Part shown: piece by piece, positions 1 through 20,000 of the stretch
Position numbering within the stretch: the stretch's first letter is position 1
How the letters are laid out: the number at the start of each line of letters is the position of its first letter
Source: an uncultured virus (IMG/VR IMGVR_UViG_3300021962_000002)
Lineage: Duplodnaviria > Heunggongvirae > Uroviricota > Caudoviricetes
Direction: 5' to 3' (one strand)
IMG/VR virus record: IMGVR_UViG_3300021962_000002
DNA length: 20,000 nt
The notes under the pieces: generated by a model
What the model saw: the letters and a program-made list of their open reading frames with translations, nothing else
Told to the model about the DNA's origin: nothing
Databases searched by the model: none
Position numbers and translations under genes: made by a program

Positions 1-4
1 TCAT

Positions 5-241
5 TCATTTGATTTTTACTTCCTTTTTTATTTGTTTAACAAATTCTTCCATTTCTTCACTATCGCAATTATCTACCAAGTAGCTTAAAATTTTAAGGAT
101 TAGCTTTTTTGACCATTCCGCATTATTTACTGAATCTTCAATAGCCATTACAAAATTCATTGTTTTTTTTGCACCAAATTGGTTGTAAATTTCGTAAGGA
201 TCAATTTCGTTATGGAAAGTATATGTTTCGTTTTTTGGCAT
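5..241 (-). CDS. Hypothetical phage protein (78 aa)
   Basis: ATG start with an A/C-rich leader. The stop overlaps the next ATG (ATGA at 8-5). No recognisable motif. Confidence 0.7.
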   Translation of the reverse strand: MPKNETYTFHNEIDPYEIYNQFGAKKTMNFVMAIEDSVNNAEWSKKLILKILSYLVDNCDSEEMEEFVKQIKKEVKIK

Positions 242-245
242 ATTG

Positions 246-259
246 TTTAGTTGGCTAAA
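246..259. promoter_or_regulatory. Quasi-palindromic 14-bp motif TTTAGCCAACTAAA, copy 1
   Basis: TTTAG-CCAA-CTAAA on the minus strand, 4 nt upstream of the ATG at 241. Exact copies at 6701-6714 and 14507-14520. Confidence 0.55.
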
Positions 260-260
260 G

Positions 261-614
261 TTATTTCATGGCTGCTGCTGTTTTGATTACTTCTTTCATG
301 TCAAGTTCTTGGAACTTCAATAGATTCCTCACGGTTACTACACCCTTTGCGTTGAGCCAGTAATATGACTTATGGATCTTGCCTGTTTTTTTACGCTTGA
401 ACTCAATCCAGAACTTTAGTCGGCTAATTGTAGATTTCATCTCCATACCAGTAACTAGATTGATCTCTGCTTGAGTGGTTTCGGCTGGTAGTCCTACTGA
501 CTCTTTGTATGCGCAAACATTAGCTACAGCGACTATGATACACGCTTCTCTTACTGTTAAGCCATAGCCTGAGCTATTTCGTGTAAATGCCGTTACTGTT
601 TCAATGTTCCTCAT
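261..614 (-). CDS. Putative winged-helix (MarR-like) DNA-binding protein
   Basis: The pattern LTVREACII...TQAEINLVTGM...STISRL...YYWLNAKG resembles a wHTH with its wing (judged by eye). Confidence 0.5.
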   Translation of the reverse strand: MRNIETVTAFTRNSSGYGLTVREACIIVAVANVCAYKESVGLPAETTQAEINLVTGMEMKSTISRLKFWIEFKRKKTGKIHKSYYWLNAKGVVTVRNLLKFQELDMKEVIKTAAAMK

Positions 615-990
615 TTGTTTTGAATTTCTCTAAGATTTTATTACTTAAGTTAAAGTCTGACCCTAGTATGGATAATTGTTCTGGCCATCTTTCAATTGTA
701 TATTCATCATGAATTGCTTGCAAATACATCAAGAATGTTAATCTCGATTCTTCAATGTCACTGAATATTGTTTCTTTTTTATCAGTCAGAAGTTTTAGAC
801 TATTCATTTCAAAACTATAATTGTAATCTTCATCACTAATTAATGCTCCTACTGCGCACTTTAAGTCACCACAACGGTATAGGCATGTGCCACTTTCTTC
901 AACTGATTTCTTATTTTGCGTAAGCAGATGGTTAGCTACAAAATCAAAGATTTCTTGTAACGATTTATTATTTACTTCTTGTATTGTCAT
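601..990 (-). CDS. Hypothetical phage protein (129 aa)
   Basis: Start reassigned to ATG 990 because the longer ORF overlaps the tRNA. Motifs CLYR...KCAVGALI...LQAIHD. Confidence 0.75.
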   Translation of the reverse strand: MTIQEVNNKSLQEIFDFVANHLLTQNKKSVEESGTCLYRCGDLKCAVGALISDEDYNYSFEMNSLKLLTDKKETIFSDIEESRLTFLMYLQAIHDEYTIERWPEQLSILGSDFNLSNKILEKFKTNEEH

Positions 991-1002
991 AATGATTAAA
1001 AG

Positions 1003-1076
1003 CGCCCTGAGCAAGATTCGAACTTGCAACCACTGACTTAGAAGGTCAATGCTCTATCCAATTGAGCTATCAGGGC
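1003..1076 (-). tRNA. tRNA-Arg (anticodon TCT), CCA not encoded
   Basis: Minus strand GCCCTGATAGCTCAATTGGATAGAGCATTGACCTTCTAAGTCAGTGGTTGCAAGTTCGAATCTTGCTCAGGGCG. Acceptor stem GCCCTGA/TCAGGGC, D arm GCTC/GAGC, anticodon loop CTTCTAA, T arm GCAAG-TTCGAAT-CTTGC. Confidence 0.96.
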
Positions 1077-1083
1077 TTTGTTA

Positions 1084-1398
1084 TTATTGTTGAAGATTTA
1101 ATGAGTTTACATAAGCTTTTGCCCACTGCTTAGCTGTTGCCCATGCTGGTTCATTTGTTTTGTTTGTTGGGTCTTCTAGCACTTCCAGTAAGAGGAAGTC
1201 TCTTAGCAGGTTTTTTCGAGGATGCAATAGCATAGCTTCATGCATTGCGTTGAGGTCATTGCAGAAGTCTGGTATGCTTTCAAGTCCTACGCTTGGGTTG
1301 TCTATGTGAACCCAGCATCTTTTTCCGTTTAACCATGGTTCTTCTTCGATAAACCCAAGCGATGTTGCAATTACGGCATTGATTTGTTCGTCAGTCAT
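1084..1398 (-). CDS. Phage ABA-sandwich-like protein, paralogue 2 (104 aa)
   Basis: Start reassigned to ATG 1398 (ATGA overlap with the upstream stop). MTDEQINAVIATSLG...PDFCNDLNAMHEA...ATAKQWAKAY. Confidence 0.75.
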   Translation of the reverse strand: MTDEQINAVIATSLGFIEEEPWLNGKRCWVHIDNPSVGLESIPDFCNDLNAMHEAMLLHPRKNLLRDFLLLEVLEDPTNKTNEPAWATAKQWAKAYVNSLNLQQ

Positions 1399-1781
1399 TC
1401 GATCCATTTTCCGATTGTTTTTAAGTAAGCCTCGCAGCGTTGGCGAGCGGTTGCTGTGATGCACAAATCGAAATCCATCTGAGCCTTTTTCACTCCAACC
1501 TCTCTGCAAATTGCGGATTTAATTTGCTGCGTGTATTTTTTAGGTAGTCTGTCGTTCGAGTATATAACTTCTAATTCAAACTCATGGCAAACGTTCAGGT
1601 CGGAGGTGTAGTCGGGTAGATGACTTAACTTTAATTCGTCGTTGTATCCGTAGCCATATAAGCCTCCGCCATTTCTGCCGATTCCGTCTTTATCGACCCA
1701 TTTAACGCCTCCGTTTGCGCCGCTTTTTGAGTGCCACCCCAGCGACTCCGCAATCGCGATGTTTATTTGTTCGTCAGTCAT
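1395..1781 (-). CDS. Phage ABA-sandwich-like protein, paralogue 1 (128 aa)
   Basis: MTDEQINIAIAESLGW...PDYTSDLNVCHEFE...ATARQRCEAYLKTIG. ATGA overlaps at both ends. Confidence 0.75.
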   Translation of the reverse strand: MTDEQINIAIAESLGWHSKSGANGGVKWVDKDGIGRNGGGLYGYGYNDELKLSHLPDYTSDLNVCHEFELEVIYSNDRLPKKYTQQIKSAICREVGVKKAQMDFDLCITATARQRCEAYLKTIGKWIE

Positions 1782-2008
1782 TTTGTTTTTCCTTTCTCTA
1801 ATTGCGCAAGCCCTCTAGCTAGTATATTTTCACAATGTTTGATTGCCTCTTTTTTTGCTTCTCTCATAGTTTCGTATGATTTTATGGATCTGCGATTAAG
1901 AAAATAATATACCCAATCTCTTGACGAGTACGACTTGTAGACCTCTATGGTTATTACATCGGAAATTACTACGTGACATCCGCCTAATCGTGATTTTTCC
2001 CATTTCAT
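1778..2008 (-). CDS. Hypothetical phage protein (76 aa)
   Basis: Start reassigned to ATG 2008 (MKWEKS), which overlaps the upstream stop and has GGAGG upstream. Confidence 0.7.
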   Translation of the reverse strand: MKWEKSRLGGCHVVISDVITIEVYKSYSSRDWVYYFLNRRSIKSYETMREAKKEAIKHCENILARGLAQLEKGKTK

Positions 2009-2184
2009 TTCGCCTCCTTCCATTGCCAAGTTGTTTTTCCGTCTGAGTCAACCACGTATTCAGCGTGTCCGCGCTCTATGGCTTGTTTTTTTATTTTACG
2101 TACATCTGCCCAGTCAAAAAGCAGCGCAACGCTAAGAAGCAAAGTCGCAAAGAAAAATGCGTAAGCCCATTTTTCGTCACTCAC
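2005..2184 (-). CDS. Small single-pass membrane protein (59 aa)
   Basis: GTG 2184 preceded by GGAGGAG. Hydrophobic segment WAYAFFFATLLLSVALLFDW. Confidence 0.7.
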   Translation of the reverse strand: MSDEKWAYAFFFATLLLSVALLFDWADVRKIKKQAIERGHAEYVVDSDGKTTWQWKEAK

Positions 2185-2608
2185 TTGCTCCTCCTTCCTC
2201 TGCCATGGCTTTCCACTCAAGCGCATCTAACCAGCCTTGTCGGTAGCGACTCCAGCATAAACCATCGCTTTTTTCTGGGTTCTTCTGATATGCGAGCTTG
2301 CAAGCGTCATCCATCTTTTTGCTGGTGTCGTCACCGACAAGGTCACCATGCCGCGCTAAAACGTCCGCTAGCGGCTCGCCTTGCTCAACCCACTCAAGCA
2401 AGCTATCTCGCCAGTCTTCGGCGTAGGGCGGGTGGTTAAGTTTGAATGCGTGACCACCATCCCACGTTGATTGTTTCTTGCTTGGCTTTAACTTGAAACT
2501 CCATACCTCACCATCTAAATCCTGCGCAATGTATTTTGGCTCCTCAATCCCCGCCGCTTTACAGGCGGCAAGCAGGGAGTCCGATAGTTGTTCTTCTTGT
2601 GTGTTCAC
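2177..2608 (-). CDS. Hypothetical phage protein (143 aa)
   Basis: GTGA overlap with the upstream stop. The YIAQDLDGEVW...P...DWRDSL pattern resembles common small phage proteins. Confidence 0.75.
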   Translation of the reverse strand: MNTQEEQLSDSLLAACKAAGIEEPKYIAQDLDGEVWSFKLKPSKKQSTWDGGHAFKLNHPPYAEDWRDSLLEWVEQGEPLADVLARHGDLVGDDTSKKMDDACKLAYQKNPEKSDGLCWSRYRQGWLDALEWKAMAEEGGASE

Positions 2609-2808
2609 GATTGTCGATAACTTGCAAGAATTTTGTTCGCCCCTTTTATAGCTGCTTTTTCAGTTTGATACGATTTTAATTCGATAAAATCTTCACGACC
2701 TTGCACATTGTTAGTGACTGTCACTGTGTAATAATAACCCCCGTAACAATTAGTTGATTTTTCGATTTTTGCAGTGTAATCGCCTTTAGTTAATTCTGTA
2801 ATTATCAT
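2605..2808 (-). CDS. Hypothetical phage protein (67 aa)
   Basis: ATG with an A/C-rich leader, packed within the operon. Confidence 0.7.
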   Translation of the reverse strand: MIITELTKGDYTAKIEKSTNCYGGYYYTVTVTNNVQGREDFIELKSYQTEKAAIKGANKILASYRQS

Positions 2809-2820
2809 ATTGTTATGTGT

Positions 2821-3015
2821 TCATAGTCCTTTCTTTTCTTGGTTATCTGAATGACATTCAGGTTTTTCTACAAACACTGCAATTGGAGCATCGTCACTAC
2901 CCCACCAGTTAGCTGCGTTCAGCAACACTAAGGGCGTTAAAGGTCTGCTGCAATCATTGCGCTTGTTACACGTTTCGTAGAATGTGCAGTATGTTCTATC
3001 TCTATAGCAAATCAT
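2821..3015 (-). CDS. Small Cys-rich hypothetical protein (64 aa)
   Basis: CYRDRTYC-x5-C-x5-C, possibly metal-binding. ATGA overlap. Confidence 0.7.
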   Translation of the reverse strand: MICYRDRTYCTFYETCNKRNDCSRPLTPLVLLNAANWWGSDDAPIAVFVEKPECHSDNQEKKGL

Positions 3016-3407
3016 GGTTTAGTCAAGCTAATTAGTGCTTTGGCGTGTAGCTCTGCTGCTTCGCGGGTTAGGTGAACTACTCCATTTGAGAGTAATCGGT
3101 TATCAATGTCGTCATCACTCCATAAGTAATATTGAACATTAGCACTCTCTCTGAATGATACGAAATAATACTTCTCTTTTATACGGGGTTTTACTTTCAA
3201 AGGTTCTGGCACATCGTATGCACCAATGCGGATCGTTTTAATTCTGCGGCGGTAATTTCTAGTCACATCCCACTCCGGGTGAGTATTACATTTTCTCCAT
3301 TCTTTTTGTTCTACACGTTGATACTCCCAATTATTCCATGGCGTATCTGATTCTTGTGCGTCTTGCGCATAGGCAAGCATTAGGTCTGCATGTATATGTT
3401 TTGTCAT
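3012..3407 (-). CDS. Hypothetical phage protein (131 aa)
   Basis: KHIHADLMLAYAQD...P.W...YR...VPEPL...VHLTREAAELHAKAL resembles a widespread phage hypothetical family. Confidence 0.8.
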   Translation of the reverse strand: MTKHIHADLMLAYAQDAQESDTPWNNWEYQRVEQKEWRKCNTHPEWDVTRNYRRRIKTIRIGAYDVPEPLKVKPRIKEKYYFVSFRESANVQYYLWSDDDIDNRLLSNGVVHLTREAAELHAKALISLTKP

Positions 3408-3409
3408 GT

Positions 3410-3556
3410 TTAGATTGGTTTAATGATTATCAGGTTTTGACTTACGATTATTTCTGTATTTGTTCCGCGAGGAAATCCAGCTTTTTCTAGCCATTTGCCA
3501 CGCAATCTTAGGAAAGGTGCTTTGCGCTCGTCAGTTACTTTGGATTTTCTTTTCAT
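3410..3556 (-). CDS. SymE-like (AbrB-fold) protein, 48 aa, absent from the ORF track
   Basis: Hand translation: MKRKSKVTDERKAPFLRLRGKWLEKAGFPRGTNTEIIVSQNLIIIKPI*. Matches the SymE pattern P-x-[LI]-x-L-x-G-x-WL-x-x-AGF-x-x-G and fills the gap between the terminator and ORF 3407. Confidence 0.8.
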   Translation of the reverse strand: MKRKSKVTDERKAPFLRLRGKWLEKAGFPRGTNTEIIVSQNLIIIKPI

Positions 3557-3573
3557 TTTGCCTGTTCTTGCAT

Positions 3574-3608
3574 AAAAAAAGGGAGAGACGGACTAGCCGC
3601 CTCCCCCT
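3574..3608 (-). terminator. Intrinsic terminator
   Basis: Minus strand AGGGGGAGGCGG-CTAGT-CCGTCTCTCCCT followed by a T run, about 18 nt after the stop at 3626. Confidence 0.9.
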
Positions 3609-3625
3609 GACTACACACAGAAAAG

Positions 3626-4018
3626 TTATGGAAGCTCTTCGGTGGACGGTGTGCCGCCTTTACCGACTGCTTTGAGATATAGAGGTGATTGGATAAGTTC
3701 AGCATATGCTACCTCGTCCATTACTTCCATTGTTGCAATATGCTTCGGAGCCATGCAGCCCGATGAACGACCACCTCCAGGGAGAATCTTGTCCCATGCG
3801 CGAAGCACAGTGACTTTACCAAGAGCAGATGCAACATCTAGTGGCAAGCCTGTTGTGGTGATTGCGTCACCCGCTCTTGCTGCTAGTTGTAGTTCTACTT
3901 GTGTTGGGGTAGTTAGCCCGAACACGATTTTTGCACCTGCTACTGCTGCTGGCATTACATTTTTGAGAACATTAAGTTCAGCTTCATCACGACAATGGAT
4001 CAATTTAGTTACGTTCAT
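3626..4018 (-). CDS. Hypothetical protein (130 aa; alternative start 4060)
   Basis: ATG 4018 follows the leader AAAAACAAAACTAAATACAATACC. The ORF is followed by a terminator. Confidence 0.7.
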   Translation of the reverse strand: MNVTKLIHCRDEAELNVLKNVMPAAVAGAKIVFGLTTPTQVELQLAARAGDAITTTGLPLDVASALGKVTVLRAWDKILPGGGRSSGCMAPKHIATMEVMDEVAYAELIQSPLYLKAVGKGGTPSTEELP

Positions 4019-4080
4019 GGTATTGTATTTAGTTTTGTTTTTGATTAGCGTGATTGTCATACGGAATGCGCAACCTCCGT

Positions 4081-4107
4081 TGTAATTGACAATTACATCA
4101 ATTACAT
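4081..4107. promoter_or_regulatory. Operator-like palindrome plus an extra half-site
   Basis: TGTAATTG-A-CAATTACA (4081-4097), then a second CAATTACA (4099-4106), in an intergenic gap. Confidence 0.45.
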
Positions 4108-4114
4108 AACGACC

Positions 4115-5662
4115 TCAAGCGAAGCTTAATTTACGCTTTGAGGTTTTCAATGCCTTTGGAAGAGAACCTGTCAGCGCGAACGCTGATACAATCGCTGCTA
4201 GTTTAGGATGATCTTGCAAGGAGAATTTGTGTTCTGGTGCTTGTGGTGCAATGCCGCGCACACCGTCACGGTTGATGTATACAGAACCACTGCGAGCTAC
4301 CATTGGGGTAACTGTTTGTGGTGCTGCGCATGGTGTAGTGGATTCATGTTGTGATGGTGCAACATATTCTGTTGAAGCCAAGTATTTAGTCTGGCTAAAC
4401 GGATTAGGTGCTGGCATGAATGCTTTAGGGTATGCAGTAGGAATACCAAAGAAACGGCAACGAGCAACATTGCTACCTTTCATGGTAAAGAAAGACTTCT
4501 CAACATTAAGGCCTACACAATAAGCTTGTGTATCCTCAAGTGCGTCATAGTCATCTGAGTGCATGAGACGGGCTACATAGAACGCCTTGTTTACGTTGCC
4601 CTCATACTTATGGATAAGGCGCATTGCTGTTTGCTCTACGCGCATATCGAGTAAGTCATGATAATCCTGCGACTGGAATGTTGACGCGCCTGACATGAAG
4701 TCAATCAAGTCTTCATTCTCGGCTGCAAGTTCCATTACCAACAACTCTGTTGGAGTCATTGTTTCAGGGTCAAGGTTATCTGACATAGCCTCAATCATCA
4801 ACTGCGCCTGATGGTCACCATCAAACTCATAGCAATAATTGAGGGATTGTTCTGAATCGTCCTCTTCGATGATGCCCTTGATTAAGGCATACTCTACTTC
4901 TGAAACGGAGTTAGCAGGATGATGAACATCTGTGGACTTAACCGTTCCTTCCATAGTAACATGGAAAGATGCTGGTGTAAGCTTTGGATCACGCATCATG
5001 GTGATCAGGACAATCCATTGATTGCCTACCCGCATTGCTGTTGAGGTAGCAACAAGATCATCGTTACCGACAATCTGCTGAGCAACTCTGTTAAAGTCTC
5101 CACCAATAGCACGTCCTAACCGTGTAGCTACGGATTGCATAGCTGAGTTAGGATTGTTGTGCAGGATTGGAGAGAATCTTCCGTCCTGTGCGCCAAGATC
5201 AACACGGATTGAGCCGTGTTTGAACACGTAACGTGCTGGACGGTGATACACTGTGTTATTGACCTGACCTGAACGTGTAGTGGGACGTTCATACGGAGGC
5301 CATAACGTAGTCTCAAGATCATTCCACTTACCATTAACCTTGGAGCTAACGGAGATAGACTGATGAGACTTGCGTAGGTTAGCTGCTTTCCACTTCTCTA
5401 AGGATTTGTAGGAAGCAATAACCCCGAATACAATAGAGATTGCTGTTTGAGGATGATAAGGCTCCTCTAAGGCAACTTCCATTAACTGGCGGCGTATCCG
5501 TGAAGGAACACCACCAAACTCCTTCACAATCCACCTTCTGGCGTATTGTGGGAGTAGCCCTGTTCTAAGATGGGCGTATTCTTGCTCGCTGATTAGATTT
5601 TGATCATGTAGGCCAGCGAAACCTGCATAATTCTCTGTTGTGGTGTGTGTAGTCGCACTCAT
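4115..5662 (-). CDS. Large orphan protein (about 515 aa)
   Basis: Long ORF. First ATG at 5662 (MSATTHTT). Basic N-terminal part and acidic centre. No family recognised. Confidence 0.8.
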   Translation of the reverse strand: MSATTHTTTENYAGFAGLHDQNLISEQEYAHLRTGLLPQYARRWIVKEFGGVPSRIRRQLMEVALEEPYHPQTAISIVFGVIASYKSLEKWKAANLRKSHQSISVSSKVNGKWNDLETTLWPPYERPTTRSGQVNNTVYHRPARYVFKHGSIRVDLGAQDGRFSPILHNNPNSAMQSVATRLGRAIGGDFNRVAQQIVGNDDLVATSTAMRVGNQWIVLITMMRDPKLTPASFHVTMEGTVKSTDVHHPANSVSEVEYALIKGIIEEDDSEQSLNYCYEFDGDHQAQLMIEAMSDNLDPETMTPTELLVMELAAENEDLIDFMSGASTFQSQDYHDLLDMRVEQTAMRLIHKYEGNVNKAFYVARLMHSDDYDALEDTQAYCVGLNVEKSFFTMKGSNVARCRFFGIPTAYPKAFMPAPNPFSQTKYLASTEYVAPSQHESTTPCAAPQTVTPMVARSGSVYINRDGVRGIAPQAPEHKFSLQDHPKLAAIVSAFALTGSLPKALKTSKRKLSFA

Positions 5663-5696
5663 AATAATGCATTTCAACCCATAGCGAAGCTTATTC

Positions 5697-5724
5697 TTGA
5701 CAACCTTTGCCAATTATTTATGCT
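5697..5724 (+). promoter_or_regulatory. Sigma70-type promoter for the putative terS
   Basis: TTGACA (5697-5702), 16 nt spacer, TATGCT (5719-5724). Predicted +1 near 5731, the A of the ATG. Confidence 0.6.
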
Positions 5725-5730
5725 TACGCC

Positions 5731-6213
5731 ATGGGAGATTCTATTCAGCCAATCCGTAAAGGACGGCCACCAAAGATCGCAGATCAAGTTTGGTTGGAAA
5801 TTGAAGATAGGTATGTATCAGGCGATACTTCCTTGAAAGATTTAGCTCTGGAGTTTGGATTGAACTACCAAACTGTGTTGTCGAGGAGCAAAGACAAACG
5901 ATGGTTAAGTCCACAACGAATCAGCCGTGCATTAACCCGCACCGATTTACCCCCACAGGACACAGCAAAGCAAATTGCAGACCGTTGGGCGGCGAGAAAA
6001 GAAGAAATGAGAGAGAAACTATACAAAGGCGCAAGCAAAGCCTTAGATACTTTCTGGCTCATGTCTCCCATGCCTCAGGATTTTGCGGAGGCTGAAAAAG
6101 CTATGAAGATGCTTGATAAAGCAATCAACCCAGATGAAGGAAAGACAGACAGTAGTATTAACCTCTCTATCTTAACCAACGGTTTTAATCCTTCTCCTAT
6201 TGTTGACATCTGA
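5731..6213 (+). CDS. Putative terminase small subunit (N-terminal HTH)
   Basis: GRPPKI...WLEIEDRYVSGDTSLKDLALEFGLNYQTVLSRSKDKRW, then helical segments. Same strand as terL and upstream of it. ATG at 5731. Confidence 0.65.
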   Translation: MGDSIQPIRKGRPPKIADQVWLEIEDRYVSGDTSLKDLALEFGLNYQTVLSRSKDKRWLSPQRISRALTRTDLPPQDTAKQIADRWAARKEEMREKLYKGASKALDTFWLMSPMPQDFAEAEKAMKMLDKAINPDEGKTDSSINLSILTNGFNPSPIVDI

Positions 6214-6371
6214 TTACTTTAGCCAAGTTTGGATACACCAGAAAAGAGCCTATAAAGTGCAAAGAAGCTAAATAAGCACACAAACAAGCAAAACAAGCAC
6301 TGAATTAGCGCATATGAGCCAATTTGAGAGCACTTTGACCACTTGGTAGGGTGATCACAGCGGATTGGGGG

Positions 6372-6683
6372 TAAGCCATGCTTAAATCGGCTTATAGAGA
6401 GGTATAGACGCACAGTGTTTTTGCCGTAACCCTAAGTAATTACGGATGGATGAGGCACGGTAGTACAGAATAACTGTTAGGAGAGATGTTGATATACCAA
6501 TGGATTTTATGTTTTAGCCCCGAGTAGAGCCAAAACAATCTGTATTGGTATTGATCTTTCCAGTAATCACAATGTATTCCCCTTTGCCTGTTCTCAAACC
6601 ACTAAGGCAACTAAGATTGATCTTGTTTTTGCCTGCTGTTCTTGTGTGGATAGAGAGTAGGATAGTGTTAATTAGGGTAACAC
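6372..6683. repeat. Cluster of inverted repeats in non-coding DNA
   Basis: TAAGCC/GGCTTA 6372-6394; CCGTAA/TTACGG 6424-6445; long imperfect IR 6473-6564; AGGCAA..AAGAT/ATCTT..TTGCCT 6605-6634; GTGTTA/TAACAC 6665-6683. Confidence 0.65.
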
Positions 6684-6685
6684 CC

Positions 6686-6722
6686 AAGACAACGCCCCAA
6701 TTTAGTTGGCTAAACTGAGGCG
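6686..6722 (-). terminator. Probable intrinsic terminator whose apex is the 14-bp motif (copy 2)
   Basis: Minus strand CGCCTCAGTTTAG-CCAA-CTAAATTGGGGCG (13 bp including two G-U) then TTGTCTT, just after the stop at 6736. Confidence 0.65.
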
Positions 6723-6735
6723 CTGGTATTGGAGG

Positions 6736-6918
6736 CTATAGACGAGTAACGTCTAGTGGGGGAAGAACACTATGATCTTTTAACCTTATTGGTAACTTGA
6801 CCATAAGGATCACTCTATCCCAAACCTTCTTCTTTACAGGAAGAGAAAGTAAGTATTGAGTTGCGTTCTCCACTGCGTTTGCGTGGCTATTCTGTTTGCG
6901 TTGTTTATCGTATTTCAT
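6736..6918 (-). CDS. Small hypothetical protein (60 aa) downstream of the hammerhead
   Basis: Start context ACACATATGAA is identical to that of ORF 7252. Followed by a terminator. Confidence 0.55.
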   Translation of the reverse strand: MKYDKQRKQNSHANAVENATQYLLSLPVKKKVWDRVILMVKLPIRLKDHSVLPPLDVTRL

Positions 6919-6944
6919 ATGTGTATATGTTATTGCAGTCTGAT

Positions 6945-6994
6945 GACCTCATCAGTGCGCTCATTAAGCACAGACCCCCGAAGGAGTTTCGGTC
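6945..6994 (-). ncRNA. Type II hammerhead ribozyme
   Basis: Minus strand GACC-GAA-ACUCC-UUCG-GGGGU-C^UGUGCUU-AAU-GAGCGCA-CUGAUGA-GGUC. Core CUGAUGA and GAAA, GUC cleavage triplet, stem III with a cUUCGg loop, 7-bp stem I, open stem II GACC/GGUC. Confidence 0.92.
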
Positions 6995-7003
6995 TATTCT
7001 TTC

Positions 7004-7252
7004 TTACCAGTTACGATCTATTAAACAACGCTTGATGATCTCTGCCATAGTCTCGTTAATCTCATTGATTGCATGATTGATAAAGCCAGCGCCCGAACCC
7101 ATTCCTGCTCTGACGTTGCGACAATCAGCTTCATGTCTTTCTTCAAACGGGAATGATCCCTTTGGTAACAGCGCTATCAATCCATCCTTCCTTGCTTGAA
7201 GTTGATTGATTGCTTCTGCTGCTGTGATTGGTAGTTGTAATGTAGTATTCAT
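7004..7252 (-). CDS. Small hypothetical protein (82 aa) upstream of the hammerhead
   Basis: ATG with the leader ACCAACAACACACACAT. The stop is about 10 nt before the ribozyme. Confidence 0.65.
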   Translation of the reverse strand: MNTTLQLPITAAEAINQLQARKDGLIALLPKGSFPFEERHEADCRNVRAGMGSGAGFINHAINEINETMAEIIKRCLIDRNW

Positions 7253-7407
7253 ATGTGTGTGTTGTTGGTATAGTCTGAGGGGCGGCGGGTGTCACCTGAC
7301 TCCCCTACTCCGCAGTATCGACTACACAGATGGAACAGAACGTTTGTGAAAAAATTCTCGTAAAAAAAATTCTTGAGTGAAAATAAATGATGGGTTAATT
7401 AGACGCC

Positions 7408-9135
7408 ATGGATAAGTATGGATACAATTGGCCGACTGGTGTAAATCAGTTGACGATTGAGTTATGGTGCTATGCGCATAGAAAGTGCAGTGTTGAGGAG
7501 AAGTGGGATCACTTCAAGAATGTGGTTGATTTGGCGTTTAACTGTGATGGGAGTGTAAGGAGGGTTATTTGGAATAAGTGGACGAATAAGATGATTCGTA
7601 GTGCTATTGGTGATGGGGGGAAGAAGAGGTTTTTGGGAATTGCGGGATGTTCGTCTAGTGGCAAGAGTGATGGCTTTGCCTTGTATGCATTGGTGGAGTT
7701 TTGGAGTCGGCCAGCAGACACATATGTGTTTGTTATGAGCACGACTAAGGCTGACGCTAGGAAAAGGATTTGGAGGAGTGTTACGCAGTTGTATGCACAG
7801 GCACAAAGGATGGGATGTCCTGGAAAGTTAGTGGATAGCCTTGGAGTAATTCAGGGCGTAAACAAGTTAGGGAAACTGACAAGGAACAGTGGCATTGAGC
7901 TTGTGGCAGCAGGTAAGGCTGAAGCTGGAGAAGCTAGTAGTGGATTGATTGGTATTAAGAGTCCGAATGTTGTTGTGATTGCTGATGAGATGCCAAACCT
8001 TGGAGAGGGTATTTTGGAAGCAGCGTGGGACAACCTTACGTCCAATGATCGGGTGTTCTTTGGTGGATTGGGTAACCCGAATTTATTTAGTGATCCATTT
8101 GCTGATTTGTGCGAGCCAGTTGGTGGGTGGGCTACAATTACGGAACAAGATGAGGAATGGAAAACAAAGTATGGAATGTGTATTCGCTTTAATGCTGAGT
8201 TAAGTCCACGGATTACAGAGCCTGATGGAGAGAAGTATTTTTGGCAACCAGATCAAATGTATTGCGACAGGATTGCAGACGCTAGAGGTGGTAAGAGAAG
8301 TAGAGGATACTATCGTTTCGTTAAAGCTTTCTGGTGTCCAGAAGGTGCTGGAAATACAATTTACCAAGAAAGTGAGTTCATTGTGAACAATGCAATGGAG
8401 GATCAAGAGCCTGAATGGGAGGGGACGCCGATTGTAATTACGGCGCTAGATCCTGCATTTACCCGTGGAGGTGATAGGGCTTACGCTGGTGTTGCAAAGA
8501 TTGGTAAAGTTGGTGGGCGCGATCATCTTCATATTTGTCAGTATAGGGGGTTAGTAGAGGATACTTCTGACAAGAAGAATCCATTATCTCATCAATTGGT
8601 GATACAATGGAAGGAATTGGCTACAGACTGGGGTGTTACACCATACAGAGCTACGCTAGACGGTACAGGGAGCGGTATTAGCTTTGGGCATATAGTTGAT
8701 GCGCTTTGGAGTCCTGCTGTCTCTAAAGTCAATTTTAGCTCAAAGGCTTCAGGTAGAAAAGCATTCTTCCGTGGCAAAGAAATTGAGTATTACAACAAGA
8801 ACAGCGAGTTATGGATTCAACCAAAAGAGTTTATTCGTGGTGGTCAGATTACTGGCGTGAGCAAGGAGTTGATGAAGGAACTTTGCACACGACAATACTA
8901 TTCAAAAGAAACTGCTAAGTTGCGCGTAGAAAGCAAAGATGAACATAAAAAGAATAACAATGGAGAGTCTTGTGACATTGCAGATATGTTCTTAATGTTA
9001 GTAGATAAATCCATTGCTTTAGGAATGTTTCATTCTGAAGAAGTCAAGAATGTCAGTAAGGTAACTGGCAAGAATTGGAGTAGATTAGTTAAGAAAAAGC
9101 AAATTAATGCTTGCTGTGGAAGAAAATTGAGGTAA
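7408..9135 (+). CDS. terL: Terminase large subunit
   Basis: Walker A GCSSSGKS, Walker B VVVIADE, GNP coupling motif, nuclease motifs ALDPAFTRGGD and CDIAD. Directly upstream of a portal-sized ORF. Confidence 0.9.
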   Translation: MDKYGYNWPTGVNQLTIELWCYAHRKCSVEEKWDHFKNVVDLAFNCDGSVRRVIWNKWTNKMIRSAIGDGGKKRFLGIAGCSSSGKSDGFALYALVEFWSRPADTYVFVMSTTKADARKRIWRSVTQLYAQAQRMGCPGKLVDSLGVIQGVNKLGKLTRNSGIELVAAGKAEAGEASSGLIGIKSPNVVVIADEMPNLGEGILEAAWDNLTSNDRVFFGGLGNPNLFSDPFADLCEPVGGWATITEQDEEWKTKYGMCIRFNAELSPRITEPDGEKYFWQPDQMYCDRIADARGGKRSRGYYRFVKAFWCPEGAGNTIYQESEFIVNNAMEDQEPEWEGTPIVITALDPAFTRGGDRAYAGVAKIGKVGGRDHLHICQYRGLVEDTSDKKNPLSHQLVIQWKELATDWGVTPYRATLDGTGSGISFGHIVDALWSPAVSKVNFSSKASGRKAFFRGKEIEYYNKNSELWIQPKEFIRGGQITGVSKELMKELCTRQYYSKETAKLRVESKDEHKKNNNGESCDIADMFLMLVDKSIALGMFHSEEVKNVSKVTGKNWSRLVKKKQINACCGRKLR

Positions 9136-9144
9136 GAACAGCCC

Positions 9145-11460
9145 ATGTCTTTTGTCGAAAGCACACGCGAACTTGATATTATCGCAGATAATTTGAAGAG
9201 TATTGACCCAAAAACGGGTGAAGCTCCTAAAGAACGCATGGTTACGCCAGCTGGGTTACGTTCCATTCATAGTAAAAACATTAATGATGATGAAATTGGC
9301 TCCCATAACAGGGGATTGGTGCAACAAGACATGGATTTTAGTCCTCCTTTTGATGAAAAAGAACTAAAAGACAAAGGACAAGGTGAAAGATTTAACTTCA
9401 ATACAGGTGAAGCAGCTGCAATTAAGAACGAAGCCGTCTCTGGTTACGTAGATATTTACAGCACACCTACTACAATTGCGCAGATTCCGTTGAAAAACGT
9501 TCCTGAGCCAATGCGTAGCATGTATGAAGCTGTATTAGCTGAAGAATTCACCACAATGGATAAGGCGAATGACTCTGCTTTCCCCACATTCCTTCAACTT
9601 TGCGACATTTATGTTACTCATGGCGTGGCTGTAGGTTACTTTGAGGATAAACAGACAATGCATTACAAGGTTGGCGGGTTAGACAGATTCAAATTCCCGC
9701 GCAAAACAACCATCATTACGAGCGATATGCCTATGTGTACTTGCTCCAGCACAATGAGCATCATTGAACTCTATAATAAGATTAGAGGAGATGAACCCTT
9801 GAAAGGCTGGAATAAAGATGCTGTAATTAGAGCTATTACTACTGCGGCTGGTCACACTGACACCAAGTGGAATGAATGGGAGCGCCTACAAGAAGACTTG
9901 AAATGTAACGATGTCTATCTTGAGAGCGCAGTTGACATGATTGAACTGGTTTATGGCTGGATTGTAGAGTTTGACAAGAGCGTCTCCTTCTACATTACAA
10001 CCAAAAACGGTTCAGACATGAACACTGCAAAAGGAGATGAAGAGTTCCTGTTTAAGGAAGTCAGTTACTATGAAAACACCAATCAAGCCTTCCAGATTTT
10101 TGCATTCACAATTGGAAACAATGCCCGTATCCACTCCGTAAGAGGATTAGGCTACCTTATCTACCAGATCTGTAACGCTATGAACGTCCTAACCTGTAAG
10201 GTTATGGACAATGCGCGTATTGAGGGATCAATGGTTGTTCAAGCTACAACGCAAGAAGACCTTGAAGACCTTGAAATTATTGACTTTGCTGGCGGTATTG
10301 CACTACCTCCAAACATTAATCTTCCAGCTAGACCACAAGCCAACAACCTCAATAACTCCATGATTCCAGCTATCCAGCTTGGTCGTGGACTTCTTGATCG
10401 CGCTACTGGTGGACTAAGTGCTGGTAACATGATTCTGGCAAACCAACAAGATAGACGCACAAAACTTGAGGTTAGTGCGCAACTTGATTGGATTAACAAA
10501 CTAAATAGTTTTGCTATCAACCTGTTCTATGGTCCGTTGGATAAATTGATGCGTGAAAAAGTTAAACGTGCATTCACGATTCGACAACCTGACCGAGAAA
10601 GCCGTAAAATGGTGCAGGAAATGAAGCAACGCTGCATAGATAGAGGAGTGCCTGAAGAGGTATTCGCTATGATTGATTATGAAAAAATCAAAGCGCAGCG
10701 TATCATTGGAACTGGATCAAGAGTAAGTCGTGTTATGATTTACGACCAGCTGCAACAAATGTATGCAAGCATGGATGAAATTGGACGTAAGAACTTTACG
10801 TTCGATGTAGCTGCCGAGCTTATTGGCGCTGACAAGACCGTTCGTTACTTTGGTAAACCAGAGGATCAACGTCTTCCAATGGATGCTAAGATTGCTGATC
10901 TTGAAAACAACCTGTTGCTACAAGGTCAACCAGTCAATCCTATTGATGGTGAAATGCACATGGTTCACATTCCTCGCCACTTGGCAGTGCTTGAAGAATC
11001 GCTTCAGGGCGTTGAAACTGGTGAAGTTGACTTGATGCAGTATGCTACAACCTTCTCTCCAGTTCATGAACACCTTACTCAAACTCTTGAAATGACTACG
11101 GTTCAACCTGAAATTCAAGAAGAGTATAACTCCTTCCTACAAAGAGCACAGCAAATTGGTGAAATCATTGTTAATGGTATTCGCGCTTATAACAAGCAAC
11201 AACAAAAAGCTGAAGAAGAAGCTGCTGCTGCTGCTGAACAAGGTCAACCACAAGAGCAAGGTGGCAATCCAGCTGAGACAATGGAAACTCGCATGAAGAT
11301 GCAGATGCAAGCAGAGATTCACCAAGAGAAACTCCGTCAAATGCGCGAGATTGGACAGCAAAAGATCGTTCTTGAAACACAGAAAGCTATGAGCCAGATT
11401 GCAGCTAAGGACGCTGAAGCCAGAGCTAGAGTGGACAGAATCAAAGCCATGGGGCAATAA
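9145..11460 (+). CDS. Portal (head-tail connector) protein
   Basis: 771 aa after terL, helical, RTKLEV motif, Q/E/M-rich C-terminal coiled coil as in P22-like portals. Confidence 0.75.
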   Translation: MSFVESTRELDIIADNLKSIDPKTGEAPKERMVTPAGLRSIHSKNINDDEIGSHNRGLVQQDMDFSPPFDEKELKDKGQGERFNFNTGEAAAIKNEAVSGYVDIYSTPTTIAQIPLKNVPEPMRSMYEAVLAEEFTTMDKANDSAFPTFLQLCDIYVTHGVAVGYFEDKQTMHYKVGGLDRFKFPRKTTIITSDMPMCTCSSTMSIIELYNKIRGDEPLKGWNKDAVIRAITTAAGHTDTKWNEWERLQEDLKCNDVYLESAVDMIELVYGWIVEFDKSVSFYITTKNGSDMNTAKGDEEFLFKEVSYYENTNQAFQIFAFTIGNNARIHSVRGLGYLIYQICNAMNVLTCKVMDNARIEGSMVVQATTQEDLEDLEIIDFAGGIALPPNINLPARPQANNLNNSMIPAIQLGRGLLDRATGGLSAGNMILANQQDRRTKLEVSAQLDWINKLNSFAINLFYGPLDKLMREKVKRAFTIRQPDRESRKMVQEMKQRCIDRGVPEEVFAMIDYEKIKAQRIIGTGSRVSRVMIYDQLQQMYASMDEIGRKNFTFDVAAELIGADKTVRYFGKPEDQRLPMDAKIADLENNLLLQGQPVNPIDGEMHMVHIPRHLAVLEESLQGVETGEVDLMQYATTFSPVHEHLTQTLEMTTVQPEIQEEYNSFLQRAQQIGEIIVNGIRAYNKQQQKAEEEAAAAAEQGQPQEQGGNPAETMETRMKMQMQAEIHQEKLRQMREIGQQKIVLETQKAMSQIAAKDAEARARVDRIKAMGQ

Positions 11461-11465
11461 ACTTT

Positions 11466-11699
11466 ATGACAGAAGCAGAACAACAAGCGTTAGGCCGTAT
11501 TTTGGCCACGCCATTATTGGAGAAAGTATTCTCCGAGATTCCACGCACTAGATGCAAGATAGATGTTGATACAGTGGAAAAAGCCGCTTTATCACAGGCT
11601 TACAATATGGGGCTTTTAGCTGGGCTAAACGCGTTCTATGAGTTAGCTAAAACCAAACAAACTGTAACATTAACAACGAGAAAGTTGCGCCATGAGTAA
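11466..11699 (+). CDS. Small head-module protein (77 aa)
   Basis: Lies between portal and scaffold and overlaps the next start. Confidence 0.6.
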   Translation: MTEAEQQALGRILATPLLEKVFSEIPRTRCKIDVDTVEKAALSQAYNMGLLAGLNAFYELAKTKQTVTLTTRKLRHE

Positions 11700-12852
11700 A
11701 GAAGACACCGATGACGGAGGAGAAATTGAAATCCTAAAAGCAATGAACGATTCATTCCCAACGGATGATAATTATTCATTATCAGACAATAATGAACCAA
11801 TCGAGGAAACTCCTGTTTCTGATCCTGTAAAAAAGGATGATGTAGCTCCAGCAGTTAAAAATGATGAAGTTAACTTAATTGAGGAAGCTGATGACTTTCT
11901 TGGTTTGTCTGAGGAAGAAAAATCAACTGAGTTTAATGAAGACACCTTCAATAAAGAAACTGAAGAAATGTCAAAAGGCATGGATGCTAAAGCAGGTGAC
12001 AAGTTCCGTGCTTTGCGTCAAGAGCTTAAAGACTACAAACAAAAGCAAGTTGAGGTAAAAGTCCCTGCTGATGTTGAAGCTAAAATCAAAGACCTAGAAC
12101 TTAAAGCCGCTGAAGCAGAAGGCCTACGTCAACAAGTAGAAGAACTTAGCTCTGTCAGTGCCAAGGTTAAAGTTGAATCGTCTCAAGAATACAAAAAGAA
12201 AGTCCTTGAGCCAGCTGTAGCCATCTTGCAAGAGTCTGAAAAGATTGCCGCTGCACATGAGGTTGATGCTGAAATCGTTCAAGATATTGTCCGTGAACAA
12301 GACAGAGAATTGCAGATTGAGTTGATTAATGCTCATTTATCTGGACTTAATGAGCTTGAAAAGCAAGACCTTTATCGCATGATCTATGAATACCGTAATC
12401 TTGGTAAACTTAGACAGGATATGCTTGAGAATGCTTCAGTTAAACTAAGTCAGATTGAAGCAGAACAAATTGAACAACAACAAAGACAATCTGAAGAAGA
12501 AAAGAAAGCTGTTCAACAAATCCAATCTAGCATTTGGGATAAGTACAAAACAGTTATTCCAGGATTTACGAATGAAAATGGAGAATCCACTGAAGACTGG
12601 ACAAAGCTTCGCAATAGAGCATTATCCATTGATTTCAACAAGGCCGCTGGCAAGGATAAGGCTTATGCTGCATTTGCTGGTGTTGCGCTTCCACATGTAA
12701 TCAAAGAGCTTAACAATGCTAAGAAAATGCTACAGGAGCTTACAGGTAAAGAAGCTAATGAGATTCTACGCAGACCAAAACTTGGTCAGCCAGTTGTTGA
12801 ATCAGCAGAGCCTGAAGATTTTCTTTCTGCGATGAGAAAAATGAAATTCTAA
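11692..12852 (+). CDS. Putative scaffolding protein
   Basis: Very acidic N-terminus and long E/K/Q coiled coils, directly before the capsid gene. Confidence 0.65.
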   Translation: MSKEDTDDGGEIEILKAMNDSFPTDDNYSLSDNNEPIEETPVSDPVKKDDVAPAVKNDEVNLIEEADDFLGLSEEEKSTEFNEDTFNKETEEMSKGMDAKAGDKFRALRQELKDYKQKQVEVKVPADVEAKIKDLELKAAEAEGLRQQVEELSSVSAKVKVESSQEYKKKVLEPAVAILQESEKIAAAHEVDAEIVQDIVREQDRELQIELINAHLSGLNELEKQDLYRMIYEYRNLGKLRQDMLENASVKLSQIEAEQIEQQQRQSEEEKKAVQQIQSSIWDKYKTVIPGFTNENGESTEDWTKLRNRALSIDFNKAAGKDKAYAAFAGVALPHVIKELNNAKKMLQELTGKEANEILRRPKLGQPVVESAEPEDFLSAMRKMKF

Positions 12853-12869
12853 TTTTTGTAAAATAGTTT

Positions 12870-13000
12870 TTGACACATGCTGCTTTTTATGACAATTGTC
12901 TCTCGAACTGTTCGAGGTGCATGGTTCTAAAAAGCAGCATTTTCCGTTGGCTCGGTCGTTATCCGTTCTAGTAGTTACTTCTACAGAGGTTTTCCTCAGT
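12870..13000 (+). promoter_or_regulatory. Structured leader upstream of the major capsid gene
   Basis: TTGACA at 12870. Perfect 13-bp IR ATGCTGCTTTTTA (12877-12889) / TAAAAAGCAGCAT (12928-12940) enclosing GACAATTGTC and CTCGAA-CTG-TTCGAG. GAGG-TTTT-CCTC hairpin further downstream. Confidence 0.5.
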
Positions 13001-13037
13001 GGTATTTTCTTCTTTAACTTTTAACTAATAATAAATT

Positions 13038-14441
13038 ATGGCTGACACAATTAATGACTGGTTGCTCCGCGAGTCGGGCAGAATCACCCCTAATATTAAC
13101 CAAAAAATGATGGCCAAAACCACACCTTGGCTTACCCTGCATCTTCGTGAAGCATGGGAAGAAGGTATGGGTAATGTCCACAAAACCTTTGTATTCGATC
13201 GCGCTCAACTTGTTGGCGCTGCCCCTGTTGATTGGCAAAACATGACCGATGTAGATGGTGCTAACACAGTAGGTAGTAGCTGTGTGCCGCAATCTGACGA
13301 AATCAAATTCACGCAACAAAGCCGTGAGTATTTCCTGCAAACCAAAGCAATTTGGGGTCCGAACCTTTGCGTAAACAACCTTCGCAATACTTTTGTTCGT
13401 GAACAACAAATGAAAGCTTCGATTGCTGCTCTTGCTGACCAAGCTCGCGAGACTTGGATTGAGCGTTACCGTAGTGAATACACCCGTGTTTCGGATAACA
13501 AATGCCTTGCTAATTCCAGTTTTGCCCTTAACGGCGGTGGATACAATAATTTTGCATTCCCTAGCCCAGGAAGTACACCTGCTGTTTCTATTCTTACCCA
13601 AAGTTTCCTTAACTATGTTTACGAGTATCTTAACCATCAAGGCGCACAAGACGGCGCTATGGGCATGGTTGAAACCCGTCCAGTGTATGGCCTTGTAACT
13701 AGCGCTCGCACTAGCCGCAACATTATCTTGGAAAATGCTGACATTCGTGAAGACTTCCGTTATTCGTCTCAAAACGAAAAACTGCTTGCTCCTATGGGTG
13801 TTAAGTGGAACTACGCTGGCTTTGTTCACTTGATTGATGATAAGACTCCTCGTTGGAACTGGCTACCCGCTGCAACTGGAACCATCAAAGTGGCAACCAC
13901 GATTCTCACAACTTACGCTGCTGACGGAACAACCCTTGCCGCAACGACTCTTACGGTTGGCTCGCAAGTGTATTCTGGTTCTAATCAATACATTATTAAA
14001 GCTGTATTGAGTGGTAGCACTTACACTGTAATGAAGCCAGACGGCACAGCACCTACCATTCAGAGTTCCGCTGCCGTGTATAGTGCATGGGTTAAAGTTC
14101 CTGAGTTTATCAAGTCTGGCAATGTGATTATTCCTAATCCTGCTTGGCTTTCTGCTGAGTACGAGGATTCCTACATCTTCCACCAAAAAACTGAAGTGTG
14201 CTTGATTCCTAAGCCAATCACTAATGTTGCTGGTGCTAAGTTTGATGTTGTCAATCATGCTGGTGAGTTCTCTTGGAAGAACTACTTGGATGAAGAAAAG
14301 AACCCAGACGGCACGATTGGTCGTTTCCGTGGTGTTCTTAGCTCTGGCACACGTCCTGAAAATCCTGAGTTTGGTATTGTCATTCGTCATAGAGCGTGTC
14401 CTAATGCGTTTGCGATTGTTGACTGCACTACCCTAGGATAA
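13038..14441 (+). CDS. Major capsid protein
   Basis: 467 aa after the scaffold, strong T/C third-position codon bias, AT-rich leader, followed by a strong hairpin. Confidence 0.8.
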   Translation: MADTINDWLLRESGRITPNINQKMMAKTTPWLTLHLREAWEEGMGNVHKTFVFDRAQLVGAAPVDWQNMTDVDGANTVGSSCVPQSDEIKFTQQSREYFLQTKAIWGPNLCVNNLRNTFVREQQMKASIAALADQARETWIERYRSEYTRVSDNKCLANSSFALNGGGYNNFAFPSPGSTPAVSILTQSFLNYVYEYLNHQGAQDGAMGMVETRPVYGLVTSARTSRNIILENADIREDFRYSSQNEKLLAPMGVKWNYAGFVHLIDDKTPRWNWLPAATGTIKVATTILTTYAADGTTLAATTLTVGSQVYSGSNQYIIKAVLSGSTYTVMKPDGTAPTIQSSAAVYSAWVKVPEFIKSGNVIIPNPAWLSAEYEDSYIFHQKTEVCLIPKPITNVAGAKFDVVNHAGEFSWKNYLDEEKNPDGTIGRFRGVLSSGTRPENPEFGIVIRHRACPNAFAIVDCTTLG

Positions 14442-14453
14442 TGTTCATAGTCT

Positions 14454-14486
14454 GCCTCCCTCATGACCTGAAATCATGGGGGAGGT
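14454..14486 (+). terminator. Strong stem-loop after the capsid gene (no U-tract; partial terminator or stabiliser)
   Basis: GCCTCCCTCATGA-CCTGAAA-TCATGGGGGAGGT, followed by a second hairpin TCTCCC-TACG-GGGAAGA. Confidence 0.6.
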
Positions 14487-14506
14487 TATCTCCCTACGGG
14501 GAAGAA

Positions 14507-14520
14507 TTTAGCCAACTAAA
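14507..14520. promoter_or_regulatory. 14-bp motif TTTAGCCAACTAAA, copy 3
   Basis: Exact copy 5 nt upstream of the ATG at 14526. Confidence 0.55.
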
Positions 14521-14525
14521 CCGCT

Positions 14526-17500
14526 ATGAATCTTTACGTTGATCTTGCTACTAGACGAATTGTCTTTAGCCCAAAACTAAACAAAGAACTTGCAAGAGTC
14601 GATGTAAAACGTGGAGACGTTTATCCTCTTACTATTGTGTTCTTGAGTAATGGGAAACCTACTCAAATTGCTGCTGGCTCTGTAATTGCGTTTTGCGCAA
14701 AAAAGAAAAATGATTTTGATGCCGATCCTTTAGTTCTATCCAATTCATTTACTCTTAGTGGCGCTGGGACTGATGATCCAAAATACAATGGAGTTATTCA
14801 GCTTAATGGGGAAGATTTGAATGACTACCTTGATAACGTTAGCAATAAAGCTGATGACCTTGTTTTTGCTGATTTACATTCAGAAATTAACTGGAGTGCT
14901 GGAGGTGTATCACTTACAACAAATACTTTAATACTTCGCGTATATAATGATATTTACAAAGACGGTGACGGAAATCCAGAGTTAATTGTAGGTCAACCAT
15001 TTGTGTTTCCAAATGGATTAAAAATACCAAGTTTAACAACTGGTAATGTTGTTTTGGTTGGAACAGATGGTTTGCTTCAGGATATTTCAAGAAGTGGAAT
15101 TGATACTAGAAGTTCATTCCCTCCATCAAGCCATACACATGGCAGTATTACCAATGATGGAAAAATTGGCACTACTTCAAATTTAGTCGTAATAACTGGC
15201 GCTGCTGGTTTACTGACTACTAATTCACGCTATGAAATCGACACTAGAACATCATTTCCTAATGATGATGTAGCTGCTGCAACATCCAACTCGACTGCTG
15301 GGACAATAGTGAAAAGAGATAGCGATGGGGCAATTAGTCTCGCTTCTTCAAATACTGAGGGGATAACGCTATCTATAAGCAATTCTGGCAATGCCGATAA
15401 CACTAATGCAAGAGCAATCCAAGCCATAGCAACTGGAACAGCTGGAATCGCTGGAGAGTTTACGAGCACTAGTGGTCAGGCAATTATTGCTACATCAGAT
15501 AGTTCTACTGCTCTTGAAGTTCGTAGCAAAGATGGAACCTATCATGCAACATTTGGCAACTCAGGCAATAACCGTTCGGCAATTGAACGTGTTCGCGGTT
15601 GGTTTGTTTGGTTTTATGCAAATTTTACAGGGCGACTTAAAACTGCAAACATCACAGCCAATCGTGATTGGACTCTACCTAATGCCTCTGGAACGATTGC
15701 CTTAACAAGCGATATTGTGGACAGCGTTACAAGCGCAACAACATCAGACGGAACGGCAAACCTGTCTATCTCCAATGTCACCACGGCAACAGCCACAGTA
15801 TCAAGTTTGCTCACCGCTAATCACATTCACGGCAATATTGCAGGAACTCTTTACACGCACGTCCACACAGGCGAGGCAGTGAGTAAAGGTGATCCCGTTT
15901 ATGTATCAGGATTCCACAATGGATCAGGTCAACCGATTGTATCAAAAGCGGATGCAAGCAACCCCGCGAAAATGCCAGCAATCGGTGTAATGGACGCTGC
16001 TTATGCGCAAAACGTATCAGGTGCGAATTGTGTTATTGCAGGCACTATTACAAGTGTCGATACGGATGCCTTTAGCGTAAACAGCCCAGTCTATGTTCGC
16101 AATGGTGGAGGATTCTCTGAAACTATCGGAACGATTCCGCAACAAGTTGGGATTGTTGAAAGATCAAACCAGAACAATGGAGCATTTGTTGTTACCAATA
16201 ACAAGGTGATTTCGAGTGCGGATATTTCAGACTTCGCAACGGCAGTAGAGGCAATCGCGCCAAATGCCGTGACAAACGCAACGACATCGGACGGCACAGC
16301 AAGTCTCGACATTTCCAACCTCACACTTTCGCAAGGAATCACGTCTGGACTCCAGACTAAGATGGTATTTACTGCTGAACCGACAGCAGTCGGAGATGGG
16401 CAGCAAATCATTTGGCAATGGTATAACGGTGGCAGTCCAATTACCACAGCGGCTATCTCATCCGAGGCAACAGGATCGACTACCGACAAGTTGATTTTCA
16501 AAACAACCGCAGGTGGATCGCTTAGCGCATCGCTTGATTTAACCAACGCGCTTGCAACATTTTCAGGCGTAGTTTCCTCATTGGGTGCAACATATCAAAC
16601 AGGATCGACATTTACATATAATGGATCAACAGCGGCAGCGCATCGGACGGCTCTTGGGCTTACAACGCTCGCAACGACAATCCCAGCAGTAAACGTAGCG
16701 ACATTTCTCGAAACGCCAACCAGCGCGAATCTTGCGGCAGCACTAACCGACGAGAATGGCACAGGGGGGGGATTTATTAGGGCGCAGGGCGCAACTTTGA
16801 CTAGCCCATCTTTTGTCGGGCCAGTCAACCTAACATCGCAAGACGCAAGCACAGCGGATCGAATAATGACTAGAGATTTGGCTCTAGCTGAAGAAGCTAT
16901 GAACGTAGCTTTTTGGCATTTTGGCTTAAATACATCAGGAGGTAACTCTGGCACTGGATCAAGTGCGATACGCTCAGGTTCAACCGCAACAGGATGGGGT
17001 AGGCAAATTATTACTTCAAACGCTATGCGCTCTGGCGCGTCTGGCGGAGTTACAATGCGCGGAGATGTGCCAATAGCTGTTGCTTTTTTTGGTGCTATTG
17101 ACGTGGCACAAGCACTAAACGGAGGCAAAGTTCGCATTATTGTAGGAGATACAGGAAACGCTACTGGAACACCACCAAGGTTTGGCGGTCAAGATGCACT
17201 GCTCGCAAGAGGATTTGGCGCAGAAGTATATTGGTCAACGGCAAATGCTAGACAAGAAATCCGTCTTTTTGCATATGGAGCAAGTGGTTATGTAGTTTCT
17301 ACTGGAGCAGCTTTTCCTAATAATTACCAAGGTAGCCATACAGTTGTAGTATCTTCGGATGGATTTGGCAATATCAGGCTTTATGGACACACTACTGGCT
17401 CTTCTTTCCTCCCACCCCAAAGACCAGTTTTGCTAGCCTCGTTATCTGGAGGCCCTTTTGGCTCAGCACTCCTTGGAGGCAGTCACATAACAGTGGTCGC

Positions 17501-17591
17501 AGTCAATGAGGGAACAGTGGCTCCAACTGCTAGTGATGCATTTGCAGTAATAGTGCGAACAAAAGTCGTAATCAACCAATTATCTATTTAA
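14526..17591 (+). CDS. Tail fibre / receptor-binding or decoration fibre protein
   Basis: 1021 aa, T/S/A/G-rich. Fibre-type motifs PSSHTHGSITNDGKIG, NRDWTLPNASGTIALTSD and ETPTSANLAAALTDENGTG. Internal repeats. Confidence 0.75.
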   Translation: MNLYVDLATRRIVFSPKLNKELARVDVKRGDVYPLTIVFLSNGKPTQIAAGSVIAFCAKKKNDFDADPLVLSNSFTLSGAGTDDPKYNGVIQLNGEDLNDYLDNVSNKADDLVFADLHSEINWSAGGVSLTTNTLILRVYNDIYKDGDGNPELIVGQPFVFPNGLKIPSLTTGNVVLVGTDGLLQDISRSGIDTRSSFPPSSHTHGSITNDGKIGTTSNLVVITGAAGLLTTNSRYEIDTRTSFPNDDVAAATSNSTAGTIVKRDSDGAISLASSNTEGITLSISNSGNADNTNARAIQAIATGTAGIAGEFTSTSGQAIIATSDSSTALEVRSKDGTYHATFGNSGNNRSAIERVRGWFVWFYANFTGRLKTANITANRDWTLPNASGTIALTSDIVDSVTSATTSDGTANLSISNVTTATATVSSLLTANHIHGNIAGTLYTHVHTGEAVSKGDPVYVSGFHNGSGQPIVSKADASNPAKMPAIGVMDAAYAQNVSGANCVIAGTITSVDTDAFSVNSPVYVRNGGGFSETIGTIPQQVGIVERSNQNNGAFVVTNNKVISSADISDFATAVEAIAPNAVTNATTSDGTASLDISNLTLSQGITSGLQTKMVFTAEPTAVGDGQQIIWQWYNGGSPITTAAISSEATGSTTDKLIFKTTAGGSLSASLDLTNALATFSGVVSSLGATYQTGSTFTYNGSTAAAHRTALGLTTLATTIPAVNVATFLETPTSANLAAALTDENGTGGGFIRAQGATLTSPSFVGPVNLTSQDASTADRIMTRDLALAEEAMNVAFWHFGLNTSGGNSGTGSSAIRSGSTATGWGRQIITSNAMRSGASGGVTMRGDVPIAVAFFGAIDVAQALNGGKVRIIVGDTGNATGTPPRFGGQDALLARGFGAEVYWSTANARQEIRLFAYGASGYVVSTGAAFPNNYQGSHTVVVSSDGFGNIRLYGHTTGSSFLPPQRPVLLASLSGGPFGSALLGGSHITVVAVNEGTVAPTASDAFAVIVRTKVVINQLSI

Positions 17592-17595
17592 CATC

Positions 17596-17979
17596 ATGCC
17601 CCTACTCCAACCACTCCCGATCAATTATCAGAACGCTGCCATAGAGCAACAAACGCTCAAAGGCATCGTGCATCTTGCCACGGTCTTGACTGAATCATGC
17701 AACCGTTTCTGGAATCTCAAGCCAGAGGTCAATGAATTGCTGGGCTTCGTCGGTCGCACGCCTGAAGCGATTGTTGCCGACCTAAACAGCGACTATGCGC
17801 TTGCTAACGAGCGCAACACAAAGCACTACCTCATGGCTACAACCGTCAATGAGTGGCTTGCAGATGCAGGTCATGCACTACGCGTCCCGATTGCCATGCC
17901 AGAGGGTTACAGCAACGATGGCAAAGCGTTTTCATACAATCCACCAGTTATCATCATCGAAGAATCCATCGAACCATGA
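17596..17979 (+). CDS. Hypothetical protein, possibly fibre-associated
   Basis: Starts 4 nt after the fibre stop; ATGA overlap with the next gene. Function inferred from position only. Confidence 0.6.
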   Translation: MPLLQPLPINYQNAAIEQQTLKGIVHLATVLTESCNRFWNLKPEVNELLGFVGRTPEAIVADLNSDYALANERNTKHYLMATTVNEWLADAGHALRVPIAMPEGYSNDGKAFSYNPPVIIIEESIEP

Positions 17980-18182
17980 ATGAAGCAAATTTCACGATCC
18001 CAATCGGCTGGGCTTTGACAGGTTTCCTCTCGCTTTGCGGCATCGTGGGCGCATTGGGAAAGCTGATTTATTCGCTTCTCATGTATCGCATACAAGCACT
18101 TGAAAAAGACGTTACGCGATTAAGTGGAGGATGCGGTGCTCATGGATGTTTTTGGAGAACAATTCAACCTAAAGATAAATGA
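17976..18182 (+). CDS. Small membrane protein, possible holin (68 aa)
   Basis: Start reassigned to ATG 17976 (ATGA overlap). Hydrophobic stretch IPIGWALTGFLSLCGIVGALGKLIYSLLMY, upstream of the lysin. Confidence 0.55.
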   Translation: MNEANFTIPIGWALTGFLSLCGIVGALGKLIYSLLMYRIQALEKDVTRLSGGCGAHGCFWRTIQPKDK

Positions 18183-18637
18183 TTAAATCAGGAACAGATT
18201 ACGCGCTTACAACAGACAGTAAAGTTTACCGTTTTGTTACTAAGCGCATTATTGCCACTCCACTGCAATTTCATCATGCTGATGTATCATTCCGTGACCT
18301 AGACGGTCGGGTATGGGCTAGCGTTGAAGATGGTGTATTATACATCGCTAAAGGATATGCATGGAATGGTTGTAGTCCTAAACGTAAAGTATTAGGTGTT
18401 TGGATTGGAACGCCAGATGAAAAAAGAAATGTCCATGCATCATTAGTTCATGATGTTCTTTTTCAGTTTTCTGGAACATGGCATTTCAAGCTTTCGTTCG
18501 ATCAAGTAAATTGCATCTTCCGATCATTGATGCGTAAGGATGGTTACCCCTTATCAAATCTTTATTACCTTGCTGTAATGAAGTTTGGGATTAACTTCTG
18601 GAAAAAGAACGAAGAGTGTTACTCAACAAAATTATGA
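18179..18637 (+). CDS. DUF1353-like protein
   Basis: GYAWNGCSP...ASLVHDVLFQ...NCIFRSLM...YYLAVMKFG resembles the DUF1353 pattern. Confidence 0.6.
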   Translation: MIKSGTDYALTTDSKVYRFVTKRIIATPLQFHHADVSFRDLDGRVWASVEDGVLYIAKGYAWNGCSPKRKVLGVWIGTPDEKRNVHASLVHDVLFQFSGTWHFKLSFDQVNCIFRSLMRKDGYPLSNLYYLAVMKFGINFWKKNEECYSTKL

Positions 18638-19173
18638 ATTACAAATGGCTCAATAACATTGGCTTGCTTCCCAGAATGGTGCAGCAAGGTCTTGCCTTGA
18701 TTGGAACACGCGAAGTAATTGGAAAGGGTAGCAATAGGACAATTCTTGAATGGCGTGACAACCTTAATCAGAATGGAGTTAAGATTTCTGGATACTCTGA
18801 TGATGATATTCCATGGTGTGGGCTATTTGTAGCTCATCTTGCCTTTAGCCGACTAAACTCTCCAACTGAAGTTCCTGAGTCTCCGTTATGGGCAAGGAAC
18901 TGGGCTTCTTATGGAACTAAGGTTAAGACAGCAATGTTGGGAGATGTCCTTGTATTTGCCCGTAATGGAGGAGGACATGTTGGTTTATATATTGCAGAAG
19001 ATGCTACTGCTTATCATGTTCTTGGTGGAAACCAATCAAATGCTGTAAGTATTGCGCGTATTGAAAAATCACGCTGTATTGCTATCTGCCGTCCAAATTA
19101 TAATAATCAACCAGAAAGCGTAAAACAATATATTGTAGCTTCATCTGGAGAACTCTCAAAGAACGAACAATGA
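18634..19173 (+). CDS. TIGR02594-family NlpC/P60-like peptidase, putative endolysin
   Basis: DDDIPWCGLFV (catalytic Cys), GDVLVF, GGGHVG (His), LGGNQ. Start reassigned to ATG 18634 (ATGA overlap). Confidence 0.85.
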   Translation: MNYKWLNNIGLLPRMVQQGLALIGTREVIGKGSNRTILEWRDNLNQNGVKISGYSDDDIPWCGLFVAHLAFSRLNSPTEVPESPLWARNWASYGTKVKTAMLGDVLVFARNGGGHVGLYIAEDATAYHVLGGNQSNAVSIARIEKSRCIAICRPNYNNQPESVKQYIVASSGELSKNEQ

Positions 19174-19964
19174 AAACACAATCTAAACTGGTATTGGTCA
19201 TTAGTGACTTGCATGTTGGCTCAACAGTCGGTCTATGGCCAAAAGACTTTGTGAGTATTGAAGGCAATCCTATTTTACAGAATCCATTTCAAGAATGGTT
19301 ATGGAAATGCTGGACCGATATGAATAAATGGGTTGCTACAGTAACCAAGGGAGAACCTTATGATATTGTTATCAATGGTGATATTGTTGATGGCATCCAT
19401 CATAAGACACTACAGGTTATGACTCCTGACCTTGGTGATCAAGTTATTGCGGTTAAACAAATCCTTGGTGAGTTAACTCCAAAAGCTGCCAACGTGCATT
19501 TAATTAAAGGAACTGAAGCTCATACATTGAATCAAGAAATCCATATTGGTAAGGCTCTTGGTGGTAGTAAGAATAAAGCTAATGGTCAACATGCTTGGGA
19601 TTACTTGGACTTGGAAGTAAATGGAACCCTTTACAACTTTGCTCACCACATTAGCGCTACGGCTAGGACATACCTTGAGGCTAGTGCTCATTCAATTATG
19701 CTTGGAAACCTCTCCCACGCCCGTTCTAGAGCCAAGAAACCAGTTCCCTCGGTTATGGTGAGAGCGCATAGACATAGACATGGTATCTGGGAAGATGGAA
19801 ACCAAATGTCGGTGATTACAGGCGCGTGGCAGGGCTTAACACGTTATGGCTACAAAGTAGTGCCAGATGCTACTCCACAACCTTCAGCGGTCATTTTTGA
19901 CGCAAGAAACCAAGACAAGGGAGAACTCCCAATTATTCACCGTAGAATCTACACAGCAGAATGA
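19170..19964 (+). CDS. Calcineurin-like metallophosphoesterase
   Basis: Motifs SDLH, GDIVDG, GTEAH, HH, AHRH. Confidence 0.8.
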   Translation: MKTQSKLVLVISDLHVGSTVGLWPKDFVSIEGNPILQNPFQEWLWKCWTDMNKWVATVTKGEPYDIVINGDIVDGIHHKTLQVMTPDLGDQVIAVKQILGELTPKAANVHLIKGTEAHTLNQEIHIGKALGGSKNKANGQHAWDYLDLEVNGTLYNFAHHISATARTYLEASAHSIMLGNLSHARSRAKKPVPSVMVRAHRHRHGIWEDGNQMSVITGAWQGLTRYGYKVVPDATPQPSAVIFDARNQDKGELPIIHRRIYTAE

Positions 19965-20000
19965 AAAAGATTGGAAACCTAGATAAGCTGATGTCTGATA
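19961..20000 (+). CDS. Start of a truncated ORF (MKKIGNLDKLMSD...)
   Basis: ATGA overlap with the preceding stop; open to the window edge. Confidence 0.5.
   Translation, partial: MKKIGNLDKLMSD

What the first reader, a model, noticed from the sequence alone, without database searches (positions are those of the whole stretch)
6214..7407. terS and terL split by a 1.2 kb antisense cassette (leader, ORF, ribozyme, ORF, terminator)
Seen: the plus-strand terS-like and terL genes are separated by a self-contained minus-strand unit. It consists of a GC-rich structured leader, an 82-aa ORF, the hammerhead, a 60-aa ORF, a terminator and a hairpin field. Both ORFs share the start context ACACATATGAA (7248-7258 and 6914-6924). 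Known: terS and terL are usually adjacent. Inference: either the physical genome end or packaging site lies here and these are first-injected host-takeover genes, or this is an inserted ribozyme-processed two-gene module such as an effector/antidote pair.
Basis: partly seen in the sequence, partly recalled or inferred. Interest (0 to 1): 0.7.

Follow-up and report, generated by a model that had tools for sequence, protein, structure and literature searches.

The report
Ribozyme-punctuated swappable phage gene array
Between its two DNA-packaging genes this aquatic phage carries a short version of a fast-changing row of small genes whose message is probably cut into single-gene pieces by self-cutting RNAs; relatives swap both the genes and the kind of cutter, which points to untested candidate ribozymes and possibly to the end of the genome.

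Summary
The layout is real: terS-like gene (+, 5731-6213), a 1,194-nt minus-strand unit, terL (+, 7408). The unit holds two genes under purifying selection (82 and 60 aa) and a textbook type II hammerhead (6994-6945; 0 of 300 shuffled windows). It is not a fixed effector/antidote pair. It is the shortest of 11 distinct versions (1.2-4.6 kb) of a hypervariable array in which genes and spacer modules are exchanged at start and stop codons. The first junction holds a ribozyme in 11 of 12 arrays, of four interchangeable kinds (hammerhead, twister P1, twister P5, pistol). Other junctions hold non-circularly permuted hammerheads and recurring unclassified folds. The 'structured leader' looks more like a DNA site: a T-tract plus a GC motif at near-fixed spacing, kept in three relatives that lack the array. 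A packaging site or genome end is plausible but untested (about 40%). The 'terminator' has no U-tract. Ribozyme-flanked phage genes are known (Perreault 2011), as is shuffling at spacers (T4 PeSLs), and this scan noted similar arrays on other DNA. New here: position between terminase genes, class-agnostic swapping, and a testable list of candidate ribozymes. No cleavage or expression was measured.

The parts
5697..5724 (+). sigma-70-like promoter of the terS-like gene (10 of 12 consensus matches)
   Evidence: consensus match only
5731..6213 (+). terS-like gene, 160 aa: N-terminal helix-turn-helix, long helices, extended C-terminus
   Evidence: PHROG terS hits E 2.6e-4 and 0.013; model pLDDT 64; homologs 180-370 nt before terL in L074, L078, L084
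6214..6735 (-). conserved non-coding 3' tail of the array; the 57-codon frame inside it is probably not a gene
   Evidence: alignment; frame cut short in 1 of 7; pN/pS 0.22-1.0 on few changes
6490..6560 (-). strong hairpin in the tail
   Evidence: z -5.4; partly eroded in relatives
6583..6635 (-). two copies of an 8-nt direct repeat (CAGGCAAA) 45 nt apart; candidate protein-binding sites
   Evidence: 44-45 nt apart in 11 of 11 complete arrays and in L132 although the sequence between differs
6684..6732 (-). end-of-array long hairpin with internal loop, no U-tract: processing or stabilising stem rather than an intrinsic terminator
   Evidence: 5 of 25 pairs with compensatory change in 6 sequences; not called as terminator
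6736..6918 (-). orfB, 60 aa, basic, no family; late gene of the array
   Evidence: pN/pS 0.12-0.31 in 4 comparisons; no Pfam/PHROG hit
6945..6994 (-). type II hammerhead ribozyme; predicted cut 3' of the C at 6973 (GUC), 31 nt after the orfA stop and 54 nt before the orfB start
   Evidence: descriptor; 3 of 3 stem changes in L002 keep pairing, none compensatory on both sides; geometry
7004..7252 (-). orfA, 82 aa, no family; first gene in 6 of 11 complete arrays
   Evidence: 12 homologs at 76-100%; pN/pS 0.04-0.37 in 5 comparisons; no family or atlas hit above 0.79
7253..7265 (-). A/C-rich, G-poor translation start context (also 6919-6930), shared in kind by most array genes
7279..7305 (-). conserved GC motif (core ACCCGCCG at 7290-7283) and invariant 20-mer; candidate packaging (pac/cos-like) site or array promoter element
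   Evidence: 20-mer exact in 15 of 15 terL loci and in 25 of 25 pattern hits, all beside terL; core kept in array-less relatives
7349..7373 (.). repeated A/T tracts; last T lies 58 nt before the GC motif
   Evidence: D14; spacing 58-62 in 11, 68 in 1, 47 in 3 of 15 sequences
7408..9135 (+). terminase large subunit, 575 aa
   Evidence: phrog_2 E 5.6e-4; relatives down to 2.6e-11

Best explanation
The interval is a hypervariable accessory-gene array, read on the minus strand as one transcript from the T-tract/GC-motif region toward the long hairpin at 6684-6732. Each junction carries a folded RNA module. Here a type II hammerhead cuts the message into an orfA piece and an orfB piece, so that each gene gets its own ends and stability. 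What is selected is the cut, not the chemistry: relatives put a twister, pistol or permuted hammerhead in the same slot. Genes and modules are exchanged among related phages by recombination in shared genes, shared modules and the A/C-rich start contexts, with joints surviving mainly at start and stop codons. Shown: anatomy, coding selection, ribozyme folds, interchange, breakpoint bias. Inferred: transcription as one unit, cleavage in vivo, early timing, the recombination route, any host-interaction role of the proteins.
For: 11 distinct complete terS-terL intervals of 1,194-4,630 nt among 16 complete of 26 examined. 55 hand-called genes in 12 arrays fall in 24 families (one gene was mis-framed there). 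15 of 37 internal spacers carry a recognised ribozyme, all on the array strand: 7 twister P5, 3 pistol (all above Rfam gathering), 3 twister P1 (E 1.5e-9 to 2.6e-6, below gathering), 2 type II hammerheads; 2 more carry a permuted hammerhead. First junction has a ribozyme in 11 of 12. orfA is followed by 5 spacer types, orfB preceded by 4. 64 of 142 homology ends lie within 12 nt of a start or stop (18.7 expected), 18 deep in genes (92 expected). A contig of run X8 replaces exactly 6919-7003 by 842 other letters. Repeated modules occur within L024, L033, L034. L132 (terL 75%) and five relatives at 53-56% have the same plan.
Against: No RNA, cleavage or ribosome data. 20 of 37 spacers hold no recognised ribozyme; L005's first junction and all junctions of L065 and L066 hold none. 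The active hammerhead fold (-16.0 kcal/mol) is less stable than an alternative that pairs the core (-20.3), and no clear loop I pseudoknot was found, so the window's copy could be slow or regulated. No minus-strand promoter was called upstream of orfA. The 142 ends are not independent, and joints at gene borders are expected for phage mosaics in general. 9 of 12 arrays have no internal repeat, so PeSL-type excision is not the general route.
Confidence: 0.78

Rival explanations
1. Add-on to the best explanation: the T-tract plus GC motif at 7279-7373 is the terminase recognition/cutting site (cos- or short-terminal-repeat-like). The linear genome would then have terL at the end packaged first and the array at the end ejected first, read inward, like the T7 early region with ribozymes in place of RNase III sites.
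For: The site lies in the terS-terL gap of 14 of 14 loci tested; 6 other such sites in 299 kb. It persists in L074, L078, L084, which have no array. Spacings of 47, 58-62 and 68 nt differ by about one helical turn; the sequence between varies and the RNA hairpin is not kept. All window genes left of terS are on the minus strand and all from terL on are on the plus strand.
Against: Motif and distance window were defined after seeing the data. No read-end data: only contigs could be laid and they run through the site. No contig among 25 ends at the motif. The motif was not found near terL in most of 35 distant loci listed, and a terS-like gene was found in only 8 of 67. In L051, L060, L063, L064, L065 extra genes sit between the motif and terL, so it travels with the array head and could be a promoter element. 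Packaging class could not be read from terL.
Confidence: 0.4
2. The GC motif region is the array's promoter/5' leader only, with T-tracts as upstream elements; no packaging role.
For: It always heads the array; a small hairpin is kept in 7 of 15 sequences including L060 with a changed loop.
Against: Kept where there is no array to drive; no sigma-70 match on the minus strand there.
Confidence: 0.35
3. orfA and orfB are a dedicated effector/antidote pair whose ratio is set by the hammerhead.
For: Adjacent in the window and L002; every orfA array has orfB or its possible remote relative.
Against: Adjacent in only 2 of 6 orfA arrays; orfB alone in 4 of 11; no toxin-antitoxin family hit; the hammerhead slot is generic.
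Confidence: 0.07
4. Ribozyme-flanked genes are released as unit RNAs that circularise or move at the RNA level.
For: Some relatives have genes bracketed by two ribozymes (L033, L034).
Against: The window has a single ribozyme; no ligase or reverse transcriptase seen in the window; no joints without inserted letters; Perreault 2011 report finding no spliced or circular products (passage).
Confidence: 0.06
5. Assembly chimera or untranslated junk.
For: Contigs of relatives often break inside the array.
Against: Spanned in one piece in two runs; same layout in L002; pN/pS well below 1.
Confidence: 0.02

Closest known systems
Clustered hammerheads flanking single genes or gene blocks in prophages (Perreault et al. 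2011, PMC3088659; passages seen)
   Same: Type II hammerhead between small phage genes whose identity varies; proposed cutting of long transcripts into gene-length mRNAs.
   Different: Here four to six ribozyme kinds replace each other in one slot within one phage lineage, the locus is fixed between terS and terL, and population-level shuffling is resolved to start/stop codons. The window's hammerhead shows no clear loop I pseudoknot.
PeSL cassettes of T4-type hyperplastic regions (Arbiol 2010, PMC2839356, abstract and one results section; Comeau 2014, PMC4122927, abstract)
   Same: ORFan-rich variable region; intergenic modules serve as exchange points and bring their own expression signals.
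   Different: PeSLs are one repeated promoter-terminator family; these spacers are a dozen unrelated RNA modules, mostly unrepeated within a genome, with no promoter called; no mini-circles tested.
T7 early region processed by RNase III (PMC6938266, passages; end-of-genome position recalled)
   Same: Polycistronic small-gene transcript cut at structured junctions; long hairpins at some junctions.
   Different: Cutting here is predicted to be RNA-catalysed at many junctions; gene content is hypervariable; genome-end position unproven.
Type-SGC non-circularly permuted hammerheads (Eckert et al. 2023, PMC10085705; sections 13-14 and passages, supplements not seen)
   Same: Relatives L012/L124, L040, L060/L123, L132 have blocks in S-G-C order, a 3-nt linker from stem I to stem II and a fourth helix, all fully paired.
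   Different: They sit in phage DNA between genes; 3 of 4 have GAAC instead of GAAAC, and all 4 close the cut-site strand with a local hairpin, which may split block G. Not present in the window itself.

Membership tests
Type II hammerhead ribozyme | Core CUGAnGA, GAAA, UH with stems I and III closed by loops and stem II open | tested here: met
   descriptor, 15 of 15 pairs standard in both sequences
Type II hammerhead ribozyme | Pseudoknot between loop I and the 3' tail of stem II (majority of members) | tested here: inconclusive
   By eye at most 3 pairs outside stem II; only 2 variants exist
Type II hammerhead ribozyme | Self-cleavage 3' of H17 | not testable with these tools
   needs in vitro assay
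Terminase small subunit | N-terminal HTH DNA-binding domain followed by helical oligomerisation region | tested here: met
   fold search gave only HTH matches, none with E under 0.001
Terminase small subunit | Encoded just before terL | tested here: inconclusive
   adjacent in 3, 1.5-4.1 kb away in 5, undetected in 59 of 67 distant loci
Terminase small subunit | Ring oligomer that stimulates TerL | not tested
   no result
PeSL-type shuffling cassette | One conserved promoter-plus-terminator motif repeated around genes | tested here: not met
   no promoter or terminator called at the junction; 9 of 12 arrays without internal repeats
PeSL-type shuffling cassette | Gene gain, loss and replacement bounded by intergenic modules | tested here: met
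Toxin-antitoxin pair | Obligate linkage of the two genes | tested here: not met
Intrinsic terminator (6684-6732) | Hairpin followed by a U-tract | tested here: not met
cos/pac packaging site (7279-7373) | Virion DNA ends or terminase cleavage at the site | not testable with these tools
   only contigs available
Type-SGC hammerhead (relatives only) | Block order S-G-C with stems I, II and the I-II helix | tested here: met
   4 of 4 variants fully paired; 3 compensatory pairs in 3 aligned
Type-SGC hammerhead (relatives only) | Uninterrupted GAAA block pairing as stem III | tested here: inconclusive
   GAAAC in 1 of 4, GAAC in 3 of 4

The most novel reading that the evidence does not exclude
The array is the first-ejected end of the phage genome, and every junction is a cutting device, so the unclassified modules that fill 20 of 37 spacers in ribozyme-equivalent slots (several recurring pseudoknots and multi-stem folds), the stem-bulge-stem repeats of L063/L064/L132 and the GAAC permuted hammerheads include self-cleaving RNAs of undescribed class or topology. 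The lineage would be a natural plug-and-play kit of genes and interchangeable ribozyme connectors.
Probability: 0.28. Interest if true: 0.85.

Novelty: new variant of a known kind. Interest (0 to 1): 0.58.

Why it matters
Why bacterial and phage genomes cluster self-cleaving ribozymes is still open (PMC6765202, passage). This locus gives a natural experiment: the same gene junction is filled by unrelated ribozyme classes in near-identical phages, which argues that cleavage as such is selected. The slots without a known ribozyme are a short, position-defined list of candidates that can be tested in one afternoon of in vitro transcription. It also nominates a packaging site for an uncultured phage family without a cultured relative in the collection searched.

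Tried and rejected
Rfam at gathering level finds only a tRNA in the window; the hammerhead needed a descriptor. No whole genome is held. No match among 50,697 phage records for terL or the interval; a distant terL gave three weak hits. No prophage in GTDB genomes by a terL alignment, so the host is unknown; one atlas cluster labelled Verrucomicrobiota rests on one member. No RNA holder listed. The leader as HDV-like, twister or pistol ribozyme: no Rfam hit and pairing not kept; the pair counts printed were out of register and are not used. Tail ORFs of 57 and 64 codons as genes: rejected. orfA homology to the first gene of L051: no BLAST alignment, best profile hit of 5,244 ORFs but E 0.17, unresolved. 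Twister-sister identity of the L063/L064/L132 module rests on recalled resemblance; Rfam gave no hit. Structure strings were mis-indexed and replaced; alignment used a wrong stretch of L040. A wider search for the window's hammerhead found only L002. terS oligomer prediction gave no result. Paper searches returned no description of this locus or of class-swapping arrays between terminase genes; the library lacks most subscription papers, and the supplements of Eckert 2023 and Perreault 2011 were not viewed.

Full report
OBSERVATION. The window is part of a tailed phage genome. Left of 5713 the long ORFs run on the minus strand; from 7408 terL, a 771-aa portal-position gene and further structural genes run on the plus strand. 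Between a plus-strand 160-aa ORF (5731-6213) and terL lie 1,194 nt with two minus-strand ORFs, orfA (7252-7004, 82 aa) and orfB (6918-6736, 60 aa). Both are under purifying selection: pN/pS 0.04-0.37 in 5 comparisons and 0.12-0.31 in 4. Neither has a Pfam or PHROG family. The 85-nt spacer holds a type II hammerhead at 6994-6945 with every core base, a UUCG-capped stem III and a GUC cut site at 6973; the descriptor found it once in the window, in 0 of 300 shuffled windows and 0 of 5,000 shuffled intervals. The only other variant found (L002) differs at three stem positions and all three keep pairing. The isolated spacer prefers an alternative fold that pairs the core (-20.3 against -16.0 kcal/mol), so activity needs an assay. 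Two runs of different studies span the region in one contig (either may be the source of the window).

The shared 11-mer is weak alone (763 of 5,000 shuffles give some repeated 11-mer); it is one case of an A/C-rich, G-poor start context seen across array genes. The hairpin after orfB is real (z -4.7; 5 of 25 pairs compensatory in 6 sequences) but has no U-tract. The leader folds no better than chance (z -0.4).

IS IT terS? PHROG terS hits are weak (E 2.6e-4, 0.013). The model shows an HTH followed by long helices at pLDDT 64, with no fold match under E 0.001. Of 80 terL loci, 67 were scanned; 8 carry a homolog: 180-370 nt before terL in L074, L078, L084 (terL 36-37%), and 1.5-4.1 kb before it in L051, L060, L064, L065, L066 (53-56%). 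In the other 59 none was detected, many having minus-strand genes directly upstream. terS is likely; adjacency is not the rule in this family.

THE UNIT IS ONE STATE OF A VARIABLE ARRAY. terL relatives and an exact 20-mer of the leader (16 viral and 9 metagenomic hits) gave 25 loci, all next to terL. With the window, 16 of 26 are complete; after removing 5 duplicates there are 11 distinct intervals of 1,194-4,630 nt. In these and the partial L040, 55 hand-called genes form 24 families (one was mis-framed, one 46-aa call is doubtful). Of 14 cargo proteins scanned only one has a clear family, DUF4326. orfA and orfB occur together in 3 arrays (adjacent in 2), orfA without orfB in 3, orfB without orfA in 4, neither in 1. 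The arrays lacking orfB carry a possibly related gene (hhalign 8.6%), so a dependence of orfA on an orfB-like gene is not excluded, but a fixed pair is.

JUNCTIONS. Of 37 internal spacers, 15 carry a recognised ribozyme on the array strand: 7 twister P5 and 3 pistol above Rfam gathering score, 3 twister P1 below it but at E 1.5e-9 to 2.6e-6, and 2 type II hammerheads. Two more carry a permuted hammerhead. The first junction has a ribozyme in 11 of 12 arrays, and also in the partial L011 and L015 (pistol) and in L132 (twister P5). orfA is followed by hammerhead, hairpin, pseudoknot+twister P5, pseudoknot+pistol or pseudoknot+twister P1; orfB is preceded by four spacer types. The other 20 spacers are built from recurring unclassified modules. 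Homology between arrays ends within 12 nt of a start or stop in 64 of 142 cases (18.7 expected) and deep inside genes in 18 (92 expected) (ends are not independent). A contig of lake run X8 swaps exactly the window's spacer for 842 other letters. Among six relatives at 53-56% terL identity the plan is kept, but Rfam finds only one twister (L051); L060 has a permuted hammerhead, L063 and L064 an unclassified repeat, L065 and L066 nothing recognised.

THE LEADER. The core motif and the T-tract before it lie in the terS-terL gap of 14 of 14 loci scanned whole, against 6 other sites in 299 kb. Spacing is 58-62 nt in 11 sequences, 68 in one and 47 in the three array-less relatives; steps of about one helical turn suggest a DNA site, though motif and window were chosen after the fact. 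The window's small hairpin is complete in 5 of 15, nearly so in 2 more, and lost in the rest. A packaging signal would put terL at one genome end and the array, read inward, at the other, like the T7 early region (position recalled; RNase III processing in PMC6938266, passage). Against: no read-end data, contigs run through it, and in five relatives extra genes lie between the motif and terL, so it may be the array's promoter. I give packaging 0.4, promoter only 0.35. The tail has an 8-nt repeat at 44-45 nt spacing in 11 of 11 arrays and L132, another likely binding site.

MECHANISM. One minus-strand transcript (inferred) is cut at junction modules (folds shown, cleavage inferred) into single-gene messages with unstructured A/C-rich starts; upstream pseudoknots and hairpins may shield the new 3' ends (inferred). 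Because any cutter will do, ribozyme classes replace each other (shown). Co-infecting relatives exchange genes and modules through shared sequence, and products survive when joints spare genes and modules (pattern shown, route inferred). The cargo is most likely early host-interaction genes (inference from size, turnover and strand; no function shown).

COMPARISON AND NOVELTY. Perreault 2011 (passages) describe type II hammerheads and multiple hammerheads flanking varying genes in prophages, proposing gene-length mRNAs; the 2019 review (passage) says the purpose remains undefined; ribozymes are known to cluster near each other (PMC10085705 and PMC5737381, passages). Arbiol 2010 describe shuffling at PeSL spacers. 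The locus works like both, is a member of the first in kind, and fails the PeSL definition. Earlier notes of this scan report similar arrays on other DNA, one with class swapping; they gave me the Perreault paper as a lead and are not counted as support. Searches found no paper on this locus or on such arrays between terminase genes. The permuted hammerheads of relatives match the S-G-C order validated by Eckert 2023, but 3 of 4 lack one A of GAAA and all have a local hairpin at the cut site; the paper's supplements, not viewed, may already show this.

VERDICT. Real, partly reinterpreted; new variant of a known kind; interest 0.58.

Noticed in passing
L124:1558-1496, L040:765-702, L123:1560-1496, L132:1606-1544 (minus strand): Non-circularly permuted (S-G-C order) hammerhead-like RNAs in phage DNA; all stems fully paired with covariation; three have GAAC instead of GAAAC and all have a hairpin closing the cut-site strand.
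   Followed up: partly
L063:1962-2030 and 1618-1686, L064:5232-5300, L132:2098-2170 (minus strand): Conserved stem-bulge-stem module right after stop codons, 2 of 18 pairs compensatory; resembles twister-sister from recall, no Rfam hit.
   Followed up: partly
spacers of L001, L003, L006, L008, L012, L014, L033, L036, L040: At least ten recurring unclassified modules: three short H-type pseudoknots placed just after stop codons, a double-hairpin/pseudoknot module, a three-way junction, long hairpins with a conserved base.
   Followed up: partly
window 6705-6713, 6219-6227, 250, 419, 4390, 14508, 18845: A recurring TTAGCC-type palindromic motif in intergenic and array DNA of the window and relatives; possible operator.
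   Followed up: partly
window 3410-3556 (minus): 48-aa SymE-family protein (PF08845, E 3.5e-8, above cut-off), with a third copy of the tail's 8-nt repeat directly at 3557.
   Followed up: no
window 1003-1076 (minus): tRNA gene among the small minus-strand genes.
   Followed up: no
window about 2049: Contigs of runs X2 and X3 both begin at this position (record offset 2952 at window 5000); nothing special seen in the sequence, probably a graph branch.
   Followed up: partly
L063:3808-3878, L064:5876-5946, L060:7805-7876: tRNA genes with CAU anticodon directly before or after terL in mid-distance relatives.
   Followed up: no
P0024, P0029, P0032, P0037, P0042 and others; L073, L080, L111: terL relatives of 900-1000 aa with two matched stretches, suggesting inteins or insertions.
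   Followed up: no
L051:5150-5890 (minus): HNH-endonuclease-like ORF (motifs recalled) within the 5' part of the terL region.
   Followed up: no
window 18616-19173 and 19170-19964: CHAP/NlpC-like peptidase and calcineurin-like phosphoesterase, weak Pfam hits below cut-off.
   Followed up: no

Follow-up and report, generated by a model that had tools for sequence, protein, structure and literature searches.

The window, which is the whole stretch of DNA analysed here (20,000 nucleotides from an uncultured phage), carries on its minus strand a type II hammerhead whose 3' tail is complementary to its own catalytic core. Comparison with other viral hammerheads indicates that, in a subclass of the phage type II elements, selection preserves pairing of such a tail with positions C3-G8 of the core, because the tail base opposite the variable core position N7 pairs in 92 of 93 cases. 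The tail is probably a selected on/off or lock device. The reading that we favor, with a probability of about 0.45, is a two-state ribozyme whose 3' product would lock into two abutting hairpins after the cut, 21 nt before the AUG of the next gene. This core-masking-tail subclass of type II hammerheads is defined here, and no published description of it was found; nor was a core-complementary tail in natural type II hammerheads found in the literature search, with subscription-only papers and figures outside its scope.

A descriptor scan of both strands of the 20 kb returned one hammerhead only, at 6994-6945 on the minus strand, where the sequence is laid out as a complete type II hammerhead, with loops capping stems I and III and an open stem II. 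Reading 5' to 3' on that strand, the stem II 5' strand GACC (6991..6994) pairs with GGUC (6948-6945) to give a stem II of 4 bp, and is followed by GAAA (6987..6990), which supplies core G12, A13 and A14 (GAA, 6990-6988) together with A15.1. The stem III hairpin CUCC-UUCG-GGGG (6975..6986) is closed by A15.1(6987)-U16.1(6974). U16.1 and C17 occupy 6973..6974; the cleavage-site base C6973 satisfies H17 (not G), and by standard hammerhead numbering cleavage is predicted between 6973 and 6972. The stem I hairpin UGUGC-UUAAUGA-GCGCA (6956..6972), which the energy model extends to as many as 7 bp around a 3-nt loop, leads into core C3 U4 G5 A6 U7 G8 A9 (CUGAUGA, 6955-6949), and all core positions from C3 to A9 and from G12 to A14 are present. 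The stem II 3' strand GGUC (6945..6948) comes next, and the minus strand 3' of stem II reads AUCAGACUGC. The anti-core tail UCAUCAG (6940..6946) shares U6946 and C6945 with stem II, and forms the 3' arm of a masking hairpin whose 5' arm is the core CUGAUGA (6949..6955). It is followed by ACUGC (6935..6939), a bulge plus a UGC that can pair with GCA at 6958-6956. With every sequence feature present and cleavage predicted, the element is, as judged from its sequence, a type II hammerhead.

The hammerhead separates the first two ORFs of a leftward operon, which encode 82 aa and 60 aa, respectively. According to the ORF list and translations, the upstream ORF spans 7004..7252 and the downstream ORF 6736..6918, both on the minus strand. 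The TAA stop of the former (7006-7004) is 9 nt 5' of stem II, and the AUG of the latter (6918-6916) begins 21 nt past the end of the masking hairpin. The initial annotation of this DNA had described the core, the 4-bp stem II and that stop codon correctly. Pfam and PHROGs searches gave zero matches for either flanking ORF. Elsewhere, ORF 7408-9135 has a weak terminase match (phrog_2, E 5.6e-4) and ORF 3012-3407 matches phrog_18768 (function unknown), and these are the sole protein-family hints in the 20-kb window. Phage GenBank records gave no DNA match to 6400-7600 using megablast or to 6700-7300 using blastn. Six RNA runs match small parts of 6600-7400; the contigs of four of them cover only 6617-6725 and 7122-7264 there, and not the ribozyme, and so bear on neither its expression nor its cleavage.

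Seventeen relative loci (L001-L017) were gathered via the adjacent terminase-like gene, and 15 of these include upstream DNA. Comparison of 5500-7500 with the 17 loci using blastn delimited a ribozyme cassette, consisting of hammerhead and tail, at 6931..7003 (minus strand). The hammerhead is kept in one of the 15 relatives with upstream DNA, L001, in which 7 of 111 aligned positions differ from the window and both core and tail are unchanged (the ACUGC that follows is present in L001 as well, and is not conserved in the wider class described below). All three of the stem differences preserve pairing: stem II has GGCC for GACC (A-U to G.U), stem III has G6976 changed to A (U.G to U-A), and stem I has U6970 changed to C (U.G to C-G). 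The stop of the 82-aa ORF is TGA in L001, a one-base change that keeps the stop. Because the L001 region is 97% identical to the window, conservation of the tail there carries little weight.

Homology of the window to L009, L002 and L003 stops at 6930, and homology to L009 and L005-L007 restarts at 7002-7004, such that the relatives diverge from the window exactly where the ribozyme cassette begins and ends. In the relatives, the slot that follows the first gene is occupied by a pistol in L005 (61.6 bits, GA 34.5) and by Twister-P5 in L002, L013 and L016 (53-56 bits, GA 37.6); L011 has a twister-P1 match below threshold, and L009, alone among the seven loci scanned, has no ribozyme match. Terminase identity of the pistol- and twister-bearing relatives is 77-99%. 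The slot calls for a self-cleaver, because relatives place a pistol or a twister there, and the acceptance of three unrelated ribozyme classes argues well for RNA cutting as the function of this slot.

Phages have been known to carry type II hammerheads since 2011 (Perreault et al. 2011, PMC3088659), and these often flank gene cassettes of varying identity. The window element shares with these (PMC3088659, RF02276) the same core, topology and intergenic location between small phage genes; the flanking of cassettes has its likeness in the cassette borders at 6930 and 7002-7004, which coincide with mosaic breakpoints.

No hammerhead was detected in the window by Rfam at gathering score. With a relaxed E-value, RF02276 (GA 37 bits) was not listed for the window, in output that hides lower-scoring clan members, and the best match was a partial Hammerhead_3 (19.0-21.2 bits vs GA 48.5, E 0.0065-0.11). 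Such results would be expected if there were no ribozyme at all, the hairpin being an intrinsic terminator or another mRNA stem-loop and the hammerhead motifs coincidental. We consider this extremely improbable, given the presence of all core positions and three stems, the pairing-preserving changes in L001, and the pistol and twister ribozymes in the slot of the relatives. RF02276 itself matched nine sites (30.5-38.6 bits) in 20 loci of close structural relatives.

The hairpin had been described in the initial annotation as an exact 7-nt inverted repeat, CUGAUGA/UCAUCAG, at 6940-6955, and a repeat finder confirmed it (arms 6940-6946 and 6949-6955, 7 nt, 100% complementary, 2-nt spacer). The minus-strand order is GCA(6958-6956), CUGAUGA, GG(6948-6947), UCAUCAG, AC(6939-6938), UGC(6937-6935). 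A 2-nt hairpin loop is sterically impossible, and for this reason the effective helix is 6 bp, not 7; it consists of C3-G8 paired with CAUCAG (6945-6940) across the loop AGGU (ViennaRNA). The GCA/UGC extension that had also been proposed does exist, but it requires an AC bulge and removes three stem I pairs, and in the class 3-bp extensions of this type are at chance level (6/55 vs 3.9 expected). The hairpin excludes the active fold, as had been claimed, by taking C3-G8 plus U10.3 and C10.4 of stem II (A9 is also consumed in a 7-bp drawing). By itself the masking hairpin is statistically unremarkable in the window, where 17 perfect 7-nt inverted repeats with spacers of 0-6 nt were seen and 11.3 +/- 4.1 were expected from 100 first-order Markov simulations of the window. 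Its significance lies instead in overlying the hammerhead catalytic core and in recurring, with covariation, in other hammerheads. An intrinsic terminator was considered at this site and rejected, as the hairpin is followed by ACUGCAAUAACAUAUAC, which has no U tract; no minus-strand terminator-like sites were listed in 6600-7500.

In order to assess recurrence, viral contigs were scanned twice for CGAAAC...GUC...CUGANGAG with the tail left free. Both scans are samples, of approximately 125 loci each among the matches listed. Rows with enough flank numbered 263, of which 190 were kept and 73 dropped by a stem filter (stem I of at least 4 bp, stems II and III of at least 3 bp each). The motif NUCAG (complement of C3-A6 plus one free base) was sought within 12 nt after G10.1. 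Among the matches listed, 50 of the 190 hammerheads that passed the filter had it, compared with 5/190 in the 5' flank and 7/190 at tail positions 13-40, and in 36/190 the tail could pair with the core over 6 bp or more, versus 3.5 expected from shuffled tails. The tail class was defined as the window and 54 others (n = 55) among these 190 matches. Whether homologous hammerheads keep the complement was a question raised by the initial annotation; among the 190 matches listed, tail-to-core pairing is shared by 26-29%, and it covaries with N7. Stem II is exactly 4 bp in 53/55 class members, the first ATG is typically 19-25 nt past the tail, and stems I and III and the flanks are unrelated in sequence.

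N7 is the sole variable core base, and the free tail base tracks it. Among the 190 matches listed, the base opposite N7 is A in 24 and G in 5 of the U7 cores (n = 111), and G in 20, C in 1 and A in 0 of the C7 cores (n = 63), while none of the A7 cores (n = 15) has the tail. The association is strong (Fisher 2e-9, among the matches listed) and persists at 42 clusters (p = 2e-7), in which hammerheads were collapsed at 70% identity of their variable parts. In the first sample, 49 of 50 tails had an N7-compatible base (among the matches listed). A further viral scan, with the tail specified and both N7 and its partner free, yielded 93 well-formed distinct hammerheads in 70 clusters, with combinations U7-A 54, C7-G 37, U7-G 1, U7-U 1 and C7-A 0, such that 92/93 are paired. 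The window itself has U7 (6951) opposite A6944. Both N7 states (U and C) were found within the shared stem II types ACC, CCT and GCC, and the wobble tail variants CGUCGG, UCGUUAG and UUGUCAG likewise retain pairing. No tail was found with A7 or G7 cores, either in the 16 such cores among the matches listed (15 A7, 1 G7) or among the 93.

Under a different reading the complementarity is functionless, a chance inverted repeat or a trait inherited within one hammerhead lineage. Perfect 7-nt inverted repeats are indeed common in the window, the sole close homologue (L001) is nearly identical, and a metagenome sample of 122 rows, containing 38 well-formed hammerheads, had the tail in only 4/38. These four tails include one U7-U mismatch and no C7 case, and are too few for a covariation test; tail frequency is unstable between samples, ranging from about 10% to 29%. 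A looser tail pattern in genome contigs returned mostly chance matches, with a well-formed hammerhead in 1/120 loci. Chance or descent is nevertheless highly improbable in our estimation: the change from U-A to C-G is made jointly by N7 and its partner in the tail, across at least 70 clusters and among hammerheads that share a stem II type, class members show no sequence relationship in stems I and III or in their flanks, and the tail is enriched several-fold over both the flank and shuffle controls.

The tail could also be the ordinary type II contact, with UCAU (6946-6943) pairing with AUGA (6964-6961) of loop I and stem II reduced to 2 bp. On this view the match to the core would arise incidentally, from the resemblance between loop I AAUGA and core GAUGA. 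According to Perreault et al. 2011 (PMC3088659), a loop I/tail pairing of at least 4 bp is available to the majority of type II hammerheads, and their stem II may be only 2 bp long; in the window, AUGA and UCAU can be matched by eye as such a 4-bp pairing. However, this pairing costs two of the four stem II pairs, and sparing stem II leaves 3 bp only (UGA/UCA). Loop I varies freely in the class and can form at least 4 bp with the tail in 5/55 members, compared with 8% of shuffled tails, and the tail base follows core N7, not loop I. A loop I contact is thus a quite improbable explanation of the tail. The subclass departs from the described type II consensus in this very respect: in the consensus, as far as the available text goes, the tail pairs with loop I as a pseudoknot, whereas in the subclass it pairs with the catalytic core. 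The RF02276 consensus has a 2-bp stem II and the tail AGCCaAAg, in contrast to the 4-bp stem II of the subclass, and its gathering score was reached in only 2/20 class loci. Most of the subclass escapes the Rfam type II model, in which a pseudoknot tail is expected, and such elements are consequently under-annotated.

Energies of the competing folds were calculated with a nearest-neighbour model, which omits the tertiary energy of the hammerhead, so that the figures indicate a close competition and not its outcome. In the window element, stems I, II and III together give -16.9 kcal/mol, and stems I and III with the masking helix give -19.5 kcal/mol (MFE -20.3), so that masking is favored over the active secondary structure by 2.6 kcal/mol; the individual contributions are -4.2 kcal/mol for stem II and -6.8 kcal/mol for the masking helix. 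Across the class (n = 55), the masked fold has a mean advantage of 1.8 +/- 1.8 kcal/mol, is the lower of the two in 46/55 members, and its helix is included in the MFE of 44/55. Stem II and masking-helix energies are correlated with rho 0.31 (n = 55), which is not decisive. In a truncation series, the modelled probability of stem II was 0.90-0.98 for 3' ends at 6945-6942, and that of the masked fold was 0.97-0.99 once the 3' end reached 6940 or beyond. This computed analogue of comparing transcripts that end at 6945 with longer ones, a comparison proposed in the initial annotation, predicts the effect of the 3' extension that had been anticipated there, the fold flipping from stem II to masked with five added bases.

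A conformational or kinetic switch had been suggested from the inverted repeat. The two-state part of that suggestion is a fair description and is strengthened by the recurrent, covarying pairing, but a short co-transcriptional cleavage window is unlikely to be the main mechanism in view of the modelled flip after five bases. Polymerase needs roughly 0.1 s to add five bases, and the tail starts inside stem II. Even the fastest natural hammerheads, which exceed 100 per min in the available text of de la Pena 2017 (PMC6155905), would rarely cut within such an interval.

The suggestion that the 3' product may refold to block re-ligation and protect the leader of the 60-aa ORF fared better, as the isolated 3' product is predicted to fold, at -15.1 kcal/mol, into two directly adjoining hairpins, that of stem I and that of the masking helix. 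In the two-state ribozyme that we favor, the 4-bp stem II, together with tertiary contacts outside the energy model, would keep the core open in the active state, and the RNA would be cut after C6973. In the masked state the tail would pair with C3-G8 and strip two stem II pairs. Before the cut, the masking helix would lower the active fraction and so tune the rate without abolishing cleavage. The cleavage products would be joined by the 4-bp stem II alone, and when they part the 5'-OH end of the 3' product could snap into two abutting hairpins, stem I and the masking hairpin. Capture of the core by the tail would make the cut irreversible, would render the released core unavailable for pairing with the halves of other hammerheads, and would leave a fully structured 5'-OH end 21 nt before the next AUG. 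Protection of the 5' end alone would not fully explain why the core is targeted, as any hairpin would do. Locking of the product is also weakened by the modelled probability of 0.97-0.99 for the masked state before cleavage, which at face value would favor a gate.

In such a pre-cleavage gate or attenuator, which is the main rival to the product lock, the masking hairpin would be the default in uncut RNA, holding the ribozyme inactive or slow, and cleavage would follow when it is opened or out-competed. Hammerheads of this class would then be regulated self-cleavers and not constitutive ones, as the initial annotation had suggested for this element. Possible triggers include ribosome traffic on the upstream ORF, 30S binding to the leader of the downstream ORF, an RNA helicase, and changes in temperature or Mg2+. 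The modelled dominance of stem II at 3' ends of 6945-6942 and of the masked fold once 6940 is included points in this direction, as do the greater stability of the masked fold and its presence in the MFE of most class members, and the helix is aimed specifically at the invariant core. A stop triplet lies no more than 10 nt 5' of GAAA in 161/190 hammerheads (among the matches listed; frame not considered). Perreault et al. 2011 (PMC3088659) raise regulated cleavage by phage hammerheads as a possibility, and in yeast, engineered competitor helices were equally able to block a hairpin ribozyme from a downstream or an upstream position (Mahen et al. 2010, PMC2817708), both according to the available text. 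Against gating, the element shows no obvious domain for binding a ligand or a protein, the helix never exceeds 5-7 bp with its extension at chance level and so looks tuned for reversibility and not for shut-off, and the constitutive-looking pistol and twister ribozymes in the slot of the relatives suggest that cleavage as such is needed. The initial annotation had also invoked ribosomes terminating upstream. If a ribosome footprint of about 12-15 nt is assumed, a ribosome stopped at 7006-7004 would plausibly, on geometric grounds, cover the 5' strand of stem II and favor the masked state for as long as it stays there; it would thus block stem II and not open the hairpin, and activation by ribosomes does not follow from the geometry. 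Overall, we regard it as possible, although rather doubtful, that core-masking hammerheads are gated, with uncut mRNA masked and inter-cistron cleavage dependent on conditions such as gaps in ribosome traffic, 30S loading, temperature or Mg2+.

Whether the masking helix locks the product, as we favor, or gates the cut, competition between a catalytic fold and another structure has precedents. In viroid and satellite-RNA hammerheads, alternative inactive folds involve the whole rod-like or replication structure of the circular genome. The window element resembles these in that its catalytic fold competes with another secondary structure, but its competitor is a local 6-bp hairpin in an mRNA leader, unlike the whole-genome folds of viroids and satellite RNAs. 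Cis-blocking has been engineered into hammerheads, with a block that is tunable by its stability (Kennedy, Liang and Smolke 2012, PMC3553993). In the available text, the engineered blocker is 12 nt long, lies at the 5' end, is transcribed first and is freed by an added DNA strand, whereas the natural tail is 5-7 nt long and placed on the 3' side of the ribozyme, and no factor is known to release it; the blocking principle is the same, and the masking tail can be viewed as a natural counterpart of engineered cis-blocked ribozymes. In the system of Mahen et al. 2010 (PMC2817708), adjacent, mutually exclusive helices likewise decide the assembly of a self-cleaving ribozyme, although, going by the available text, that system is artificial, of the hairpin ribozyme class and in yeast, in contrast to the phage type II hammerhead of the window. 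The supplement text of PMC3088659 gave no match to the tail motifs, although alignment formatting could hide them there.

Hammerheads of phages and prophages are known in the thousands. Their biological role is still described as open in the available text of two reviews of the field's state (de la Pena 2017, PMC6155905; Weinberg 2019, PMC6765202). The keeping of a core-masking helix by compensatory change implies that selection acts on these elements beyond the ability to cut. Gating, if true, would provide a protein-free timer or switch that uncouples neighbouring phage genes, would represent the first natural conformationally regulated class of hammerheads in mRNA, and would account for part of the unexplained biology of the thousands of phage ribozymes.

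Several phages hold hammerhead arrays that share one stem II. For neighbouring hammerheads in one locus, presence of the tail was concordant in 15 pairs and discordant in 4, where 59% concordance would be expected; the concordance within loci is above expectation, which is suggestive only.

The slot following the first leftward gene, which holds the hammerhead in the window (a predicted type II ribozyme), was compared with its counterparts in close relatives whose terminases are 77-99% identical to that of the window. These relatives carry a Pistol, a Twister-P5 or a sub-threshold twister-P1 match there, in each case on the minus strand: the Pistol ribozyme lies at 2453-2523 in locus L005, Twister-P5 at 2450-2503 in both L002 and L013 and at two sites in L016 (2033-2092 and 2503-2556), and the sub-threshold twister-P1 match at 2347-2401 in L011. 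This is one locus at which three predicted ribozyme classes swap for each other.

In a further locus, L009, roughly 830 nt (1749-2580, minus strand) stand in for the 73-nt hammerhead cassette (window 6931-7003). This replacement stretch returned zero Rfam matches at E < 0.5, and it may hold a candidate ribozyme of an undescribed kind. By eye, an apparent stem-loop follows the upstream stop codon in L009, and the leader ahead of the homologue of the 60-aa ORF looks structured.

In 20 loci with type II hammerheads whose 3' tail is complementary to the catalytic core, RF02276, Rfam's model for type II hammerheads, gave matches of 30.5-38.6 bits, with the cut-off at 37. The gathering score was reached in only two of them, and this subclass is therefore largely missed by standard annotation.

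Six viral contigs from the hammerhead motif scan (L160, L189, L216, L217, L220 and L221) share the motif CGAAAC...GUC...CUGAGGAG with G at core position 7. Since an ATG lies 6-10 nt past CUGAGGAG in these contigs, the core GAGGAG would serve also as a Shine-Dalgarno sequence. Only 1 of 19 rows with a G7 core passed the stem filter (stem I ≥ 4, stem II ≥ 3 and stem III ≥ 3 bp), so these motifs may represent a different architecture or non-ribozymes.

Within the window, 22 ORF starts were inspected over the preceding 30 nt: Shine-Dalgarno-like purine runs are nearly absent there and the leaders are A/C-rich, which together suggests a host that starts translation without Shine-Dalgarno pairing. 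A tRNA-Arg gene (anticodon TCT) is located at 1002-1076 on the minus strand.

The palindromic motif TTTAGCCAACTAAA occurs five times in the window at ≤ 2 mismatches (three perfect; 0.26 expected), at 246-259, 415-428 and 6701-6714 on the minus strand and at 14507-14520 and 18844-18857 on the plus strand. Every copy shares its strand with the neighbouring genes, an ORF start follows shortly downstream of all three perfect copies, and the motif could be a phage promoter, an operator or an RNA hairpin. A similar motif, TTTAGCCAGACTAAA, is present in L009.

Opposite the ribozyme, plus-strand positions 6978-6992 form a terminator-like hairpin, the complement of stem III and GAAA, followed by TCTATTCTTT; the GC-rich stem III of the ribozyme probably gives rise to this hairpin incidentally.

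What the first reader, a model, noticed from the sequence alone, without database searches (positions are those of the whole stretch)
6945..6994. Type II hammerhead ribozyme between two small counter-oriented phage ORFs
Seen: the minus strand reads GACC GAA ACUCC UUCG GGGGU C^UGUGCUU AAU GAGCGCA CUGAUGA GGUC. Every core nucleotide and all three stems are present, and the G-U pairs and cUUCGg loop work only on this strand. It fills most of the 85-nt gap between ORF 7252-7004 and ORF 6918-6736. Known: this is the hammerhead consensus with stem II open, cleaving after GUC (between 6973 and 6972). Hammerheads are reported in phage and bacterial intergenic regions, mostly with unknown function. Inference: the phage splits a bicistronic transcript without a host RNase. 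This gives an upstream mRNA ending in a UUCG hairpin and a downstream 5'-OH mRNA with a 54-nt leader. I could not find the tertiary loop contact that speeds natural hammerheads.
Basis: partly seen in the sequence, partly recalled or inferred. Interest (0 to 1): 0.9.

Follow-up and report, generated by a model that had tools for sequence, protein, structure and literature searches.

The report
Compact hammerhead ribozyme between phage genes
A small self-cutting RNA of a well-known kind, a hammerhead ribozyme, sits between two tiny genes of an uncultured aquatic phage, and related phages carry other kinds of self-cutting RNA at the same spot, so the cut itself seems to be what matters.

Summary
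The minus strand at 6994-6945 has every hammerhead core nucleotide and three helices in type II topology, with cleavage predicted after C6973.

It is not chance. A generic type II descriptor hits once in the window and once in 3000 simulated windows. A covariance model built from 38 independent compact type II hammerheads of viral contigs scores it 63.3 bits over its full length. The three substitutions in a 96%-identical relative all keep base pairs.

It belongs to a compact subclass with a 4-bp stem II and a 17-nt stem I hairpin. This subclass has no pseudoknot, and Rfam's RF02276 mostly scores it below threshold.

The strongest functional evidence is comparative. I examined 19 related contigs with enough flank. 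Eighteen carry a self-cleaving ribozyme on the same strand of this operon: 2 hammerhead, 8 pistol, 6 twister-P5 and 2 twister-P1-like. In 14 of them it lies in the same slot after the first gene.

Cleavage itself is not shown. A competing hairpin, CUGAUGA/UCAUCAG, may damp it.

Verdict: a genuine new member of a known kind. The biology matches the published but unproven idea of polycistronic mRNA processing. Interest is moderate to low.

The parts
6945..6994 (-). Type II hammerhead ribozyme, from the 5' strand of stem II to the 3' strand of stem II
   Evidence: Sequence. Only hit of the generic descriptor. Model R1 matches 6998-6939 at 63.3 bits, full length.
6991..6994 (-). Stem II 5' strand GACC. 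It pairs with GGUC at 6948-6945. This is the open helix, including G10.1-C11.1.
   Evidence: A6993>G in relatives keeps the pair as G.U. The outer two pairs of this helix covary in the family, but stem II of 4 bp or more was my selection rule for that set.
6987..6990 (-). Core GAA (6990-6988) plus A15.1 (6987)
   Evidence: Invariant in alignment A1.
6974..6987 (-). Stem III hairpin, 5 bp with a UUCG loop. It would form the 3' end of the upstream cleavage product.
   Evidence: G6976>A in relatives turns U.G into U-A.
6972..6973 (-). Predicted cleavage site: after C6973 (C17 of GUC) and before U6972
   Evidence: Position in the family consensus. Cleavage was not measured.
6956..6972 (-). Stem I hairpin, 17 nt: 7 bp including two G.U pairs, with loop AAU. 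U6966 matches a nearly invariant U of the subclass.
   Evidence: The 17-nt length is shared by 30 of 38 compact members. U is present in 35 of 38. U6970>C in relatives gives C-G.
6949..6955 (-). Core box CUGAUGA
   Evidence: Invariant in A1.
6940..6955 (-). Competing hairpin: CUGAUGA pairs with the tail UCAUCAG (spacer GG). This sequesters the core and the stem II 3' strand.
   Evidence: Present in the MFE fold. The hammerhead fold is 3.4 kcal/mol above the MFE, the second largest gap among 40 compact members. The same ATCAG tail is in 4 of 109 unique family sequences.
6995..6995 (-). A immediately 5' of stem II, nearly invariant in the subclass. It is a candidate partner in a non-Watson-Crick tertiary contact.
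   Evidence: A in 35 of 38. The preceding column is T in only 15 of 38, so it is not simply part of a stop codon. The role is inferred.
7004..7252 (-). ORF82, the first gene of the leftward operon. Its stop codon TAA is at 7006-7004.
   Evidence: Relatives at 88-99% identity. No Pfam or PHROG family.
6736..6918 (-). ORF60, the next gene. Its ATG lies 54 nt after the cleavage site.
   Evidence: Relatives at 67-95% identity. No Pfam or PHROG family.
6931..7003 (-). Variable cassette that holds the hammerhead. Homology to relatives breaks on both sides of it.
   Evidence: blastn: L004 homology ends at 7002. L003 homology ends at 7004 and resumes at 6930. A contig of run X4 breaks at 7004.

Best explanation
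The minus strand 6994-6945 encodes a genuine type II hammerhead ribozyme of a compact subclass. This subclass has a 4-bp open stem II, a 17-nt stem I hairpin, a short stem III with a tetraloop, and no pseudoknot.

Proposed mechanism: the ribozyme is transcribed within the leftward operon that starts in the divergent region 7253-7407. The RNA folds into the three-way junction and cuts itself after C6973. The upstream product is ORF82 mRNA ending a few nucleotides past its stop codon, in the stem III UUCG hairpin with a 2',3'-cyclic phosphate. The downstream product starts with 5'-OH U6972, carries the stem I hairpin at its 5' end, and has a 54-nt leader before ORF60. The cut separates the first cistron from the rest, so their stabilities or translation can differ.

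Shown: the motif, its fit to an independent family model, covariation in the family, pair-keeping variation in close relatives, and replacement by other self-cleaving ribozyme classes at the same slot in related phages.

Inferred: that transcription runs through it, that it cleaves in vivo, and what the cut does to the two mRNAs.
For: (1) All core nucleotides and three helices are present.

(2) The generic descriptor gives 1 hit in the window against 1 hit in 3000 simulated windows.

That gave 109 unique sequences. All 109 have 5 or more contiguous stem III pairs, and 97 of 109 have 6 or more contiguous stem I pairs. Neither stem was part of the pattern.

(4) For the 38 compact members (window and its close relative excluded), 97.9% of cells are paired. 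There are 124 cells with changes on both sides against 35.9 in shuffles, and slid controls give 33-42% paired.

(5) Model R1, built from those 38, scores the window 63.3 bits (E 3.7e-16) over model positions 1-62 of 62. The next best hit in the window scores 13.9 bits.

(6) The 96%-identical relative differs at 3 of the 50 positions. All three are in stems and all keep pairing; the core is unchanged. The same three sites vary in different combinations in DNA runs X4, X10 and X16.

(7) The window shares subclass-specific features outside the core: the 17-nt stem I segment (30 of 38), A 5' of stem II (35 of 38) and U at stem I position 7 (35 of 38).

(8) Slot evidence: 19 distinct related contigs have 599 nt or more upstream of the 575-aa ORF. 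Eighteen carry a self-cleaving ribozyme on the leftward strand: 2 hammerhead, 8 pistol, 6 twister-P5, and 2 twister-P1-like below the gathering score but with E of 4e-10 and 5e-7. In 14 of the 18 it lies 410-500 nt from that ORF's start, right after the first leftward gene.

(9) Family context: 76 of 107 unique hammerheads have the stop codon of a frame of 50 or more codons starting 3-7 nt before CCGAAA, against 37 of 1895 random positions. In 89 of 107 a start codon follows within 45 nt.

(10) Other type II hammerheads have been shown active in vitro and in vivo (passages read).
Against: - No cleavage data exist for this RNA. The one RNA-library run laid (X19) gave a single contig at 7122-7264, about 90% alike, and nothing on the ribozyme. 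Contigs cannot show RNA ends in any case.
- Rfam does not call it. There is no hammerhead at gathering score in the window. On 6850-7100 there is only a mis-registered Hammerhead_3 match at 19 bits. RF02276 finds nothing at E<=10 in the close relative G001.
- The nearest-neighbour MFE is not the hammerhead fold. A hairpin between the CUGAUGA box and the tail UCAUCAG is 3.4 kcal/mol better (4.1 in the relative). In 31 of 40 compact members the hammerhead fold is the MFE.
- No Watson-Crick tertiary contact is present: the longest loop I x flank run is 3. Activity at physiological Mg2+ could therefore be slow.
- R1's training set was fetched with a pattern taken from the window's own core and helix-I base. 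Part of the 63 bits is therefore circular, and R1's E-values are rough.
- Only two contigs of this phage group carry the hammerhead, and they are 96% identical. Lineage-specific covariation is therefore limited to three one-sided changes.
- No convincing promoter was found.
Confidence: 0.8

Rival explanations
1. The motif is a real hammerhead by descent, but here it is attenuated or conditionally active. The tail UCAUCAG (6946-6940) pairs with the CUGAUGA box and the stem II 3' strand, holding most molecules in an inactive fold. Cleavage would then be slow, kinetically gated during transcription, or switched by a factor that opens the hairpin. Alternatively the hairpin forms only after cleavage and caps the 3' product.
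For: The competing hairpin is in the MFE structure. The window and its relative have the two largest energy gaps among 40 compact members. The tail is kept in the 96% relative and recurs in two otherwise diverged family members, L126 and L032. That is more than a random 5-mer would be expected to do, so it hints at a function.
Against: Nearest-neighbour energies ignore the tertiary stabilisation of the hammerhead junction. A gap of 3-4 kcal/mol is modest. Eight other compact members also have non-zero gaps. The other ribozymes in this slot give no sign of a need for regulation. There is no experimental handle here.
Confidence: 0.15
2. The region works as plain RNA hairpins without self-cleavage, for instance as a 3' stabiliser, a host RNase site, a protein-binding site, or a terminator acting on the plus strand. 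The hammerhead-like core would then be incidental or decayed.
For: Three consecutive hairpins fold well on the minus strand. The plus strand gives a terminator-like hit at 6978-6992 with a T-rich tail. One relative, L003/L147, has only a long hairpin of about 25 bp in the slot and no Rfam match.
Against: All 11 invariant core nucleotides are intact, and also unchanged in the relative. The element fits a hammerhead model end to end. There is no U-run after any minus-strand hairpin. No plus-strand gene lies upstream that would need a terminator. Relatives place three other self-cleaving classes in this slot, not generic hairpins.
Confidence: 0.04
3. The motif is a chance match to the hammerhead consensus with no biological role.
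For: The generic descriptor has a false-positive rate of about 1 per 3000 windows, so a scan of very many windows will produce some chance hits. Rfam's curated models do not reach threshold.
Against: Subclass-specific features outside the descriptor are all present. The R1 score is 63 bits. The three substitutions are pair-keeping and none falls in the core. The element sits exactly in an intercistronic slot that relatives fill with other ribozymes.
Confidence: 0.01

Closest known systems
Type II hammerhead ribozymes of bacteria and phages (Rfam RF02276; Perreault et al. 2011, PMC3088659, passages read)
   Same: Same core, same permuted topology (stems I and III capped, stem II open), and the same GUC cleavage triplet. 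The helix-I base UCUG...CACUGAUGAG matches the Rfam consensus line. The setting is also the same: an intergenic region between small phage genes.
   Different: It lacks the pseudoknot between loop I and the 3' tail that the paper reports for most type II members, and which I recover in 55 of 69 non-compact family members. Stem II has 4 bp instead of 3, and stem I is a fixed 17-nt hairpin. RF02276 scores this subclass at 25.7-38.3 bits for 7 of 10 members tested (1 of 10 reaches the gathering score of 37) and misses 3 of 10 at E<=1. It does not report the window's copy at all.
Pistol (RF02679) and twister (RF02684, RF03160) self-cleaving ribozymes
   Same: They occupy the same intercistronic slot of the same operon in related phages, on the same strand, and usually start within 6 nt of the upstream stop codon. 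The published observation that different ribozyme classes share gene neighbourhoods is quoted in the review PMC6765202 (passage).
   Different: They have unrelated folds and sequences, so they are functional analogues and not relatives.
RNase III processing hairpins between early genes of T7-like phages (recalled from general knowledge; not checked in any call)
   Same: Both would cut a polycistronic phage transcript at an intercistronic site, leaving a hairpin at the 3' end of the upstream mRNA. One relative, L003/L147, has a hairpin of about 25 bp in this very slot.
   Different: The hammerhead needs no host enzyme and leaves 2',3'-cyclic phosphate and 5'-OH ends rather than 3'-OH and 5'-phosphate.
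Hammerheads in intergenic or 5' UTRs of fungal RNA viruses (PMC13725137, passages read)
   Same: A hammerhead fills a short intergenic UTR just upstream of the next ORF and creates the 5' end of a downstream RNA.
   Different: Those are type I motifs in eukaryotic RNA virus genomes, linked there to translation initiation. Here the motif is type II in a DNA phage.

Membership tests
Hammerhead ribozyme | Conserved catalytic core: CUGAUGA box, GAA, the A15.1-U16.1 pair, and a non-G at position 17 | tested here: met
   All are present at 6955-6949, 6990-6988, 6987/6974 and C6973. The same columns are invariant in 38 family members.
Hammerhead ribozyme | Three helices around the core, supported by covariation | tested here: met
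   Helices of 4, 5 and 7 pairs. In the family, 97.9% of cells are paired, with 124 double-sided change cells against 35.9 shuffled. In this lineage, 3 of 3 substitutions keep pairing.
Hammerhead ribozyme, type II | Stems I and III closed by loops, stem II open-ended | tested here: met
   The order of elements along the strand is stem II 5', GAAA, stem III hairpin, C17, stem I hairpin, CUGAUGA, stem II 3'.
Hammerhead ribozyme, type II | Pseudoknot of 4 or more bp between loop I and the tail 3' of stem II. The paper reports this for the majority, not all. | tested here: not met
   The longest Watson-Crick run in the window is 3. The compact subclass as a whole shows no enrichment (2.67 against 2.61 +/- 0.13 with swapped tails), while the other subclass does (4.17 against 2.98 +/- 0.10). 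This feature is typical of the family but not defining.
Hammerhead ribozyme, type II (Rfam RF02276) | Score at or above the curated gathering threshold of 37 bits | tested here: not met
   No hit at gathering score. No RF02276 hit reported on 6850-7100. No match at E<=10 in G001. This is an operational threshold. Members with the same architecture score 25.7-38.3 bits.
Hammerhead ribozyme | Site-specific self-cleavage giving 2',3'-cyclic phosphate and 5'-OH ends | not testable with these tools
   Only contigs were available for laying, and the RNA run does not cover the site.
Compact type II subclass (defined here) | 4-bp stem II, 17-nt stem I segment, A 5' of stem II, U at stem I position 7 | tested here: met
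   The window has all four. Frequencies in the 38 members are 30/38, 35/38 and 35/38. R1 scores the window 63.3 bits.

The most novel reading that the evidence does not exclude
The slot behind the first cistron of this phage group's leftward operon may be a cassette junction. There, four unrelated self-cleaving architectures (hammerhead II, pistol, twister-P5, twister-P1-like) and one long hairpin replace each other, and homology breaks exactly at the ribozyme's edges.

These ribozymes abut the upstream stop codon. The stop starts 3-7 nt before the ribozyme in 76 of 107 hammerheads, and the gap is 6 nt or less for 11 of 15 ribozymes in the relatives. Together this could mean that phage ribozymes are portable modules for making mRNA 3' ends coupled to translation termination. 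A terminating ribosome would cover the 5' strand, so folding and cutting would be gated by translation of the upstream gene. The modules would travel with, or mark the borders of, exchangeable gene cassettes.
Probability: 0.2. Interest if true: 0.6.

Novelty: new member of a known kind. Interest (0 to 1): 0.35.

Why it matters
What phage-encoded self-cleaving ribozymes are for is still an open question (reviews read). On its own this hammerhead adds one more example.

The useful part is the natural series around it. Closely related phages carry a hammerhead, a pistol, a twister or a plain long hairpin in one and the same intercistronic slot. That argues that the cut, and not the particular RNA, is selected. 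It also offers matched constructs for testing what cleavage does to the two flanking mRNAs.

There is a practical point for annotation as well. Rfam's type II model under-calls a compact, pseudoknot-free subclass that is common in viral contigs.

Tried and rejected
- Rfam at gathering score on the whole window found only a tRNA.
- Rfam by E-value on 6850-7100 gave only a mis-registered Hammerhead_3 match (19 bits, E 0.11) and a meaningless lncRNA hit.
- RF02276 on the close relative G001 gave nothing at E<=10.
- blastn of 6500-7400 against GenBank phages found no match.
- The window's own assembly is not held.
I replaced it with the narrower pattern.
- The pseudoknot search found none for the window or its subclass. 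A 4-bp AUGA/UCAU pairing is possible only if stem II is shortened to 2 bp. I dropped it because the outer stem II pairs covary in the family.
- RNA evidence: one RNA-library run (X19) was laid. Its single contig covers 7122-7264 at about 90% likeness and not the ribozyme. Contigs cannot show ends or strand, so this counts neither for nor against cleavage.
- Habitat labels of runs with small shares were not used.
- Promoter scan of 6400-7500: 3 weak sites against 2.7 expected, so uninformative.
- The plus-strand terminator-like hit at 6978-6992 was rejected as the main reading, because no plus-strand gene lies upstream.
- The other R1 hits in the window (13.9 bits or less) lack stems I and III and are noise.
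- Pfam and PHROGs gave nothing for ORF82 and ORF60.
- Rfam by E-value on the L003 slot gave nothing.
- Dataset S1 of Perreault et al. is held only in cut form, and its type II section starts beyond the cut. I could therefore not check whether the compact subclass is already in their alignment.

Full report
**What is there.** Read on the minus strand, 6994-6945 is GACC GAA A CUCC UUCG GGGG U C UGUGCUU AAU GAGCGCA CUGAUGA GGUC. This gives:
- a 4-bp open stem II (6994-6991 with 6948-6945, including the G10.1-C11.1 pair);
- the core GAA plus the A15.1-U16.1 pair;
- a 5-bp stem III capped by UUCG;
- C17 at 6973;
- a 17-nt stem I hairpin (7 pairs, two of them G.U, with loop AAU);
- the CUGAUGA box.

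The element lies in the 85-nt gap between ORF 7252-7004 (82 aa) and ORF 6918-6736 (60 aa). Both ORFs are on the minus strand, so they are co-oriented with each other and with the ribozyme and are not counter-oriented. The predicted cut between 6973 and 6972 leaves a 54-nt leader before the ORF60 start.

**Is it more than chance?** I wrote a generic type II descriptor: CUGAUGA, GAA, A15.1/U16.1, non-G17, stem I of 5 bp or more, stem III of 4 bp or more, stem II of 3 bp or more. It finds this site and nothing else in the window, and 1 hit in 3000 first-order Markov simulations of the window on both strands. That rate would still give tens of false hits over a very large scan, so I looked for family evidence.

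Rfam does not help directly:
- At gathering score the window holds only a tRNA.
- By E-value on 6850-7100 only a mis-registered type III match appears, at 19 bits and E 0.11.
- RF02276 finds nothing at E<=10 in the nearest relative G001.

**The family.** I searched the viral contig collection for the core plus the helix-I base (CCGAAA, 10-16 nt, GTCTG, 12-22 nt, CACTGATGAGG). The tool gives no chance expectation for collection scans.
- There are 109 unique sequences, including the window and its relative.
- All 109 have 5 or more contiguous stem III pairs.
- 97 have 6 or more contiguous stem I pairs.
- Stem II has 3 bp in 65, 4 bp in 39, 5 bp in 4 and 2 bp in 1.

None of these pairs was in the pattern, so these are real hammerheads.

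They fall into two architectures. One has a 3-bp stem II, a long loop I and a tail complementary to it. Its mean longest Watson-Crick run is 4.17, against 2.98 +/- 0.10 when tails are swapped among members, and 55 of 69 members have 4 bp or more. This is the pseudoknot published for type II hammerheads (Perreault et al. 2011, PMC3088659, passages).

The other is compact: a 4-bp stem II, a stem I segment of 17 nt in 30 of 38 members, and no excess complementarity to either flank (2.67 against 2.61 +/- 0.13). The window belongs to the compact class.

I hand-picked 10 loci of each class for an Rfam scan. RF02276 scores 9 of the 10 pseudoknot members above its gathering score of 37 bits (45-63 bits; one at 30.7). 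Only 1 of the 10 compact members reaches it: six more score 25.7-34 bits, and three are not reported at E<=1.

**Fit of the window to the compact class.** I aligned 38 compact members, excluding the window and its close relative. With the hammerhead structure imposed:
- 97.9% of 606 cells are paired.
- 124 cells have changes on both sides, against 35.9 +/- 4.3 in shuffles.
- Sliding the partners by 1-3 columns drops pairing to 33-42%.

Stem II of 4 bp or more was my selection criterion, so its 100% pairing holds by construction. Stems I and III were not selected for.

A covariance model built from this alignment (R1) matches window 6998-6939 on the minus strand at 63.3 bits, E 3.7e-16, over model positions 1-62 of 62. 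The next best hit in the 20 kb scores 13.9 bits and lacks stems I and III.

Caveats: the training set was fetched with a pattern derived from the window's own conserved nucleotides, so part of the score is circular, and R1's E-values are rough.

Independent of the pattern, the window carries the three nearly invariant non-core features of the class:
- A directly 5' of stem II, in 35 of 38 members (A6995 in the window). The preceding column is T in only 15 of 38, so this A is not merely part of a stop codon.
- U at the 7th nucleotide of the stem I segment, in 35 of 38 (U6966). Its partner varies: G in 23, A in 8, T in 7.
- A directly 3' of stem II, in 26 of 38 (A6944).

[quoted passage not shown] This contact is an inference and has not been tested.

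**Variation in this lineage.** The nearest relative (G001 = L001/L002/L007/L024/L139) is 96% identical over 601 nt. It differs at three of the 50 positions:
- A6993>G turns A-U into G.U in stem II.
- G6976>A turns U.G into U-A in stem III.
- U6970>C turns U.G into C-G in stem I.

The core is unchanged. Contigs of three DNA runs show the same three sites in different combinations: X4 has 6976; X10 has 6970 and 6976; X16 has all three. Of the 40 differences listed over 6600-7400, these are the only ones inside 6945-6994, but 15 further differences were not shown by the tool. All three are one-sided transitions, so this is consistent with structural constraint but is not strong evidence on its own.

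**The neighbourhood and the slot.** The window is a phage-like contig with proteins of almost no known family:
- a weak terminase-like match for the 575-aa ORF 7408-9135 (phrog_2, E 5.6e-4);
- a tail chaperone match and a baseplate/lysozyme match further right;
- nothing in Pfam for six ORFs.

Small minus-strand ORFs run leftward from 7252, and the large plus-strand ORFs run rightward from 7408. Homology to relatives breaks exactly around the ribozyme (blastn):
- L004 matches window 8699-7002 at 82% and then diverges.
- L003 matches 8736-7004, then has 832 nt of its own, and resumes at window 6930.
- In run X4 one contig carries the hammerhead form and another breaks at 7004 into the L003-type sequence.

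I then fetched relatives of the 575-aa ORF from viral contigs (17 loci) and metagenome contigs (8 loci). I scanned 15 and 8 of them with Rfam and R1. L153 and L155 have no upstream DNA and were left out. L142/L157 and L161 have under 450 nt upstream and show nothing.

That leaves 19 distinct contigs with 599 nt or more upstream. Eighteen carry at least one self-cleaving ribozyme, always on the leftward strand:
- Hammerhead: 2 (L156, which is 100% identical to the window, and L139).
- Pistol: 8 (55.5-64.7 bits against a gathering score of 34.5).
- Twister-P5: 6 (53-56.5 bits against 37.6), plus two more copies in one of the pistol contigs, L148.
- Twister-P1-like: 2 (L160 at 54.3 bits, E 3.7e-10; L149 at 43.6 bits, E 4.5e-7). 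Both are below the gathering score of 67.2, but the twister core aligns.

In 14 of the 18 the ribozyme lies 410-500 nt from the start of the 575-aa ORF, directly after the first leftward gene. In the other four it lies at 600-961 nt (coordinates). The contigs are not independent lineages, and several are near-identical.

The one contig without a ribozyme (L147 = L003) has a hairpin of about 25 bp that includes the stop codon (-43.7 kcal/mol for 107 nt, z -3.8) and no Rfam match at E<=1. It looks like a substrate for a double-strand-specific RNase. That reading is a recalled analogy to T7 early-mRNA processing and was not tested.

Four unrelated self-cleaving architectures in one orthologous slot argue that RNA cleavage at this place is the selected property. 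It is already in print that different ribozyme classes share gene neighbourhoods, for reasons still unknown (PMC6765202, passage). This phage group is a clear orthologous-slot case of that pattern.

**Context rule in the hammerhead family.** Among 107 unique hammerheads (window and relative excluded):
- In 76, the stop codon of an open frame of 50 or more codons starts 3-7 nt before CCGAAA, so it abuts or overlaps the 5' strand of stem II. The control is 37 of 1895 random positions in the same loci.
- In 92, such a stop lies within 3-15 nt.
- In 89, a start codon of a frame of 40 or more codons follows within 45 nt.

In the window the ORF82 stop starts 14 nt before CCGAAA and the ORF60 ATG follows 28 nt after GAGG. 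For the ribozymes in the related phage contigs, the gap from stop to ribozyme is 6 nt or less for 11 of 15. The main text of Perreault et al. does not contain the words 'stop codon' (0 occurrences). My search for hammerhead, intercistronic, phage, ribozyme and stop codon listed no paper on this, judged from titles and abstracts only. I therefore cannot say whether the abutment has been described.

**How it most likely works.** Transcription of the leftward operon runs through the ribozyme. The junction folds as soon as GGUC (6948-6945) emerges, and the RNA cuts itself after C6973.
- The ORF82 mRNA then ends in the stem III UUCG hairpin with a cyclic phosphate.
- The rest of the operon's RNA begins with 5'-OH U6972 and the stem I hairpin.
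- The fates of the first cistron and the remainder become independent.

This is the published suggestion for prophage hammerheads, and it is inferred here. The effect of a 5'-OH end on decay depends on the host's RNases (recalled, not checked), and the host is unknown.

One feature argues for caution. The tail UCAUCAG (6946-6940) is the exact complement of the CUGAUGA box, and the resulting hairpin is part of the MFE fold. The hammerhead fold is 3.4 kcal/mol above the MFE in the window and 4.1 in the relative. These are the two largest gaps among 40 compact members, and 31 of the 40 have the hammerhead fold as their MFE. The same ATCAG tail occurs in two otherwise diverged members, L126 and L032, making 4 of 109 unique sequences. 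That suggests the tail is tolerated or useful, perhaps as a brake or as a cap that forms on the 3' product after cleavage. I cannot decide between these.

**What is not shown.** No RNA data bear on the site. The only RNA-library contig laid covers 7122-7264 at about 90% likeness. Type II hammerheads elsewhere have been shown to cleave in vitro and in cells (PMC3088659; PMC8782182, abstract and passages). This copy, and the compact class as I define it, have not been tested as far as I could see. The type II part of the 2011 supplementary alignment lies beyond the stored cut, so the compact class may already be in that dataset.

**Verdict.** The site is a genuine type II hammerhead and a new member of a known kind, in the kind of place where such ribozymes are known to occur. 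Three points go beyond a routine confirmation:
- the compact, pseudoknot-free subclass that Rfam under-calls;
- the stop-codon abutment;
- the natural series of interchangeable ribozymes in one slot of one phage group.

Noticed in passing
L143-L146, L148, L150, L158, L162 (for example L004:1771-1841 +): Pistol ribozymes (RF02679, 55.5-64.7 bits) on the leftward strand of the operon in relatives of this phage; in six of the eight contigs they lie directly behind the first leftward gene (L148 and L162 lie further out). In L004 the pistol lies 33 nt after the stop of the ORF82 homologue, and homology to the window ends there.
   Followed up: partly
L140, L141, L151, L152, L154, L159; L148:728-781 and L148:185-245: Twister-P5 ribozymes (RF02684, 49.6-56.5 bits) in the same operon. 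L154 has two. L148 has a pistol plus two twisters within 1.8 kb, each a few nucleotides after a stop codon.
   Followed up: partly
L160:685-736 (-), L149:1347-1401 (-): Twister-P1-like matches below Rfam's gathering score (54.3 and 43.6 bits against 67.2). They have very low E-values and an aligned twister core but lack the model's P3 hairpin. They may be a shortened twister variant that Rfam thresholds miss.
   Followed up: partly
L003:1744-1800 (+): In the one relative without a recognised ribozyme, the slot holds a near-perfect hairpin of about 25 bp that includes the ORF82 stop codon, with no U-run after it and no Rfam match. It could be an RNase III-type processing site or an unrecognised element.
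   Followed up: partly
L013-L138 (family-wide): In 76 of 107 unique type II hammerheads, the stop codon of a long upstream frame starts 3-7 nt before CCGAAA, so the stop abuts or overlaps stem II. A start codon follows within 45 nt in 89 of 107. I found no mention of this in the papers I searched.
   Followed up: partly
L088, L031, L041, L014, L070 flanks: Second hammerheads (RF02276, 32-57 bits) lie 300-600 nt from the one that was fetched. This is the clustered arrangement around single small genes described in 2011.
   Followed up: no
window 1002-1076 (-): A tRNA-Arg gene with anticodon TCT (Rfam 70.4 bits; ARAGORN) lies among the leftward small ORFs.
   Followed up: no
window 6919-6935 and 7253-7270 (-): Both ORF82 and ORF60 are preceded by a similar A/C-rich ...ACACAUAUG context with no Shine-Dalgarno-like purine run. 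This may hint at a host that does not rely on SD pairing.
   Followed up: no
run X16, record 5, laid on window 6944-6996: A 151-nt contig matches only the hammerhead, with 9 differences, and has unrelated flanks that match the L055/L063-type compact hammerhead. A different phage with the same subclass therefore occurs in that lake sample.
   Followed up: no
window 6978-6992 (+): The complement of stem II/III gives a terminator-like hairpin with a T-rich tail on the plus strand. No plus-strand gene lies upstream of it.
   Followed up: no
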